The notes below the pieces were generated by a model. That model made no database searches and was not told where the DNA came from. It worked only from the letters and a program-made list of their open reading frames with translations. Positions 1 through 64,000 of a stretch of DNA of 64,000 nucleotides are shown here, one piece after another (positions within the stretch are counted from its first letter, which is position 1; each line of letters begins with the position of its first letter). This stretch comes from Anaerolineae bacterium (GTDB lineage Bacteria; Chloroflexota; Anaerolineae; Epilineales; Epilineaceae): assembly GCA_044228875.1 (NCBI GenBank), contig JBGAUA010000002.1:5397-69396 (forward strand), in the 5' to 3' direction. The position numbers were made by a program, and so were the translations under genes.

Positions 1-423
1 GGCCCCGCCGGCGCGAAGGGTGCGAGCCACTTCCTGAAACGCATTGTCGATCCGTTCCACATGATGAAGGACGCGGACCTGGACCACGGTATCCAAGGCC
101 GCCGTGCAGAAGGGCAAGCTGTAGAGATCAGCGCAGATGAAACGCAGACCGTCGCGGCTGCCCGCTAGCCGTGACCGGGCATCGGCGATCATCGAATGGG
201 CATAGTCGACCAGCAAGACCTCGTCGAAGTTGCGGTATTCGTCAACCAAGCGACCGAAGCCGGCGCCGATCTCCGTCAGCCGGCGCCCGCTGCTGGGAAG
301 CAGACGGCGAATAGCCAACCGTTCAGCGGCATCCTCATAGGCCCGATCGGCGTGTTCCCAGAAGCGCTCGCGGTAATCGCTGCCCTCGTAATCGCAGATT
401 CGTGGCGTCTCTCTTGGTTTCAC
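1..423 (-). CDS. class I SAM-dependent methyltransferase, C-terminus cut by window edge
   Basis: Hand translation of the minus strand from GTG at 423 gives VKPRETPRICDYEGSDYRERFWEHADRAYEDAAERLAIRRLLPSSGRRLTEIGAGFGRLVDEY... It has an ExGxGxG SAM-binding motif and high third-position GC. It is absent from the ORF track because it runs off the window. Confidence 0.6.
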   Translation of the reverse strand, partial: MKPRETPRICDYEGSDYRERFWEHADRAYEDAAERLAIRRLLPSSGRRLTEIGAGFGRLVDEYRNFDEVLLVDYAHSMIADARSRLAGSRDGLRFICADLYSLPFCTAALDTVVQVRVLHHVERIDNAFQEVARTLRAGGA

Positions 424-431
424 GTGAAACA
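416..431. promoter_or_regulatory. parS site 1 (ParB-binding centromere-like palindrome)
   Basis: GGTTTCACGTGAAACA matches the parS consensus TGTTNCACGTGAAACA at 15/16 positions. The inner 14 bp are a perfect palindrome. It lies about 520 bp downstream of parB. Confidence 0.8.
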
Positions 432-447
432 ATCCTTGTTGAAAGGG

Positions 448-879
448 GACGAAGGCGAATCGTTTTGGCCCGACCGTCTGGAACCTTCGTTACGCTAAGC
501 GGGAGTCACCCCGCTACTACTGCACCTCCAAGAAGCGTGAGGGTAGCGGTGGCGACCTCGCGGCCAGTGAAGGATTCGAGACCCAGCACACCCACCGGCT
601 ACTCTCAAAGTCCATTGCGGTGCGATACTAGTACAGCCCTGCGCAAACAGCGCGGTGATGACGACGGCCAGTACCGGGCTGTACCAGCCATGCCTGCGGA
701 GAGAAAGTCGCAGCGATGCTGAGTCGAGGGCCATTCTGCTCCTGATTGAGGATGAACATTCTGGCAGCCTGTCCGGTCGACGCCGAGGCTTGTCTGCTGC
801 AGGCATGGCTGGCACGGTTGGATCGATGCGGACTGAACCTGCGGGAGCCATTCCGCCCTTAGATACTGGCCGCAATGGA
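448..879 (+). ncRNA. candidate structured RNA of unknown family (boundaries approximate)
   Basis: Non-coding-looking gap with low GC3 in every frame. Hand-paired nested helices: 448-455/484-491, 538-552/592-607, 611-620/870-879, 639-644/650-655, 668-673/864-869, 684-699/797-812. The wobble pairs are only valid on the + strand. Confidence 0.3.
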
Positions 880-895
880 GGTTTCACGTGAAACC
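880..895. promoter_or_regulatory. parS site 2
   Basis: GGTTTCACGTGAAACC matches the parS consensus at 14/16 positions and has the same perfect 14-bp palindromic core as site 1. It lies 57 bp downstream of the parB stop. Confidence 0.75.
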
Positions 896-951
896 CTTGG
901 GTGGAAAAGTTCCGCACTGATCACTGCGCGGAGCCATCCCGCCACGAACGT

Positions 952-1896
952 TCAGCGATCACGCGTCAGCAGCCGGTATAGGCCCGACAGGTCTTCCTCA
1001 GAATAGAAGTGGAGCATGATCTGGCCCGCGTCGCCGCGACGGCGGATCTCCACCCGTGTTCCCAAGGCGGCCTCCATGGCGGCAACCGCTGCCGCGGTAT
1101 CGGCGTCGAGCGCTGCTGAACGGCGTGGAGAGCGGGGGCCGGTCTCTGCCTCAGCTGCTTTCGTTTCCGACAGGTGGTCTCGTACCGCTTCCTCCAAGCG
1201 TCGAACCGTCCATCCATCGGCCAGCGCGCGCTGGGCCATCGCCTGCTGCGAATCGCCTTCACGCAGGCCCAAGAGGGCGCGCGCATGACCTTCGGTGAGG
1301 TGTCCGGCGGAGACCAGATCTCGCAGTTCAGGAGGAAGACCGAGAAGGCGGATCGTGTTGGTAATGGCAACGCGGGATTTGCCGACCAACTGCGCCACTT
1401 CGGACTGGGTCAGCCCGAACTCTTCGATGAGGCGTTGATAGCTGCCAGCTGCCTCCAGGGGGTCCAGGTTTTCGCGCTGGACGTTTTCGATGATCGCCAG
1501 CGCGAGCATCTCCTGGGTGCTGGCCTGCCGTGTGACCACTGGAACCTGGCTGAGCCCGGCCATGCGGGACGCCTGCCAACGCCGCTCGCCGGCGATCAGG
1601 GTATAGCCGTCGTCGCCAGGTACGACCAACAAGGGTTGGATGATGCCGTGGCTGCGAATGGAAGCAGCCAACTCCTCCAGCGCCTCGGCGGCGAAGACCT
1701 GGCGTGGCTGGTAGGGGTTGGGGCGGATGCTGTCGCTGTCGACCCAGAGCACACCGCTGCCGCGAGAGGCGTCCGGAACCGAGGCGGGGCCGGTGGTCGA
1801 GGGGATCTCCTCGGGCAGCTCGTCAACGGGGAGGGCGGTGCTCTTCAGCAGGGCGTCAAGGCCGCGCCCCAGTCCGCGTCGCTTGGGCTGGGTCAT
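952..1896 (-). CDS. parB: chromosome partitioning protein ParB/Spo0J
   Basis: 314-aa ORF. It has the N-terminal GLGRGLDALL motif, the ParB box LIAGERRWQASRMAG and an HTH (SQSEVAQLVGKSRVAITN). ATG at 1896. Confidence 0.95.
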   Translation of the reverse strand: MTQPKRRGLGRGLDALLKSTALPVDELPEEIPSTTGPASVPDASRGSGVLWVDSDSIRPNPYQPRQVFAAEALEELAASIRSHGIIQPLLVVPGDDGYTLIAGERRWQASRMAGLSQVPVVTRQASTQEMLALAIIENVQRENLDPLEAAGSYQRLIEEFGLTQSEVAQLVGKSRVAITNTIRLLGLPPELRDLVSAGHLTEGHARALLGLREGDSQQAMAQRALADGWTVRRLEEAVRDHLSETKAAEAETGPRSPRRSAALDADTAAAVAAMEAALGTRVEIRRRGDAGQIMLHFYSEEDLSGLYRLLTRDR

Positions 1897-1953
1897 TGGC
1901 TGGTGCTCCTCATGGGTATTCGAGGCGGGGCGCCGTCCGTCGGTTCGGTCTGG

Positions 1954-2730
1954 TCATGCCGGTGATTCGAATCGATGCATCAACTCGGCGGCAAGCGCGC
2001 GATACGCCACCGCTCCCGGCGAACTGGGCGCATATTGCAGGACCGTCTCGCCATAGCTCGGCGCTTCGCTCAGTCGGATGTTGCGCGGAATGACGGTGTC
2101 GAAGCGCTGCTTGGGGAAATGACGGCCCACCTCTTCCACCACCTCGCTCGACAGGCGGGTGCGGGGATCGAACATCGTCATGATCAGGCCGCTGACCGCC
2201 AGGTCCGGATTCAACCGGCGCTGAACCAGCTCAAGCGTGCGCATGAGCATGCCGAGGCCTTCCAGGCTGAGGTACTCGCATTGCACCGGCACCAGGACAC
2301 CCTGCGCGGCGACCAGGGCGTTGACCGAGATGAGACCCAGGCTGGGGGGGCAGTCCATGAGGACATAGTCATACTGGCCTTGCGCGGCTTCCAGGGCCTG
2401 CCGCAGTCGGGTCTCCCTTCCCCAGAGGTTGACCAACTCTACCTCGGCCCCGGCCAGGCCGGCCGAAGAGGGTACCAAGGAGAGTCCGGATGTGTTGGTG
2501 CTGACGGTCGCGTCGCCCAAGCTGACATGCTCAGCATCGACGAGAAGGTCGTACAGTGAATGCTCAGGGGTAGCCGCATAGCCGACGGAGCGGGTGGCGT
2601 TGGCTTGCGGATCGCAATCAATCAGCAGGACACGCCGTCCCGCATCCGCCAGTGCGGCGCTGAGGTTGACCGCCGTGGTCGTCTTGCCCACGCCACCCTT
2701 CTGATTCACGACGGCGTACACAAGCGCCAT
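1954..2730 (-). CDS. parA: chromosome partitioning ATPase ParA/Soj
   Basis: MALVYAVVNQKGGVGKTTTAVNLS carries the deviant Walker A. I chose the ATG at 2730, preceded by AAGGAG, over the TTG at 2769 used in the ORF track. Confidence 0.93.
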   Translation of the reverse strand: MALVYAVVNQKGGVGKTTTAVNLSAALADAGRRVLLIDCDPQANATRSVGYAATPEHSLYDLLVDAEHVSLGDATVSTNTSGLSLVPSSAGLAGAEVELVNLWGRETRLRQALEAAQGQYDYVLMDCPPSLGLISVNALVAAQGVLVPVQCEYLSLEGLGMLMRTLELVQRRLNPDLAVSGLIMTMFDPRTRLSSEVVEEVGRHFPKQRFDTVIPRNIRLSEAPSYGETVLQYAPSSPGAVAYRALAAELMHRFESPA

Positions 2731-2890
2731 TGGGTCTCCTTGCCATCGGGGAAAGGCCGGGTCCGGCAACGCCGGGTGACCGGCACAGGCGGCGGAGAAT
2801 AGCCCTGCACGTGGTGGTGCGGCAAGTCAGACGCATGGGCCGGAGGTCTTCGAGGGGCGGCGGTGGTCGCGGTCGGCGGCCTCTCGTCCC

Positions 2891-2919
2891 TTGCGTCACG
2901 TGTGGCGATACCCTATACT
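2891..2919 (+). promoter_or_regulatory. sigma-70-type promoter upstream of dnaN
   Basis: TTGCGT (2891-2896), 17-nt spacer, TATACT (2914-2919), about 190 nt upstream of the dnaN ATG. Confidence 0.45.
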
Positions 2920-3110
2920 GCAACAATCGCGGAAAGCGTTGTGACGGGCTGCACCACTATCCCTTGGGGTCAGGTCGGCTAGCTAACCACGATATGACCG
3001 ATTAGGACCATCAGGTGCGTTTGGGATACGGCCGGAGCCACCGGGCGCCCCGAGCCGCGGATCTGGACGGACCATTGGGGAGTGCCCCGGACAGTGGATC
3101 GAGAGCGACC

Positions 3111-4250
3111 ATGAACCTGACCTGCCTACAGGAAGACCTTGCCCACGGCCTGTCGGTCGTCAACCGGGCGGTGGCTACCCGCACCACCTTGCCCATCCTG
3201 TCCAACATCCTCATCGAGGTTGGCGATGGGCGGGTGCAGTTGTCGGCGACCAACCTGGAGATTGGTATACGCGCCTGGTTCGAAGCGGACGTCGAGACCC
3301 CCGGCGCAATTACCGTTCCCGCGCGGCTGCTCAGCGACTTCGTCCATTCGCTGCCCACAGCGCAGGTCAGCCTGAGTCTGGACGAGAAGACCCGAACCCT
3401 CAACATCCGCTCCGATCGCTACCGGGCGGACATCAAGGGGATCGACGCCGTCGACTTCCCAATTCTCCCGACAGTTGCCGACGGAACGGTCTTCATGTTG
3501 GATGCCGCAACGTTGAAGGAGATGATCGCCCAGGTGACCATCGCGGCGGCCACTGATGATGCCCGGCCCATTCTAACCGGCGTCCTGACCACGGTGGATC
3601 CGGATGCCGGGCGGATCACCATGGCTGCCGCGGACGGCTTCCGACTCTCGCTCCGAGAGGCCCAGTTCAACGAGCCGTTGGACGGTTCGGTTTCCGTGGT
3701 GATCCCGGCCAGGGCGCTTCTGGAACTGGGGCGGGTCATCGGCGATGACGGCAGTCCGGTGCAGGTCTGTCTCACCACGGGCCGCAACCAGATCCTCTTC
3801 CGGCTGCGTCAGGTCGACATCGTGTCCCAGTTGCTGGACGGCGCCTTCCCCGACGTTGCCAAGATCGTGCCCGTCGGGCACGGAACGCGAGCGGTCATCA
3901 ACACCAAGGCGCTTCACGGCGCAGTTCGGATCGCCAGCTTCTTCGCCCGCGACTCGGCCAACATCGTGCGTCTGAACTTCGTGCCGGGCTCGGACACGGA
4001 ACCGGGCCAGGTGATGGTCTCGGCCCAGTCGGCCGAAGTGGGCGGCAACCAGAGCGAAATCGAGGCCTCTGTTGAAGGCGCACCAGTGGAGATCGCCTTC
4101 AACGCCAAGTACCTGATGGATGTCCTCAGCGTGCTGAAGAGCGATCAGGTGGTGTATGACGTCAGCACGCCCTCCAGCCCCGGTGTTCTTCGCCCGGTGG
4201 ACGATTCTGAGTTCACCCACGTTATCATGCCCATGCACATCGCGCGCTGA
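3111..4250 (+). CDS. dnaN: DNA polymerase III beta sliding clamp
   Basis: MNLTCLQEDLAHGLSVVNRAVATRTTLPILSNILIE... is a typical DnaN N-terminus, and the protein ends in MPMHI. The start is taken at the internal ATG 3111 rather than the GTG at 3015 in the track. Confidence 0.93.
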   Translation: MNLTCLQEDLAHGLSVVNRAVATRTTLPILSNILIEVGDGRVQLSATNLEIGIRAWFEADVETPGAITVPARLLSDFVHSLPTAQVSLSLDEKTRTLNIRSDRYRADIKGIDAVDFPILPTVADGTVFMLDAATLKEMIAQVTIAAATDDARPILTGVLTTVDPDAGRITMAAADGFRLSLREAQFNEPLDGSVSVVIPARALLELGRVIGDDGSPVQVCLTTGRNQILFRLRQVDIVSQLLDGAFPDVAKIVPVGHGTRAVINTKALHGAVRIASFFARDSANIVRLNFVPGSDTEPGQVMVSAQSAEVGGNQSEIEASVEGAPVEIAFNAKYLMDVLSVLKSDQVVYDVSTPSSPGVLRPVDDSEFTHVIMPMHIAR

Positions 4251-4333
4251 CAACGGTTGAACATCCGGCGTCGGTGCCGATGCGCGCCCGGGAGTTGTCT
4301 CGCGCCGTGACGGCGCTTCCGGTGCCGCCAACT

Positions 4334-4339
4334 ATAATG
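4334..4339 (+). promoter_or_regulatory. -10 hexamer TATAAT immediately upstream of recF
   Basis: Perfect TATAAT sits 5 nt before the recF GTG (4345). TATAAT is rare in this GC-rich sequence, and the copies I found by eye (4334, 12211, 38571) all sit just upstream of a same-strand gene. No convincing -35 element. Confidence 0.35.
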
Positions 4340-4344
4340 CCGAC

Positions 4345-5571
4345 GTGCGACTCCGCCAGCTGTCCCTCACCAACTTCCGCTGCTACCGCCAGTTGACGTT
4401 GACCCTGCCGGACGGTCCCGTGGTGCTGGCGGGGCGAAACGCGCAGGGCAAGACCAGCCTCCTGGAGGCCGTCTACACATTGGCCACCAGTCGTGCACCG
4501 CACGGTGTTGCGGACCGGCAGTTGATCCACTGGGACGCAGGTCGCGACGAGATCCTGCCCTTCAGCCGGATTCAAGGAGATGTGGAGCGCCGCGAAGGCA
4601 TAATGACCATCGAGGTGCTCAGCGCCATGCAGGAAGCCGATGAGGACGCGGATGGACCGCGCCTCGTCAAGCGCATTCGGGTGAATCAGGTTCCCCGCCG
4701 CGCCATGGATCTTCTGGGGCAATTCAATGTGGTGCTCTTCACGCCCCAGGATCTGGAGATCGTCGCCGGCGCGCCGGCGGAGCGGCGACGCTACCTCGAC
4801 GGGCTCCTCTGTCAGGTGGATCCCGCCTATTGCCGGGCGTTGTCGCGCTACAACCAGGTTCTGACGCAGCGCAACCACCTCCTGCGGCTCATCCGCGAGC
4901 GACGAGGCGGGGCCTCCGAGCTCGCCTTCTGGGACGAGCGGCTGTTGCAGGACGGCGTCCTGGTGTTGGCCAGGCGCATTGAAGCCACAGCGCAATTGGA
5001 GGCCATCGCCGTGGATCTGCATGAGCGGATGACCGGAGAAGAAGGGCTCCTTGCGCTCGACTACCACGTCTCCTGGGCCGAGCCGTCGGCTGATGGAAAG
5101 GTCGGGTTGCCGGTTGGATTCGCCCTGTCGGATACGGCCACCGGCGGCGGCCAGGTCCTGACCGACGCCTTTGCGGCTGGGCTCGAGCGCAGCCGCCCCG
5201 CGCAGCTGGCGCGGGGCGTCACGCTTGTCGGGCCGCATCGGGACGACCTGAGCTTCCGGGTGGGTGGCGTGGACATGCGTGGCTTCGGCTCGCGAGGGCA
5301 GCAGCGATCGGTGGCATTGGCGCTTAAGCTGGCTGAGGCCCGACTGATGGCGCGGCGCCGGGGCGACTGGCCGGTGGTCCTGCTGGACGACGTCCTATCC
5401 GAGCTGGACCCGGAGCGGCGGGCGCGCCTGCTGAGCCTGCTCGAGGATGTGGACCAGACCATGCTGACCACCGCAGACCAGGCCATGCTGCCCGCCGATT
5501 GGCTGCGGCGCGCCACGCTGCTGGCGGTCGAAGCCGGTACGGTACGCCCCCTTCCGGCTTCCGGCAACTGA
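4345..5571 (+). CDS. recF: DNA replication/repair protein RecF
   Basis: MRLRQLSLTNFRCYRQLTL...LAGRNAQGKTSLLEAVY carries the Walker A. The signature LSFRVGGVDMRGFGSRGQQRSVALALKLAE and the Walker B VVLLDDVLSELD are also present. Confidence 0.93.
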   Translation: MRLRQLSLTNFRCYRQLTLTLPDGPVVLAGRNAQGKTSLLEAVYTLATSRAPHGVADRQLIHWDAGRDEILPFSRIQGDVERREGIMTIEVLSAMQEADEDADGPRLVKRIRVNQVPRRAMDLLGQFNVVLFTPQDLEIVAGAPAERRRYLDGLLCQVDPAYCRALSRYNQVLTQRNHLLRLIRERRGGASELAFWDERLLQDGVLVLARRIEATAQLEAIAVDLHERMTGEEGLLALDYHVSWAEPSADGKVGLPVGFALSDTATGGGQVLTDAFAAGLERSRPAQLARGVTLVGPHRDDLSFRVGGVDMRGFGSRGQQRSVALALKLAEARLMARRRGDWPVVLLDDVLSELDPERRARLLSLLEDVDQTMLTTADQAMLPADWLRRATLLAVEAGTVRPLPASGN

Positions 5572-5584
5572 TAGAATCTGCGCC

Positions 5585-6718
5585 ATGGACGCCAAGACGA
5601 CAGATCTGACCACCGTGCGCACGCTCCTGGTTCACGATTGGCTCAACCAGCACGGCGGCGCAGAGGTGGTCCTGGAGACGCTCTGCGATCTCTTTCCGCA
5701 GGCGCCGGTGTACACCACCATCATCGACCGGCAGCGCCAGCCGCGCCTTGCCGGCCGCGATCTCAGGCCAAGCTGGATGGACCGCCTGCCGGGCGTTCAT
5801 GCCCACCACCAGCGCTTCCTGCCGCTCTTTCCCTTGGACTGGGGCAGCCGCCGGCTGCCGGATGCAGACCTGGTCCTGTCCAACAAGAGCGGCTTCTGCC
5901 ATGGCGTGCACGCGGGAAAGGCGGTCCACGTCTGCTACTGCCTGACGCCCACGCGTTATGTTTGGGAGCCGGACCAATACCTGGAGCACGAGCGGGTGCC
6001 GCCGGGTGCGACGTGGGCGCTGCGGGCCATTCTGCCCTGGCTGCGACGCTGGGATCGCCGGGCTGCCGACGGCGTCGACCACTTCATCGCCATCTCCACC
6101 CTGGTGCAGGAGCGCATCCAGCGATGTTACGGCCGCGGTAGCGCCATTGTCTTTCCGCCGACCGACCTGGGGCGCTTCCAGTCCGGGACCGTCGATCCCG
6201 AGGACCACTACCTGGTGCTGGCCCGCCTGGCGCCCTACAAGCGCATCGATCTGGCGATCCAGGCCTTCAACCAGCTGGGGCGGCGGCTGATCGTCGTTGG
6301 CGATGGTCGGGACCGGGCACGGCTGCAGGCCATGGCGGGGCCCACCATCGAATTTCACGGCCGACTGCCGCAAGCTGAGGTGGACCGGCTGCTCTATCGA
6401 TGCCGGGCCTTGATCTGGCCCGGCGTCGAGGACTTCGGCCTGGCACCGATCGAAGCCATGGCCGCCGGAAGACCCGTGATCGCCCGCCGCGCCGGCGGGG
6501 TCCTGGATACCGTGCGCGATGCCGAAACCGGGTTGTTCTTCGACACGGCGGACCCGGCGGCCCTGGCCCAGGCCGTTCTGGCCGCCGACCTTGTGGACTG
6601 GCAACCGGAGCGGATCAGGGCTCATGCGGCGCGCTTCGGCATGGAGCCTTTCGCCGCAAGCCTCAGGGCCTTCCTGGTCGAGGCCCTTCAACACGGCAAA
6701 CGAGAGGGAATCCGATGA
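5585..6718 (+). CDS. glycosyltransferase family 4 (GT-B, retaining type)
   Basis: 377 aa. C-terminal EDFGLAPIEAMAAGRPVIA (EX7E-type motif) and an HDWLNQHGG N-terminus. Confidence 0.8.
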   Translation: MDAKTTDLTTVRTLLVHDWLNQHGGAEVVLETLCDLFPQAPVYTTIIDRQRQPRLAGRDLRPSWMDRLPGVHAHHQRFLPLFPLDWGSRRLPDADLVLSNKSGFCHGVHAGKAVHVCYCLTPTRYVWEPDQYLEHERVPPGATWALRAILPWLRRWDRRAADGVDHFIAISTLVQERIQRCYGRGSAIVFPPTDLGRFQSGTVDPEDHYLVLARLAPYKRIDLAIQAFNQLGRRLIVVGDGRDRARLQAMAGPTIEFHGRLPQAEVDRLLYRCRALIWPGVEDFGLAPIEAMAAGRPVIARRAGGVLDTVRDAETGLFFDTADPAALAQAVLAADLVDWQPERIRAHAARFGMEPFAASLRAFLVEALQHGKREGIR

Positions 6719-7440
6719 ACGAAGGCATCGAACTGTGGGCGATTGCCGCGGTGCTGCGCCGCCGCTGGAAGACGGTCCTCGCCCTGCCTCTTGTCGTAGG
6801 CTTGCTGTCCCTGGCCACGGCCGACCGGCCGCCGTTGGTCTACCGAACCCAGCTGGCCTTCGCCGTCGACATTCCCCGTTCGGCTCTTCTGGAAGGCAGC
6901 GATGAGGGAACCGCGGCCAAGATCGGCGAGTCCTTGGTGGACGACCTGGCAAGGATGGTCGGGCGCGATCAGTTCGCGCTGGCCGTGTCGAAGCGCCTGC
7001 CGGCGGGAGTCGTGGTCAGTCCAGGCGAGATCGCCGCCGAGCTGTCGGCGGAGGACAAGCACCGCATTCTCGACGTGACGGTCTCACGGAGCCTGCCGGG
7101 CGAGGTGACAGCTGCGGAGATGACCAAGGTGCGGGACGAGATCCTGGCCGTCGCCGCTGCCGTGGAGATGGAGCTGCGGGAAGACGGTGGGAGCTGGTTC
7201 GCCCGGCTCGGCGAGCAAGCCGTATCACTGACGCTCATCGACGCTGCGGATCCGCCCTCGCCGCAGGGGCTCAGCCTTCGGCAGCGGTTGGATCTGCCGC
7301 TGCGTCTGGCCTTGGCCTTCCTGGCTGCCCTGGGCGCGGCCGCCCTTCAAGAAGGACTCGACCGGCGCATTCACGACGCGGCGGGCGTTCGGTCTCAGTT
7401 GGGCTTGGGGCTTCTGGGAAGCATCCCCCGCCGCCGCTAG
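6715..7440 (+). CDS. Wzz/PCP-like chain-length determinant module (stand-alone)
   Basis: ATG at 6715 overlaps the GT4 stop (ATGA). N-terminal TM (VLALPLVVGLLSLA), a soluble region, a C-terminal TM (LALAFLAALGAAAL), and a tail ...LGLGLLGSIPRRR. Confidence 0.7.
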   Translation: MNEGIELWAIAAVLRRRWKTVLALPLVVGLLSLATADRPPLVYRTQLAFAVDIPRSALLEGSDEGTAAKIGESLVDDLARMVGRDQFALAVSKRLPAGVVVSPGEIAAELSAEDKHRILDVTVSRSLPGEVTAAEMTKVRDEILAVAAAVEMELREDGGSWFARLGEQAVSLTLIDAADPPSPQGLSLRQRLDLPLRLALAFLAALGAAALQEGLDRRIHDAAGVRSQLGLGLLGSIPRRR

Positions 7441-7539
7441 GGCGGCGCGACGGCGACCGACGATGTCGAGCGCGGCCGACCGCAGCCCGGCATCTTCCTT
7501 CCGCGAACGCGGCGCCCCATTGGGCCGGGCGCAGCGCGC

Positions 7540-8946
7540 ATGATACAATCGCCCACTGTGGACCTCAGCGCATTTGCTCGCATGCTCCTGGCGCGCGGCT
7601 GGATCCCGCTCGTGCTCGGCATGCTCGGCGCGGCCGGGGCTCTGGCCTTCGCCCAGACCCGGGCACCGCTTTACGAAGGCCTGACGCGTGTCCGCCTTGA
7701 GCTGTCGCGACCGAGCGACTTCGCGCAGACCCAGGCCACCAAGGAGCTCCTGGCCAGCAACGTGGAGGATCTGCGGACCCACGACATGGCCGCAGCCACC
7801 GAGGCGCGCTTGGGTCGAGCCTGGTTGACGGAACACGGTCTGGACGAGGGCGCGCTGCACGCGTTGCTGGACCGCGGTCGGATCGGCGCCAGCGCCGATA
7901 TCAACGTCTTCGAGCTGCAGATCAAGGTCCGCCATGGCGACCCGTCCCTGGCCGAGGCCATCAGTCTGCAATGGGCCGAGACCTACGTGGACCGTCGCCG
8001 CAAGGCCAACCTCCAGCTGCAGTTGGAGGAGCGCGTTCAGCCCGTCATCCGCGATGACAGCAGCCACCAACAGGTCGCGCCGCGGCGCAAGCTGCTGGCC
8101 GCTCTGGGGGTGGCCGTCGGCCTCGCCCTGGGGACGCTGGTCATGCTGCTTCTCGAGTACGTGGAGCAGGCGGTTCTGCGTGGGCGCCGCGAGACCGAGG
8201 CCGAACTGAGGCTGTCGGTGCTGGGCGAGATCCCGCCCCGGCCTGGCCGGCCGCGCGGGCCGGGCGCCGTCCGCCGTGCGCTGGCGGACATGCGGCCGGC
8301 TGTCACGAGCCTGACCCGCGTGGCGTTGTGGCCGCTGGCGCTGGCGCTGCTGGGTGCGATGGCCGCCTATGGCTTCAGCCGCGTGCAGACCCCGCTGTAT
8401 CGGGCGCGGGCGCGGGTGGCCCTCGAACCAGCTATCGGGAGTAACTGGGGCAATGCCATGGCCGTTCGGGAGACCATGCGCGGCTTCAAGGAGGACATCC
8501 GCACCTATCGCATGGCGCGCGAGGTCAACGAGCGACTGCGGCTGGACCTGCGCGAAGTGGATCTGCTGGCGTCGCGTCGTCTCAACGTGGCGGAGGACAC
8601 GGGGCTCTTCGAGTTGCGGATTGATGTCTTCCATCCTGACCAGGAGACGGCGCGCGCCATCGCGCGGACTTGGGCGAACGTCTTCATCGAGCAGCATCGA
8701 GTGGCCGACCTGGTGCGAGACCAGCGCGACCGCACGGTGGTGCGGCTTCGTGACAGCGCGATCCCGATCATGCTTTGGTCCCCGCAGCCCCTGGTGAACG
8801 CTCTGGCCGGTGCCTCCCTCGGCCTGGTCACGGGATTGGCCGCCCTCTGGATCAGGCGCCTGCTCAAGGACGGTCTGGTGCTCGGCCTCGCGGACGCGGC
8901 GAAGGCTGCGGGCGCGCCGGTCCTGGGTAGCATCCCGCCAGCATAA
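7540..8946 (+). CDS. tandem double Wzz/PCP-like chain-length determinant protein
   Basis: 468 aa with four predicted TM segments forming two TM-loop-TM modules. Each module is followed by an xLGxIP tail (RLSVLGEIPPRP; GAPVLGSIPPA). An alternative in-frame GTG at 7558 lies 8 nt after a TACAAT hexamer (7544-7549). Confidence 0.7.
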   Translation: MIQSPTVDLSAFARMLLARGWIPLVLGMLGAAGALAFAQTRAPLYEGLTRVRLELSRPSDFAQTQATKELLASNVEDLRTHDMAAATEARLGRAWLTEHGLDEGALHALLDRGRIGASADINVFELQIKVRHGDPSLAEAISLQWAETYVDRRRKANLQLQLEERVQPVIRDDSSHQQVAPRRKLLAALGVAVGLALGTLVMLLLEYVEQAVLRGRRETEAELRLSVLGEIPPRPGRPRGPGAVRRALADMRPAVTSLTRVALWPLALALLGAMAAYGFSRVQTPLYRARARVALEPAIGSNWGNAMAVRETMRGFKEDIRTYRMAREVNERLRLDLREVDLLASRRLNVAEDTGLFELRIDVFHPDQETARAIARTWANVFIEQHRVADLVRDQRDRTVVRLRDSAIPIMLWSPQPLVNALAGASLGLVTGLAALWIRRLLKDGLVLGLADAAKAAGAPVLGSIPPA

Positions 8947-8957
8947 GGAACCATCGC

Positions 8958-9611
8958 ATGCCCGACATCATCACCTTGACCGATCCACGATCACCCGTAT
9001 CTGAGGCCTACCGCAGCCTCAGGGCCAATCTGGCCTTCGCGCGGCCGGACGAACCCCTCCACACCTTGCTGGTGACCTCGCCGGCGCCGGACGCCGACAA
9101 GGCGGAGGTGGCGGCCAATCTGGCCGTGGTCAGCGCTCAGGCCGATCAGCGGGTGATCCTCGTCGATGCCGATCTTCGCTGCCCGGCCCAGCACGAGCGG
9201 TTCGGCCTGGACAACGCGCGCGGGCTGACGAGCGCTCTGGTGGCCGACCTGCCCGACGGGCCGCCGCTGCAGCCCACGGCGGTGCCTGGTCTGTTCGTCC
9301 TGACCAGCGGCCCCTTGCCGCCCAATCCAGCCGAGCTCCTGTCGTCACGGCGCATGCGGGCCCTCCTGGTGGACCTGGCCTCGCGGGCGGACCTGGTCAT
9401 CATCGACGCCCCGCCGCTGGTGGCGGTGAGCGATGCCGCCGTCCTGGCGCAGCAGTTGGATGGCGTGCTGTTGGTCCTGGCAGCCGGGCGCAGCCGCAGG
9501 GACCATGCGGCACAGGCCAAGGAGACCCTGGCCAAGGTGGGGGCCACGCTTCTTGGCGTGGTGCTGACCGAGGTCGAACCCGACAGCGCAGCCTACGGAG
9601 CGTATCGCTGA
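8958..9611 (+). CDS. BY-kinase-like (CapB/Wze-type) ATPase domain protein with degenerate Walker A
   Basis: Walker A-prime VILVDADLRCP and Walker B DLVIIDAPP are conserved, and the C-terminus is AAYGAYR. The P-loop reads TSPAPDADKAE instead of TSxxPGxGKST. Confidence 0.75.
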   Translation: MPDIITLTDPRSPVSEAYRSLRANLAFARPDEPLHTLLVTSPAPDADKAEVAANLAVVSAQADQRVILVDADLRCPAQHERFGLDNARGLTSALVADLPDGPPLQPTAVPGLFVLTSGPLPPNPAELLSSRRMRALLVDLASRADLVIIDAPPLVAVSDAAVLAQQLDGVLLVLAAGRSRRDHAAQAKETLAKVGATLLGVVLTEVEPDSAAYGAYR

Positions 9612-9731
9612 GCTTGGACGAGTACTAGGATCGGGGCGGTATCATTCGCCCCCGGCGCCGCGGACGAGGTATCCGTCGGGAGTTATCGAGACGATCGCTG
9701 CATTCGGCAGTTCAGGAAGGGACAACAGCCC

Positions 9732-10799
9732 ATGAAAGGCCTCATCCTCTCGGGAGGCAAGGGGACGCGGCTATACCCGCTGACCTACACCCGGGCCAAG
9801 CAACTCATCCCCGTGGCCAACAAGCCGGTCCTGGTCCGGGTGATCGAGGCCATCCGCGATGCCGGCATCGAGGACATCGGCATCGTGACCGGGGACACGG
9901 GTCCGGAGATCCGCGAGGCGCTCGGCAATGGCGAGCGTTGGGGCGTGAACATCACCTACATCCCCCAGGACGCGCCCATGGGCCTGGCGCACGCGGTCAA
10001 GATCAGCCGCGCCTTCCTGGGCAACGACCGTTTCGTGATGTTCCTGGGCGACAACGTCATCCAGGGCGGCATCAACGACCTGATCCGTCAGTTCGGGACC
10101 AGCGACTGGAACTCCCAGATCGTGCTGACCGAGGTGGAGGAGCCCCAGCATTACGGTGTGGCCGAACTTAGCCCCGAAGGACAGATCCTGCGCCTGGTGG
10201 AGAAACCCCGCGAGCCGCAGTCCAACCTGGCCCTGGTAGGCATCTACATGTTCGACCACCACATCCACGAGGCCTGCGAGGCCATCAAGCCCAGCTGGCG
10301 GGGCGAGTTGGAGATCACCGACGCCATCCAGTGGCTGGTGGAGAACGGCTACGCCGTCCATCCCTACGTGCATCGCGGCTGGTGGATCGACACCGGAAAG
10401 CCGATCGACATGCTGGATGCCAACGACCACGTGCTGGAGGAACTGGAGCACCGCGTGGAGGGCTTCATCGACCGCCAGAGCCGGGTTGACAAGCGGGTGA
10501 CGGTGGAGTCAGGGGCTGAGGTGATCAACAGCGTCGTCCGCGGGCCGGCCATCATCGGCCGAGGCACCCGCGTGGTCAACAGTTACATCGGCCCCTTCAC
10601 CTCCATCTATCACGACGTGGTGATCGAGGACAGCGAGATCGAGCATTCCATCGTGCTGGAGCATTCGCAGGTTATCGGCATCCCCAACCGCATCGCCGAC
10701 AGCCTGATCGGCCGCAACGTCAAGCTCACCCGCTCACCTATCAAGCCCTCGGCGCACAAGCTGGCCCTGGGCGACTACAGCGAGGTGGGGCTGCTCTGA
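9732..10799 (+). CDS. glucose-1-phosphate nucleotidylyltransferase, long form (RmlA-like with C-terminal left-handed beta-helix)
   Basis: MKGLILSGGKGTRLYPLTYTRAKQLIPVANKPVL. 355 aa with hexapeptide-like repeats in the C-terminal third. Confidence 0.85.
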   Translation: MKGLILSGGKGTRLYPLTYTRAKQLIPVANKPVLVRVIEAIRDAGIEDIGIVTGDTGPEIREALGNGERWGVNITYIPQDAPMGLAHAVKISRAFLGNDRFVMFLGDNVIQGGINDLIRQFGTSDWNSQIVLTEVEEPQHYGVAELSPEGQILRLVEKPREPQSNLALVGIYMFDHHIHEACEAIKPSWRGELEITDAIQWLVENGYAVHPYVHRGWWIDTGKPIDMLDANDHVLEELEHRVEGFIDRQSRVDKRVTVESGAEVINSVVRGPAIIGRGTRVVNSYIGPFTSIYHDVVIEDSEIEHSIVLEHSQVIGIPNRIADSLIGRNVKLTRSPIKPSAHKLALGDYSEVGLL

Positions 10800-10880
10800 G
10801 CGAACGGCCCGGCGCGATTCGCCATCGCTCTGGACCGACGCCCTGGCAGGCCCCGCATCCGACAGGCCAAGGAGGACCCG

Positions 10881-11909
10881 TTGGCACGCACCCTTCTCGT
10901 CACCGGCGGCGCCGGCTTCATCGGCGCCAACTACGTTCACCACGTGCTGGCCGCGCATCCCGAGGACAAGGTGGTGGTCTTCGACAAGCTGACCTACGCC
11001 GGGAACCTGGACAACCTGCGCGGGCTCGACGCCGATCCACGCTACGCCTTCGTCCATGCCGACATCTGCGACCGGGAAGCGGTGGAGCGGGCCATCGACG
11101 CCCATGGGGTGGACACCATCGTCAACTTCGCGGCGGAGACCCATGTCGACCGCTCGATCGACGAGCCGGGCTCCTTCATCCACACGGACGTCGTGGGCAC
11201 CTACACCCTCCTGGAAGCCGCGCGGGACCGGGCGCTGCGCTACCACCAGGTCTCGACGGACGAGGTGTACGGCCACGTCGCCGCCGGTGACTCCCGGGAG
11301 ACCGACCCGCTGATACCACGCTCGCCCTATGCCGCGTCCAAGACCGGCGGCGACCTCCTGGTCAATGCCTACCATGTGACCTACGGCCTCTACACCACGA
11401 TCACCCGCGGATCCAACAACATCGGGCCCTACCAGTATCCGGAGAAGGTCGTGCCGCTCTTCACCACCAATGCCATGGAGGACCAGCCGCTACCGGTCTA
11501 CGGCGACGGCCTGCAGGAGCGCGACTACCAATGGGTAGGCGACCACTGCGAGGCCATCGACCTGGTGTTGTCCAAGGGCCAGGCCGGCGAGGTCTACAAT
11601 GTGGGCACGGGGATCTCCATCCCCAACCTGGAGATGGTCCAACTGCTGCTGGACACCCTGGGCAAGCCGCGATCCTTGATCCGCCACGTGGACGATCGAC
11701 CGGGCCATGACCGTCGCTACAGCATCGACAACGCCAAGGTGCGCGCCCTGGGATGGCAGCCGCGGCACAGCCCGCAGGAAGCCATCCGCAGAACGGTGCG
11801 CTGGTACATGGACAACCGCTGGTGGTGGGAGCCCATCAAGAGCGGCGAGTTCCGTGCCTACTACGACAAGATGTACGGGCGGCGGCTGGCCGCAGCCGAG
11901 GAGAGCTGA
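10881..11909 (+). CDS. rfbB: dTDP-glucose 4,6-dehydratase
   Basis: TTG start 5 nt after AAGGAGG. Motifs VTGGAGFIGANYV, LTYAGN, NFAAETHVDRSI, STDEVYG and SPYAASK. Confidence 0.92.
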   Translation: MARTLLVTGGAGFIGANYVHHVLAAHPEDKVVVFDKLTYAGNLDNLRGLDADPRYAFVHADICDREAVERAIDAHGVDTIVNFAAETHVDRSIDEPGSFIHTDVVGTYTLLEAARDRALRYHQVSTDEVYGHVAAGDSRETDPLIPRSPYAASKTGGDLLVNAYHVTYGLYTTITRGSNNIGPYQYPEKVVPLFTTNAMEDQPLPVYGDGLQERDYQWVGDHCEAIDLVLSKGQAGEVYNVGTGISIPNLEMVQLLLDTLGKPRSLIRHVDDRPGHDRRYSIDNAKVRALGWQPRHSPQEAIRRTVRWYMDNRWWWEPIKSGEFRAYYDKMYGRRLAAAEES

Positions 11910-12188
11910 AGCGCGGCGATCCGCGCCGCCGGCGGTGAGATAGTGCCCGAGTCTCGTCCAAATCTGGTTCCATGTTCCTGGCGCCTCGGACCATGCCGCT
12001 GCCGCAGCGGTCAGCGCGCCGCCTGGACGCTGGACGGGTGGCAGGCCGGATGTGGTACCCCCGCACGGCCTTCACCCCGAGATGAAGGGGGCGCGCCGCG
12101 GTGGTCGGCTTCCCTCGCCGCCGCCGGCGCGGGCGGAGCGGATGACCGCCCGCGCCGGGCCACTGGCACCGTGGTGGACCTTTCAGCC

Positions 12189-12216
12189 TTGCAACACGCG
12201 TCAGGCTTTCTATAAT
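12189..12216 (+). promoter_or_regulatory. sigma-70-type promoter of the Rieske/cyt b/cyt c operon
   Basis: TTGCAA (12189-12194), 16-nt spacer, perfect TATAAT (12211-12216). This leaves a 68-nt leader ending in GGGGGAGG before the ATG at 12285. Confidence 0.6.
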
Positions 12217-12284
12217 GCCCGGCGCGGCGGAAGGTCCGTAAAGGGCCTCGTCATGCCGCGCAGCCGAATTGGGGGAGGAACGAC

Positions 12285-12860
12285 ATGGCGGTCAACACGG
12301 AGGCCGTTGCCATCGGTGGCAGCGACATCACCAGGCGCGAGTTCCTGAACTACGCCTGGTTGGCATCGATCGGGGTCCTGACAGCGGAGTTGGCGGTGGT
12401 CACCTACCTGTTCAGCTTCCCGCGGCTGGCTCCAGGCGAGTTCGGCGGTCCGGTGCCCATCGGCTCATGGGAGGTTCTGCCGGGCCTGAAGGCCGAGCCC
12501 TTGGGGTTCAACCGGTCCAAGTTCTGGTGGATCGTCGACGACGCGGGCGGCAAGACCGTGGCCCGCGCCATCTACAAGATCTGCACGCACCTGGGCTGCG
12601 TATACGGTTGGAAGCCGGATCAGAACAAGTTCATCTGTCCCTGCCACGGCTCGCAGTTCTCGCGGATCGGGGACTACATGGCCGGTCCGGCGCCGCGCAA
12701 CCTGGACCGCTTCCTGATCCGGGCCGTCGACGCTACCGGGAACGAAGTGGCGCGCACAGACGATGCGGGCCTGCTGGACCTGGGCGATCCGGCGCTCAAG
12801 GGCGCGCAACTGATTGTCGAGACCGGCACGCGGATCAAGGGCCAGCCCAAGGGCGCCTGA
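12285..12860 (+). CDS. Rieske 2Fe-2S subunit of a cytochrome bc/b6f-type complex
   Basis: Twin-arginine-like N-terminus (TRREFLNYAWLASIG) and Rieske boxes CTHLGC and CPCHGS. Confidence 0.92.
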   Translation: MAVNTEAVAIGGSDITRREFLNYAWLASIGVLTAELAVVTYLFSFPRLAPGEFGGPVPIGSWEVLPGLKAEPLGFNRSKFWWIVDDAGGKTVARAIYKICTHLGCVYGWKPDQNKFICPCHGSQFSRIGDYMAGPAPRNLDRFLIRAVDATGNEVARTDDAGLLDLGDPALKGAQLIVETGTRIKGQPKGA

Positions 12861-12933
12861 TCGGCGCTTGACCGTCGACCGTCATTCTTTCGACTGTAAC
12901 CGCTTCTGTTGAGTTGCGGCTGAGGAGTACCCC

Positions 12934-14754
12934 ATGCTAGGCAGCGGTTCCCTGCGCGACAAGCGCGAGACCATGAGCAAAGAGATCCAGCGGCTGAAGG
13001 CCTTCGACTGGCGCGGCTACTTCAGCATGGTGCTGGACGGCGTGGTCCGCGGCATCATGGCCGGCCTGAGCGCCAAGGAGTTGCGCGCCATTCTCCGCGG
13101 GGATCCCCCGACGGAGCGGCCCAACCCCCGCTACAAGGCACAGGTCAAGAGCTTCACCCTGCACCTCCGGCCCAAATACTACCAGCGGGCCTCTACCTGG
13201 TTCACCCATACCTGGCGGCTGGGGTGGTTCTCGGTGTTCTTCTTCGTGGTGGAGACCCTTACGGGCATCGTGCTCATGGTCTTCTACGCACCCACCCCCG
13301 AGCGGGCCTACGGTGACATGCTGGCCATCCTCAGCAACGTCCCCTTCGGCCAGTTCATGCGCGACCTGCACCGTCTGGGAGCAGAGGGCATGGTGGCGGT
13401 GGTCGTCCTGCACATGGTGCGGGTCTTCTTCACCGCCTCCTACAAGGGCGAGCGCTCGTTCACCTGGTTCACCGGCATGGTGCTGCTCCTCTTCACCCTC
13501 GTCCTGTCCTTCAGCGGCTACCTGCTTCCTTGGGACCAGCTGGCCTACTGGGCCGTGACCATCGGTACCTCGATGGCAGAGGCGGCCCCGCCGCCGGCCC
13601 TGGGCAATGCGGTCAACCTGCTCCTTCGCGGCGGCGTGGACATCTGGGCCGGCGGGCTTCTGCGCTTCTACCTGCTGCATGTCTTCCTGCTGCCGCTCCT
13701 GGCGATCATCGTCATCAGCATCCATTACTACAAGGTGGCGCGCGAGCATTCCATCTCTCTGCCGGCGACGGTGGAGGAGGGGGATCTGGCGCCGGAGGAT
13801 CGGCGACATGCCGAGGAGCGCATCGACCTGATCCCCGACCTGGTCATCCACGAGCTCATGCTCGCCTCGTTGGCGTCTTTCATCATGGTATTGGCGGTGG
13901 CCACCTTCTACCATGCCCCGATGGAGGCCCACGCCGACCCGCAGGTGACGCCCCTGCACACGGAGGCGCCCTGGTACTTCCTGTGGTTGCAGGGCATGCT
14001 CAAGCTGGGGGACAAGACCCTGATGGGCGTCGTTCTGCCGACCCTCATCTTCGGCGTGCTCTTCGTGGTGCCCTGGTTGGACCGCAACCCGCACCGCATG
14101 GCCCGCAAGCGTCCGGCCGCCATCAGCTTCGGGATCATCTCGGTGATTGTGATGATCATCCTCACCTACATGGGCACGCCCGGATTCGGCATCGAGACCC
14201 CGCCGGCGCAGGACATCCTGTCGCATCTGGTGCCGGCTACCCATCCCGGCCCGGTGAAGGAACTGCCCTGGGACGAGGTGGAGGCGGGGCCTATCGACGA
14301 GGCGAAGGGCATCATGGGCAAGCGGACCTACTTCGTCTCCTATCCCCAGGACTGGGAGAAGAACGCGACCTACCAGGACACCGAGTCCTTCGTCTTCATC
14401 AAGCCCGAGGGTCAGGAGACCAAGGGGATGGAGGCCGACAGCGAGTTCCTGGAGATCCTGCGCCACTTCAAGGCCGAGGTGGAGAACAGCCCCAAGCTGA
14501 TGCCGCCGGTGGACGGCCTGGAACCGCTGGCCAAGGTCACGGTGGAGGAGGCGCAGCCCGGGCTCAAGTGGCTGCACTTCACCATCACCTGGGACGAGAT
14601 CGCGGTCAGCGACAAGGACGGTCAGCCCCTCGTCTTTGAGAGCGGCGATTTCGCGGGCCAGACCAAGCTGAAGCGCGAACTCAAGGCCGAACCGAAGCCG
14701 GATGTCCAGGAGGCCAAGATCGGCCTGCACCGGGACTCCTTCTATAACCGCTAG
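12934..14754 (+). CDS. cytochrome b (fused b6 + subunit IV-like) with long C-terminal soluble extension
   Basis: 606 aa. His-containing helices (DLHRLGAEGMVAVVVLHMVRVFF; RFYLLHVFLLPLLAIIVISIHYY) and PEWY-like EAPWYFLW. The last roughly 170 aa are hydrophilic with no Cys or heme motif. Confidence 0.88.
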   Translation: MLGSGSLRDKRETMSKEIQRLKAFDWRGYFSMVLDGVVRGIMAGLSAKELRAILRGDPPTERPNPRYKAQVKSFTLHLRPKYYQRASTWFTHTWRLGWFSVFFFVVETLTGIVLMVFYAPTPERAYGDMLAILSNVPFGQFMRDLHRLGAEGMVAVVVLHMVRVFFTASYKGERSFTWFTGMVLLLFTLVLSFSGYLLPWDQLAYWAVTIGTSMAEAAPPPALGNAVNLLLRGGVDIWAGGLLRFYLLHVFLLPLLAIIVISIHYYKVAREHSISLPATVEEGDLAPEDRRHAEERIDLIPDLVIHELMLASLASFIMVLAVATFYHAPMEAHADPQVTPLHTEAPWYFLWLQGMLKLGDKTLMGVVLPTLIFGVLFVVPWLDRNPHRMARKRPAAISFGIISVIVMIILTYMGTPGFGIETPPAQDILSHLVPATHPGPVKELPWDEVEAGPIDEAKGIMGKRTYFVSYPQDWEKNATYQDTESFVFIKPEGQETKGMEADSEFLEILRHFKAEVENSPKLMPPVDGLEPLAKVTVEEAQPGLKWLHFTITWDEIAVSDKDGQPLVFESGDFAGQTKLKRELKAEPKPDVQEAKIGLHRDSFYNR

Positions 14755-14793
14755 CGGCGTGCCGTCGCCATAGCGGCGCGAGGAGAACAGAAC

Positions 14794-15750
14794 ATGACCC
14801 GAGTAGAGATCACGATCGGACTGCTTTCCCTCCTGGGAGTGATCGCCATCACCGCGGCGGTCGGCCTCGGTGAGGGCGTCAAGGAGGGCGACGACGGTCG
14901 TCTGGCCAAAGCCGCCCTCGGCTTCCAGAAGCGCAGCGTCGAATCCGGCGCCCAGATGTTCGATCAGTATTGCGCTACCTGCCACGCCTTCAACGCGTCG
15001 GGGGCCAACTGCCCGCCGCTGGATGAGCGTTCCGGCCTGCACGGCGGCGACCTGGGCGAAGGGGTGGCCTGGCGCCTGGAAGAGATGCGCTGGGACCGGA
15101 ATGATGTCTACGGCTACGTGTATTCGACCATCGCCGCCGGTCGCATGGAGTCCAGCCGCCCGGACCTCTACCAGGGCACGGATCCCAAGGCCATGGCCAT
15201 GCCGGCCTGGAGCCAGCAATACGGTGGTCCCCTGCGCCCGGACCAGCTCAAGGACCTGACCAACTACGTGGTCAACTTCCGCTCCTACTTTCCGGAGGCG
15301 ATGGAGGCCGGCGCCTATGAGAAGGGTTGTCGTGAGGTCCTGGACACCATGAAGCCTTCGCGGCCGCAGTACGTGAGCAAGTGCTACGAGAAGCTCTGTG
15401 CGGTCGCTTACGAGGAAAAGGGCAAGACGCCGCCGCCGATGCCGGAAGCGCCGGCCGACAAGACGGACCCGACCTACGTGGCGGCGATGGAGGTCTACTG
15501 GGCCAGCTTCTGGGCGGGCTGCAAGGCCATCGGCGGCCAGACCCCGCCGATCCTGGCGACGGCCACCCCCACGACCTCGGTCGTCGAAGGCACGCCGGGC
15601 ACGCCGGTCGCCGGCGAGGCCACGGCTGACGGCTCAGCGGCGATGACGCCTGCCGCCGCGGCCAGCCCCGTGGCCACGACCGGCACGGTGGCCACCGGCA
15701 CGACCGCGACTTCCAACGCCGCCAGGGCGACCGCCACGAAGAAGCCCTGA
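14794..15750 (+). CDS. membrane-anchored mono-heme c-type cytochrome with Cys-containing and Pro/Thr/Ala-rich tail
   Basis: N-terminal TM, a single CATCH heme-binding motif, a candidate Met ligand (AMAMPAW), and a low-complexity ATTGTVATGTTATS C-terminus. Confidence 0.85.
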   Translation: MTRVEITIGLLSLLGVIAITAAVGLGEGVKEGDDGRLAKAALGFQKRSVESGAQMFDQYCATCHAFNASGANCPPLDERSGLHGGDLGEGVAWRLEEMRWDRNDVYGYVYSTIAAGRMESSRPDLYQGTDPKAMAMPAWSQQYGGPLRPDQLKDLTNYVVNFRSYFPEAMEAGAYEKGCREVLDTMKPSRPQYVSKCYEKLCAVAYEEKGKTPPPMPEAPADKTDPTYVAAMEVYWASFWAGCKAIGGQTPPILATATPTTSVVEGTPGTPVAGEATADGSAAMTPAAAASPVATTGTVATGTTATSNAARATATKKP

Positions 15751-15776
15751 GCTCGAAACAGAACCCGAACTGTCGA

Positions 15777-15812
15777 GCAGGCGCACCTCCCACATTGCGG
15801 GGGTGCGCCTGC
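15777..15812. terminator. hairpin between convergent cyt c and mutY genes
   Basis: GCAGGCGCACCTCCC / GGGGGTGCGCCTGC forms a stem of about 14 bp with one bulge, with ACATTGC between the arms. There is no clear U-tract. Confidence 0.5.
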
Positions 15813-15826
15813 TGCCATGAGGTCCC

Positions 15827-16991
15827 TCAATGCTCGGCCAGGCGCCGCCGCAGTTTGTCCATGAGCCGGGACATGGGCAGGGACCGCGCTTCAAGGCCGT
15901 CCAGCGCCACCCAGCGCCATTCCACGTAGGGCGACCAGCGCTCGGGCAATCGCTGCGGATCGGCGCTCGCGAGGTCACCGCGCAGCAGGCGCAGGTCCAG
16001 GCGCAGATGGGTGAACGCATGACGTATGGCCGGCCCCAGGGGCTCAAGATCCAGGACCCACGGCCCCCAATGGACCGACAGTGGCTCCGGTCGCTCGTCT
16101 GCGTCGTTGCTCTCCAGCCAGGGGAACTCCCAGAGCCCGCCGAGCAGCCCGTCATCGCGCCGCCGACCCAAGAGCCAGCGGCCGGCGGCGTCGCGGATGG
16201 CGTAGGCGAAGCCCGTTGCCGGCCGCGGCGTGGTCCGGCGGACCGCCTGCGGAAACTCCGCCTCTCGGCCCGATCCATGGGCCAGGCAATGCCGCTGCAC
16301 CGGGCAGATGGAGCAGTCCGGTTGCCGCGGTCGGCAGACTCGGGCGCCCAGCTCCATCAGGGCCTGGTTGAGGTCGCCGGGCGAGGAAGCGAACCCTGAG
16401 ACTTCAAGGCTTTGGTCGTTCGGGGCCGCGTCCAGCAGGCCTTGGGCCAGGGCGCGCAGCCGCACCGCGCCCGCGGCGCGCGTCAGGTCACCCTCAAGCG
16501 CCCCGATGCGCCCCAGCACCCGCCGCACGTTGCCGTCGATGGCCGGATGCGCCCGGCCGAAGGCGATGGACAGGAGGGCGCCCGCACTGTAGTCGCCCAC
16601 GCCCGGTAGGGCGCGCAGGCCGGCCGGGTCGGCGGGGATGCCCCCGCCGCGTGCGACGAGCAGCCGCGCCGCCTCGTGCAGCCGTCTGGCCCGGCCGTAA
16701 TCAGAGCTGAAGCACCTCGTCGATCGAAGCGGCCGCGAGAGCCTCCAGCGTGGGAAACCGCGCCATCCATTGCTGGTAGTAGGGTGTTGCCGTGACCACT
16801 TGCGTCTGTTGCAGCATGACCTCGGAAATCCAGACCGCATAAGGGTCCGGGCGCGTGCCGGGCGCCGCGCGCCAGGGGAGCGGACGTTGGTGCAGGGCGT
16901 ACCAGCGCAGGAGGGCGGCGCGCAGAACGGGCAGGTCCAGGGCCGGCTCGACCCGCGGTCCGGTGGCTCGTGGCCGGGCCTCGGTCCTCAA
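15827..16991 (-). pseudogene. mutY: adenine DNA glycosylase MutY, reading frame broken near 16701
   Basis: The N-terminal fragment (ORF 16701..16991) ends ...ASIDEVLQL*. The rest is in another frame (ORF 15827..16840) from ...DYGRARRLHEAA, and carries PGVGDYSAGA, the 4Fe-4S Cys cluster CRPRQPDCSICPVQRHC and a NUDIX-like C-terminus. WxGLGY is missing. Confidence 0.75.
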
Positions 16992-19165
16992 GGATGGTCA
17001 GGCGCCATGCCGGCGCCGCCGAGACCCATCGGCAGCCAGATCCGATTTCCGAAGGCGCTGGTCGGGGTTTCCCGGCCCGTCGGCGTCTCGTGGGCCATGG
17101 CCGTGCGGCGGGGCGTCGGCGTGACGGTGGCCGGCGCCGCGGCTTCGCCCAAGCGCAGGCGGTAGACCCCGCCGGCCCGGGCGGCGATCCTGACACGCTC
17201 GTCGGCGCCTAGGGAGACGTCGACCACCGGGAAGGGCAGGTTGAACGTGGCCAGCAGCGCCGGCGGATCCACGCGCAGGTCGATGGCTTGCAGCCCGCCC
17301 TCGCGATCGGCGACGAAGGCCCGCGATCCTTCGGCGTCGAAGGCCACTCGGACGGCCGTGCCGCCGGTGTCGACCGAGCCCCGCGGCATCGGCCGCGTCG
17401 GATCTGACAGGTCATACCAGGACAGACCAGCTTCGCCGTCGGCAACGCCCAGAAGCCCCCCGGGCCCGACGGCAACGCCGGAGGCGAAGCCCGGCGTGTC
17501 GAACGTCGCCAGGCGGGTCGGCCGCAGCGGATCGCTGAGGTCGAAAACGGAGACGGCGCTGCCGTGCGCCACGAAGAGACGCCGTCCCACCTTGTCTACC
17601 GCGACATCCTCAGGCAGGTCGAAGCCGAGGTCGAGCGAACCCAGGTCCTGCAAGGGCGGGGCTTGAACGACCCGCAGGCCGCCGAGCAGATCGGCGACAT
17701 AGATGCCTGAGGACCTGCCGTCCGGCGCCTCCAATACGGCGATGCGCCTCGCTGCGGAAAGCGTGTTCAGGACCGCTCGCTCGGCGAAGCGAGGCCAGGG
17801 CTGCTCGCCCTCCAACTGGTGGTACCAGCGAACCCCACCGCTCCCGTCGGCGAGGAAGGCGTCATCGCCGAACCCGGCGAGGGCAAACGACTCGGCCTCG
17901 CCCTCGCTGTCGAAGGCCAGCTCCAGCAAACCGCCGCGGGGTGCAGGAGATTGGCCGTCCGTGATCCAGACCCCGCTGTGACCCGCAGAAAGATAGGATT
18001 GGGTCACGGACCTGGCCCAGGGAGCTTTCGACAGGCCGACGGACTCGACCCAGGTTCCAGTTCCCCGTTCCGCTGAAGGAATCCAGTTGATCACCTTGAG
18101 TCCTTGACTGCCGGCCGCCACCGCCAGACGTTGGTCTAACTGGCTCAGCGCCAGGGCATAGCCGTCCGGCGCCCCCAAGCCGTCCTCCAGGATGCCCAGG
18201 TCGATCGTCTGGGCCAGGACAGGCTGCCGCGGCTCCGCAAGGTCCAAACGGTGGAGGATGAGCCGGCTGTCGCTGAAGGACTGGGTGGCGAGGAAAGCTG
18301 TCCGACCGCGGACACTGAGGGCCTTGATGTCTTCGTCCGGCAGATCCAGCGTGGTCAAGGGGAGCGGCCGATCGGGGTCCCGCCAGTCGATGACGCGCAG
18401 TCGAGGCCCGTCGGCGGCCAGGACCATGCCGCCGCTCTGGGCGACGGCGGTCACGAAGACCGGCTGGCCGTCGATGGCCGGCAGTCCGCTGCGGATGACC
18501 GGCGCCATCGGATCGGACAGATCCAGTGCCCGCAAGCCCTGTTCGTTCATGGCCAGGTAAGCCATGTTGCCGTTCACCACGATGTCCCAGACCCCGGCGC
18601 CGTCCTCGAAGACGGCGCAGCCCAGCGCCTGGGGGCTCTGCGGATCGGCGAAGTCCAAGGAGGTCATGGTGAGGTTGCCTCGCGCCAGGTGCACCCGATG
18701 CTCGCCATCGGCGACCATGTTGATGACCTCCGGGATGCCGGGCTCGATGCCCAGCATCCTAGGCTGGGCGGGATCGGCCACATCCATGGCCCAGACCCCA
18801 CCGGTCTGCCCCGCGGCGTAGAGTACGTCGCCGTCCAGTGCCAGATCTCGGACAGGCCCGGGCAAGGGGGACCTCACCCCCAGCACTTCGACGCCATCCG
18901 CGGTGCTACCCGAGAGGCGCACAACCCAGAGCCCCGCGCCGCTGCCGACATAGGCCAGGCCGCCATCGGCGCTCAAGGCCACGGCCTGGTAGGCGCCGCC
19001 CCATTGGGCTTCTACCAGCAAGCTGGTATCGGCGGCGACGGGTCGCGCCTGGCCCTGCACCGGGTCGCGCCCGAGAGGACCGTGGACGATGGCGGCCGTC
19101 ATGGTAATAAACGACAGCAGCGTCGCCAGAACCAGTCGGCGATAGGGCGGAATGCGGAGGTTCAT
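16988..19165 (-). CDS. secreted/anchored LVIVD-repeat beta-propeller protein
   Basis: MNLRIPPYRRLVLATLLSFITMTAAIV forms a signal or anchor. It is followed by many repeats of the form A.G..GL.V.DLSDP..P. The stop overlaps the mutY TTG start (TTGA). Confidence 0.8.
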   Translation of the reverse strand: MNLRIPPYRRLVLATLLSFITMTAAIVHGPLGRDPVQGQARPVAADTSLLVEAQWGGAYQAVALSADGGLAYVGSGAGLWVVRLSGSTADGVEVLGVRSPLPGPVRDLALDGDVLYAAGQTGGVWAMDVADPAQPRMLGIEPGIPEVINMVADGEHRVHLARGNLTMTSLDFADPQSPQALGCAVFEDGAGVWDIVVNGNMAYLAMNEQGLRALDLSDPMAPVIRSGLPAIDGQPVFVTAVAQSGGMVLAADGPRLRVIDWRDPDRPLPLTTLDLPDEDIKALSVRGRTAFLATQSFSDSRLILHRLDLAEPRQPVLAQTIDLGILEDGLGAPDGYALALSQLDQRLAVAAGSQGLKVINWIPSAERGTGTWVESVGLSKAPWARSVTQSYLSAGHSGVWITDGQSPAPRGGLLELAFDSEGEAESFALAGFGDDAFLADGSGGVRWYHQLEGEQPWPRFAERAVLNTLSAARRIAVLEAPDGRSSGIYVADLLGGLRVVQAPPLQDLGSLDLGFDLPEDVAVDKVGRRLFVAHGSAVSVFDLSDPLRPTRLATFDTPGFASGVAVGPGGLLGVADGEAGLSWYDLSDPTRPMPRGSVDTGGTAVRVAFDAEGSRAFVADREGGLQAIDLRVDPPALLATFNLPFPVVDVSLGADERVRIAARAGGVYRLRLGEAAAPATVTPTPRRTAMAHETPTGRETPTSAFGNRIWLPMGLGGAGMAPDHP

Positions 19166-19277
19166 GAGGGTTCCCAAGGGCCGGATTGGCGGGCGGGGCC
19201 TTGCATCTGGAGGCGAGACAAACAGAAACGCCGCGGATTCCTGGGGAGGAACCCACGGCGAAGCATACCAGATCAGG

Positions 19278-19349
19278 AGCCACCCGTCGGATTTGAACCG
19301 ACGACCGACGCATTACGAATGCGTTGCTCTACCACTGAGCTAGGGTGGC
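19278..19349 (-). tRNA. tRNA-Thr (anticodon CGT)
   Basis: Hand-folded cloverleaf: GCCACCC/GGGTGGC acceptor, GCTC/GAGC D-stem, ACGCA/TGCGT anticodon stem with loop TTCGTAA, GTCGG/CCGAC T-stem with loop TTCAAAT. No encoded CCA. Confidence 0.9.
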
Positions 19350-19439
19350 GTGGAGCCGCATTGGACCCCGAAGAAAAACGAGCCTCGCACCGGTCACCGA
19401 TGACCACAGGTCCTCGACATGACTGGCCTCGGCTCGTCC

Positions 19440-19513
<74 letters not shown>

Positions 19514-19527
19514 TGGATGGACGGACA

Positions 19528-19555
19528 ATTCTAGTGAAGCCGTTGCCTTTGTCAA
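19528..19555 (-). promoter_or_regulatory. sigma-70-type promoter of the tRNA-Gly/tRNA-Thr unit
   Basis: On the minus strand: perfect TTGACA (19555-19550), 16-nt spacer, TAGAAT (19533-19528), 14 nt before the tRNA-Gly 5-prime end. Confidence 0.65.
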
Positions 19556-19748
19556 GACGGAGCAGACTCGCCCGTTGAAGGTCTCGGTCCGCCCGAAGCT
19601 GACGGCCCCATGAGGGCTGTTTCGGAGATGGGGACGGGCGCCGCCAAGGGCGGGCCTCGGCAATGGAAGCGTGAGCGCGGACGAGCGACGCCGTCATCAC
19701 GTGCCGACGACCCTGACACGCGGACCGGATGACGCCGGCGCAGGCGGA

Positions 19749-19850
19749 AGATGATGCCTTCATACCGAGCTTTTGATGCCTTCATAAGCTCGGTATGAAG
19801 GCATCATCTCCCCTCGTTTACGGCATCATTTCCCTTCGATGATGCCGTAA
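19749..19850. repeat. cluster of GATGATGCC-core inverted and direct repeats forming two hairpins
   Basis: 22-bp perfect stem 19749-19770/19788-19809. Its loop carries a 13-nt direct copy (19774-19786) of arm positions 19752-19764. A second 12-bp hairpin at 19818-19829/19839-19850 shares the ATGATGCC core. Confidence 0.7.
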
Positions 19851-19953
19851 GCCGACCGCCTCCTCGGCGGAAGCGCCGTCATGCGCTCTCCGTGCCGGTT
19901 TCTCCCGCGCGGTTGGGCTGTGGCCGCGGCTTCCGTTCTCGACCACGGAAAGC

Positions 19954-19991
19954 AATCGACGGGGCAGGCCCGAAGGCCTGCCCCGTCGATT
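19954..19991 (-). terminator. strong hairpin downstream of the cohesin/LysM gene
   Basis: AATCGACGGGGCAGGCC-CGAA-GGCCTGCCCCGTCGATT is a 17-bp perfect stem with a tetraloop. It lies 34 nt after the stop at 20025. On the minus strand it is followed by GCTTTCC, a weak U-tract. Confidence 0.6.
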
Positions 19992-20024
19992 GGGTGCGGA
20001 TGAGGGAACGACGGTGCCAACCGA

Positions 20025-21251
20025 TCAGGGGATGCAGAGCACCTGGCCAGCGTAGATCAGGTTCGGGTTGGAGAGGCCGTTGGCCGCCGTGAGCGCGTAG
20101 GAAGCCATGCCGTAGCGCCAGGCGATGCCCGAGAGCGACTCGCCGGGCTTCACCACGTAGGTGAAGCGGCACTTGCCGCCCGGCTTGCCCGGGTAGCCGC
20201 CCGATCCGGGCTTGCCGTAGCCGCCCGAGCAGACCGTCAGCCCCTTGCCGGCATAGATGCGCTCCGGGTTGAGGATGCCGTTGCGGCTGGAGATGCCCGC
20301 AACGCTGTCCCCCGTGCTCCAAGCGATGCCCGAGAGCGTGTCGCCAGGCTTGACGATGTAGGTCCAGCAGTCGCCCTTGCCCGGAGGATCGGCCGGGACA
20401 CCGGGACCGCCGCTGCCGCCGCAGCCGGGGATGGTCAGCGTCTGGCCCGCCCGGATGTAGTCCGGGTTGTGGATGCCGTTGGCCGCCGCGAGGGAAGACA
20501 CGCTGACGCCGTGCAGGCGGGCGATGCTGTAGAGCGTCTCACCCAGCTTGATCACGTGGGTGCAGCCCGTCGGCTTGCCGTAGCCGCCGCCGCTGCCCGG
20601 CGTGCGAACCGGCGCCACCGTGGGACGGGGCGTGCCCGGTGTGCGGCCGGGCGGCACGGTGGTCGGCGCGGGGGCGGTGGCCGCCGGCCGCGTCGGACGC
20701 GGCTGGCCGTCGCAGGTGACGTTGATGCTGCCGTTGCTGAGGTCGGCCGCGATGGGGCCGGCGCTGGCGTTGGCCAGCATGACCGACTCCAAGGTGATGG
20801 CGCTGGTGCCGGAGGCCTTGCCCTTGACCTTGATCTGGGCGATGACGCCGTTGCCGGACTGCGCCGGCGCCGGGTTGACCCGGATCGCCGCGTAGCTGAC
20901 GATACCGCTGTCGTTGTCGGCGCGGTTGGTCTGGATCATGCCCTGGTTGTTGGCGACCGCGGGCAGGTCACCGGGCGTGATGTTCACCGAGGCGGCGTTG
21001 GGGTCCGCATCGACGACCTCCAGGACATTGGCGTCGAAGCTGACGCGGATGTCCACTCCGAAGAGGTTCTCCACGTCATTGATGCGAATGTCGACCACCT
21101 GCGTAGCGTCGCAGGCCAGGTCGGACGAAGCGGGTGACACCTTGACCGACGTGCCGCCCTGGGCGAAGCTGGGGGGCGTCAGGGCAAGGCCCAGCGCCGA
21201 CGCCAGCGCGAGCGCTGGCAGGATCCTGCTACGAGCATTGAAGCTGTACAT
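20025..21251 (-). CDS. secreted cohesin-like domain protein with three LysM repeats
   Basis: Signal peptide ...ALTPPSFAQG. Cohesin-like block VVDIRINDVENLFGVDIRVSFDANVLEVVD...IAQIKVKGKASGTSAITL, a Pro/Thr linker, and three LysM units (HVIKLGETLYSIA..., YIVKPGDTLSGIA..., YVVKPGESLSGIA...). Confidence 0.85.
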   Translation of the reverse strand: MYSFNARSRILPALALASALGLALTPPSFAQGGTSVKVSPASSDLACDATQVVDIRINDVENLFGVDIRVSFDANVLEVVDADPNAASVNITPGDLPAVANNQGMIQTNRADNDSGIVSYAAIRVNPAPAQSGNGVIAQIKVKGKASGTSAITLESVMLANASAGPIAADLSNGSINVTCDGQPRPTRPAATAPAPTTVPPGRTPGTPRPTVAPVRTPGSGGGYGKPTGCTHVIKLGETLYSIARLHGVSVSSLAAANGIHNPDYIRAGQTLTIPGCGGSGGPGVPADPPGKGDCWTYIVKPGDTLSGIAWSTGDSVAGISSRNGILNPERIYAGKGLTVCSGGYGKPGSGGYPGKPGGKCRFTYVVKPGESLSGIAWRYGMASYALTAANGLSNPNLIYAGQVLCIP

Positions 21252-21373
21252 TGGAAGTCTTCCTCCTGATACGGGTACGGATCATGCGCTCGACAAGCAG
21301 GCCTCTGCGGATCCGCGACAATGGCGCGGCCCGAGTGAGATGTCGAGTCACCAAAGCTTAATATCTCTTGGCC

Positions 21374-21402
21374 ATCTTACCAGACAGGCGCGGACATGTC
21401 AA
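21374..21402 (-). promoter_or_regulatory. sigma-70-type promoter of the cohesin/LysM gene
   Basis: On the minus strand: perfect TTGACA (21402-21397), 17-nt spacer, TAAGAT (21379-21374). This gives a leader of roughly 115 nt ending in AGGAGG. Confidence 0.55.
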
Positions 21403-21544
21403 GACATAAAATTGCTTAACGTCAACGAGATTCACCTTAAAGACCATGGACCTTGGATTTGGAGCGACCGGTGCCCATGGCTATGATCGCCGCCGGTCAC
21501 GCTTCGGTCGCATCGGCCACTCCATCCAGTAAAGGAACATCATC

Positions 21545-21994
21545 ATGGAACGCACCCTGATCATCCTCAAACCCGACGCAGTTCAGCGCGGGCTCGTCGG
21601 CGAGATCATCGCCCGATTTGAACGCCGCGGCCTCAAGATCTCCGCGCTCAAGCTGATGAGCGTATCGCAGGATCTCGCCAGGCGCCATTACGCCGAGCAC
21701 GAGGGCAAGCCCTTCTTCGGTGGCCTGATCGACTACATCATCTCCAGCCCGGTTGTGGTTCTGGCCGTCGACGGCCCCGGTGCCATCGTCGCGGTGCGCA
21801 ACGCCGTCGGGAGCACGCGGCCGGCTGAGGCGACGCCGGGGTCCATCCGGGCCGACTTCGGTCTCATGGTGGGCCGCAACCTGGTCCACGCGTCCGACGG
21901 CCCGGAAGCGGCCGTGAGGGAACTGGCCCTGTGGTTCGACGCCGGTGACTTCGCGGATTACACGCGGGCCATCGACACCTGGATCCTCGAATAG
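21545..21994 (+). CDS. ndk: nucleoside diphosphate kinase
   Basis: MERTLIILKPDAVQRGLVGEIIARFERRGLKI, with the active-site region NLVHASDG. Confidence 0.95.
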   Translation: MERTLIILKPDAVQRGLVGEIIARFERRGLKISALKLMSVSQDLARRHYAEHEGKPFFGGLIDYIISSPVVVLAVDGPGAIVAVRNAVGSTRPAEATPGSIRADFGLMVGRNLVHASDGPEAAVRELALWFDAGDFADYTRAIDTWILE

Positions 21995-22030
21995 ACCCGG
22001 CGGCCCCGGCCGGGCTACAATCTGCGCCTC

Positions 22031-23041
22031 ATGGCAGATAACGGAACCGCATTCTCCTCGTCCGGCCCAGGCCCCGCGCGCCGCTGCGTCGTCACCGGGG
22101 CCGCCGGCTTCATCGGCAGCCATCTCAGTGAGGCTTTGCTGGACGCCGGCCACGAGGTTCTTGGAATCGACTGCTTCACCGATTACTACGATCGGGCGAT
22201 CAAAGAGGACAACCTGGCCGGCCTGCGTGCCCGCTCGGGCTTCCATCTGGTGGAGGAGGACCTGCGCAGCGCGGAACTGCGGCCGCTCGTGGCGGGCGCC
22301 GACGCGGTCTTCCACCTGGCGGCCATGGGGGGGCTGCTGCGTTCCTGGACCTGGTTCAAGGTCTACCAGGACTGCAACATCCTGGCTACCCAGCGGTTGC
22401 TCGACGCCATCCTGGCCGAGAATGTCGGGCATCTCATCCACGTGTCCACCTCGTCGGTCTACGGGCGGGATTCTTCCGGTGACGAGCGTCAGCAGCCCCA
22501 GCCCATCTCGCCCTACGGCGTGACCAAGTTGGCTGCCGAGCACCTGGTCGGGGCCTACGCCGCCAACTTCGGAGTCAAAGCCACGGTGCTGCGCTACTTC
22601 TCGATCTTCGGACCACGCCAGAGGCCGGATATGGGCTACCACCTCTTCATCGATCGCATCCTCAAGGGTGAGACGATCACCATCGCCGGTGACGGGCGCC
22701 AGTCTCGGGGCAACACCTATGTCGCGGATTGCGTGGCCGCCACGGTCGCGGCCTTCGCGCGCGGGCCGGTGCCCGAGGTGGTTGGCGAGACCTTCAACAT
22801 CGGCGGAGGCGAGGTCATCTCCGCTCTGGATGCCCTGGCCCTGATCGAGCGCATCATCGGGCGCAAGGCCACGGTCGTCCACGGTTCGCCGCGGCCCGGC
22901 GAGCAGCTGCAGGCCCTTGCCGACACCGCCAAGGCGCGGCGGATGCTGGGCTGGCAGCCGCGAGTCGGAATCGAAGAGGGCCTACGCGCCCAGGTGGCCT
23001 GGCAGATGCAGCGCGCGGTCGCGGCGGGGGGCGGGTCTTGA
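22031..23041 (+). CDS. NAD-dependent epimerase/dehydratase (extended SDR); sugar-nucleotide specificity undetermined
   Basis: VTGAAGFIGSHL Rossmann motif and catalytic SPYGVTK (YxxxK). 336 aa. Confidence 0.85.
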   Translation: MADNGTAFSSSGPGPARRCVVTGAAGFIGSHLSEALLDAGHEVLGIDCFTDYYDRAIKEDNLAGLRARSGFHLVEEDLRSAELRPLVAGADAVFHLAAMGGLLRSWTWFKVYQDCNILATQRLLDAILAENVGHLIHVSTSSVYGRDSSGDERQQPQPISPYGVTKLAAEHLVGAYAANFGVKATVLRYFSIFGPRQRPDMGYHLFIDRILKGETITIAGDGRQSRGNTYVADCVAATVAAFARGPVPEVVGETFNIGGGEVISALDALALIERIIGRKATVVHGSPRPGEQLQALADTAKARRMLGWQPRVGIEEGLRAQVAWQMQRAVAAGGGS

Positions 23042-24060
23042 GCCCATTCGACGCCGAACGCCCGGACCCGTCCCTCCCGTACGAAGGTCCGGAGCTGACC
23101 GTGGTCATCCCCCTGTATAACGAGGTGTTGACCATCCCCGACCTGGCGCAGCGGCTGTCGGCCTCCCTGGATCGCCTGGGCCGCAGCTGGGAGGTGATCG
23201 TGGTGGACGACGGCTCCACCGACGGCTCATTCGAGGCGCTGCGCCGCGTCCACGAGGCCGATCCCCGCTTCTCGGTGATCCGCTTCCGGCGCAATTTCGG
23301 CCAGACTCCGGCCTTCGCCGCAGGTTTCGACGCCGCCCGGGGCCGCATCGTCGTCACGATGGACGCGGACCTGCAGAACGACCCCGACGACGTCGCCGCC
23401 CTGCTGGCCGAGATGGAGCGCGGCGACTTCGACATCGTCAGCGGATGGCGGCAGAACCGCAAGGAACCCCTGCTCCTGCGCCGCATCCCATCCAAGTTCG
23501 GCAACCTCGTCATGCGCCGCCTGACCGGCGTCAGCCTCAAGGACACCGGCTGCTCGCTCAAGGCCTACCGCAGCGAGGTGGTGAAGAACACCCGCCTCTA
23601 CGGCAACTTCCACCGCTTCATCCCGGCGGTTGCCAGCTGGTACGGCGTGCGCGTCGGCGAGGTGCCGGTGAGGGACAACGTCAGGGCCCACGGCAGCTCC
23701 AAATACGGCCGGGGCCTGAAACGGGCGCCGCGCGTGCTCCTGGACCTGCTCACGCTGCACTTCCTGCTCAACTACGCCACGCGGCCCATCCACATCTTCG
23801 GGGGCATGGGCTTCGCGACCCTGGGGCTGGGAATGCTCACGGCGGCCTACCTGAGCTGGGAGAAGCTGGCTCTGGGCCATGACATCGGCGGTCGCCCCCT
23901 CCTGCTCCTCGCTGCCCTGCTGATGATCATCGGCGTGCAGTTCATCTCCATGGGCTTCCTGGGGGAGCTCATGGTCCGGACCTATTACGAAAGCCAGAAC
24001 AAGCCGATCTACGCCGTTCGCGAGGTTCTCGACCGCCCAGGATCGCCCCGGGCTGGCTGA
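23038..24060 (+). CDS. polyprenyl-phosphate glycosyltransferase, GT2 (GtrB/ArnC/DPM1-like) with C-terminal TM pair
   Basis: The only plausible start is TTG 23038, overlapping the SDR stop (TTGA). Motifs VVIPLYNE, VVDDGSTDGS and MDADLQNDP, with two C-terminal TM helices (IHIFGGMGFATLGLGML; LLLLAALLMIIGVQFISMGF). Confidence 0.85.
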   Translation: MSPFDAERPDPSLPYEGPELTVVIPLYNEVLTIPDLAQRLSASLDRLGRSWEVIVVDDGSTDGSFEALRRVHEADPRFSVIRFRRNFGQTPAFAAGFDAARGRIVVTMDADLQNDPDDVAALLAEMERGDFDIVSGWRQNRKEPLLLRRIPSKFGNLVMRRLTGVSLKDTGCSLKAYRSEVVKNTRLYGNFHRFIPAVASWYGVRVGEVPVRDNVRAHGSSKYGRGLKRAPRVLLDLLTLHFLLNYATRPIHIFGGMGFATLGLGMLTAAYLSWEKLALGHDIGGRPLLLLAALLMIIGVQFISMGFLGELMVRTYYESQNKPIYAVREVLDRPGSPRAG

Positions 24061-24093
24061 GCCTTGGCCCGGACCCACCAGGAGGAGAGGCGC

Positions 24094-26340
24094 ATGAGAC
24101 TGAGACCAGCATCCGCGGCCGGCGCGCGAACGATGCTTGCGACGGGGCTGGCCGCCATGGTCCTGGCGGGGACGGCGCAGGCGCCGGCCGGACGGGCGGC
24201 GCCCCGCCGGATCGATCAGGCGCCGCCTGTCGCGGCCGATTTCAAGCCGGCGACCCTCCCCGGCGGCGCCTTCTATGGCGTCGACAGCTTCGACCTGCCT
24301 CCCGGATCGCCCTTGTCGAAGGACGCGCAGCAGATCATCGCCGTGGGGGGTAGGCTGACGCGCGCGGACCGCGGCGCGACGTGGTCTGCAATCGACAGCC
24401 CGTTCCAGCTCCGGCACATGGTGGCCACCTCCAACGGCGTGCTCCTGGTCAACGATGTCAACGGCAAGGGCTACCGCTCGGATTCCCTGGGGACCACCTG
24501 GACGCCGGTCGAACTCGAGCCGGGGGCGAAGATGCGCTTCCTGTCCGTGTCCGAGAACTTCGCCCGCGATGGGCAGGCCTTGGCCATCACCCTGGCCGAA
24601 TGGCAGCTCTACCGTTACGACCGCTCGCGCAGCCGCTGGACCCAGGCCGTCCTCAGAGCCGGCGAGACCCACCTGGTGGGGGCCGCCGGCTTCTCTCCCA
24701 ACGTCGTCGTGGACGAGCTGGTCCTGGCCGGCGCGGATGACGGGGTCTACCGCTCCCCGGATGCCGGGCAGACCTGGCAGCGCGTGGCCTCCGTCGCCGA
24801 CGGCGCGCCGGCCTTCGGCCCAGCCGGCGGCGCGCCCGAGGAGCAGGGCATCGTCTTTCCGCGCGACTTCGGCGACGACCGGCAGCAGCGCTACGATGCC
24901 GACGATCCGACGGTCTTCGCCTTCAACAAGGACGGCATCTACCGCTCCGACAACAAGGGCGATTCCTGGCGGCGACTGCCCTTCAGCGGCGCCAGGGTCC
25001 GGGACCTGGCGGTCTCCAACGCCTGGCCCTACGATCCTGTCCTGCTGGCCGCGGTCGACGCGCCGGGGCGGATCGGCGCGATCTCCCAGGACGGCGGCCA
25101 GTCCTGGGACTGGGTCGACGGCCCCCCGGGTGTGATGGGCACCGGCGCCGCGCTCTCGCGCGACTTCGGCGTTCCCGGTAGCAGAACCCCCTACAACTGG
25201 GATTCCCGTAAAGGCCCGACCGCCCTGTCCCTGCCGGCCCTCTACAAGAACCAGCTCCTGGGGCCTGTCGAGCGCTTTCGCGGATCGCGCGAGCTGTTCC
25301 TGGCCACTGACGGCGACGGCATCTGGCCGGGCCGTCTGGTGCTGGAGCCGAACGGGCGGGAGCGGGCTGTCTGGGATGCCGCCGGGCATAGGGCGTCGGA
25401 CATCAGCCTGGGCAGTGGCGAGCCGACCACCCTGCTGCACCTGGACGACGGCTCGGGCAGCATCCTGGCCGGCAGCCGGGCCAGCGGGCTGTACCGCAGC
25501 CGTGACGGCGGCGGCTCCTGGACCGCGGCAGGCGGCGCGGAGAGCCTGCCGCGGGGTCGGGAGCAGACCATTCACCGGCTGGTCGCCGCGCCGGGAACCG
25601 GCGGGACCTTGTTCGCGGCGACGGAGAGCGGCGTCTGGCTGAGTCGCGACAGCGGGCAGGCCTGGCGGCGAACCAGCGGCCCGGCCCCGGCGCGGTCGCT
25701 GGCCGTGTCGCCGGACTTCGCCAACGATCGCACGCTCGTCTCCGCCCGGCAGATCTCCCGCGACGGCGGCGAGACCTGGAGCCCCTTGGCTGGGCAATCG
25801 GCCGACTTCGACTGGTCTGCGGCCGCCTTCTCCGCCGATTACGGGCGCGACCGCACGATCTACGCGGCGCTCAACCTGCCGGCGGACAAGCGCAACCTCG
25901 ACGACTGGCCGCTCAAGGTATCGCGGGATGGTGGCCAGACCTGGGGCGAAGTCCAGGATTCATACCTGCGGCAGAGCGGGATCCTGGCCCTGACCACGGT
26001 GGTGGCGGGAACGGATCCTTTGCGCGTGCTGGTCGGGACGGACCGCGGCCTCGTGCTCTCGACGGATGGCGGCAAGACGTTCACCAAGCCCGCCAACCTG
26101 CCAAGCTCCGCGGTGCGGGCGGTGGACGCGCGGTCGCTCAGCCAGCCTTTCTTCACCGCGGCCATCGTCGTGGCGGGGGACGCCGGCGTCTACTGGTCGT
26201 CCAATCGTGGCAACACCTGGACGGCGGGTCCGAAGGAGCTCAAGGACTTCCGCGGCGCGGCACTGGCCCCGGACGGGCAGGCGTTCCTGTTGTTCCGCAT
26301 GGTGGACCTGCTGAGCTACGCCAAGGTCTTCACCCCCTGA
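24094..26340 (+). CDS. secreted BNR/Asp-box repeat beta-propeller protein
   Basis: ATG 24094 lies 6 nt after AGGAGGAG. It has a signal-like N-terminus and about ten SxDxGxTW-type boxes (SDSLGTTW, SPDAGQTW, SQDGGQSW, SRDGGETW, SRDGGQTW, STDGGKTF, ...). Confidence 0.85.
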   Translation: MRLRPASAAGARTMLATGLAAMVLAGTAQAPAGRAAPRRIDQAPPVAADFKPATLPGGAFYGVDSFDLPPGSPLSKDAQQIIAVGGRLTRADRGATWSAIDSPFQLRHMVATSNGVLLVNDVNGKGYRSDSLGTTWTPVELEPGAKMRFLSVSENFARDGQALAITLAEWQLYRYDRSRSRWTQAVLRAGETHLVGAAGFSPNVVVDELVLAGADDGVYRSPDAGQTWQRVASVADGAPAFGPAGGAPEEQGIVFPRDFGDDRQQRYDADDPTVFAFNKDGIYRSDNKGDSWRRLPFSGARVRDLAVSNAWPYDPVLLAAVDAPGRIGAISQDGGQSWDWVDGPPGVMGTGAALSRDFGVPGSRTPYNWDSRKGPTALSLPALYKNQLLGPVERFRGSRELFLATDGDGIWPGRLVLEPNGRERAVWDAAGHRASDISLGSGEPTTLLHLDDGSGSILAGSRASGLYRSRDGGGSWTAAGGAESLPRGREQTIHRLVAAPGTGGTLFAATESGVWLSRDSGQAWRRTSGPAPARSLAVSPDFANDRTLVSARQISRDGGETWSPLAGQSADFDWSAAAFSADYGRDRTIYAALNLPADKRNLDDWPLKVSRDGGQTWGEVQDSYLRQSGILALTTVVAGTDPLRVLVGTDRGLVLSTDGGKTFTKPANLPSSAVRAVDARSLSQPFFTAAIVVAGDAGVYWSSNRGNTWTAGPKELKDFRGAALAPDGQAFLLFRMVDLLSYAKVFTP

Positions 26341-26358
26341 GGGTGAGCGAGGCCACCG

Positions 26359-27660
26359 ATGTCAGAGCAAGGCCTGTCGAGCGGGTCGAACCGACCATGG
26401 CTCAAGCCGCTCCTGGACCTGGCCCTGGTCCTGTTGATCCTCGCTTTGGGGTTGGGGCCGCGCTTGGATGCGGCCCGTTCCTACACCCTGCCGCCTCAGG
26501 CGGAGGAGGAGCTCTACAACCGCTACGCGGTGCCCTGGTCCCTGGGAGAGGGAGCCGCGCCGCGCGAGAAGGAATTCCCCTGGCACCCTCTGGGGTCCTT
26601 CACCCACCGCCCGCCCGGCTATGCCCTGTTCCTGGGCCTGGTCTACCGCGTCGCGGGCACGGAGAACTGGCCCGCCGTGCGCCTGACCCAGGCCTGGCTC
26701 GGAGCCGCCGCGCTGGCCCTGCTCTACGCCATCGGAATCCTGGTCTACGGTGGCTGGGCCGGTCGCGCGGCGGGCCTGACCGCGGCGCTGCTCATGGCCC
26801 GCTACGACTTCCTGCTGCTCTTCGTCGGGCGACTGCTTTCCGAGACGGTCTACCTGCTGCTCTGCCTGGCCTTCCTGGCGCTGGCCCTGCTCGCGCTGCG
26901 CCGGCGGCATCCCTGGATCAGTCTGGCGGCCGGCTACGTCCTGGGCTGGGCCAACCTCACCCGGCCCTTTGTGATCTTCTTGGCGCCGGGCTACCTGCTG
27001 TGGCTGCTCATCGCCCCGCGGCTGGAACACCGCCGGCGGCACCTGGCGCTGGCGGCCTTCGGTCTGCTGGCGGCGATCGGTCCGGTGACGCTGCGCAACT
27101 GGCAGTTCCACGGGCGTCTGATCCCGATCTCGACCAACGGCGGCTTCACGCTGTACAACAGCATCGTCAAGGTGGAGGGACTGAGCGCGCCGGAGGATCT
27201 GCCTTCGGAGGACGCGATTGACGCGCTGGAGCTCGGTGAGCTTGCCGAGCAGGGGGCCTTTCGCCAGGCGGCGCTGGACTACATGCGCCGCCATCCGGAG
27301 GATCTGCCGCGCATCTTCGCGCGCAAGTTCCGGATCCTCCTGGCCGCCAAGGACGGGCACAAGGTCTCGCACGAGCTCATGGCGACGCCCGATGACACCT
27401 GGCTATACCCCTTGCTGTGGATCGGCGCCCTGTTGAGCCTGGCGGTGCGGCCCCGTCAACGGTGGCATCCGCGCCTGCTCCTGCTTCTGGCCATCGGCAG
27501 CCAGTTGATCGTCTGCCTGGTCACCAACACCGAGGCGCGCTACCGCGTGCCCATTGTGCCGCTCTACGCCCTGCTGGCCGCCTGGACGCCGATCGGGCTG
27601 TTCTCCCTGGGTCGGTTCACCGGGTCGGCGCCTACCGCGCGGGATGAGGTCGGCGCCTGA
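26359..27660 (+). CDS. GT-C fold membrane glycosyltransferase (ArnT/PMT_2-like)
   Basis: 433 aa and polytopic (more than 9 hydrophobic segments). An acidic first loop (PPQAEEELYNRYAVPW) is followed by a typical RPPGYALFLGLVY segment. Confidence 0.65.
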   Translation: MSEQGLSSGSNRPWLKPLLDLALVLLILALGLGPRLDAARSYTLPPQAEEELYNRYAVPWSLGEGAAPREKEFPWHPLGSFTHRPPGYALFLGLVYRVAGTENWPAVRLTQAWLGAAALALLYAIGILVYGGWAGRAAGLTAALLMARYDFLLLFVGRLLSETVYLLLCLAFLALALLALRRRHPWISLAAGYVLGWANLTRPFVIFLAPGYLLWLLIAPRLEHRRRHLALAAFGLLAAIGPVTLRNWQFHGRLIPISTNGGFTLYNSIVKVEGLSAPEDLPSEDAIDALELGELAEQGAFRQAALDYMRRHPEDLPRIFARKFRILLAAKDGHKVSHELMATPDDTWLYPLLWIGALLSLAVRPRQRWHPRLLLLLAIGSQLIVCLVTNTEARYRVPIVPLYALLAAWTPIGLFSLGRFTGSAPTARDEVGA

Positions 27661-30563
27661 TGCGGTGGCCGCTGCGCCGCCGACCGAGCCTGGTCGGCTT
27701 CATGACCTTGGTTGCCGCCGTCCTCCTCGTCCGGCTCTATCTCTGGCGCCTGGACGGCTATCTCCTCAACGACGACGAGGGCAGCTATCTCTACGCTGCC
27801 TGGCGCATCGCTCTGGGCGAGCGGCCCTATTGCGACTTCCTGACCCCGCAGCTGCCCGCTTTCCTGTATCCGGGCGGGCTTCTGATGCGCCTGGCTGGCC
27901 CGGAAGTCTGGGCCGCGCGGGCCTTGTCCACCGCCCTCACCCTGGGGGCGGGTCTGTGGACCTACATGGGATCCCGACGGCTGTTCGGTCCCTGGGCGGC
28001 CTTGGTGGCCGCCGCTGCCTTCCTCCTGCAGCCGGAGGTGTTCCTGCACGGTCGCACCTATCGGTCGGACCCCTTCATGCTCTTCGCGGCCACCTTGGGG
28101 GTCTACCTCTTCAGCCGCGGGGTCTTCCCGCGGCCCGGCGCGGCGGACCCTCCTCGCCGCCGCTGGCTGGCGGCGGCGGGGCTGGCCTTCGGCCTGGCCA
28201 CGCTCAGCAAGCTCTTCGGCCCCTTGCCACTGGCCGGCTGTCTGCTCTGGCTCCTGGTCGACGCCCGGTGGCGTCGTCGGTCGCTGCGACCGGTCCTGGC
28301 CGATGCCCTCGCCAGCCTGCTGCCCTGCGCGCTGCTGGTCGGAGGGGTCATGGGTGTCTTTGCCCTGTCCGGCTGCCAGGTGATGGAGGATGTCGTCGGG
28401 CACCACCTCCTCCAGAACCAGGGCCTGGGTTGGGCGCGCATGCTATCTGACGCCTGGGTCTTCCTGAGCCGCGCCCTGCGCGAACCGGGCAATGCGCTCC
28501 TCGCCTTCCCGGCGCTGGCCCTGGCGGTGGCGGCCTGGCGCGGCCGCGAGCGGCGCACGGCCTTCTTTGTCGCCCAGCTGCCCACGGTGCTGGCCTTCTT
28601 CCTGCTGTCCCGCGAGAAGTACACCCGACATCTTCTGTACCTGGTCCCGGCGCTGGCGACCTTGTTCGGTGCCGCCATGCTGCGCCTGGCGACGGAGTGG
28701 CGCGAGACGATGGCCGACGAAAGCCGGCGGCGCACACTGGCACCGCCGGCGCTTCTCTCCCTGGCGCTCATCGCCGCTCTCCTGGTGCCCTGGCGGCTCT
28801 GGAACCGCGATGTCGCCTACAGCTGGGAGACGGGCACCGCGAGTCTGGCTGCCTTCGTCTCCCTGCTGACCGCGCCGGACGACCTGTTCCTCTCCGACTA
28901 CTCCGAGCTCAACTTCTACGCCCGGCGCCCGACCACCTACTCCGCTGCCTCGCTGTCGGCGGGAGCGGCGCAGAGTGGCCAGATCACCTGGCGGCGACTG
29001 GCGGAGGAGTTGAACGGCCGGCTCCCGCCCTTGGTGGTCATGGACACCGATCCGGAGTACGCCCACACGCGCTTCTTCAAGGGCGAGGATCGCGCCGCGT
29101 TCGAGGCCTGGCTCGGTGAGCATTACGGCCCGCCCGCTGGCAGCTTCCGCCGTGACGTCCAGAGCTACGACGTCTACGCGGCCAAGGAACGTCCGCTGCC
29201 GACCCGGGCTCGATTCATCGGTGGGCCGCGGCTGCTGGCGGCCGCGCCGGATCGGATCAGCGCCGGCTCCGGCGATCGGGTTGCGGTGCAGAGCGCCTGG
29301 CAGGCGCCGGCCGAAGGAGAGGTGCCAATCGACAGGGATCTGGGGATGACCTTGCGACTGATCGATGCTGCGGGCATCGAATGGTCGCAGGCTGACGGCG
29401 GGCTCTTCGCCTCCGATCCCTCGTCCCTGAAGCTCCATCGACGGCCCACCAGCGCCTGGACTCCAGGCGAGTTCAGCGCCGGCAGCGTCGCCATCACCGT
29501 ACCCTGGGGGTTGCCGGCCGGGTCCTACGATCTGCTACTGGGACTCTATGCCCGACCCGACAGCAAGGGCCTGGACGTCGTGACGGATACCGGAGCGCCC
29601 TTGGGCCAGAGCCTGGCCATCGCCACCCTGACGATCGCGCCATGGCGGGCGGAGCCGGCGGCGATCGCCAATCAGCTTCTGGACCTGGATTTGCGGGATG
29701 AGACGTCGGCTGTCCGGCCGCGCCTCCTGGGGCGCGGGCCGCTGCCCACATCGCCGGTGGCGGCAGGCGCCGCCCTGCCCTTGGACCTGTGGTGGTCCCT
29801 GCCGCCGGACGGCGGTGCGGAGCCTGGTGGCGCGGCTCCTGTCCGGCTGACCCTCACGCGGGACGAAGACGAGGCTGTGGCGGCCGACTGGCTGCAGGTG
29901 CTCCCTTCGCTGCCGTCGGTGGCTGACGGTCCGCCGTCCCTGATCCTCCAGCGAGCGTACCTGCCCACCGAGCCCACGGCCCCGGCCGGTCGTTACCGGC
30001 TGCGCGCCGTCTGGCCGGCGGTGGCAGCCGAGCCCCAGTTCGTCGAACTCGGCGAGGTCGAGCTGCGGGCCCCCGCGCGTGACGACCTGTTCTTCGATCT
30101 GCCGACGGGGCAACCGCGCCGCCGCCTGGACGCGGGCTTTGGGACGGTGGCGCGCCTGCTGGGCACCGACCTGGACGAGGCGACGACCGTCAGCCCTGGG
30201 GCGGGCTTGACCGTCGAGCTTTACTGGCGGGCCGAAGCACCCCTTCCGGTCAACTACCAGGTCACCGTCCAGGTTCTGGATGAGGCGGGCAAGGTGGTCG
30301 CTCAGCATGACGGCCCGCCAGCGGAGGGCGCCCGTCCCGCGGCGGACTGGCTGCGCGGCGAGGTCATCGTCGATCGCCATCCGTTGGAGACCGAGACATT
30401 GGCGCCGGGAACCTACCGGATCCTGACCGGCCTTTACCACCCGGTAACAGGGCGGCGCATCGAGCCGTCCGGCCAAGCACCGATGGCGGCGGACCTGGTG
30501 GAGGTCGGCCGTGTTCGGGTGCTGCCGACCGCAGACGCCACGGGTCCCGCCGTCGAGCCCTGA
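27660..30563 (+). CDS. GT-C fold membrane glycosyltransferase with about 470-aa extracytoplasmic C-terminal region
   Basis: The ATG overlaps the upstream stop (TGATG). First-loop motif LNDDEGSYLYAAWRI. A polytopic N-terminal half is followed by three related soluble modules (see findings). Confidence 0.7.
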   Translation: MRWPLRRRPSLVGFMTLVAAVLLVRLYLWRLDGYLLNDDEGSYLYAAWRIALGERPYCDFLTPQLPAFLYPGGLLMRLAGPEVWAARALSTALTLGAGLWTYMGSRRLFGPWAALVAAAAFLLQPEVFLHGRTYRSDPFMLFAATLGVYLFSRGVFPRPGAADPPRRRWLAAAGLAFGLATLSKLFGPLPLAGCLLWLLVDARWRRRSLRPVLADALASLLPCALLVGGVMGVFALSGCQVMEDVVGHHLLQNQGLGWARMLSDAWVFLSRALREPGNALLAFPALALAVAAWRGRERRTAFFVAQLPTVLAFFLLSREKYTRHLLYLVPALATLFGAAMLRLATEWRETMADESRRRTLAPPALLSLALIAALLVPWRLWNRDVAYSWETGTASLAAFVSLLTAPDDLFLSDYSELNFYARRPTTYSAASLSAGAAQSGQITWRRLAEELNGRLPPLVVMDTDPEYAHTRFFKGEDRAAFEAWLGEHYGPPAGSFRRDVQSYDVYAAKERPLPTRARFIGGPRLLAAAPDRISAGSGDRVAVQSAWQAPAEGEVPIDRDLGMTLRLIDAAGIEWSQADGGLFASDPSSLKLHRRPTSAWTPGEFSAGSVAITVPWGLPAGSYDLLLGLYARPDSKGLDVVTDTGAPLGQSLAIATLTIAPWRAEPAAIANQLLDLDLRDETSAVRPRLLGRGPLPTSPVAAGAALPLDLWWSLPPDGGAEPGGAAPVRLTLTRDEDEAVAADWLQVLPSLPSVADGPPSLILQRAYLPTEPTAPAGRYRLRAVWPAVAAEPQFVELGEVELRAPARDDLFFDLPTGQPRRRLDAGFGTVARLLGTDLDEATTVSPGAGLTVELYWRAEAPLPVNYQVTVQVLDEAGKVVAQHDGPPAEGARPAADWLRGEVIVDRHPLETETLAPGTYRILTGLYHPVTGRRIEPSGQAPMAADLVEVGRVRVLPTADATGPAVEP

Positions 30564-30594
30564 TCCGGCTCGCGCCTGCGGCGCGGCGCCGAGA

Positions 30595-31665
30595 TCAGTT
30601 CGCCTGGACCAGGGTCCCGATCCCGGCCGCCCGGCGCAGGCGACGCATGGTCGCCATGGCGATGCCGCGGGCCCGCTCGGCGCCGTCGGCCAGGTGGCTG
30701 TCCAAGGCTGCGCGATCGCCGATCAAGGCCTCGTAGTGCGTGCGCATCGGAGCGAGGGTGGCGTTCATCTCCTCGAGGAGCGCGGCCTTGGCCTGGCCGT
30801 AACCCATCCCGCCGGCGCGGTACCGCGCGGCCAGCTCAGCCTGTCGCTCGGGCGAGGCGAAGAGGCGGTAAAGGTTGAACACGTTGCAGCTGTCCGGATC
30901 CTTGGGCTCCTCCACGGTCTTGGAGTCCGTCACCACGCGCCCGACGAGCTTCTTGAGTTGGGATTCGGGAGCGAAGAGCGGGATGGTGTTGTCGTAGGAT
31001 TTGCTCATCTTGCGGCCGTCCAGGCCCGGCACGATGTCCGAGGCGGCGGCGGTCACCGGCTCGGGGACCACCAGCAGCTCGGCGCCGTAGGCATGGTTGA
31101 TGGACTGCGCGATGTCGGCGCAGATCTCCACATGCTGCTTCTGGTCGCGCCCGACGGGCACCGCGTCGGTGTCGAAGAGCAGGATGTCGGCGGCCATGAG
31201 CACCGGGTAGGTGTAGAGACCCATGTTGACGCCGGCGTCGGCGTCCCGACCTGCCGCCTCATTCTTGGCGATGGCGTCCTTGTAGGCGTGGGCCCGGTTC
31301 ATGTGCCCCTTGGCGGTGAAGGCCATCAGGAAGGTGGCCAACTCGAAGGTCTCCGGGATGTCCGACTGGCGGTACAGCAGCATGCGCGCCGGATCCAACC
31401 CGCAGGCGATCCAGGTGGCGGCCACCTCGTAGGTCAGGTCGGAGAGGCGTCGCGGGTCGTGGATGCTGTTCAGCGCGTGGTAGTCGGCGATGAAGAAGCG
31501 GGCCTCGTAGGATTGCGCCAGGGCCAGCGCCGGGCGGATGGCGCCCAGGTAGTTGCCGATATGGGGGGTGCCGGTGGGTTTGATGCCCGTGAGGGCGACG
31601 CTGGGCTGGCTCATGTGCTTGCGGGATCCGTTGGGTTGCGCCGGAAGAAGCGGGAACCCGGTCAT
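30595..31665 (-). CDS. trpS: tryptophan--tRNA ligase
   Basis: TGIKPTGTPHIGNYLGA (HIGH-class motif), PVGRDQKQH and KMSKS. The start is ambiguous between ATG 31665 and ATG 31614 (MSQPSVALTG...). Confidence 0.9.
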   Translation of the reverse strand: MTGFPLLPAQPNGSRKHMSQPSVALTGIKPTGTPHIGNYLGAIRPALALAQSYEARFFIADYHALNSIHDPRRLSDLTYEVAATWIACGLDPARMLLYRQSDIPETFELATFLMAFTAKGHMNRAHAYKDAIAKNEAAGRDADAGVNMGLYTYPVLMAADILLFDTDAVPVGRDQKQHVEICADIAQSINHAYGAELLVVPEPVTAAASDIVPGLDGRKMSKSYDNTIPLFAPESQLKKLVGRVVTDSKTVEEPKDPDSCNVFNLYRLFASPERQAELAARYRAGGMGYGQAKAALLEEMNATLAPMRTHYEALIGDRAALDSHLADGAERARGIAMATMRRLRRAAGIGTLVQAN

Positions 31666-31690
31666 TATACCGCCGCCGGCGCCGGCTTTT

Positions 31691-32581
31691 TCAGGCGTCG
31701 CTGCCGTAATCCAGTTCCATGCCCCGCGCCCAGCGCATGGAAAGCCAAAGGAGGGCCGCTGTCACGAACAGGAGCCCGAAGACCGCCTGGGGAGCCGAGG
31801 TCGGGGCGGCGACGACGGAGATGAGCTGGGTCTTGGCTGGGATCGGGCCCAGGGACTGCAGGTAGTGGATGATGCTGAGCTTCTGGAGCCCGGCCGGGAG
31901 GAAGAGGTTGATGGATTCCCAGACCATCAGGAACAGGGTCGGGAAGATGGGGTTTCTGAAGCGCAGGCCGAGGGCCAGGAAGACCGCGCCGTAGCCGAGG
32001 CAGCCCAGGAAGCCGATGCCGGCGTAGGTCAGTCCCAGGCGCAGGCCTTGGGCCCCGAGCAGCGCGGGGAGGGTCTCGCTCAAGGGTCCGTCCAGATGGG
32101 CGGCGGCCCACATGGCCAGGCTGCCCAGCATGAAGGTGGCGCCGGTGAAGATCAGGCCGCTGAGATACTTCGCCGCCACCACAAGTTCGCGCCGCACCGG
32201 GGACAGGTAGCTGTAATGGAGGTAGCGCCCGGCCACGGCGCTGCGGAAGCTGTTGAGGAAGACCGCGGCGCAGCCGAAGAAGACGCAGACTCGGAGCATC
32301 AGGCTGTGGAAGACCTCGGCGAAGGCCTGCCGCCAGTCGGCAAGGCTTCCGACGATCTCCTCGCCCGAATCTCCTGGACCCACCAGGTGCTTGATCGCGA
32401 TGATGAACAACAGCAGAAAGGCCGGGCCGAAGGCCAGGAGCAGGGGCGGCAAGCTCCAGAGTCCGGTGGCCCTGAGGCGCAGTTCCTGGCGGGTCAGGAC
32501 GCGCAGCTGGGCCCAGCGGCCGCGACCGAGGCCGGCGGATCGGTCCGAGGACGTCGCGGAGGGGGTCATGGTCGGATCCAC
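31691..32581 (-). CDS. ABC-2 type transporter permease (second pair)
   Basis: 296 aa with six hydrophobic segments, directly downstream of an ABC ATPase. Confidence 0.7.
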   Translation of the reverse strand: MDPTMTPSATSSDRSAGLGRGRWAQLRVLTRQELRLRATGLWSLPPLLLAFGPAFLLLFIIAIKHLVGPGDSGEEIVGSLADWRQAFAEVFHSLMLRVCVFFGCAAVFLNSFRSAVAGRYLHYSYLSPVRRELVVAAKYLSGLIFTGATFMLGSLAMWAAAHLDGPLSETLPALLGAQGLRLGLTYAGIGFLGCLGYGAVFLALGLRFRNPIFPTLFLMVWESINLFLPAGLQKLSIIHYLQSLGPIPAKTQLISVVAAPTSAPQAVFGLLFVTAALLWLSMRWARGMELDYGSDA

Positions 32582-32615
32582 AGGGGGGGCGCCGCGGGGC
32601 GCGGCGAGGGAGCGG

Positions 32616-33557
32616 TCATGATTCGCCGATCAGGTACTGGTAGACGGCGCCCACGTCATCGTCGACGGGCATCACCGTCTCGAGGGCCAGCCCGTCCTGC
32701 AGCACGGCGTCCTGGACGAGACGGTAGAAGCCCTCGGGATCGCGGGTGCGGGCGAAGAAGCCCCCGCCGTCCTCGTGGAGCTGAAGGTCGGTGACCGAAT
32801 CGCCGCCGACGAGCCGCGCCGCGAGGGGTCGCGGGTCCGCACAACGCACCACGATCTGCAGGGGATGGCGCGTCATCTCCCCGCGCACGCCCTGGATGTC
32901 TCCTTCGGCCACCACGTAGCCCTGGTTCATCAGGATCACCTGGTCGCTGAGAAGGTCCACCTCGTGCAGGATGTGGCTGGAGACGATGAGGTGTCTGCCG
33001 CCGGCTCCCCAGCGCCGGAACAGGGCGATGACCTCCGCGCGCGCCATCGGGTCCAGGCCGTTGAGCGGCTCGTCGAGCACCAGAACCGGCGGATCGTGGG
33101 CGATGGCGCGCGCCAGCTTGATCCGTTGGCGCATGCCCTTGGAATAGGCGGCCACCTTGCGCCCGGCCGCGTCCGACAGGCCGAGCTGATCGATGGTCTC
33201 TTCCGCCCGTCGCCGCGCGGCTCGGCTGTCCAACCCGCAGACCTCCAGGAAGCCGGCCACGAAGGCCAGCCCTGTGATGGCGGGGGGGAAGGTGTCTGGC
33301 TGGGCACAGTAGCCGACCAGGCGGTGCAGACGCTCCGGATCGTCGGTCGCCGTGCCGCGCACGGCAATGCCGCCCACCGTGGGGTGCAGGAGGCCGGTCA
33401 TCAGGTTCATCAGCGTGCTCTTGCCCGAGCCGTTGGGGCCGACCAGGCTGGTGATTCCCGGTGGAATGGCCAGGCTGACCCGGTTGACGCCCAGCACCTC
33501 GCCGTAGAACTTGGAGACATCCTGGAACAGGATCAGCGCGTCGGGATCGCCGCTCAT
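32616..33557 (-). CDS. ABC transporter ATP-binding protein (second pair)
   Basis: MSGDPDALILFQDVSKFYG...GPNGSGKSTLMN (Walker A), YSKGMRQRIKLARAI (signature) and VLVLDEPLNGLD (Walker B). ATG 33557 overlaps the upstream stop (ATGA). Confidence 0.9.
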   Translation of the reverse strand: MSGDPDALILFQDVSKFYGEVLGVNRVSLAIPPGITSLVGPNGSGKSTLMNLMTGLLHPTVGGIAVRGTATDDPERLHRLVGYCAQPDTFPPAITGLAFVAGFLEVCGLDSRAARRRAEETIDQLGLSDAAGRKVAAYSKGMRQRIKLARAIAHDPPVLVLDEPLNGLDPMARAEVIALFRRWGAGGRHLIVSSHILHEVDLLSDQVILMNQGYVVAEGDIQGVRGEMTRHPLQIVVRCADPRPLAARLVGGDSVTDLQLHEDGGGFFARTRDPEGFYRLVQDAVLQDGLALETVMPVDDDVGAVYQYLIGES

Positions 33558-34444
33558 CGGATCACATCCAGGGCCTTCACCCGGATCCTCAGCGCCAGGA
33601 GGCTCAGCGCGATCCACAGGCCCAGCGCCGCCAGGGCCCACGGGGCCGGCAGGCTGGGGGCGCCGCCCCGCATGGACACGCCGACCGGCGACAGGTTTCC
33701 CTCCATCAGGCTGAAGCGCAGATCGCGCACCAGGAGCATCGGCGCCAGGACCAGACCCCACGGTCGCTCAGTGATGAGGAAGACCGCCATGGCGAAGGCA
33801 GAAGGTACGCTGACCAGACCCAGGATGAAGAGCCTGGCCACGGGGGTCCAGCGCACCCAGGCGCTGATCGCCAGGGACAGGCTGGTCAGGAGCAGGATCC
33901 AGGCCAGCGAACTGACCATGATGGACAGGAGGATGTCGAGGCTGGCCCCTGCCCAGACCCAGCCGTCAAGTGAGGCCTGAAAGAGCCATACCAGGAGCAC
34001 CGGCAGCCAGGTGACCGCTGACAGCAAGGTCATGAGCGCGGCGGCCTTGCCGAAGAGGTAGGACCCGCGCGAGAGCGGGCGGCTGAAATACAGGGGCAGC
34101 GCTGCGCCCGACAGGTCGCGGGTGATCAGCCCGGGTCCGACCACCAGGGCCATCCACAAGGCCAGCCAATGCTGCGGCCAGAGCAGGAAGTAGAAGAAGG
34201 TCCCGTCGATGGGCATCAGGTCGCCGATGGGCAGGTTGAGCACCTCCAGCGCCTGGGCGTTGTGGCGAAGGTAGACCACCAGCAGCCCCAGGACAGGGAC
34301 GAAGGCCGCGCCTACCAGCGACGCCAGAAACAGGCGGGAGCGGCTGAAGTCCTCCCAAGCGAAGCGGCTGATGACCCAGGCGCGGCTACCGAGCGGGCGC
34401 CGAGGGCCCAGATAGGGATCGTAGCGGCGTTCGTAGACCGCCAT
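33554..34444 (-). CDS. ABC-2 type transporter permease (first pair)
   Basis: 296 aa and polytopic. The ATG overlaps the upstream ATPase stop (TGATG). Confidence 0.7.
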   Translation of the reverse strand: MAVYERRYDPYLGPRRPLGSRAWVISRFAWEDFSRSRLFLASLVGAAFVPVLGLLVVYLRHNAQALEVLNLPIGDLMPIDGTFFYFLLWPQHWLALWMALVVGPGLITRDLSGAALPLYFSRPLSRGSYLFGKAAALMTLLSAVTWLPVLLVWLFQASLDGWVWAGASLDILLSIMVSSLAWILLLTSLSLAISAWVRWTPVARLFILGLVSVPSAFAMAVFLITERPWGLVLAPMLLVRDLRFSLMEGNLSPVGVSMRGGAPSLPAPWALAALGLWIALSLLALRIRVKALDVIR

Positions 34445-35451
34445 CAGCCGGCCATCCCATCGCTCACGCCGGCCCCGGCGTCGAGATCGGATTCCATGGC
34501 GCGCAGGAAGATGTCCTCCAGCGAATCGTGGCGATAGCTGAGGCGTTGGATCCGCGCCCCCTCCTCGGCGGCCAGCGCGTAGAGTTCGCGCACACCGATG
34601 CGATCTGGGATCACCAGTTTGAGGCGGTTGCCCTGGCGATCGATGTCGATGCCCCAGCGGCCCAGCGCTGCGCTGAAGGCGTCCACCGCGCCGACGGCGT
34701 CCAAGTCCAGGAAGCTGCGGTCGTCACGGCGTTCGGCGGCCAGGTCGCAGACTGCGGCGACGCGGCCGTCGCGGAGGATCAGCACCTCGTCGCAGCATTG
34801 CTCGACGTCGCGCAGCAGGTGGCTGGACAGGACGACCTGGGCCGCGCCGCTGTCGCGGATCTCGCGGATGAGGTCCAGCATCCGGGATCGCGCCCGGGGG
34901 TCCAGCCCGTTGGTGGGTTCATCCAGGAAGATCAGCCGCGGGCTGTGGACCAGGGCTTGGGCCAGCTTGGCGGTCTGCTTCATCCCCAGGCTGAAGGTCT
35001 GCACCTCGCGGTAGCGCGCCTCGCCGAGCCCCACGTAGTACAGCGTCGCGTGCGCCCGCTCGATCGCCACCGCCCGCGGCAGGCCGCTGAGCTCGCCCAT
35101 GTAGCGCACGAAGCGCACCGCGCTCATCCCTGGAATGAACGCCTCGTTCTCCGGCATGTAGCCGATGCGGTCGCGAAGATCCGGGCCTGCGCGGCGGATG
35201 TCTTCGCCCAGCAAGCGGGCCGTGCCCGAAGTTGGGCGATGGAAGCCCAGAAGGGTCTGGATGAGGGTGCTCTTGCCGGCGCCGTTGGGTCCCAGGAGGC
35301 CGATGGCCCGCCCGCGCAACGTGGCCGTCAAGGCGTGCAGGATGGGTCGGCCGCCCAGTCGCACCGACAGCCCGTCCAACACGATCGCGGAAGGATCGGG
35401 GACAGTGGTGGCAGCGAGTGCGGAAGCGGCCGGCGACGCGGAGCTGATCAT
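34444..35451 (-). CDS. ABC transporter ATP-binding protein (first pair)
   Basis: [12 protein letters not shown] (Walker A), [15 protein letters not shown] (signature) and [12 protein letters not shown] (Walker B). Confidence 0.9.
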
Positions 35452-35483
35452 GGGGCGCCTTTCGAGAGCGGTTCCGGGGACCG

Positions 35484-35521
35484 CCAGGGCCGCGGTGACG
35501 AAGACGTCACCGCGGCCCTGG
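35484..35521 (-). other. 17-bp perfect hairpin between the anti-sigma gene and the ABC genes
   Basis: CCAGGGCCGCGGTGACG-AAGA-CGTCACCGCGGCCCTGG. It sits in the 84-nt gap and has no following U-tract on the coding (minus) strand. Confidence 0.6.
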
Positions 35522-35535
35522 GGGATCCTCGTCGT

Positions 35536-37872
35536 TCAGTTTGCGTCGGGGACCGGGGCGCGCGGGTCCTTGCCCAGAAGCAGCCCGCTCCCGGTCAAGA
35601 GGCTGCCGAGCCCCGCTCCGGTGGCCTGACCGCGCAAGGTCAGCCGGTCGGTGCCGGCATTGACCAGCAGGAGCCCGGGCGGAATGTCCTCGGCGGAGAG
35701 CGCCCCCAGACTCCCGGCATCAGCGGCCGTGCCGCCCGGCGCGGCCGCCTGCTCCTGGAGCGCCTGCGCCAGGGGGCGCGCCACCTCGCCCAGGTTCTGG
35801 TACAAGAGCGCCGAGACCTTGAGCCCGCCGGCGCTGACGTCGGCCGGAAGCAGCTTCCGGAACGCGCCGGACGCGCGCAGGTTCACCCCGCTGGCGCGGT
35901 TGCGCAGAGCGCGATCCAGGATGCCGGTCTCGCTGGCGGCGATGAAGTAGCCGTCATCGATCAGGTAGTGGAAGGACAGCGGCAAGGCAGGCGCGGCGGC
36001 CGGCGACGCTCCGTCCCGCGGCGCGGCGGCCCGCTCGATGCGAACGCTGGATGTCAGGCGTCCACCGACGCTGCCGGATTCGCGTGACAGGCCTGTCCCC
36101 TCCTCGGCCCGCGCTTGGGTGTCCAGGCAGTCCAGCAACTGGTCGAGCCCTTGCTGGAAGGCCGCGCCGTCCCGCAGCTTCATCGCCAGCGTCCATGCCG
36201 GGCGGGGCAGGACGGGGCCGTCCAGGGCGAAGGCGAACTCGCCGTCGGCCGCGGCGGCCATGGCCCGCAGGCTGTCCGTTGGCGAGGGGCTGCAGCGCTT
36301 CACCGCCGCATCCGTCGCCGCGTCGCCGTGGACTTCGTCCTTAATGTTCAGGAGCTGACCCAGGATCTCCGCCGGCCGATCGGTGACGCCGGCGGCGGCC
36401 AGGTGGGCCTCCGGCGAGAAGAAGTCCAGGGCGCTCAGATCGGCCGGCTCGGCCAGCCAGGCGCTCAAGCCCTGGCGGGTCTCCGCGAAGGTCAACTCGG
36501 CACGCAGATCGACCGTGCCGCTCACCGAACGCTCGGTCACGATCAGGTGCCGGGCAGACGCGATGCCCAGAGCCAGGTGCAGGGAGGCATCGTCCGTGGG
36601 GGCCTCGACCGATGTCCGGGCGGCCATGATGCGCTCCAGATCGACGCCGATCACGGTGTTGACCCCGGCGGCATAGGCCCGGCCGAGTTCCTGCTGCAGC
36701 GCGGTTCCGGCGAAGCGCGGGCTACCGGCCGGATCGACCAGCGACGCGATTGCCTGCGCGGATGGTGACAGGACCACCCGTCCGTCGGCGATCCACACCA
36801 GGCCGGCCCGGTCAGGGTCGGTAATGGCCGTCCCGCTCGCGGCCGCCGAATCAGCGGCCTGACCTTCCGGCGACGTCTCCGGCGCGGCGGCGATCTCCTC
36901 GGCGACGGCCTGGGTCAGCGCCTGCCGATCGGTCAAGGTCCGCAGCGGCGGCAAGAGATCGCCGTCCTTGGTCGCCGCCTCCGCCAGGGTCCGCCGCAGG
37001 CCCTCGGGATCCTTGGCCTCGGCCAGGACCAGTGGGGCGCCGAACGCGCCGTTCGCATCCAGGCTAAGCGCCAGCACGATCTCGTCGCCCAAGTAGCCGC
37101 CCATCTGGGCGATCGCGGCCATGACCCGGTCCATCTCCGCCTGCGAGCGGCCCTGACCCAGGTTCTGCTCCCACCACTGCTTGAGGACGGGGCTCTCCTG
37201 GATCCGCTGCTTCAGCAAGGCGTCGGCCTGGGTCATGGTCCCGCTGAGGTTGGGCAAGGCCACGAACAGTGCCGTGTCGGCGGGCAATGCGGCGGCCAGG
37301 ACACTGTCCCGGCGCGGCTCGGGATGCGGCAGCGCGTTGAGGTCGTTGCGCAGGCGGGCCAGTTCGCCGACCAGCTGCCGCTGCCAGCTCTGGACCTGGG
37401 CCAGCACCCGGCTGGGGGTGAGGGTTCCCGTGGCCCAGCCGGTGAGGCCGAGGACCAGCAGGAAGCCAGCCGCCAGGGCCCAGGAGCGTCGCGACGGCAA
37501 CCAGCCGCGCCGGTCCAGGGAGAGCAATCGCGGCTGGCTCAGGGCCGCGGCAGGACGCTGTCCGCGGGCGGCGCGGAGCACGGCCTGGCATTCGACGCAG
37601 CCCTGCATGTGATCATCGAAGAGCCGCTTCCTGGCGGGAGGCAGGGCACCGGCCAGGGCCGGACCCATCAGCTCGCGATAATCCGCGCAGCTGGAAAGGC
37701 TCAGTGATGGCTCCGCGGACGCAAGGCCGGCGTTGATTCCCTGCCAGGCGCGCCCGCGGGCCGCAGCGAAGGCGACCGGATCCGGCGTGTTGTCACGGAG
37801 CATGGCGAAGGCTTGATCCAGACGCGCCTCAGTCTCGTCGGCGGCGCCATTGGGCGGGTTGTTGACGGTCAT
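35536..37872 (-). CDS. anti-sigma factor (zf-HC2 type) with single TM and about 600-aa extracytoplasmic domain
   Basis: The ATG overlaps the sigma gene stop (ATGA). Zinc-finger-like motif HMQGCVECQ, TM WALAAGFLLVLGLTGWA, and a large Ala/Leu-rich C-terminal domain of unknown function. Confidence 0.75.
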   Translation of the reverse strand: MTVNNPPNGAADETEARLDQAFAMLRDNTPDPVAFAAARGRAWQGINAGLASAEPSLSLSSCADYRELMGPALAGALPPARKRLFDDHMQGCVECQAVLRAARGQRPAAALSQPRLLSLDRRGWLPSRRSWALAAGFLLVLGLTGWATGTLTPSRVLAQVQSWQRQLVGELARLRNDLNALPHPEPRRDSVLAAALPADTALFVALPNLSGTMTQADALLKQRIQESPVLKQWWEQNLGQGRSQAEMDRVMAAIAQMGGYLGDEIVLALSLDANGAFGAPLVLAEAKDPEGLRRTLAEAATKDGDLLPPLRTLTDRQALTQAVAEEIAAAPETSPEGQAADSAAASGTAITDPDRAGLVWIADGRVVLSPSAQAIASLVDPAGSPRFAGTALQQELGRAYAAGVNTVIGVDLERIMAARTSVEAPTDDASLHLALGIASARHLIVTERSVSGTVDLRAELTFAETRQGLSAWLAEPADLSALDFFSPEAHLAAAGVTDRPAEILGQLLNIKDEVHGDAATDAAVKRCSPSPTDSLRAMAAAADGEFAFALDGPVLPRPAWTLAMKLRDGAAFQQGLDQLLDCLDTQARAEEGTGLSRESGSVGGRLTSSVRIERAAAPRDGASPAAAPALPLSFHYLIDDGYFIAASETGILDRALRNRASGVNLRASGAFRKLLPADVSAGGLKVSALLYQNLGEVARPLAQALQEQAAAPGGTAADAGSLGALSAEDIPPGLLLVNAGTDRLTLRGQATGAGLGSLLTGSGLLLGKDPRAPVPDAN

Positions 37873-38420
37873 GATCGGTCTCCCTTGGGGCTCATGCGCT
37901 CGCGCAGGGTCTGGCGGGCGCGGTACAGGGTTACGGCGACGGTGTTCTCAGAACTGCCGATGCGCGCGGCGACTTCCTGGTTGCTCAGCTCTTCCAGGTA
38001 ACGCAAGGCCACCATCTCCGCCGCGCGCGGGTTCAGTCCGGCCAGACCGGCTCGCAGCCAGTCGGCCAGATCCTCATCGTGGAGCGAAGCGTCTGCCGTT
38101 GCACCGCCGGAACCCTGCGGCTCGGCCAGGGACTCGGCCGGCCGCCGGGCACGTGCGCGAAGCAGGTCCAACGCTGCGTTGACCGCAGCGCGATGCAGGT
38201 AGGGACCGACATCCTGGTCGGCCAGACCGGCCAGGTTGTCCGGGCGCTGCAACAGGCGCATGAAGACACTCTGCAGCACATCCTCAGCGTCTTCGAGGCT
38301 GCCCGTCACCCGAAGGGCGGCGCTCAGCATCCGGTCCGCATGAACTTGGAACAGGTCAGCGATGGCCGCCGAGAGCAGGCTCGGTTCGGCGAGGCGGGTG
38401 GTCGAGGGCAGTACGCTCAT
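37869..38420 (-). CDS. ECF-type RNA polymerase sigma factor
   Basis: Region 2 (DAEDVLQSVFMRLL) and region 4 HTH (LSNQEVAARIGSSENTVAVTLYRARQTLRE). The start is taken at ATG 38420; the ORF track extends to 38480. Confidence 0.85.
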   Translation of the reverse strand: MSVLPSTTRLAEPSLLSAAIADLFQVHADRMLSAALRVTGSLEDAEDVLQSVFMRLLQRPDNLAGLADQDVGPYLHRAAVNAALDLLRARARRPAESLAEPQGSGGATADASLHDEDLADWLRAGLAGLNPRAAEMVALRYLEELSNQEVAARIGSSENTVAVTLYRARQTLRERMSPKGDRS

Positions 38421-38570
38421 GCTGCGTCTAGCGTACATCGCCAGGCTGGCTGACTGCAACAGTACCTCCTGAGCGACCACGCCGCCTGCCGGCGAATCCG
38501 ATAGGCTCTCTGGTATCGCGGTCGATCATCATAACCAACGCCCTTTCCGCCGGTCGCATTAACAAGCGGG

Positions 38571-38576
38571 TATAAT
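38571..38576 (+). promoter_or_regulatory. -10 hexamer TATAAT giving a leaderless (or 1-nt leader) mRNA
   Basis: Perfect TATAAT sits 7 nt upstream of ATG 38584 with no Shine-Dalgarno sequence. Confidence 0.5.
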
Positions 38577-38583
38577 CCCGGTC

Positions 38584-39582
38584 ATGTCGACAACCCTGGA
38601 CGGAGAGCGCCTGTATCTGGGAACCCAGGCCGGGCTGCTCGTCCTGGATCTGGGCCCGGAGGGCTGGCAGCGCGGCGAGGTGCTCTGGCGCGACCGGCGT
38701 GTGCTGGCCCTGGCCGTTGACCCCTTCCTGCCGGAACGCCTCCATGCCGTGGTCGAGAACGACGGCTTGTATCGCTCCGAGGACGGCGGGCGCAGTTGGG
38801 AGCGCTATCGCACGGGCGACTTCCAGGTGTTGGCGCTCAGCCCTGATCGACCAGAGGTCGTCTACGCCGGCAGCGAGCCCCCCGAGGTCTATCGTTCCAT
38901 CGATTCGGGGGGCTTGTGGACGGCCATGCGGCTGACCGGTCATCGCGAACGACCCGCTGGCGATGCCTGCACGCCCTGGCGGGTGCGGGCCCTGGTCTTC
39001 GATCCGGCCCGCCGCTCCAGTCTCTACGTGGGTGTCGAGGGTGGCGGGCTCATTCGGACCCACGACGGCGGCCGGGAGTGGATCGAGTTGACCGCTCGCG
39101 GGCTCCCCATCGAGATCAAGAGCCTGCTGCCCACGCCCGAGCCGAAGGAGGCCTTGTTCGCCGGGACGGCCAAGGGCCTTTACTGTTCCTTGGATGAGGG
39201 CTTCAGCTGGGCAGCCGATGGGATCGGGATGGCCGAGCCGGAAGTGCTGGCCCTGGCCCATACAGGCGAAGGGCTGCTGGCAGCCGCGCATCCGCGCGGC
39301 GCCGACGACCAGGCCTGGGGAACCCTGCCCGCCAGACTCTATCGCCGTCCGTTCGGCTCGGCGCGTTGGTGGCAGGTATCGGAACCACTGGACGGGGCCG
39401 TACACGGATTCACCACCCATTCCGATGGACGGCGGGTCTACGCCGGAACGACCGGCGGTACCATCTGGGCCAGCCGCGACGCGGGGCTTACCTGGCGGAC
39501 CATCGCGCGCGGGTTGCCGCCTATCCACGGCCTGGCGCTGGATACCAGGGCGACGGCTCGATCCGGTGGTGACGCGGTCTGA
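38584..39582 (+). CDS. BNR/Asp-box repeat beta-propeller protein without signal peptide
   Basis: Boxes SEDGGRSW, SIDSGGLW, THDGGREW, SLDEGFSW and SRDAGLTW. 332 aa. Confidence 0.75.
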   Translation: MSTTLDGERLYLGTQAGLLVLDLGPEGWQRGEVLWRDRRVLALAVDPFLPERLHAVVENDGLYRSEDGGRSWERYRTGDFQVLALSPDRPEVVYAGSEPPEVYRSIDSGGLWTAMRLTGHRERPAGDACTPWRVRALVFDPARRSSLYVGVEGGGLIRTHDGGREWIELTARGLPIEIKSLLPTPEPKEALFAGTAKGLYCSLDEGFSWAADGIGMAEPEVLALAHTGEGLLAAAHPRGADDQAWGTLPARLYRRPFGSARWWQVSEPLDGAVHGFTTHSDGRRVYAGTTGGTIWASRDAGLTWRTIARGLPPIHGLALDTRATARSGGDAV

Positions 39583-39596
39583 GCGGATGGCGCGGC

Positions 39597-39989
39597 TCAG
39601 GCCAGCAGGTCCTCCGCGTCCACACTGTACACCTGCTGCGGCAGCGGCAGGTACTCAGGGAACTTCTGCAGGATGTGCTGCGGCGTCGAGAAGGTGACCC
39701 AGTCGAACCCGCCCAGGTAGACGGTGAAGCCGCTCTGGGTGATGTCTCCCGACACGATTTCATCGGAGCCGAAGAGCCGGACCTTGATCTTGCGGCGCTC
39801 GATCTCGACGATCTCAGCCATCGGCAGTCCGCGGGAGATGCGCTGCGCGCTGTCTGCGCGGTCCTCGGTCAAGGCTTGCGGCGGGATATGCGGCCACTTG
39901 AAGAACACGTGCTTCTCCTCGGGTCCAGGCACCAGGACGGAGCGCGCTCGCGCGGCCGCGCCTCCGTGTCGCCAAGCATGACGTGCCAA
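39597..39989 (-). CDS. small hypothetical protein downstream of fabH (start uncertain: TTG 39989, internal GTG, or ATG 39821)
   Basis: High GC3 through ...KHVFFKWPHIPPQALTEDRADSAQRISRGLPMAEIVEIERRKIKVRLFGSDEIVSGDITQSGFTVYLGGFDWVTF... I recognise no motif. Confidence 0.55.
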   Translation of the reverse strand: MARHAWRHGGAAARARSVLVPGPEEKHVFFKWPHIPPQALTEDRADSAQRISRGLPMAEIVEIERRKIKVRLFGSDEIVSGDITQSGFTVYLGGFDWVTFSTPQHILQKFPEYLPLPQQVYSVDAEDLLA

Positions 39990-40057
39990 AGCGAACCCTA
40001 ATCATAGACAGGCATCTCCGGCTTGCCAAAGAAGCGGCGCCTGTCCGTTGGCTTCGG

Positions 40058-41233
40058 CTAGGTCTGGCCCGGCCCCAGACCGCGCCAGGGACCATCGTCG
40101 TCGCTCTTGCGCCGGCCTCGTCCGGCCACGGCGAGCTTGCGGTCCAGGGCGTGCAGACCGCGCTTGACGCGGGCCAGGCGGTCGCGTGTCCAGCGCAGAG
40201 CCCGCTGCGAGGGTGACCAATGCCGGTCATGCGGGCCGAAGCTCCACTCCACGAGGCAGGCGCCCCAGGTCAACCCGCCCCCGAACCCCACGAAGACGAT
40301 GTGGTCGCCGGCCCGGATGCGCCCCTCGGCGAGGGCGTCCACCAGAGCCAGGGGGATGCTCGCCGCCGAGGTATTGCCGAAGCGGTGGACGTTGGAGTAG
40401 ATGCGACCCGGGGCGAAGCCCAATTGCTTGGCCGCCACCTCCAGGATACGCGTGTTGGCCTGGTGCGGGACGATCAGGTCGATGTCGGAGAGCTGAAGGC
40501 CGGCCATCTCGGTGACCTCCTTCGTCGCTTCGCTCATGATCCGCGTGGCGAAGCGGAAGACCTGCTGCCCGTTCATCGTCATCGACGTCCCGCCGCGCGC
40601 CACCGTGTCCTGGGTGATGGGCAGCCGCGTGCCCAGACCCACCATCAGGAGGTCGCCGCCGGAGCCGTCCGAGCCCAGCTTGCTCGAGAGGACCCCGCCG
40701 GGCCGGTCGGAGGCCTCGAGCACCACCGCGCCGGCTCCGTCGCCGAAAAGGACGCAGGTGGAGCGGTCGCTCCAGTTCATCACCCTGGACATCGATTCCG
40801 CCCCGATGACCAGGATCCGCTCGTATAGGCCGCCCTTGATCAGGCCCGCCGCCACGCTGACCGCGTAGACGAAACCGGAGCAGGCGGTGTTCAGGTCGAA
40901 GGCGGCCGCCTTGCTCGCACCCAGGCCGTCCTGGATGAGGCTCGCCGTGTTGGGCATCAGGTAGTCCGGCGTGGACGTGGCGCAGATCACCAGGTCCAGC
41001 ATCGACGGGTCCAGGTTGGCCGTTTTCAGTGCACGACGCCCCGCGTGGATGGCCATCGTGGAGGTGAATTCCCCCTCCTCGGCGATGCGCCGTTCCACAA
41101 TGCCGGTCCGCTCCCGGATCCAAGCATCAGACGTGGGCAGGATCTGCGACAGATCCTGGTTGGTCACCGCCCGCGCCGGGACATGGGCGCCCCAGCCGGT
41201 GATATGGGCGTAGCGGCCGCCGGATTCGGACAT
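40058..41233 (-). CDS. fabH: beta-ketoacyl-ACP synthase III (FabH-like) with about 60-aa basic C-terminal extension
   Basis: Catalytic triad contexts NTACSGFVYA (Cys), VPHQANTRI (His) and FGNTSAASIP (Asn). The extension is ...HDRHWSPSQRALRWTRDRLARVKRGLHALDRKLAVAGRGRRKSDDD... Confidence 0.85.
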   Translation of the reverse strand: MSESGGRYAHITGWGAHVPARAVTNQDLSQILPTSDAWIRERTGIVERRIAEEGEFTSTMAIHAGRRALKTANLDPSMLDLVICATSTPDYLMPNTASLIQDGLGASKAAAFDLNTACSGFVYAVSVAAGLIKGGLYERILVIGAESMSRVMNWSDRSTCVLFGDGAGAVVLEASDRPGGVLSSKLGSDGSGGDLLMVGLGTRLPITQDTVARGGTSMTMNGQQVFRFATRIMSEATKEVTEMAGLQLSDIDLIVPHQANTRILEVAAKQLGFAPGRIYSNVHRFGNTSAASIPLALVDALAEGRIRAGDHIVFVGFGGGLTWGACLVEWSFGPHDRHWSPSQRALRWTRDRLARVKRGLHALDRKLAVAGRGRRKSDDDGPWRGLGPGQT

Positions 41234-41238
41234 GTCGG

Positions 41239-42513
41239 CTACAGGTCTCGTCGTAGCAGCAGCGCGGCGTTGTGCCCGCCAAAGCCCATTGAGTTGGACA
41301 GCGCCACGCGGACCCCCCCGGCCGGCCGGCGGGCCACGAGCGGCACGTAGTCCAGGTCGCAGTCAGGATCAGGCGTGATCAGGTTGATGGTGGGCAGGAT
41401 GATGCCTTCCTGCAGCGACAGGCAGCAGACGGCGGCCTCGACAGCGCCGCCGGCGCCCAGAAGGTGCCCGATCATGCTCTTGATCGAGCTCATGGGCACG
41501 TCACCGGCGCGCCCGCCCATGAGTTGCTTCATCGCCCGGGTCTCCACCGCGTCGTTGAGCGGCGTGGACGTGCCGTGGGCGTTGATGTAGTCGATGTCCG
41601 CGACGGTCAGACCGGCCTGTTCCAAGGCCGCCTGGGCAGCCCGGATCATGCCCTCGCCGCTCTCCAGGGGTGCCGTGGCATGCCCCGCGTCGGCCGCGCA
41701 GCCATAACCCACCAACTCGGCGTAGATGCGCACCCCGCGAGCCTGGGCCTGCTCCAGGCGCTCCAGGACGAGCACGCCGGCGCCTTCGCCGATCACGAAG
41801 CCGTCGCGTTCCAGATCGAAGGGCCGGCTGGCCAGCTGCGGATCGCCCGACCACTTGGACAGGGCGCCCATGTTGCTGAAGCCGGCCACCGCCAAGGGCA
41901 CGATGCCGGCCTCCGAGCCGCCGGCGACCATGATGTCGGCCGCGCCTCGCCGGATGGCCTCCGCCGCCTCGCCGATAGCGTTGGCCCCCGAGGCGCAGGC
42001 GGAAAGGTGGGCCATGTTGGGTCCCTTCAGGCCATGCTGGATGGCCACCATGCCGGGGACGGAATCGGCCAGGAGCATCGGGATCGTGAAGGGGCTGACC
42101 CGGCGTGGGCCGCGCGCGTTCATGACGTCGTTCTGCTCCACCACGGTGCCGATGCCGCCGACGCCGCTACCGACGTAGACGCCGGCCCGCTCGGCGGGCG
42201 CCGCTCCCGTCAGCTTGCCGTCCTCGCCCAGGAGGCCGGCGTCCAACATGGCCTCGTGGGCCGCGACCACCGCCAATTGGGTGACCCGGTCCATGCGTCT
42301 CGCCTCGCGGGGGCTGATGATCGGGCTGGGGTCAAACCCCTTGACCTCGGCCGCCGTGGTGGCCTCGAAGCCCATGCCCACGGCATCGAAGTGGGTGATG
42401 GGAGCGAGTCCGGAGCGGCCGGCGACGAGCGCCTCCCAACTGGCACGGCGGTCCAGGCCAACCGGCGTCACCAGGCCCAGTCCGGTGACCACGACGCGTA
42501 CAGGGCTGTTCAT
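41239..42513 (-). CDS. fabF: beta-ketoacyl-ACP synthase II
   Basis: Active-site contexts LSACASGANAIGEA, INAHGTSTPLND and SIKSMIGHLLGAGG. 424 aa. Confidence 0.92.
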   Translation of the reverse strand: MNSPVRVVVTGLGLVTPVGLDRRASWEALVAGRSGLAPITHFDAVGMGFEATTAAEVKGFDPSPIISPREARRMDRVTQLAVVAAHEAMLDAGLLGEDGKLTGAAPAERAGVYVGSGVGGIGTVVEQNDVMNARGPRRVSPFTIPMLLADSVPGMVAIQHGLKGPNMAHLSACASGANAIGEAAEAIRRGAADIMVAGGSEAGIVPLAVAGFSNMGALSKWSGDPQLASRPFDLERDGFVIGEGAGVLVLERLEQAQARGVRIYAELVGYGCAADAGHATAPLESGEGMIRAAQAALEQAGLTVADIDYINAHGTSTPLNDAVETRAMKQLMGGRAGDVPMSSIKSMIGHLLGAGGAVEAAVCCLSLQEGIILPTINLITPDPDCDLDYVPLVARRPAGGVRVALSNSMGFGGHNAALLLRRDL

Positions 42514-42660
42514 GGAAGGTGCTGCGCCTCATGATGTGGGCTTCGGCGTAGGGCGCCGAAGGGGCTGATGGGCGGAAACGCGGATAGACGGATCAACAAG
42601 TATATCACTCGGAACGAGATGCGGCGGATCGGGTTGCGGGGCTGCGTGCGCCCAGCTGTG

Positions 42661-44196
42661 CTAGCGGATGGCGTTCGTGTCCGGAAGGCGGCATTCGCAG
42701 GCTTCCCGCCGGGCCCCATCGCTCCGCTGCATGCCGCCGTCGTAGGCCGTGGGCGAGCCCCAAGCGGTCCATCCGCCCATGGAGAACGGGGAATCGCCGG
42801 CGGCGGCCAGCCACTCGCCGTCATGGAGCCGGGCGATGTGCAGATGGGTGGCGGTGGACACGCCGCCCTCGCAGCTGGGATGCCCCATCCGGTCGCCGAC
42901 GCGCAGCCGGCTGCCCGGCGCGACACGGCCTTCGGCGGCAAGGTGCAGGTACATGACCACCGGCCCCGTCTCGCGCAGCCCGTCGCTGTCCAGGTCGAGG
43001 AAGAGCTGGCCCGTCTCGCCCTCCAGCGCCATCCCATCGGCTACCGCCGTCACCCAGGCCGACGACGCATAGCAACCTCCGGCCACCTCGTCCGGTACGA
43101 AATCCAGGGCGGCCCAGGCGCTGCCATCGGCCCAACCGCCGTGCGGGCCGCCGGTCATCCACCAGGTCTCGCCGGCCGGCCAGGGAAGCGCGAGGGGAGG
43201 GAATGCGAGGCTCGTCGCCGCCGGCGCCATCCGGATGCCGGCCCAGGCATCCCCGAAGAGACTGTCGTAGGCGGCCTTGAACGCCGCCTGCGCCTCCGGC
43301 AGTTCGGCCTCGGTGGACAGGAGGCCGATCGCGCGGTCCACCGCGAAGCTGCCGGCGTTCAGGCCCTCCGGCGCCCCCAGCCGCAGCCCGTCCTTGAGGG
43401 TCATGACGCGGTTGTTGCGCGTGCGCAGATCGTAGTAGCCGCCGTTCAAGCGGTCGGCCAACCAGCTGAGCTGCCGCCACAGCCCGGCGCGGGCGCTGTC
43501 CTCCATCCCCGCGGGATAGCCGTCGAGGGTAGCGCGCGGCTGCCGGCCGCTGACCTGGCCGCTCCGGGCCTCCACGAAGGCCAGGAGCACCCGTGGGCCT
43601 ACAGAGAACTGCCGGCTGATGCGCTCTACCATCGCCGCCCCGTCCATGGTCAGGCCGTCCACCGTTTCCGAGTAGGACAAGAGGGGGCTGCCCTGGGCGG
43701 ACAGGAAGCCGCGCAGGTCGAAGCCCACGGTTGTCGGGCCGCGCACCAGCTCGCTGTCGGGGAGCATCGGCGTGGCCGGGCCGTCACGCTCCGGCGCCAG
43801 CTGGATGTAAATGACCTGTCCCACCTGAAGGCTGTCCGGGTCGGTGAGGCCGTTGAGGTCCATCATGGCTTCCGGTGACAGGCCGTGTCGGGCGGCGATG
43901 CCGCTCAAGGTGTCGCCCGAGGCCACCGTGTAGGAGATCAGGGCGTCGGCGCTGTCCGCCAGGCGCTCGAGAATCACGGGCGTGGCGACCGCTGACCGAC
44001 CCTCCTGGGACAGACGGTGCAGGGCCAGGCGCAGGCCGGCGACGCCGGCAGTCAGGGCCATCGCCAGGGCAACCACCCCCAGCCAGGACCATCCCGCGCC
44101 GACCCGCTGAGGGGCCCGGTTCCGGCGGGTGGGCCGCGGGGAGATGGGCGGGGCGTCGGTCGGCCCCGGCGTGGACGGCGGAAGCGGATCGTTCAT
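42661..44196 (-). CDS. membrane-anchored LysM + M23 family metallopeptidase
   Basis: The start is taken at ATG 44196 (MNDPLPP...), because the upstream in-frame extension has poor GC3. TM WLGVVALAMALTAGVAGL, LysM YTVASGDTLSGIAARHGL..., and M23 motifs VMYLHLAAE and THLHIARL. Confidence 0.85.
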   Translation of the reverse strand: MNDPLPPSTPGPTDAPPISPRPTRRNRAPQRVGAGWSWLGVVALAMALTAGVAGLRLALHRLSQEGRSAVATPVILERLADSADALISYTVASGDTLSGIAARHGLSPEAMMDLNGLTDPDSLQVGQVIYIQLAPERDGPATPMLPDSELVRGPTTVGFDLRGFLSAQGSPLLSYSETVDGLTMDGAAMVERISRQFSVGPRVLLAFVEARSGQVSGRQPRATLDGYPAGMEDSARAGLWRQLSWLADRLNGGYYDLRTRNNRVMTLKDGLRLGAPEGLNAGSFAVDRAIGLLSTEAELPEAQAAFKAAYDSLFGDAWAGIRMAPAATSLAFPPLALPWPAGETWWMTGGPHGGWADGSAWAALDFVPDEVAGGCYASSAWVTAVADGMALEGETGQLFLDLDSDGLRETGPVVMYLHLAAEGRVAPGSRLRVGDRMGHPSCEGGVSTATHLHIARLHDGEWLAAAGDSPFSMGGWTAWGSPTAYDGGMQRSDGARREACECRLPDTNAIR

Positions 44197-44359
44197 GGCG
44201 AGCTCGGGCGGCGGGGTGGCGATGCTGACAGGGGTCGGTCGATGGGTCGAGCCCGATGGCGCGGGAGCGGGGTGCCGGCGGGCAATTGTAGACGAGGGCC
44301 GGCGTGTCGGGACGAATCGACGGCGGCGAGCACGCGTGTCGTCACGAGTTCTGGGCCAG

Positions 44360-44380
44360 TTGTCCACAGACTTGTGCACA
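44360..44380 (+). other. two tandem DnaA-box-like 9-mers
   Basis: TTGTCCACA (44360-44368) and TTGTGCACA (44372-44380), 3 nt apart, in the M23/pentapeptide divergent intergenic region. Confidence 0.25.
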
Positions 44381-44600
44381 ACCAGGGGTCGCGGTGTCCG
44401 GACGGGAGGCACCACAAGCGGTGGTAGGGACGCGGCCGACGCTCCGCCGACCTCGATCACGACGGCTTGCGGCGCGCCGGAGGCTCGTGGTAAGGTCTAG
44501 CAGTCGCTGGCCACCTGATCGCTTGGAGACGGACCCGACGTTGTTCGTTTGGCGGCCGCTGGCCCGTAGCGGTGGCTCGATCGAGTTGAGGACCCCCATC

Positions 44601-45863
44601 ATGACCGCAATGACCGCCACCATGCTTGGTCCTATCTCCGTACCGTTCGGCTCCGGTCGCGCCTGCGGGACGCTCGCGGCGCGCCTGGCGGTTGTGGCGC
44701 CTCGGGATCGAGCGGCAACCTTGGTAGAGGCGGTCCTGGACGGGGAGACCCTGCGACTTGCCGGCGCCGATCTGCGCGGTCTGGACCTCAGCCCTTGGCA
44801 GAAGGGTGCCGCGACCCTGGTGCTCGACGGTGCGGACTTCACCGGGGCTACGCTCAGCGGAGCCAACTTCGGCGGCGCCAGCCTCCGAGGGGCCTGCCTG
44901 GACGGCGCGCTCCTGGTGGGCGCTCGGCTTCAGGGCGTGGACCTGCGCGGCGCCAGCCTGCGCGGCGCGCACCTCACGGGCACGGACCTGAGCCGGTCGG
45001 ATATCAGCGAGGCCGACTTCCGGGGCGCGTCGCTGTTGAACGCCGACCTGACCTTGGCCACCGCCAGCGGGGCCGTCTTCAGCGAAGCGCTGCTGCAGTC
45101 GACGGTGTTCGACGGCGCGGTGCTGCGCACCGCCGACCTGCGCTGGGCCCATCTGGTCAATGCCCGCTTGATCGGCGCGGATCTGTCCGGAGCGCGCTTC
45201 GAGGGCGCGGTGCTGTCGCTGGCGCGCCTGGATCGCGCGCAGATCTCGCCGTCGACGGACTTCAGCTACGCCTTTCTCTACCAGGCCTGCTTGGGTGATC
45301 TGCCCCTGCGCCGTGCCCATCTGAAGGGCGGCGTGGGCGAGGCCGTCAGCGACCTGGCCCTGGCGCGGGACGCCTACCGCGGCCTCAAGCACCATTTCGC
45401 CCAGCGCGGCCGCTCGGCCGACGCCCGATGGGCCCATGTCATGCAGCAGCGGATGGCGACGGCGACCCATCGACCGGATCGCGCGGCTCGCTACCACCGC
45501 CCCTCCTGGCCGCTCTGGTTCCAGCTGCGGCACGGCCTGCGCTGGGTCATGGGCGGTGTCGCCGAGCTGCTGACCGGCTATGGCATCTCCTTCGCCCGTG
45601 CCATGGGTACCCTCGCCGCCACCTGGCTTGTCTTTGCCTGGATGTTCAGCCTGTCGGGCGCGGTGATCAATGCGCGGGGCGCCGCGGTGCGGCCGGTCGA
45701 TCTGCTGCTCTTCTCGGCCGCCCAGCTGACGCCCATCGACGCCTATCCCTTGGCCACCACCACCAGGGCGGGGCTCGTGGCCTCGGCCGTTGAGAGCATG
45801 ATGGGTATCTGCCTGCTGGGTGCGCTGGGGCACATGCTAGCCCTTCGACTGAACTCCGACTGA
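44601..45863 (+). CDS. pentapeptide-repeat protein with C-terminal two-TM pore-like domain
   Basis: ATG 44601 (MTAMTATML...). About 40 consecutive A(D/N)LxX pentapeptides (ADFTGATLSGANFGGASLRGACLDGALLVGARLQGVDLRG...), followed by TM-loop-TM (AATWLVFAWMFSL ... MMGICLLGALGHMLAL). Confidence 0.8.
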   Translation: MTAMTATMLGPISVPFGSGRACGTLAARLAVVAPRDRAATLVEAVLDGETLRLAGADLRGLDLSPWQKGAATLVLDGADFTGATLSGANFGGASLRGACLDGALLVGARLQGVDLRGASLRGAHLTGTDLSRSDISEADFRGASLLNADLTLATASGAVFSEALLQSTVFDGAVLRTADLRWAHLVNARLIGADLSGARFEGAVLSLARLDRAQISPSTDFSYAFLYQACLGDLPLRRAHLKGGVGEAVSDLALARDAYRGLKHHFAQRGRSADARWAHVMQQRMATATHRPDRAARYHRPSWPLWFQLRHGLRWVMGGVAELLTGYGISFARAMGTLAATWLVFAWMFSLSGAVINARGAAVRPVDLLLFSAAQLTPIDAYPLATTTRAGLVASAVESMMGICLLGALGHMLALRLNSD

Positions 45864-47020
45864 TGGGCGAGAGACGGGGACGGCGCGCGGGCAGAGCAGG
45901 GCAGGGCGGCAATCTCGATGCCCCGGGCATCCTGCTCCCGTCCCCGCCGCCCGACTGGCGCGATCTGGCCTATGCCGCGGGACCGCCGCTGGCCACCGGT
46001 CGCCTGCGAACCTCGCCCGAGGACTTCCGGGTGGTGGAGGATCTGGGCTTCGCGCCCAGCGGCGATGGCGACCATGTCCTGCTGCGCCTGCGCAAGCGCG
46101 GGGCCAACACGGACTGGGTGGCCCGTCAGGTGGCTGCGGCGGCGGGCGTGTCCCCGGGCCGAGTCAGCTTCGCCGGCCTCAAGGACCGGCACGCGGTCAC
46201 GGAGCAGACCTTCTCCATCCTCCTGCCCGGCAAGGGGATGCCGGACTGGTCGGCCCTGGAGTCGTCTGATCTCCAGGTGCTGGAGGCGGTCCGCAACCGG
46301 CGCATGATCCGGCGCGGAGGGCTGAAGGGCAACCGATTCATCCTGGTGGTGCGAGATCTTGCGGCCGTGGGAGGCGCCGCGCCGCCGCGGGCGGCCATGG
46401 ATGCGCGTCTGGAAACCCTGCGCGTGGTCGGGGTGCCCAACTACTTTGGCCCGCAGCGTTTCGGCCTGGGGGGCGGTAACTTGTCGCGGGCCCTGGCCAT
46501 CTTCGGCGGCGCCACCGAGAGCCGCTCCTACAAGCGCGGCCTCTACGTTTCCGCGGCACGCAGCTACCTGTTCAACCGCGTGCTCTCCGCACGCGTGGCG
46601 GCTGGAAGCTGGAACCGCGCGCTGCCGGGCGAGGCCGTGGCCCTGGAAGGCACGCGCAGCTTTTTCGTGGCCGAGGTGGTCGATGAGGCCATCTCGCGAC
46701 GGCTGCAGGCCATGGACATCCACCCCACGGGCCCGCTATGGGGCCTGGGTGAGAGCCCGGCGCAGGATGAGGCCCTGCGCGCTGAGCGCGACGCGCTGGC
46801 GGACCTCGGTGAATGGCGAGCAGGGCTCGAGGCCTACGGTGCTCGTGCCAACCGCCGCGCCCTGCGGGTGACGTTGCGCGACCTTGACTGGCGCTGGCTT
46901 GACGACGGCAGCCTGGAGCTGGCCTTTGGCCTGCCGCCCGGCGCCTACGCCACCTCCGCCCTGCGGGAGCTGCTGGACGGGGGCGAGGAGCCGGAGGACG
47001 AGGGAGAGGCGGAGGAATAG
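45863..47020 (+). CDS. truD: tRNA pseudouridine(13) synthase TruD
   Basis: PEDFRVVEDLGF...GDHVLLRLRKRGANT...VSFAGLKDRHAVTEQ (catalytic Asp context), GVPNYFGPQRFG and LPPGAYATSALREL. The ATG shares one nt with the upstream TGA. Confidence 0.9.
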   Translation: MGERRGRRAGRAGQGGNLDAPGILLPSPPPDWRDLAYAAGPPLATGRLRTSPEDFRVVEDLGFAPSGDGDHVLLRLRKRGANTDWVARQVAAAAGVSPGRVSFAGLKDRHAVTEQTFSILLPGKGMPDWSALESSDLQVLEAVRNRRMIRRGGLKGNRFILVVRDLAAVGGAAPPRAAMDARLETLRVVGVPNYFGPQRFGLGGGNLSRALAIFGGATESRSYKRGLYVSAARSYLFNRVLSARVAAGSWNRALPGEAVALEGTRSFFVAEVVDEAISRRLQAMDIHPTGPLWGLGESPAQDEALRAERDALADLGEWRAGLEAYGARANRRALRVTLRDLDWRWLDDGSLELAFGLPPGAYATSALRELLDGGEEPEDEGEAEE

Positions 47021-47021
47021 G

Positions 47022-47744
47022 CTAGAAGCCGCGCTTCCTGGCGATGCCCACCCGGCCACCGTACAGCTCTGTAAAGCGCCCGTACGCCGGATGCGGTCGC
47101 AGCAGCAGGTCCCAGACCCTCCGCATCTGCAGCGTCTCCAGCTGTTCTTCCGTCCGGCCGGGGAATCGGGCCAAGGCGTCCGGAACATCCGACAAGCGAA
47201 ACGTCAGGTCGTCCAGTACCATGTAGCCGCCCGGGCGAAGCAGCCGATCGGCCAGGAAGAAGGCGCCGGCATCGGGGTCCCATTCATGGGCTCCGTCGAT
47301 CAAACACAGATCGAAGCACCGCTCGATACGACCGGTCTCGTGGGCGTCGGAGATCATCTTCCCCAGCCGCCAGATGTAGCCCGAGGGATCTACCACAACC
47401 TCCAGGTGATCCGGTGAGATCCTGCAATGCTCGGCCAGGGCGCGAACATTGACCGGTTCATGCGCCGCCCGGTCGACCGTGGTCACCCGTCCGCGCCCCT
47501 GATTCTGGAACTCGGTGGCGATGACGCAGGCGGTGGCGCCGAAGCCTGTTCCCAACTCCAGGACGCGCAGCAGGCGCTTGCGACGGATCAGCCGCAGCAG
47601 AGCGATGATGACGGGTTCGGGGAGCTGAAAAAGCCCCCCCCCCCAGCCTTCCGGAATCGGAAACGAGCGCACCGTTTCCAGCGTCAGGTCACCGATGGCG
47701 TCCGAGTCCGGCGACAGCAGGCTGACGAGGCGGCGAAGGAACAT
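47022..47744 (-). CDS. class I SAM-dependent methyltransferase (Methyltransf_24/O-MT-like)
   Basis: LELGTGFGATACVIA SAM-binding motif. 240 aa. It contains the G11 tract (codons W-G-G-G). Confidence 0.75.
   Translation of the reverse strand: MFLRRLVSLLSPDSDAIGDLTLETVRSFPIPEGWGGGLFQLPEPVIIALLRLIRRKRLLRVLELGTGFGATACVIATEFQNQGRGRVTTVDRAAHEPVNVRALAEHCRISPDHLEVVVDPSGYIWRLGKMISDAHETGRIERCFDLCLIDGAHEWDPDAGAFFLADRLLRPGGYMVLDDLTFRLSDVPDALARFPGRTEEQLETLQMRRVWDLLLRPHPAYGRFTELYGGRVGIARKRGF
47634..47644. repeat. 11-nt C/G homopolymer inside the methyltransferase coding sequence
   Basis: + strand CCCCCCCCCCC. On the coding strand it reads tgg ggg ggg ggg followed by cttttt. It is the longest homopolymer I saw in the window. 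Confidence 0.95.
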
Positions 47745-49521
47745 GGATGGCTCCCAAGGTGCGGCCGAGACGACCTTTCGTCAATGGTACCACGGCGTCC
47801 CACCCCTCCACCCGCAACCCGTCCTGTTCCCATGTCCGTCCACGCCGCCAACCCCGCGTCACCAGGGACCGCGCAAGGGCATCGGCCTGCCCGGGCTCCG
47901 GACGGTCGATGATGAACCAGAGGCGGGGAGCCGGGCGCACAGCCGCCAGGAAGGCTGCGAGGTCCTCATCCGGCGAACGGTCGACGGGCGCTCGGCCGAC
48001 CATCGCGATGACCGGCGTCTGACCGGGTTTCGGGGGCGGCAGCAGACCCGGATCCAGGCTGTAGTAGTCGAAGGCCGGGGCCGCCGCGTGGGTCAGGTAG
48101 AGCGGCTCGTCCGGCCGGCGCTGGCGGCCCAACCAGGTGAGCGCCGCGCGCAGCGGCTCGCGCGGCACCGCCAGCGCGTCGCTGGCCCTGTCGCGCTGGG
48201 GCCAGAGGAGGCAGAAGGCCAGGAGGGTCGCCGCCACCGCCCCCCGGCCCAGGCCAGGTGCCGCGCGGTCCAGACCGGCCAGGCCCGCCGCCAGGCTGAC
48301 CAGGAGCCCGGGGGCCAGGAAGAGAGACCAGCGGTTGCCCAGAGGGTAGAGCCCGGCGATGTCCGCGGTGTAGACCAGAGCTAGACTGGTTGCGACGAGC
48401 ATGACCAGCCTCCGCCCCGCCCCGCGCGAGGCCAGGTCGGGTTCCGCCGTGGTCGCCGGCCGACCCAGGAGGTCGCGCCACAGCAGCGTCGCGCCCCAGA
48501 GGGCCAACAGGCCCAACCCGCCCGCCACCGGCAAGGCCGCGCCGCCGCCGAAGGGCGTGAGAAGGAACACCAGGACCTCTCGCCACAGACGGTCGGCCAG
48601 GTAGTCCAGTTCTTTGACCAGGCCTGTCCCGAAGAGGCGCCGCTGGTTGTGCGGCGTCGTCAGGCGCTCACCCAGGCCCAGGCCGAAAAGGAGCGTCGCC
48701 GTCGTCGCGCAAACCAGGAGATGGCCGGCGAGGGGGCGACGGACAACAGGGCCGATCTCCGGGGACAGTGGTCGGGAGGCGCAGCGCCTCCACCACCACA
48801 GCCCCGCCGCCTGCGCCGCCACCAGGAAGGCCAACCCATAATGCCAGGTCAGTGCGGCGGCCGACAGGCCGCTCAGGCGTCGCCAGTCCGCGGGCCGACC
48901 GCGCCGCAGCACGCCCTCCCCTGCGATCCAGAGGGCGACAGCCATGGTGGCCATGCCGCTGTACTGGTTCAGCTCCTGGCCGTAATGCACCAGCACCGGC
49001 GCCGCGGCGGCCAGGGCCGCGGCGATACGGCCCGTGTCCCGTCCCCAGCGCCGCGCCGTGGCGGCGCCCAGCAGAACCACCAGGGCGGCGCCTGCAAGTG
49101 CCGCCGGCGCCCTGAGCCAGGCCTCCTGTTGCCCCAGGGCCAGCCAGGGCTTGAGCAGAAAGGCCATCAGCGGCGGGTCCTGGTCGATGCCGCGGCCCGT
49201 CAGCAGGAGAGGCCAGCGCAGGCCGGCTCGCTGCCATTCGAGCGCCTCGTCATGCCAGAGGCTGGGCGCCCCCGCCCGCCAGAGCCGCGCGGCCAGGGCG
49301 AAGGCGGCCGCGCCGGCCAGCGTCAGGAAAAAGCCCTGGTGGCCGGAAGCCGGAGGCCGGGGCGCGCCCGTGGTCCCCTCAGCCGAACTGGATGCCCTGC
49401 GCCAGGGGCATGTCGCGGGAATGGTTGATGGTGTTCGTCTGGCGCCGCATGTAGACCTTCCAGCTGTCGGACCCCGACTCGCGACCCCCGCCCGTTTCCT
49501 TCTCGCCGCCAAAGGCCCCAC
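47689..49521 (-). CDS. GT-C fold membrane glycosyltransferase (ArnT/PMT_2-like), start unresolved
   Basis: Polytopic, with first-loop motif LWHDEALEWQRAG. The ORF overlaps the ALDH 3-prime end by 143 nt and the methyltransferase start by 56 nt. There is no ATG/GTG/TTG between 49378 and the first TM. Confidence 0.6.
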   Translation of the reverse strand: MGPLAARRKRAGVASRGPTAGRSTCGARRTPSTIPATCPWRRASSSAEGTTGAPRPPASGHQGFFLTLAGAAAFALAARLWRAGAPSLWHDEALEWQRAGLRWPLLLTGRGIDQDPPLMAFLLKPWLALGQQEAWLRAPAALAGAALVVLLGAATARRWGRDTGRIAAALAAAAPVLVHYGQELNQYSGMATMAVALWIAGEGVLRRGRPADWRRLSGLSAAALTWHYGLAFLVAAQAAGLWWWRRCASRPLSPEIGPVVRRPLAGHLLVCATTATLLFGLGLGERLTTPHNQRRLFGTGLVKELDYLADRLWREVLVFLLTPFGGGAALPVAGGLGLLALWGATLLWRDLLGRPATTAEPDLASRGAGRRLVMLVATSLALVYTADIAGLYPLGNRWSLFLAPGLLVSLAAGLAGLDRAAPGLGRGAVAATLLAFCLLWPQRDRASDALAVPREPLRAALTWLGRQRRPDEPLYLTHAAAPAFDYYSLDPGLLPPPKPGQTPVIAMVGRAPVDRSPDEDLAAFLAAVRPAPRLWFIIDRPEPGQADALARSLVTRGWRRGRTWEQDGLRVEGWDAVVPLTKGRLGRTLGAIHVPSPPRQPAVAGLGRHR

Positions 49522-50899
49522 CGATCTCCGCGCCGGAGGTGCCGATGTTGACGTTGGCGATACCGCAGTCCGAGCCGGCGGCCGACAAGAACTGCTCCGC
49601 TTCCAGGAGATCGCGGGTGAAGATGGCGCTGGACAGCCCCTGCGGAACGCCGTTCTGCAAGGCGATGGCCGCTTCCATCGTGTCGTAGGTCAGCAGGTAG
49701 AGGATGGGGGCGAAGGTCTCTTCGCAGACCATCGGGGTCTGCTGCGGCATGCGGACGATCGACGGCTCGACGAAGTTGGGGCCCAGGTCCGGGCGGCGAG
49801 CGCCGCCCGTCAGCACCGTGCCCCCCTGGGCCGTGGCCGTGGACAGCGCCCGTTCCATGTCCTCCACCGCCCGGCCGTTGACCAGCGGGCCCATCAGGAT
49901 GCCCGGCGCGAGCGGGTCGCCGATGGGCACCTGGCGGTAGGCGGCCACCAGCCTCTCGGCCAGCGCGTCGGCCACCGACTCGTGCACGATCAGGCGCCGC
50001 GTGGTCGTGCAGCGCTGGCCCGCCGTGCCCACCGCACCAAAGAGGATCCCGCGCACGGCCAGGTCCAGGTCTGCCTCCGGCGTGACGATGATGGCGTTGT
50101 TGCCGCCCAGCTCCAACAGGCTGCGGGCCAGGCGATCGGCCACCGTGCTGGCCACGTGCCGGCCGACACGCACGGAGCCGGTGAAGCTGATCAGCGGCAG
50201 CCGCCGGTCGGAGAGCATCGGGTCGCCCACCTGGCCGCGCTCGCCGACCACCAGGTTGAAGAGACCCGAGAGGCTGTGATCGGCCATCACCTGGTTGCAG
50301 AGATGCTGCACCGCCAAGGCGCAGAGCGGTGTCGAGGACGAAGGCTTCCAAACCATCGTGTCGCCGCAGACGGCGGCGAGGGCGGCGTTCCAGGACCAGA
50401 CCGCCACCGGAAAGTTGAAGGCCGAGATGATCCCGATGGGGCCGAGCGGATGCCATTGCTCGTACATGCGATGGCCGGGCCGCTCCGAATGCATGGACAG
50501 GCCGTAGAGCTGGCGGGAGAGGCCCACCGCGAAGTCGCAGATGTCGATCATCTCCTGGACCTCGCCCAGGCCCTCGGCGCGGATCTTGCCCATCTCCAGG
50601 CTGACGAGTTCGCCCAGGGGTTCGGCCGCAGCGCGCAGCACCTCGCCCAGATCCCGGATCACCAGTCCCCGCCTGGGGGCCGGGAGCAGGCGCCAGGTCT
50701 GGAAGGCCGCGTCGGCTGCCTGGGCCACCCGCTCATAGGTGGCGCGGGTCGCCTGGGCCACCGTGGCGATGGGCTCGCCGGTCGCGGGGTTGTAGGAGAC
50801 CAGCGCCGTGCCGGCCGGATCCTCGATCCAGCCGTCGGGACCGAGGCAGGCACCAGGGTTGTGTTCCGCCAGGCCGAGCCTGGCAAGGAGGGTGTTCAT
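49379..50899 (-). CDS. aldehyde dehydrogenase, ALDH7 (alpha-aminoadipic semialdehyde / piperideine-6-carboxylate dehydrogenase) type
   Basis: GEVQEMIDICDFAVGLSRQ, LELGGNNA, FGAVGTAGQRCTTTRRL (catalytic Cys) and the C-terminus LAQGIQFG. Confidence 0.88.
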   Translation of the reverse strand: MNTLLARLGLAEHNPGACLGPDGWIEDPAGTALVSYNPATGEPIATVAQATRATYERVAQAADAAFQTWRLLPAPRRGLVIRDLGEVLRAAAEPLGELVSLEMGKIRAEGLGEVQEMIDICDFAVGLSRQLYGLSMHSERPGHRMYEQWHPLGPIGIISAFNFPVAVWSWNAALAAVCGDTMVWKPSSSTPLCALAVQHLCNQVMADHSLSGLFNLVVGERGQVGDPMLSDRRLPLISFTGSVRVGRHVASTVADRLARSLLELGGNNAIIVTPEADLDLAVRGILFGAVGTAGQRCTTTRRLIVHESVADALAERLVAAYRQVPIGDPLAPGILMGPLVNGRAVEDMERALSTATAQGGTVLTGGARRPDLGPNFVEPSIVRMPQQTPMVCEETFAPILYLLTYDTMEAAIALQNGVPQGLSSAIFTRDLLEAEQFLSAAGSDCGIANVNIGTSGAEIGGAFGGEKETGGGRESGSDSWKVYMRRQTNTINHSRDMPLAQGIQFG

Positions 50900-50935
50900 C
50901 GGCGGGGGCTCCTTCTGATCCGTGATGGAACGGGC

Positions 50936-50944
50936 ATTCTAGCA
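50936..50944 (-). promoter_or_regulatory. extended -10 promoter element upstream of the ALDH gene
   Basis: The minus strand reads TGcTAGAAT, about 37 nt upstream of ATG 50899, with GAAGGAG in between. No good -35 element. Confidence 0.4.
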
Positions 50945-51114
50945 CGCGGCCAGGGCGCCGAAGTGGCCCGGCGGGACGCTCTTGCAACGCCCGCCCACTA
51001 TGCTGCGGGCACGAAGGGATGGCTGTCCATTCCTGCACCCGACCCTGAACGAACCCTCGCTGAACGGATCCCTGCAACCTCTCCATCCGCCATGAACCTA
51101 GGAGACCCGCGTCC

Positions 51115-51711
51115 ATGAACGCCCGATCGGTGGTCGACACCGCGCATGTCCGCAGTGCCTTGCGTCAACTGGCGCGCCATTACAGCCCCGCTCGCAATCC
51201 CCTGGCCGATCTGGTCTGCGTGAGGCTGTCTGTGCGCCGCAGCGGCTTCGAGCCTACGCTTGAGGCCCGGGAATTCGCGTTGGGTCGCATGTTGAGCGAG
51301 ACCGTGACCGGCGAGCTCGAGCGCCTGCGCCGGCAGACCGGTGCAGGCAGCGTCGGGTCACCGCGGGATCTGCGCCACTGGCCGATCGTCGCGCGCATTC
51401 GCGCCGACTTCGAGAAGGACCATCCAGAACTGGAGGCATGGAGCAGTGTCTACCACCTCTATCTGCGCCCGGACCTGAACCTCGGCCTCATCGACCTGAC
51501 GGAGATCGTGCCCGGGCGCTGTCGGCGCACGGTGCAGCGTCGCCTTCAGCGGGGCATCCAAGCGCTGGCGGACCGGCTGCTCGTCGCCGAACATGAGGCG
51601 CGCCAGCATCCCGCGGCCGCGGACTGGTCCTTGCTCGCCCGCTGGGAGCAACCTTCCCGGGGCGGGGGCGAGATGCTGGCGGTGGCTGAGGAACGGCTTG
51701 GTGCCGGTTGA
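51115..51711 (+). CDS. hypothetical protein with sigma-70 region-4-like HTH
   Basis: 198 aa. The segment LGLIDLTEIVPGRCRRTVQRRLQRGIQALADRL resembles a region 4.2 HTH. No region 2 is recognisable. Confidence 0.5.
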   Translation: MNARSVVDTAHVRSALRQLARHYSPARNPLADLVCVRLSVRRSGFEPTLEAREFALGRMLSETVTGELERLRRQTGAGSVGSPRDLRHWPIVARIRADFEKDHPELEAWSSVYHLYLRPDLNLGLIDLTEIVPGRCRRTVQRRLQRGIQALADRLLVAEHEARQHPAAADWSLLARWEQPSRGGGEMLAVAEERLGAG

Positions 51712-51764
51712 ACCCAGGGCCCGCGCCGGGGAGCGCGACGCGGCGCCAGCTCCCGACGGCGTGG

Positions 51765-53603
51765 TCAGCTCAAGGCTTCGGCCAGCGCGTAGCGGGCGCG
51801 CTTCTCGCCCTTCTGGCGCTTCTCGGCGTCCAGTTCGCGCTTGCGCAGGCGCAGGCTCAGCGGGGTGACCTCCACCAGCTCGTCCGGCCCGATATACTCG
51901 ATGGCTTCGTCCAGGCTGAGCCGGATGGGCGGCGTCAGGGCGATGCCCTCTTCGGCGATGGACTTGCGGTGGTTGGTGACATGCTTCTTGCGGCAGACGT
52001 TGACGACCAGGTCGCCGGCTTTCGGCCGTCGGCCGACGATCTGCCCGGCATAGACGTCGACACCGGGCTCGATGAAAAGGTCGCCGCGATCCTGGACCAT
52101 GTTCAGGGCATAGCTCGTGACCAGACCGGTCTCATGGGCCACCAGGGACCCCTGCTCGCGGTGCTCGATCTCCCCTGACCAGGGACGGTAGGCGTTGAAG
52201 ATGGTGTGGATGACACCGGTGCCCCGGGTCGCGGTCAGGAAGGAGCCGCGGAAGCCCAGCAGCCCGCGGGTGGGAACGATGTAGGTCAGGGAGATGGCGC
52301 CGTCGCCGGTGGGCTGCATGGCCTGCATCTCCGCGCGGCGGCGGCCCAGCATCTCCACCACCACGCCTACATGCTCCTCGGCCACCTCGATGAAGGCCTC
52401 CTCGTAGGGCTCGTGGAGCTTGCCGTCCACCTCGTGGGTGATGACCTCCGGATTGCCCACCGCCAACTCGTAACCCTCGCGCCGCATCGTCTCCACCAGG
52501 ATCGACAGGTGCAGCTCGCCGCGGCCGCTGACCAGGAAGGTGTCGGCGCTGTCGCCGGGCTCCACGCGCAGGGAGACGTTGCGCTCCAGTTCCCGCTGCA
52601 GCCGGTCGCCGATGACGCGGCTGGTGATGTGCTTGCCCTCCCGCCCAGCGAGAGGGCTGTTGTTGACCATGATGGACATGCGCAGCGTCGGCTCCTCGAC
52701 CCGGATGGGGGGCAGGGCGCGCGGCGCTTGCGGATCGGCAATGGTCTCGCCGATCGCCACGTCCGAGAGCCCGGTGAGGGCGACGATTTCGCCGCTCTCG
52801 GCCTGCTCGACGGCATGGCGACCCAGGTTCTCGAAGACGAAGAGCTCAGCTGAACGGCCACGCCTCACCGGCTTGTCCGGCTCGAGGATCGCCAGTTCCT
52901 GGCCTCGGCGGATCCGGCCGGCGCTGAGCCGGCCGATGGCGATTCGGCCTTTGTAATCGTCGTAGTCGAGGCTGGTGACCAGCATCTGAAGCGGCTCGTC
53001 AGGGGCCACCTGCGGGCCCGGAAGCTCCAGGATGGTCTCGAAGAGCGGCCGCAGGTCCTCGCCGAGCTGTGTCGGATCCAACGTTGCGGTGCCGGCCAGG
53101 GCGCGGGCATACACCACCGTGAAATCGGACTGCTCCTCAGAGGCGCCCAGGTCGATGAAGAGGTCGAAGGTGGCATCGACCACCACCTCGGGCCGGGCCT
53201 GTGGGCGGTCCATCTTGTTGACCACCACGATGGCTTTGTGGCCCAGGGCCAAGGCCTTGCGCAGCACGAAACGGGTCTGTGGCATCGGACCCTCGACGGC
53301 GTCCACCAAGAGGAGCACCCCGTCGACCATGTTGAGCACCCGCTCCACCTCGCCTCCGAAGTCGGCGTGGCCCGGTGTGTCCAAGATGTTGATCTTGGTG
53401 CCTTGGTAGCGAATGGCCGTGTTCTTGGCCAGGATGGTGATGCCGCGCTCGCGCTCCAGGTCGCCGGAATCCATGATGCGGTCCTGCACCACCTGCTTGG
53501 AATGGAACACATCGGTCTGCCGCAGCATGGCATCGACCAGGGTGGTCTTGCCGTGGTCGACGTGCGCGATGATGGCGATGTTTCGGATGTCCTGACGACG
53601 CAT
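51765..53603 (-). CDS. typA: translational GTPase BipA/TypA
   Basis: The start is taken at ATG 53603: [39 protein letters not shown] and NKMD. The 257 upstream codons in the track ORF are spurious. Confidence 0.93.
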
Positions 53604-53715
53604 GGTTGAGAAGCCTTTGGAACAGTTCAACGAGGGGCGTAGAGAGAGACGACGGCGGACCGCCAACCGCATAACCATAGCATGACGGGGCTGTGTTGGG
53701 CGCCAAGCCGGTGCA

Positions 53716-53744
53716 TTGACACCGCCGCGGCGCGGCGCTAGCAT
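53716..53744 (+). promoter_or_regulatory. sigma-70-type promoter giving a leaderless tetR mRNA
   Basis: Perfect TTGACA (53716-53721), 17-nt spacer, TAGCAT (53739-53744), then 6 nt before ATG 53751. No Shine-Dalgarno sequence. Confidence 0.6.
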
Positions 53745-53750
53745 GGGTTC

Positions 53751-54389
53751 ATGCATCCGAATGAGACAGATCAGCCGATCGACCGCCCCGATACCCGCGA
53801 GCGGCTTGTGCGGGCGACGTTGGAGGTCATCTACGAGGAGGGCTACGACCAGGCGACCACCCGGCGCATCGCCGAACGCGCCAGTGTAAACCTCCAGCTG
53901 ATCCAGTACCACTTCAAGGGCAAGGAAGGCCTGATCGCCACAGCTCAGGAGCAGGCGCGTCTGCGCTACATGACCCTCCTGGAGCCGGCCGTCCTGGCCG
54001 CCCCGGACCTGAAAGGCGCCATCCGGGCCGGAATCGCCTTGACCTGGGACCAGGCCCGGTCCCATCCGGAGCTCATGCAGCCGGACCTGCTCCTGCAGAT
54101 ACGACGCGCCAGTGGGCAAGCTCCGGGGCATGACCTGCCGGCCCGGGAGACCCAAGTCGATCTCTCCCGCCTCTTGGATCGGGTGAGATCCCGGACCGGC
54201 GAGCGGCTGGCTGTTCCCATCGCCCCGTTCATCCTGCTCATGATGAGCGGAACGGCGGGCCTCTTGATGGAGTACCGCATCTCGGGCGACGACGCGACGA
54301 TCGGCGCCGCCTTTGCGCTGTTGGCCGAGCGTCTGGAGGGTCTCGTCCAGAGCGGTCCCGACGAAAGACCTCACCGGTCCGCGTCGTAG
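53751..54389 (+). CDS. TetR/AcrR family transcriptional regulator
   Basis: [46 protein letters not shown] is a TetR N-terminal HTH. Confidence 0.88.
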
Positions 54390-54489
54390 AGGTGGCCGGC
54401 AACTGATAGCCGGCCTCCGGCGGTGAACCTCAATGCGTCAGGTCCACTCTGCCAGCGCTGGAAAACGGATCGCATCGGCGCGTTAACGG

Positions 54490-54520
54490 GGGGAGGCGGG
54501 GCCTTTGGCCACGCCTCCCC
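54490..54520. other. GC-rich hairpin in the tetR/SRPBCC convergent intergenic region
   Basis: GGGGAGGCG-GGGCCTTTGGCCA-CGCCTCCCC: a 9-bp outer stem plus an inner GGCC/GGCC pairing. No U-tract on either strand. Confidence 0.4.
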
Positions 54521-54777
54521 GTGCGCTGTCGTCGGTCGATAGTTGTCGGGTCTGCATGTGGGAGGACCGACGAATCCCACCAACCCTCGATCGCGATTCC
54601 CGGATGGCCTGGACCGTCGCGACAGCAGCCGCGATATCCACGAGCCTCCGAAATCAACTACGGCATCATCCTGAAGTTGGTAACCTGCTCCGTATCACCG
54701 GAGTCTCTTCCTCTAACCACGCACAATGATAGGTGGTTTCAACGTGACTGCCAAGCGGTTACACGTCGGGCCGGTTG

Positions 54778-55290
54778 TCATGCGGCGCGGTTGCGCAGGA
54801 TCCGGCGGGTGATCAGGGCGCGGTAGGCGAAGAGCAGCGGCATGCCGAGCCACATCGCCAGCCCGACGGGCAGCCACAACCAGTGCCGGCGGAGCCGCGC
54901 CTCCACATGGTCTTCGATCCAGGTTCGGTCGCGGCCTTCGGCCACGAAGCGGTGCTCGTGCCGCCAAAGGTCAAAGGGGCCCTCAAGTTGTGTATCGACA
55001 AAGCCGCCTTCGCTGACGTCGCTGATCCGCGCCGTCCAGTTGACGGGCAGCAGCCCGCCCAGCCTCAAGGTGAACCGCATCTCGTCGCCCTCGCCAAGGA
55101 CGGCCGGTGCATGGCGCAGCACGACGACGATGCCCGGCGGCGTGATGGCCGCCATGCTGTCGGAGCGGGCATGGAAATCGGCCACCCGCGCCAGCGCCGC
55201 GTCCACCACGAACCGGTGGCGATAGCGGAGCAGGCGACCAGGGTGAAGGGTTTTCGCGGTCAAGGGCGCCGTCGACCTCCCAGCCGTCAT
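54778..55290 (-). CDS. SRPBCC (cyclase/dehydrase-like) family protein with C-terminal TM
   Basis: ATG 55290 overlaps the upstream stop (ATGA). The segment FDLWRHEHRF is typical of the family commonly paired with TIGR01777 genes. Confidence 0.65.
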   Translation of the reverse strand: MTAGRSTAPLTAKTLHPGRLLRYRHRFVVDAALARVADFHARSDSMAAITPPGIVVVLRHAPAVLGEGDEMRFTLRLGGLLPVNWTARISDVSEGGFVDTQLEGPFDLWRHEHRFVAEGRDRTWIEDHVEARLRRHWLWLPVGLAMWLGMPLLFAYRALITRRILRNRAA

Positions 55291-56198
55291 GCCAGGATGT
55301 CCTGCAACGCTTCCTGCGCATGGGTGAAACGGAAGGCGTAGCCGGCCGCGAGCAGCCGCGCAGGCGCCACCTGCTGGCCTTCGAGCAGGATCATCGCCAT
55401 CTCGCCCAGGGCGAGGCGCAGGGCCGGCGCCGGCGCCGGCAGGAGGGCGGGGCGATGCAAGGCCCGCCCGAGGGCGCGTGAGAAGGCGGCATTGTCGAGT
55501 TGCTCCGGCGCCGCAAGGTTGTAGGCGCCGCTCGTGTCCTGCCGGTCGATCAAGAACCGGATCGCGCCGACAACATCGGCGATATGGATCCAGGGGAAGG
55601 GCTGCCGGCCGCTGCCCAAGGGCCCCCCGACGAAGCAGCGGAAAGGCAGCAGCATCCGCGGCAGCGCGCCGCCTTCCCCACTCAGAACGATACCGATGCG
55701 CGTGGCCACGCGCCGAACGCCCAAGGACTCCACCGCCGCGGTGGAGTCCTCCCAGTCGTGGCAGACGGAAGCCAGGAAGTCGTCGCCGGCGGGTGCTTCC
55801 TCCGTGAGCGGGCCGCTCTGTCGGGTTCCGTAGTAGCCCGCGCCGACGGCTTGCACGAGGCAGCGCGGCCGATCGCCGATCTGTTCGATCGCTGCCACCA
55901 AGGCCCGTCCGGCCCGGACCCGGCTGTCGCGGATGACCGCCTTTCGTGCCGCGGACCAACGGGCATCCGCCACACCCGCCCCGGCCAGGTTGACCACGGC
56001 ATCGCAGCCGGACAGCCTTTCGGCCCAAGCCCCCGGGTTCGCGGGATCCCAGGCAGCGACCGCGACGCCCTGGTCGGGCTTTAGCGCGTGTCGCGCCGGG
56101 TCGCGCGACAGGATGGTCACCTGGTGGCCATCCTGCGCCAGGTCGGCGCTCAGAGCCCGGCCGATCAAGCCGGTCCCTCCGGTGATGACGATGTGCAT
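55287..56198 (-). CDS. TIGR01777/YfcH-like NAD-dependent epimerase family protein (SDR + DUF1731-like C-terminus)
   Basis: ATG 56198 is preceded by GGAGGAGG. N-terminus MHIVITGGTGLIGRALSADL. 303 aa. Confidence 0.8.
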   Translation of the reverse strand: MHIVITGGTGLIGRALSADLAQDGHQVTILSRDPARHALKPDQGVAVAAWDPANPGAWAERLSGCDAVVNLAGAGVADARWSAARKAVIRDSRVRAGRALVAAIEQIGDRPRCLVQAVGAGYYGTRQSGPLTEEAPAGDDFLASVCHDWEDSTAAVESLGVRRVATRIGIVLSGEGGALPRMLLPFRCFVGGPLGSGRQPFPWIHIADVVGAIRFLIDRQDTSGAYNLAAPEQLDNAAFSRALGRALHRPALLPAPAPALRLALGEMAMILLEGQQVAPARLLAAGYAFRFTHAQEALQDILA

Positions 56199-56372
56199 GA
56201 TCTCACCTCCTCCTAAGCTGTTGACCGACAGGATTTCGGAGGACGGGGCCGGAGGCGGCCCGCTATCCCTCGCTATGCTGCCACGGAGTGGACTGCCCGT
56301 GATGGGCGCGATCATGATAACGTTTCGATGCCCCTATCGCCAAGACACCCTGGGCAATAGCTCCACAAATCC

Positions 56373-56401
56373 TTGACGGCGCCGACCGTCAACCGTACAG
56401 T
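56373..56401 (+). promoter_or_regulatory. promoter of the CarH-like gene with overlapping inverted repeat (candidate operator)
   Basis: TTGACG (56373-56378), 17-nt spacer, TACAGT (56396-56401). The inverted repeat TTGACGG-N6-CCGTCAA (56373-56392) covers the -35 element and spacer. Confidence 0.5.
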
Positions 56402-56422
56402 GATTCCCGGTACCAGCAACCC

Positions 56423-57430
56423 ATGACCACCACGCCCAACACCTCCGGCTCGCGCGGCGCCAGGGCCCTGGCCGATGAACCGATCTTCAACATCGGTGCT
56501 GTGGCCAGGATGTCCGGGCTGTCGGTGGCCGTCCTTCGCGCTTGGGAGCGACGGTACGGTTTTCCTCAGGCGCAGCGCAGTGCCGGCCGCCAGAGGGTCT
56601 ACAGCCAACGGACCCTGGATCAGCTGCGCTGGGTGAAGGCGCGCATCGACCAAGGGATGCAGGCCGGACAGGCCATCCGCGCCCTGAGCCATGCCCAGTC
56701 CGAGCTCGGCGCGCTCGTGCTAGACGCCCGCCCGTCGTGGGAGCCGTCTTCATCCTCGCGGGTGGACGACCCTGTGCTGCAGGCCTTCGCCAACCGTGTC
56801 GCCGGGGCGCTCATGGCCCACGATCTGTCCGGAGCCGATCGGATCCTGGCCGAGGCCCTGGCTGTGCTCAGCCTGGAGGATATCCTGCTCAAGGTGATCC
56901 CACCTGCCTTGGCCGATTTGGGGGAGGGTTGGGAAGCGGGCGAGGTCACGGTGGCGACGGAGCATCTGGCTTCGGCATACATCCGCCAGCGACTGTTGCT
57001 ATGGCTGGCCGAAGGGTCTCCGCCGCGCCCTGTTCCCCCCACGGTCCTGGCCTGCGCGCCCGGCGACTGGCACGAGATCGGGCTCCTCATCCTGGGGGTG
57101 CTTCTTCGGCGGCGGCTCTGGCCAATCCACTACCTCGGACCCGCCGTGCCTTTGTCCGATCTGGCGGCCTTCGTGCGCAGCACCCAACCGGCAGCCGTGG
57201 TGGTGGTGGCCACCATCGCTTCGGCGGCGGTCGCCCTGGGCGAAGGTTCGCGCGAGATGCCGGAACTGGATTCCAGTGGGCGGACGGTCTTCTGCTACGG
57301 CGGCCGCGCCTTTGGCCAGGACCCGTCCCTGCGCGACGGCCTGCCCGGCCACTACCTGGGCGACAGCCTGGAGGACAGCGTAGAGCGCCTGGACGGTCTG
57401 TTGCGTGACATCACCGGCATCGTGACCTAA
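56423..57430 (+). CDS. MerR-family regulator with B12-binding domains (CarH/LitR-type photoreceptor candidate)
   Basis: MerR HTH IFNIGAVARMSGLSVAVLRAWERRYGFP. Four-helix-bundle motif Wx9EH (GEGWEAGEVTVATEH) and B12 lower-ligand motif DxHxxG (GDWHEIG). Confidence 0.8.
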   Translation: MTTTPNTSGSRGARALADEPIFNIGAVARMSGLSVAVLRAWERRYGFPQAQRSAGRQRVYSQRTLDQLRWVKARIDQGMQAGQAIRALSHAQSELGALVLDARPSWEPSSSSRVDDPVLQAFANRVAGALMAHDLSGADRILAEALAVLSLEDILLKVIPPALADLGEGWEAGEVTVATEHLASAYIRQRLLLWLAEGSPPRPVPPTVLACAPGDWHEIGLLILGVLLRRRLWPIHYLGPAVPLSDLAAFVRSTQPAAVVVVATIASAAVALGEGSREMPELDSSGRTVFCYGGRAFGQDPSLRDGLPGHYLGDSLEDSVERLDGLLRDITGIVT

Positions 57431-57473
57431 GATTGCCGCCTGCTCAAGCCTCGCACAGCTTCAGGGAGGTCAC

Positions 57474-57878
57474 ATGGCACAACGCATCGAGGGCGAACTT
57501 CAACTCATCCTGCATTTGGAAGAACTCAAGTCGCGGCACAATCCGGAGATGGTGGGCAAGGCCGAGTATCGGGTTCAGGTATGGATAAACGGTCTGGAGC
57601 GCTGGCAGTCCGAAAAGCCGGTCAAGGTGAAGGAAGGCGGGACGGCCGTCCTCGGGGTCGGGATCCCGATGCGCCTGGAAGCCGACACCGACATCGTCGA
57701 CATCCAGGTGCTGGTCGCGGAGCTGGACCTGCTCAGCCCGGATGACCCAGCCGCGGGCGGCTTCGAGTTGTATCGCTCGGCCGGGTTCTTCGTGGGGGAG
57801 CGCTTCTCCATCCCCATCAGCGGAGCGGACACGGACATCAGCATTCAATGCCGCGTCGAGGCCGAGCCGCTGGCGTAG
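57474..57878 (+). CDS. hypothetical 134-aa protein downstream of the CarH-like gene
   Basis: ATG lies 5 nt after GGGAGG. The composition is beta-rich and the local GC is lower. I recognise no motif. Confidence 0.65.
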   Translation: MAQRIEGELQLILHLEELKSRHNPEMVGKAEYRVQVWINGLERWQSEKPVKVKEGGTAVLGVGIPMRLEADTDIVDIQVLVAELDLLSPDDPAAGGFELYRSAGFFVGERFSIPISGADTDISIQCRVEAEPLA

Positions 57879-57947
57879 GCGATCGGGGGAGCCGCGTTCG
57901 GTGGAGGACGCCGGCCGGCGGTTGCGCGGACGAGCAGAGCGCTCGGT

Positions 57948-58730
57948 TCAGGCCAGGTAGAGTACCTGGCGAAAAAAAGCCAATCCGTCCGGCTCCTGAT
58001 CGGCGGCGCGGAGCCGCCAGGCCGGATGTTGGAAGCGGCTGATGAAGCGCTCCGGATGGGGCATCAGGCCCAGGATGCGGCCGCTGGGGTCGGCAAGCCC
58101 GGCGATGGCGTGCACGGCGCCGTTGGGGTTCTCCGGATACTGCTCCGTGGGCCGACCCATGGCGTCGACATAGCGCAGGGCCACCAGGCCCTGCGTTTCG
58201 ATGTCTGCCAGGGTGGCCTCGTCGGCGAAGAAGCGACCTTCGCCGTGCGCCAGGGGCAGCTCCAGTTGCTCCGGCAGACCTTGTACCAAGGGGCCGCTGC
58301 CGGATGACCGCAGGCGGACCCAACGGCATTCGAAGCGCCCGCTGGCATTCAGGGCCAGGGTGGCCCGCATCGCCCCTAGTTGCCCGAAGGGCAGCAGGCC
58401 GGTGCGCACCAGCACCTGGAAGCCGTTACAGATCCCCAGGATGGGCTTGCGCGCCAGCGCGAAATCGGCCAAGGCATCGGCCAGGAAGCTGACCAGCTCG
58501 ACGGCCATCACCTTGCCGCTGACCACATCATCGCCATAGGAAAAGCCACCCGGCAGGGCGAGTACGTCGTAATCGGCGAGACGCTCTGCGCCGGAACGCA
58601 ACAGGTTCATCGGCACCACGTGGGCCTGACCCCCAGCCAGCTTGAACGCGTGCGCGGTCTCGATCTCGCAGTTGGTGCCGTCGGCCTTGAGAACGCAGAC
58701 CCGCGGCCCGCTGGGAACGGAGGCGATCAT
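57948..58730 (-). CDS. purQ: phosphoribosylformylglycinamidine synthase I (glutaminase subunit)
   Basis: The start is taken at ATG 58730 (MIASVPSGPRVCVLKADGTNCE...). It has the nucleophile context GICNGFQ and the HPE triad context LMPHPER. The long upstream extension in the track is spurious. Confidence 0.9.
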   Translation of the reverse strand: MIASVPSGPRVCVLKADGTNCEIETAHAFKLAGGQAHVVPMNLLRSGAERLADYDVLALPGGFSYGDDVVSGKVMAVELVSFLADALADFALARKPILGICNGFQVLVRTGLLPFGQLGAMRATLALNASGRFECRWVRLRSSGSGPLVQGLPEQLELPLAHGEGRFFADEATLADIETQGLVALRYVDAMGRPTEQYPENPNGAVHAIAGLADPSGRILGLMPHPERFISRFQHPAWRLRAADQEPDGLAFFRQVLYLA

Positions 58731-58994
58731 GGACGAACTCCTGTGCGGCAATCGGGACGACGTCGGCGCCGGGGCAGAGATGCCTGCGCCGCCTGCCGCC
58801 GGAAGGATAAGGCGCCGGAGCGGCGAGGTCCAGATTGGAAGGTTGCGGCGCGGAGGCCGAATCCATTGACGGGATTGCGCGTTATCAAGCATGGGGCGGG
58901 CGACTTGTCTTGGATGACCCGATCGCGTCGCCCCTGATGTGCGTGGCAGGAGAGACCGCCCGTCGAGGGCGATGCGACCAGAGAGGCCCAGACC

Positions 58995-60758
58995 ATGACC
59001 GAGCTCGATGCCATAGGACCGGCCGATACGCCGCTTGATCGGACAGTCCCCGCCGTCCGACAGCTCAGCCGTCGCGGTTTCCTGCGCGCGGCCGCCGCGG
59101 CCGCTGCCACCACCGCCACCGGGCTCAATGCCCTCGGCAAGGACCCCGCCTTCGCCGCGCCGCCACGCATCCCCACGCGCACGCCCACACCGCGCCCCCG
59201 GCCCAGCGCCACCCCCGGCACCGTCGGCGGCGTCGGGTCGCCCGGGGGCGGCGCCGCCACCTCGGCCGCCAACCGCTCCGCCAGAGCCATGGTCATGCGC
59301 CAGCAGGCGGCGCTCTACGAACACGGTCTGGGCTTCCCCCCTCAGGTCAGCAATGGGGACGAGACGAACCTGCCGGGCTACGTCGGCAACTACTCCAAGG
59401 GCCTGCCGCACAATGCCCTGGGCGAAGTGGACCCCGCCGCCTATCAGGCCATGCTCCGCGCCGTCAACAGCGGTAGTCCGGCGGATTTCGAGGCCATTCC
59501 CCTGGGCGCTGCCCGCCAGTTGACCAATCCCCAGGCCGGTCTGGCCTTCGCCCTGCAAGGTCCCGACCCGGCGTGTCTCGCCCAGGCGCCTGCACCTGCG
59601 TTGCGCAGCGCCGAGCAGGCCGCAGAGATCGCCGAGAACTACTGGATGGCCCTGCTCCGGGACGTTTCCTTCCTGGACTACCAGACCGATCCCCTGGCCA
59701 CCGCAGCTTGCATCGACCTCGCGGCGATGTCGGACTTCCGGGCGCCCAAGGAGGCCGGTGCCGTGACGCCGAGGACCCTGTTCCGCTCCCAGGCCGCGGG
59801 GACGACGGTAGGCCCCTACATCTCGCAGTTCATGTGGCTGAAGACGCCCTTCGGCGCCGAAACGGTGGATCGCAAGATGCGCACGCGCAAGGCGGGCGTG
59901 GACTACATGACCGATTATGCCGACTGGCTCGCCATCCAGAACGGCGCGAACCCCGGCGGCGATGCCGGCTTCGAGAGCCAGACCCGCTACATCATCAACG
60001 GCCGCGACCTCGGCGAGTGGGTGCACATCGACGTCCTGTTCCAGGCCTACTTCAACGCCCTCCTGATCCTCTTCGACCAGGGGGCGCCGCCGGACGCGGC
60101 CAACCCCTACCGGAATTCGCGCAACCAGGCGGCGTTCGGCACCTTCGGACCGCCCTATATTGCCAGCATCCTCTGCGGCGTGGCGCGGACGGCGCTGGCG
60201 GCGGTGTGGTACCAGAAGTGGTTCGTTCACCGGCGCCTGCGGCCGGAAGCCATGGCCGGACGCGTCCACAACCAGAAGACGGGCGCGGCCGCCTACGGCA
60301 TCCACTCCGACATTCTGAACAGCCAAGCCGTGGCGCGGACCCATGACCGTTTCGGCAGCTACCTTCTGCCGATGGCCTTCCCGGAGGGCTCGCCCACCCA
60401 TCCGGCCTACGGAGCAGGCCATGCCACGGTGGCCGGTGCCTGCGTCACCATCCTCAAGGCGATGTTCGACGAGTCTTGGGTACTGCCTGCGCCTGTGCTG
60501 CCTACCGCAGACGGCCAGAGCCTTGTCCCCTACAGCGGGGCGCCGCTCACGGTGGGGCACGAGCTGAACAAGCTGGCGGCCAATGTGGCCTTCGGGCGCA
60601 ACATCGCCGGCGTGCACTGGCGCACGGACGGCGACGCGTCGATGCGTCTGGGCGAGGAACTGGCCATCCGCTACCTCCGTGAAGACCGGCTGTGTACCAA
60701 CGAGCCCTTCACAGGATTCAGCCTGACCCGCTTCGACGGGACGACGATCACGATCTGA
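58995..60758 (+). CDS. Tat-exported PAP2-superfamily vanadium-dependent haloperoxidase-like protein
   Basis: Tat motif SRRGFLRAAAAAAA. Vanadate/phosphate-site motifs QKWFVHRRLRPE (K...RP), PTHPAYGAGHA (xGH) and FGRNIAGVHWRTDG (R...H...D). Confidence 0.75.
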   Translation: MTELDAIGPADTPLDRTVPAVRQLSRRGFLRAAAAAAATTATGLNALGKDPAFAAPPRIPTRTPTPRPRPSATPGTVGGVGSPGGGAATSAANRSARAMVMRQQAALYEHGLGFPPQVSNGDETNLPGYVGNYSKGLPHNALGEVDPAAYQAMLRAVNSGSPADFEAIPLGAARQLTNPQAGLAFALQGPDPACLAQAPAPALRSAEQAAEIAENYWMALLRDVSFLDYQTDPLATAACIDLAAMSDFRAPKEAGAVTPRTLFRSQAAGTTVGPYISQFMWLKTPFGAETVDRKMRTRKAGVDYMTDYADWLAIQNGANPGGDAGFESQTRYIINGRDLGEWVHIDVLFQAYFNALLILFDQGAPPDAANPYRNSRNQAAFGTFGPPYIASILCGVARTALAAVWYQKWFVHRRLRPEAMAGRVHNQKTGAAAYGIHSDILNSQAVARTHDRFGSYLLPMAFPEGSPTHPAYGAGHATVAGACVTILKAMFDESWVLPAPVLPTADGQSLVPYSGAPLTVGHELNKLAANVAFGRNIAGVHWRTDGDASMRLGEELAIRYLREDRLCTNEPFTGFSLTRFDGTTITI

Positions 60759-60767
60759 GGTCCGGAA

Positions 60768-62997
60768 TCAGCCCCCGTTCAGATCGACCTTCCGTCGTTC
60801 CAGCGTAGTGACCGTCGCCGTGCCCTCCTCCACCAGGTAGAAGCGGTCGGCGGGCAGGCCCTGCCAGGTCTCCGTGGGTCCGCCCGGCCAGCGCACCTCC
60901 AACGTCTCCACCATGGTCGCCGCGCCCAGGCCGATCTCCGCCTGCAGGCTGTTGGCGCCGAAGCTGCCGCCGCTGTCCAGCACGCTGTGGATCTCGCGCG
61001 AGCCGCCCGCGCCGTCCTTGACCGTCAGGGGAGATGCCGTGCCCTTTGGGCAGGTGGCCCACGTCGGCGGAGGCCGTGGCGTTCAGGAAGCGCCTGCCGC
61101 CGTCGTTCCAGTACAGTTCATTGGGCGTCAGGGTGCTCAGCTCGGGATCGCCAGTTCCCAGGTAGAAATCCAGCCAGCCATCGTTGTCCACATCCGCGAA
61201 GTTGGCACCCATCGGCAGGCGGACGATGTTCAGACCCGCCGCCGAGGTCACGTCCACGAAGCCTCCCTGGCCATTGTTGCGGTACAGGCGCGGGCGGGCG
61301 CCGCCGGTGGGCATCTCACCAAGATAGTCGTGGGCGATCTCGTCCAAAGTGGCCTGGTAGCCGTTCACGTACAGGTCCAGGTGGCCGTCGTTGTTGTAGT
61401 CCCAGAACCAGGCCACGAAGCTGCGGCCTGAGGGCTCTACCACGCCCAGCTCCTGCGCCACGTCGGTGAAGCTGCCGTCGCCGTTGTTGCGGTACAGCCG
61501 GTTGGCTCCGATGCAGGAGGCGTACAGGTCTGGGTCGCCGTCGTTGTCGTAATCCCCCCAGGCGACACTCTTCGTCATGCGGTCGTTCCGCACTCCCGCC
61601 GCATCGGCCACGTCGGTGAAGCTGCCGTCGCCGTTGTTGCGGAAGAGCTGGCTGGGGTAAGGCTGGTTGTCGTTGCTCATCTCGTTGCCGATGTACAGGT
61701 CCAGGTCGCCATCCAGGTCGTAGTCCGCCCAGGCCGAAGCCTGGGTGGGATAGACCGCAAGGTCCAGCCCCGCGGCATGGGTGACGTCGGTGAAGCTGCC
61801 GTCGCCCTTGCCGCGCAGCAGGGAGGGGCGCATGCGCCCGCTGTCCATCTGCCAGCCGCCGCGGGTGATGAAGAGATCCAGGTGACCGTCGTTGTCGAAG
61901 TCGGTCTGCTGGATGTTGAAGCCGCCCAGCTGGCCGGTCAGGCCGGCCTCCGTCGTGCGCTCCTCGAAGCCGCCCTTCCCGTCGTTGCGGTAGAAGTTCA
62001 GGTGCTGGCAGGGGTCGAAGACGGTGGTGATGATGTCCTGGAAGCCGTCCTCGTCCAGGTCTTCGATCAGGGTGCCGCCCAGGACCGACACCGTGGCCAG
62101 CCCAAGCTGAGGCGCGATGTTGGGGAAGCGTGGCAGCTCGTGCTCAGCGGCGAAGCGCTCCGGGGGGATCAACCAGGCCGACGGTACGCCCTCCGGATAG
62201 CTGCGCAGGAGCATGTGGCCGATATTGAGCAGCCAGCGGGCGCTGCGGTCCTCCGGATAGCGACGCAGGCTGTCCTCCAGGAAGGCGATCGCCCTGAGCA
62301 CCTCTTCCGGCCGGTCATAGCCCCCTTCCTTGCTCGTTGTGAGCAGGCAGAGGTAGGGGCTGGTCGTCTGGCCGCAGTTGGCCGACTCCCCCATGCGCAG
62401 GTAGGTGGCCGCGATCTGGCGGCGGATGTCCTGGGGTCGGACGGCCGAAGTGGTGCCGGCGGCCGACCCGCCGTTCTCGGCCACCTGCAGGGTGGTCTCG
62501 AACTCGGTGAGCGCCTTCAGGTAGTCGCCGCGGCTGGCATAGGTCTTGCCCAGGGCGTATCCGAATTCGACCAGCTCCGCGAGCGTCTGCGGGTCATGGC
62601 GCGCGGCCGCGGCCTGCCGGGCGTTGCGGACGCGCTCTTCCAGGCGGGTCTGGAGAACGGTTCCCAGGTAGACGTGGTCGTCGATCTCCCGGCAGTGGCG
62701 GGCCAGGTCATTGGCCTCGCCGCCTTCGCTGGCGGCCTGGGTGGGGATGAGCCAGCGCCCGGCGTCGATCTGTGGGAGCCCGGCGACGAAGTCCGCCGCC
62801 GGCAGCTCAAGCGGTGCGCCGCCGCCGGAACCGAAGCGCCACCAGGACCAGGCGGCGACGGCCAACAGGGCCACCGACGCGCCGGCCAATGCCAGCCGAC
62901 CTCCGGAGCGAGGGCCCCTTGCGCCGGGCTCGGCCGGGGAAGGGCCCGCGTTCGGCGCCGCCGCCGGGTCGCGGGGAGCGCGCTGCTTCTTGCTCAT
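60768..62997 (-). pseudogene. CRTAC1/ASPIC-UnbV family protein (TPR + FG-GAP/VCBS repeats), frameshifted near 61028-61031
   Basis: N-terminal TM, TPR-like region, and repeated DxDxDGxxD FG-GAP units (DFDNDGHLDL, DYDLDGDLDL, DYDNDGDPDL, DYNNDGHLDL, DVDNDGWLDF). The UnbV/ASPIC end (SGGSFGANSLQAEIGLG...LEVRWPGG) is in another frame (ORF 60768..60983). Confidence 0.7.
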
Positions 62998-63229
62998 GGC
63001 GGGTACCTGTAGGGGCGGGCGACGCGGTTGCCTGTCGGCGGGAAGAGCCCAATTCTACGCGCAACCCGGATGTGGGTGTCATGGTCGGGACAGACAAGGG
63101 CTGCGCGGCCATCCCCGCTCGGCTCGGACTCGGGTATCATTGCGACCCATCCGCGATGTCGGGTTTGCTGCCAAACCCGCTGTCGGCGTGAAGCGATTCT
63201 TACGTCGGACCTTTGATTTGGCGAGCACC

Positions 63230-63946
63230 ATGACTTCTGCGATCCCCCATCCTCCCCTGATCCTCCTCGCGGGTGTGATCAAGCGCTTCGCGACCGCGGC
63301 CGGCGACTTCGAGGCCCTGCGCGGCGTGGACCTGACCGTCGATCACGGTGAGTTCGTGGCCGTGGTGGGCAAGAGCGGCAGCGGCAAGTCCACCTTGCTC
63401 AACATGATCGCCGGCATCGACCGGCCCAGCGAAGGCAGCATCAAGGTCCACGGCAGTTCCCTGGGGCAGCTCAGCGAAGCTCAACTGGCGCGCTGGCGCG
63501 GCTTGAACCTCGGTGTCGTCTTCCAGTTCTTCCAGCTCATGCCCACGCTGACCGCCCTGGAGAACGTCCAGCTGCCCATGGACTTCGCCGGCCGGGGCTC
63601 CGGGTCGGCGGCCAAGGCCCGGGCGCGCGAGCTGCTGGATCGGATGGGCCTGGCGCAGCAGGCGGACAAGCTGCCGGCCGCCCTGTCCGGCGGCGAACAG
63701 CAACGCGTGGCCATCGCCCGCGCCCTGGCCAACGACCCGCCCCTGGTGGTAGCCGACGAGCCCACCGGCAACCTCGATTCGGCGACGGCCGACCAGGTGT
63801 TCCACCTTTTCGAGGAGCTGGTGGCGAGCGGCAAGACCATCGTCTTCGTCACCCACGACCGCGATCTGGCCCGGCGGGCGAGCCGGGTGCTTGAGATCGC
63901 CGACGGTCGCATTATCAGCGATCGCGCGACGGTGCCGTCCTCGTGA
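63230..63946 (+). CDS. ABC transporter ATP-binding protein (MacB/LolD/FtsE-like)
   Basis: ATG 63230. GKSGSGKSTLLN (Walker A), LSGGEQQRVAIARAL (signature) and LVVADEPTGNLD (Walker B). Confidence 0.9.
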   Translation: MTSAIPHPPLILLAGVIKRFATAAGDFEALRGVDLTVDHGEFVAVVGKSGSGKSTLLNMIAGIDRPSEGSIKVHGSSLGQLSEAQLARWRGLNLGVVFQFFQLMPTLTALENVQLPMDFAGRGSGSAAKARARELLDRMGLAQQADKLPAALSGGEQQRVAIARALANDPPLVVADEPTGNLDSATADQVFHLFEELVASGKTIVFVTHDRDLARRASRVLEIADGRIISDRATVPSS

Positions 63947-64000
63947 GCGGCCGGCCGCGGCTGCCGGCCGCGATCGCGCCGCGCTGGCGCAAGGTTGTCC
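63943..64000 (+). CDS. FtsX-like ABC permease, N-terminal fragment (runs off window)
   Basis: The GTG overlaps the ATPase stop (GTGA). The translation VSGRPRLPAAIAPRWRKVV resembles the RWRKV... N-termini of MacB/FtsX-type permeases. Confidence 0.45.
   Translation, partial: MSGRPRLPAAIAPRWRKVV

Follow-up and report, generated by a model that had tools for sequence, protein, structure and literature searches.

The window analysed here is a stretch of 64,000 nt from a Candidatus Epilinea genome (Anaerolineae), an uncultured bacterium of activated sludge. It carries a gene block with the order TIGR01777, carH, p134 and a convergent purQ-like gene, p134 being shorthand for the 134-aa gene at 57474..57878. 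The regulator gene carH (56423..57430, + strand, 335 aa) is divergent from an operon of the - strand whose first gene (55287..56198, 303 aa) encodes a TIGR01777 oxidoreductase and whose second gene (54778..55290, 170 aa) encodes a SRPBCC protein. On its other side carH is followed by p134 (+ strand), which starts 43 nt past the carH stop codon and has its own Shine-Dalgarno sequence GGGAGG (57464-57469, + strand). All sequence features listed in an initial annotation of this DNA are present, and the neighbourhood is free of any carotenoid gene, as had been stated there. The window ORFs were scanned with Pfam and NCBIfam; the known RNA families found in the window are only two tRNAs, far from the carH locus.

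CarH is the standard example of a B12 photoreceptor and finds wide use in optogenetics. The carH product matches the Pfam families MerR_1, MerR, B12-binding_2 and B12-binding, and is predicted to be a photoreceptor repressor composed of a MerR helix-turn-helix, a four-helix bundle and a Rossmann B12-binding domain. The MerR-type winged-helix DNA-binding domain spans residues 23-89 (MerR_1 6.3e-12, MerR 1.7e-9) and aligns to the DNA-binding domain of Thermus thermophilus CarH (PDB access code 5C8D), the four-helix bundle is recognised by B12-binding_2 (1.7e-12), and the B12-binding match scores 31.0 bits, slightly below the gathering score of 32.1. Structure 5C8D is the closest solved relative (E 1.5e-36), with the Trp, the Glu-His pair and the lower-ligand His all aligned. 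The two CarH/LitR hallmarks noted initially in this 335-aa MerR-family protein indeed correspond residue for residue to 5C8D: the Wx9EH motif WEAGEVTVATEH (residues 170-181, nt 56930-56965) aligns with WHRGEIGVAEEH, and the DxHxxG motif DWHEIG (residues 215-220, nt 57065-57082), which provides the predicted His lower axial ligand, aligns with ERHEIG.

The three-module architecture, the aligned Wx9EH and His lower ligand and a closely similar DNA-binding domain are common to this protein and the CarH proteins of T. thermophilus (5C8D/5C8E/5C8F), Bacillus megaterium and Myxococcus xanthus, while its inter-domain linker (residues ~90-125) is longer. The score against the NCBIfam CarH equivalog NF052513, a model tuned to close relatives, is 166.7 bits, far below the cut-off of 400, and the claim is therefore restricted to family-level membership and does not extend to orthology with a named CarH. 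At that level the domains and motifs identify the regulator as a canonical CarH/LitR class I AdoCbl photoreceptor repressor. The protein is an ordinary representative of this family, which about one third of Chloroflexota genomes contain. The host genome codes for a PduO-type adenosyltransferase, so that AdoCbl synthesis is possible. The protein would be expected to bind AdoCbl and to respond to light.

A consensus scan locates the carH promoter PcarH, TTGACG-17-TACAGT, at 56373..56401 (+ strand), where the initial annotation had placed it, with a predicted leader of ~15 nt devoid of a Shine-Dalgarno sequence. The same scan finds a promoter-like site of the TIGR01777-SRPBCC operon, TTGGCG-18-TATCAT (56314..56343, - strand), back to back with PcarH and conserved in sequence in Ca. 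Epilinea brevis. The DNA sites of the CarH proteins characterised so far are direct repeats of 11 bp in tandem, with the consensus nnnnTnnACAn (PMC9304148), and arrays were scored with this consensus as matches to the 12 TnnACA positions of three repeats. A candidate CarH operator of this type lies at 56336..56379 (+ strand). Its three tandem repeats at 56347-56379, ACCCTGGGCAA TAGCTCCACAA ATCCTTGACGG, match 10/12 positions and cover the PcarH -35 box, which lies within repeat 3, while a fourth, weaker repeat, ATCGCCAAGAC (56336-56346), overlaps the -35 box of the divergent promoter. Only one repeat of the array is perfect and is found between GCA and ACG pseudo-repeats, a difference from the Thermus, Bacillus and Myxococcus systems. 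A tandem 11-bp TnnACA operator with the -35 box inside one repeat (a candidate in the window), a divergent-promoter layout and likely autoregulation are common to all of them.

A score of 10/12 is reached by 0.27% of shuffles. The 3.9-Mb genome has eight arrays of at least 10/12, and among them only those at PcarH and at the promoter of a DUF4397 gene on contig C183 are in low-GC promoter-like DNA. Likewise, only at PcarH and C183 are any of the 900 genomic CTTGACR sites accompanied by two upstream repeats with at least 7/8 matches. Arrays of the same architecture are also found in orthologous loci, with 10/12 matches in G001, L001 and L002, 11/12 matches and an orientation facing the divergent gene in G002 and G012, and 9/12 matches on both strands in g7.

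The initial annotation proposed another operator, the inverted repeat TTGACGG-N6-CCGTCAA (56373..56392), as the palindromic site by which CarH would act on its own promoter. The repeat is perfect and does overlap the -35 box and spacer of PcarH, and palindromes are used by some MerR-family and CarA-type proteins, yet the characterised CarH proteins use tandem direct repeats (PMC9304148). Moreover, at least one such inverted repeat occurs in 14% of the shuffles of the 224-bp spacer, none is found in the orthologous promoters of G001, G002, G012, L001 and L002, the same-genus Ca. Epilinea brevis included, and its left arm is already accounted for as -35 box and repeat 3. The shuffles and the lack of conservation led to rejection of the palindrome as operator; CarH binding to it is very improbable and the inverted repeat is probably due to chance. 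The three tandem repeats at 56347-56379 are the better operator candidate, one that CarH would be expected to occupy. Autoregulation, the use that had been suggested for the palindrome, is retained as probable; the repeat array covers the PcarH -35 box.

The product of the first divergent gene is an NAD-dependent epimerase-family oxidoreductase (YfcH/SDR39U1/ThyD-like) that scores 338.8 bits against TIGR01777, above the cut-off of 207.35, and matches the Pfam families Epimerase (6.5e-21) and DUF1731 (1.5e-18). The 170-aa product of the second gene, which features a hydrophobic helix in its carboxyl terminus, has no match in Pfam or NCBIfam. Its AlphaFold2 (AF2) model (pLDDT 86.1) displays a long carboxyl-terminal helix over a curved beta-sheet, the SRPBCC/Bet v 1 (START) helix-grip fold, and gives 303 PDB matches at E<=1e-3 in Foldseek, the top ones being PR-10, PYL, norcoclaurine synthase and aromatase/cyclase proteins. 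These fold matches assign the protein to SRPBCC. Both assignments coincide with those made initially for the genes divergent to the regulator.

TIGR01777 is divergent from carH in the genera g1, g2 and g7, and the SRPBCC gene adjoins TIGR01777 in six related loci. The suggestion that the divergent genes may share the control region of carH can be upgraded: the repeats abut or overlap the divergent -35 box and the TIGR01777-SRPBCC genes probably share the CarH control region. Neither TIGR01777, SRPBCC nor p134 was found beside CarH in the 29 best out-of-family Chloroflexota loci, and the nearest out-group CarH adjoins a CrtI-like gene. A literature search retrieved no paper linking CarH/LitR with SRPBCC, and among the papers listed for DUF4397 and TIGR01777/SDR39U1 none deals with CarH/LitR.

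The gene at C183:2087-2914 of the same genome, unlinked to the window, codes for a cell-surface protein with two DUF4397 domains, and its promoter features two in-phase repeat arrays. In g2 the ortholog immediately follows TIGR01777-SRPBCC, and in G004 it is divergent from carH. Arrays of 9-11/12 cover the -35 box of the orthologs in G001, G002 and G012, and a weaker one (~8-9/12 by eye) is present in G004. The arrays shared by PcarH and C183, together with the position of DUF4397 beside carH in sister genera, indicate a regulon that likely comprises carH itself, the divergent TIGR01777-SRPBCC pair and the unlinked DUF4397 gene. The apparent targets of the window CarH are thus one oxidoreductase, one protein with a lipid pocket and one surface protein, not pigment genes.

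The carotenoid genes of the genome are located on another contig, where a second B12 regulator (C54:1497-2543) lies between Caroten_synth and crtB-crtI. It combines HTH_17 and B12 domains, carries the motifs WEEGRIRIGDEH and DPHHLG, and has 8JBS as best PDB match (E 5.5e-24), which identify it as a regulator of the CtMerR type. CtMerR of Chloracidobacterium thermophilum (8JBS/8JBT) is a B12-binding photoreceptor-type transcription factor (PMC11796333), whose relative in the present genome is thus found beside crtB and crtI. The window CarH has a classical MerR helix-turn-helix instead of HTH_17 and matches 8JBS only weakly (E 1.4e-11). It is the CtMerR-like paralog and not the window CarH that is linked to carotenoid genes. 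No CarH repeat array of at least 9/12 is present in low-GC DNA on C54 or C88, which places the carotenoid genes, as judged from the repeats, outside the regulon of the window CarH.

The Thermus, Bacillus and Myxococcus CarH systems differ from this one in their targets, which are here predicted to be TIGR01777, SRPBCC and DUF4397 with no carotenoid or photolyase genes, and in their hosts, the present one being a non-pigment-linked Anaerolineae filament of sludge. A regulon without pigment or photolyase genes, in a host that inhabits turbid activated sludge or bioreactors, would also suit a CarH-fold regulator sensing B12 availability or the redox state, not light, in dark sludge flocs. Such a role is quite unlikely for the window CarH: the signatures tied to AdoCbl photochemistry, Wx9EH and the His ligand, are both preserved and match 5C8D in the alignment, and a second regulator of the B12 photoreceptor type is retained in this genome at the crt cluster. 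The TIGR01777 family further provides a link to light, as high light raises the expression of its Anabaena member ThyD/All2390 (TIGR01777/SDR39U1/YfcH family) 5-8-fold and acclimation to such light requires the protein (PMC11711299). The product of the divergent TIGR01777 gene is a member of that family too: against NF050030 it scores 308 bits, short of the 400 at which the ThyD equivalog model is cut off. Its host is devoid of thylakoids, unlike that of ThyD.

Downstream of carH, the gene p134 codes for an acidic protein (pI 4.6) predicted to be cytoplasmic. Its description as a 134-aa ORF 43 nt downstream of carH, with its own GGGAGG, a lower GC content, a beta-rich product and no known motif was found correct in every point, and neither Pfam nor NCBIfam gives a match. 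The GC content is 0.632 against ~0.69 in the neighbouring genes, but GC3 (0.83) equals that of the neighbours; the difference therefore stems from amino-acid composition, and a horizontal origin, considered because of the lower GC, was ruled out. The gene is conserved: dN/dS values of 0.16-0.25 (~0.2) show purifying selection and 12 alignment columns are invariant across 10 homologs. A profile search of 1.84 billion representatives gave only ~15 true clusters, in addition to weak matches to Ig, cadherin and Calx-beta repeat proteins that were regarded as compositional or structural noise and not as homologs. By these measures p134 is a real gene, and its very small protein family does not extend beyond a single family of the Anaerolineae.

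The initial annotation regarded p134 as a plausible light-controlled gene. Its co-occurrence with CarH across genomes, proposed as a check, is borne out: p134 is found in 6/7 genomes of the family with an orthologous CarH and in 0/10 of its other genomes, a distribution that may simply reflect one clade. The arrangement of p134 behind carH persists at identities as low as 50% for CarH and 35% for p134 (g1, g2, L023), and no terminator was found in the 43-nt gap; light control through read-through is plausible. These observations speak against a different reading in which p134 is functionally unconnected to CarH: a small protein for stress or housekeeping with a transcription of its own, whose position is inherited synteny within the family. 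This reading deserves real weight, although we tend not to adopt it. A promoter-like site, GTGACA-17-TAAGAT (57405..57433, + strand), is located within the last codons and the stop codon of carH; this candidate p134 promoter has been conserved at four orthologous loci. L006 has lost all of carH but this site, the sole piece retained, and its p134 remains under purifying selection with unchanged dN/dS.

Independence of p134 is further favoured by the lack of CarH repeat arrays above 8/12 upstream of the p134 homologs that have their own intergenic region, and by the loci where p134 is unlinked to carH, which represent two further genera (G004, G007) and most of the remote members of the family (L025, L026, L075, L076 and L078); remote members adjoin lexA, GAPDH, DinB-like or ArsR genes. 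In g1, g2, g7 and L023 p134 keeps the convergent purQ-like gene as its neighbour, and it does so even in L006 and G007, which lack an adjacent carH. Read-sized metatranscriptome contigs, from runs without a light/dark design, reveal transcription of p134, TIGR01777/SRPBCC and carH. In four runs such contigs fall on p134 but not on carH, which is weak evidence since these runs were selected for p134 words. Taken together, the data uphold p134 as a real and conserved gene that co-occurs with CarH, while the missing CarH repeats, its own promoter-like site and its frequent lack of linkage leave it weakly supported as a light-controlled gene.

The explanation that we find fairly probable overall is CarH acting on tandem repeats over a carotenoid-free regulon, with p134 transcribed from its own promoter and by read-through. 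In the dark, AdoCbl-loaded CarH would oligomerise, as expected from its Thermus and Bacillus counterparts, and occupy the tandem 11-bp repeats of TnnACA type, three or perhaps four in number (56336/56347-56379). The occupied repeats would cover the PcarH -35 box and abut or overlap that of the back-to-back TIGR01777-SRPBCC promoter, so that both promoters would be repressed. Light would photolyse the Co-C bond, leading to dissociation of the oligomer and firing of both promoters. Most likely the same CarH would control the unlinked DUF4397 gene (C183:2087-2914) too. Transcription of p134 would probably result both from PcarH read-through, given the gap without terminator, and from the promoter in the carH 3' end; light would then at most modulate p134 and not gate it.

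To our knowledge, CarH biology is known almost solely as a carotenoid-gene switch. A carotenoid-free CarH regulon, if true, would place three large and functionally uncharacterised families, TIGR01777, SRPBCC and DUF4397, in the context of light stress. The predicted control of TIGR01777 by CarH fits the need for ThyD in high-light acclimation (PMC11711299). The presence of two structurally different B12 regulators with different gene sets in one genome suggests a division of labour.

AlphaFold modelling of p134, recommended in the initial annotation, gives a confident model (AF2, pLDDT 87.9, pTM 0.82) of a C2-like beta-sandwich. Nearly all of its top 50 PDB matches in Foldseek carry descriptions of C2 domains or of proteins that contain them, with moderate superposition (TM 0.41-0.66, rmsd 4-8 Å). 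On this model p134 is predicted to resemble, with TM 0.5-0.66 and Foldseek probability 1.00, the eight-strand beta-sandwich of C2 domains such as those of synaptotagmin, dysferlin C2A, cPLA2 and Trichomonas C2 proteins, and of the C2-like tardigrade Mn-peroxidase AMNP (7DBU). p134 differs from C2 domains in having no detectable sequence homology to them and in being a stand-alone bacterial protein, predicted to be cytoplasmic: a PDB sequence search with a 10-sequence profile gave no match at E<=10, sequence profiles do not place it in Pfam C2 or related families, and its most invariant motif, NGLERW ... YRSxGF, is without C2 counterpart. The conserved acidic residues of its loops are N23/E25 and E83-x-D85-x4-D90-D91, which strand alternation alone would cluster in space. 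Loop 3 of Ca2+-binding C2 domains features D-x-D-x5-D, which the p134 motif E-x-D-x4-D-D resembles. By this analogy the conserved acidic loops suggest binding of a divalent cation, and p134 may act in a light or UV-damage stress context.

The antirepressor CarS of Myxococcus xanthus is likewise small, acidic and all-beta and is part of the CarH/CarA light circuit. It would be tempting to see p134 as an accessory of the CarH lineage, either a CarS-like antirepressor or co-sensor of other fold or a metal-binding effector, forming with TIGR01777, SRPBCC and DUF4397 a hitherto undescribed, carotenoid-independent B12-light response on the envelope or membrane, in parallel to the CtMerR-type carotenogenesis regulator. 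This proposal seems unlikely. The fold of CarS is SH3-like and its gene belongs to the carQRS operon, CarS and p134 showed no similarity in sequence or fold, and p134 is still present in loci from which carH has been lost or to which it is unlinked. We know of few stand-alone C2-like proteins in bacteria, where they appear rare, and p134 adds to them a new small protein family with a confident fold prediction (AF2). As a minor observation on this family, LexA boxes were looked for beside the lexA-adjacent homologs, and GGAAC-type repeats are present in L076.

The host, an activated-sludge bacterium, is a member of Candidatus Epilinea (Anaerolineae) and has a genome GC content of 70%. The MAG Ca. 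Epilinea brevis belongs to the same genus, and many sludge metagenomes contain the DNA of the window. The 335-aa ORF at 56423-57430 (+ strand; ORF listing and direct reading), carH, codes for a protein in which profile searches find MerR_1/MerR, B12-binding_2 and B12-binding domains. Its top NCBIfam model is CarH (166.7 bits, under the equivalog cut-off of 400). Its best solved-structure match is Thermus thermophilus CarH (5C8D, E 1.5e-36), whose WHRGEIGVAEEH and ERHEIG pair in the alignment with WEAGEVTVATEH and DWHEIG of the window protein. Domains, structural match and both aligned motifs bear out its initial annotation as a CarH-type B12 regulator. Judged by its sequence, it has every testable feature of a class I CarH; its photochemistry and DNA binding are inferred. 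The genome codes for one CarH of this type and for a PduO-type cobalamin adenosyltransferase. The window CarH departs from known CarH systems in its predicted target set, in sharing a genome with a CtMerR-type regulator located at the crt cluster, and in the rare C2-like protein attached to it. The carH mRNA is seemingly nearly leaderless and without a Shine-Dalgarno sequence; a short palindrome, TTCCCGGTACC/GGTACCAGCAA, lies at 56404-56419 inside the predicted 15-nt leader.

CarH targets are tandem 11-bp direct repeats, 5'-nnnnTnnACAn-3', with the -35 box usually within one repeat and pseudo-repeats tolerated (PMC9304148). Three such tandem repeats, ACCCTGGGCAA TAGCTCCACAA ATCCTTGACGG, are found at 56347-56379, the last one holding the -35 box of the carH promoter (TTGACG-17-TACAGT by consensus match, 56373-56401). 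Scored at the four specified positions of three consecutive 11-mers (maximum 12), the array reaches 10/12. Layout and score are the same in a related genome (G001) and two related loci (L001 and L002). Genomes G002 and G012 have 11/12 arrays on the strand facing TIGR01777, and genus g7 has back-to-back TTGACA boxes, each embedded in repeats. Locus L006, which has lost carH, scores only 7. Arrays of at least 10/12 were reached in only 0.27% of shuffles and number eight in the whole 3.9-Mb genome, in which only 2 of 900 CTTGACR sites have at least 7/8 matches in the two upstream repeats. By these controls the array is neither a chance nor a generic feature, and it is the likely operator of CarH. 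The initial annotation had proposed for this role the perfect inverted repeat TTGACGG-N6-CCGTCAA (56373-56392). The promoter and the inverted repeat are both present, but when the 224-bp spacer is shuffled, 14% of the resulting sequences contain an equally good repeat, and all orthologous carH promoters lack it, even that of Ca. Epilinea brevis; the palindrome is probably incidental.

At 56336-56346 a fourth, weaker repeat shares bases with the -35 box of the promoter-like site TTGGCG-18-TATCAT (56343-56314, minus strand), which stands back to back with the carH promoter. This site precedes the divergent genes for a 303-aa TIGR01777 oxidoreductase (55287-56198, minus strand; NCBIfam 338.8 bits) and, downstream, a 170-aa protein (54778-55290, minus strand). 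Profile searches gave no match for the latter; its model (pLDDT 86) has a Bet v 1/START fold, and the SRPBCC label given earlier is therefore right. The divergent layout of carH and TIGR01777 is kept in genera g1, g2 and g7, and genome G016 has an SRPBCC homolog behind a more distant CarH. Besides the carH promoter, just one promoter-like place in the window's genome, on contig C183 (1895-2090), has such arrays: an 11/12 array over a TTGACA -35 box and, in phase and exactly 66 bp (6 x 11) further downstream, a 10/12 array. They precede the gene of a secreted 275-aa protein, which combines two DUF4397 domains with a C-terminal anchor. Gene order and orthologous promoters support this target independently. 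In g2 the DUF4397 ortholog comes directly behind TIGR01777-SRPBCC, with the same orientation, and in G004 it is divergent from carH itself. The DUF4397 promoters of G001, G002 and G012 have 9-11/12 arrays over nACCTTGACAn, and that of G004 is weaker (about 8-9/12, scored by eye). Because of the arrays at the carH and C183 promoters, the synteny and the orthologous promoters, the best-supported regulon would comprise carH itself, TIGR01777-SRPBCC and DUF4397. This agrees with the earlier proposals of autoregulation, the array spanning the -35 box of carH's own promoter, and of a control region shared with the divergent genes.

The leader of the C183 DUF4397 surface-protein gene is full of TTGAAC(A/G/C) repeats, and the leaders of its orthologs in G001, G002 and G012 contain such repeats too. 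These repeats may serve as additional CarH half-sites or be recognised by another factor.

The arrangement appears specific to the bacterial family of the window. Of 301 Chloroflexota genomes sampled, 106 have CarH-like genes; the neighbours of the window carH are absent from all 29 best out-of-family loci, and the nearest out-group CarH adjoins a CrtI-like amine oxidase. ThyD, a TIGR01777 homolog of Anabaena, responds to high light with a 5-8-fold induction and is required for high-light growth (PMC11711299), which makes a light-stress role credible. No paper was found that connects CarH/LitR with SRPBCC, and CarH/LitR is the subject of none of the DUF4397 or TIGR01777-family papers listed.

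Carotenoid genes are missing near carH, as initially remarked; crtB and crtI lie on contig C54 in a cluster of Caroten_synth, regulator, crtB and crtI (C54:492-5164). The 348-aa regulator, directly upstream of crtB-crtI, has HTH_17, B12-binding_2 and B12-binding domains and the motifs W-x9-EH (WEEGRIRIGDEH) and DPHHLG; its closest solved relative is CtMerR (8JBS, E 5.5e-24). The genome thus has two B12 photoreceptor-type regulators, which differ in DNA-binding class and sit at different gene sets. The presence of the second one at the crt cluster accounts for the absence of pigment genes beside the window CarH.

The 134-aa ORF p134 (57474-57878, + strand) starts 43 nt downstream of carH and is preceded by GGGAGG at 57464-57469. 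It is a real gene, conserved and transcribed: pairwise dN/dS is 0.16-0.25 (five orthologs), 12 columns are invariant across ten homologs down to 30% identity, and four metatranscriptome runs yielded read-sized contigs on it. Its GC3 equals that of its neighbours. The family is very small, with only eight clusters among 5.8 billion proteins, about 15 among 1.84 billion representatives, and members in only four genera of one family among 61 related genomes. The protein is acidic (pI 4.6), has no signal peptide and found no match in a sequence search of solved structures. AlphaFold modelling, advised at the outset, gave a confident all-beta AF2 model (pLDDT 87.9, pTM 0.82) with a predicted C2-like fold. 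Nearly all its top 50 PDB matches (TM-scores 0.41-0.66) are described as C2 domains or C2-containing proteins, the first being the C2-like tardigrade Mn-peroxidase AMNP. The calcium loop of synaptotagmin C2A is D-x-D-x5-D, and the resemblance to it of the conserved p134 loop E83-x-D85-x4-D90-D91 offers a possible lead. The secreted 628-aa metagenomic protein P0026 ends (residues about 350-628) in two tandem p134-like domains (V.L.I.S.KV.DD.D..GDGE..F.V.VNG...), so the fold is also a repeat module in larger proteins.

The proposal that p134 is light-controlled is weakly supported. In its favour, the carH-then-p134 order is retained in g1, g2 and an unbinned contig resembling g7 (L023), with CarH identity as low as 50% and p134 identity as low as 35%. 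No terminator was found in the carH-p134 gap. All six p134-bearing family genomes have this CarH ortholog, and p134 is present in 6/7 of its carriers versus 0/10 other family genomes. Against it, p134 homologs with their own upstream region have no repeat array above 8/12, and a promoter-like GTGACA-17-TAAGAT (57405-57433) that overlaps the stop codon of carH is conserved at four orthologous loci. In the close relative L006 (L006:1708-1978; Logan contig SRR22306550_218574) carH is deleted but for exactly its last 33 nt, which carry this site. There the repeat array has decayed (7/12), TIGR01777-SRPBCC is intact, and p134 is intact and still under purifying selection. Linkage of p134 to carH is absent in G004 and G007. 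Transcription of p134 would thus start from an autonomous promoter, read-through from the carH promoter being at most additional. Light modulation of p134 is a possibility just short of an even chance, and strict light gating is considerably less probable.

Remote p134 members also speak against light control: their neighbours are lexA (in two cases), GAPDH, a DinB-like gene or ArsR. In two distant lineages the p134 homolog and lexA are divergent neighbours (L017:7988-9221 of G004, and L076:2-1022, whose spacer has GGAAC-type repeats), and the gene upstream of the homolog in L075 is DinB-like. The lexA and DinB-like neighbours hint that the family belongs to a DNA-damage/UV stress setting. A purQ-like GATase_5 gene without purS or purL (57948-58730, minus strand) is convergent with p134; this adjacency is kept in the family loci (g1, g2, g7, L023), among them L006 and G007, which lack an adjacent carH.
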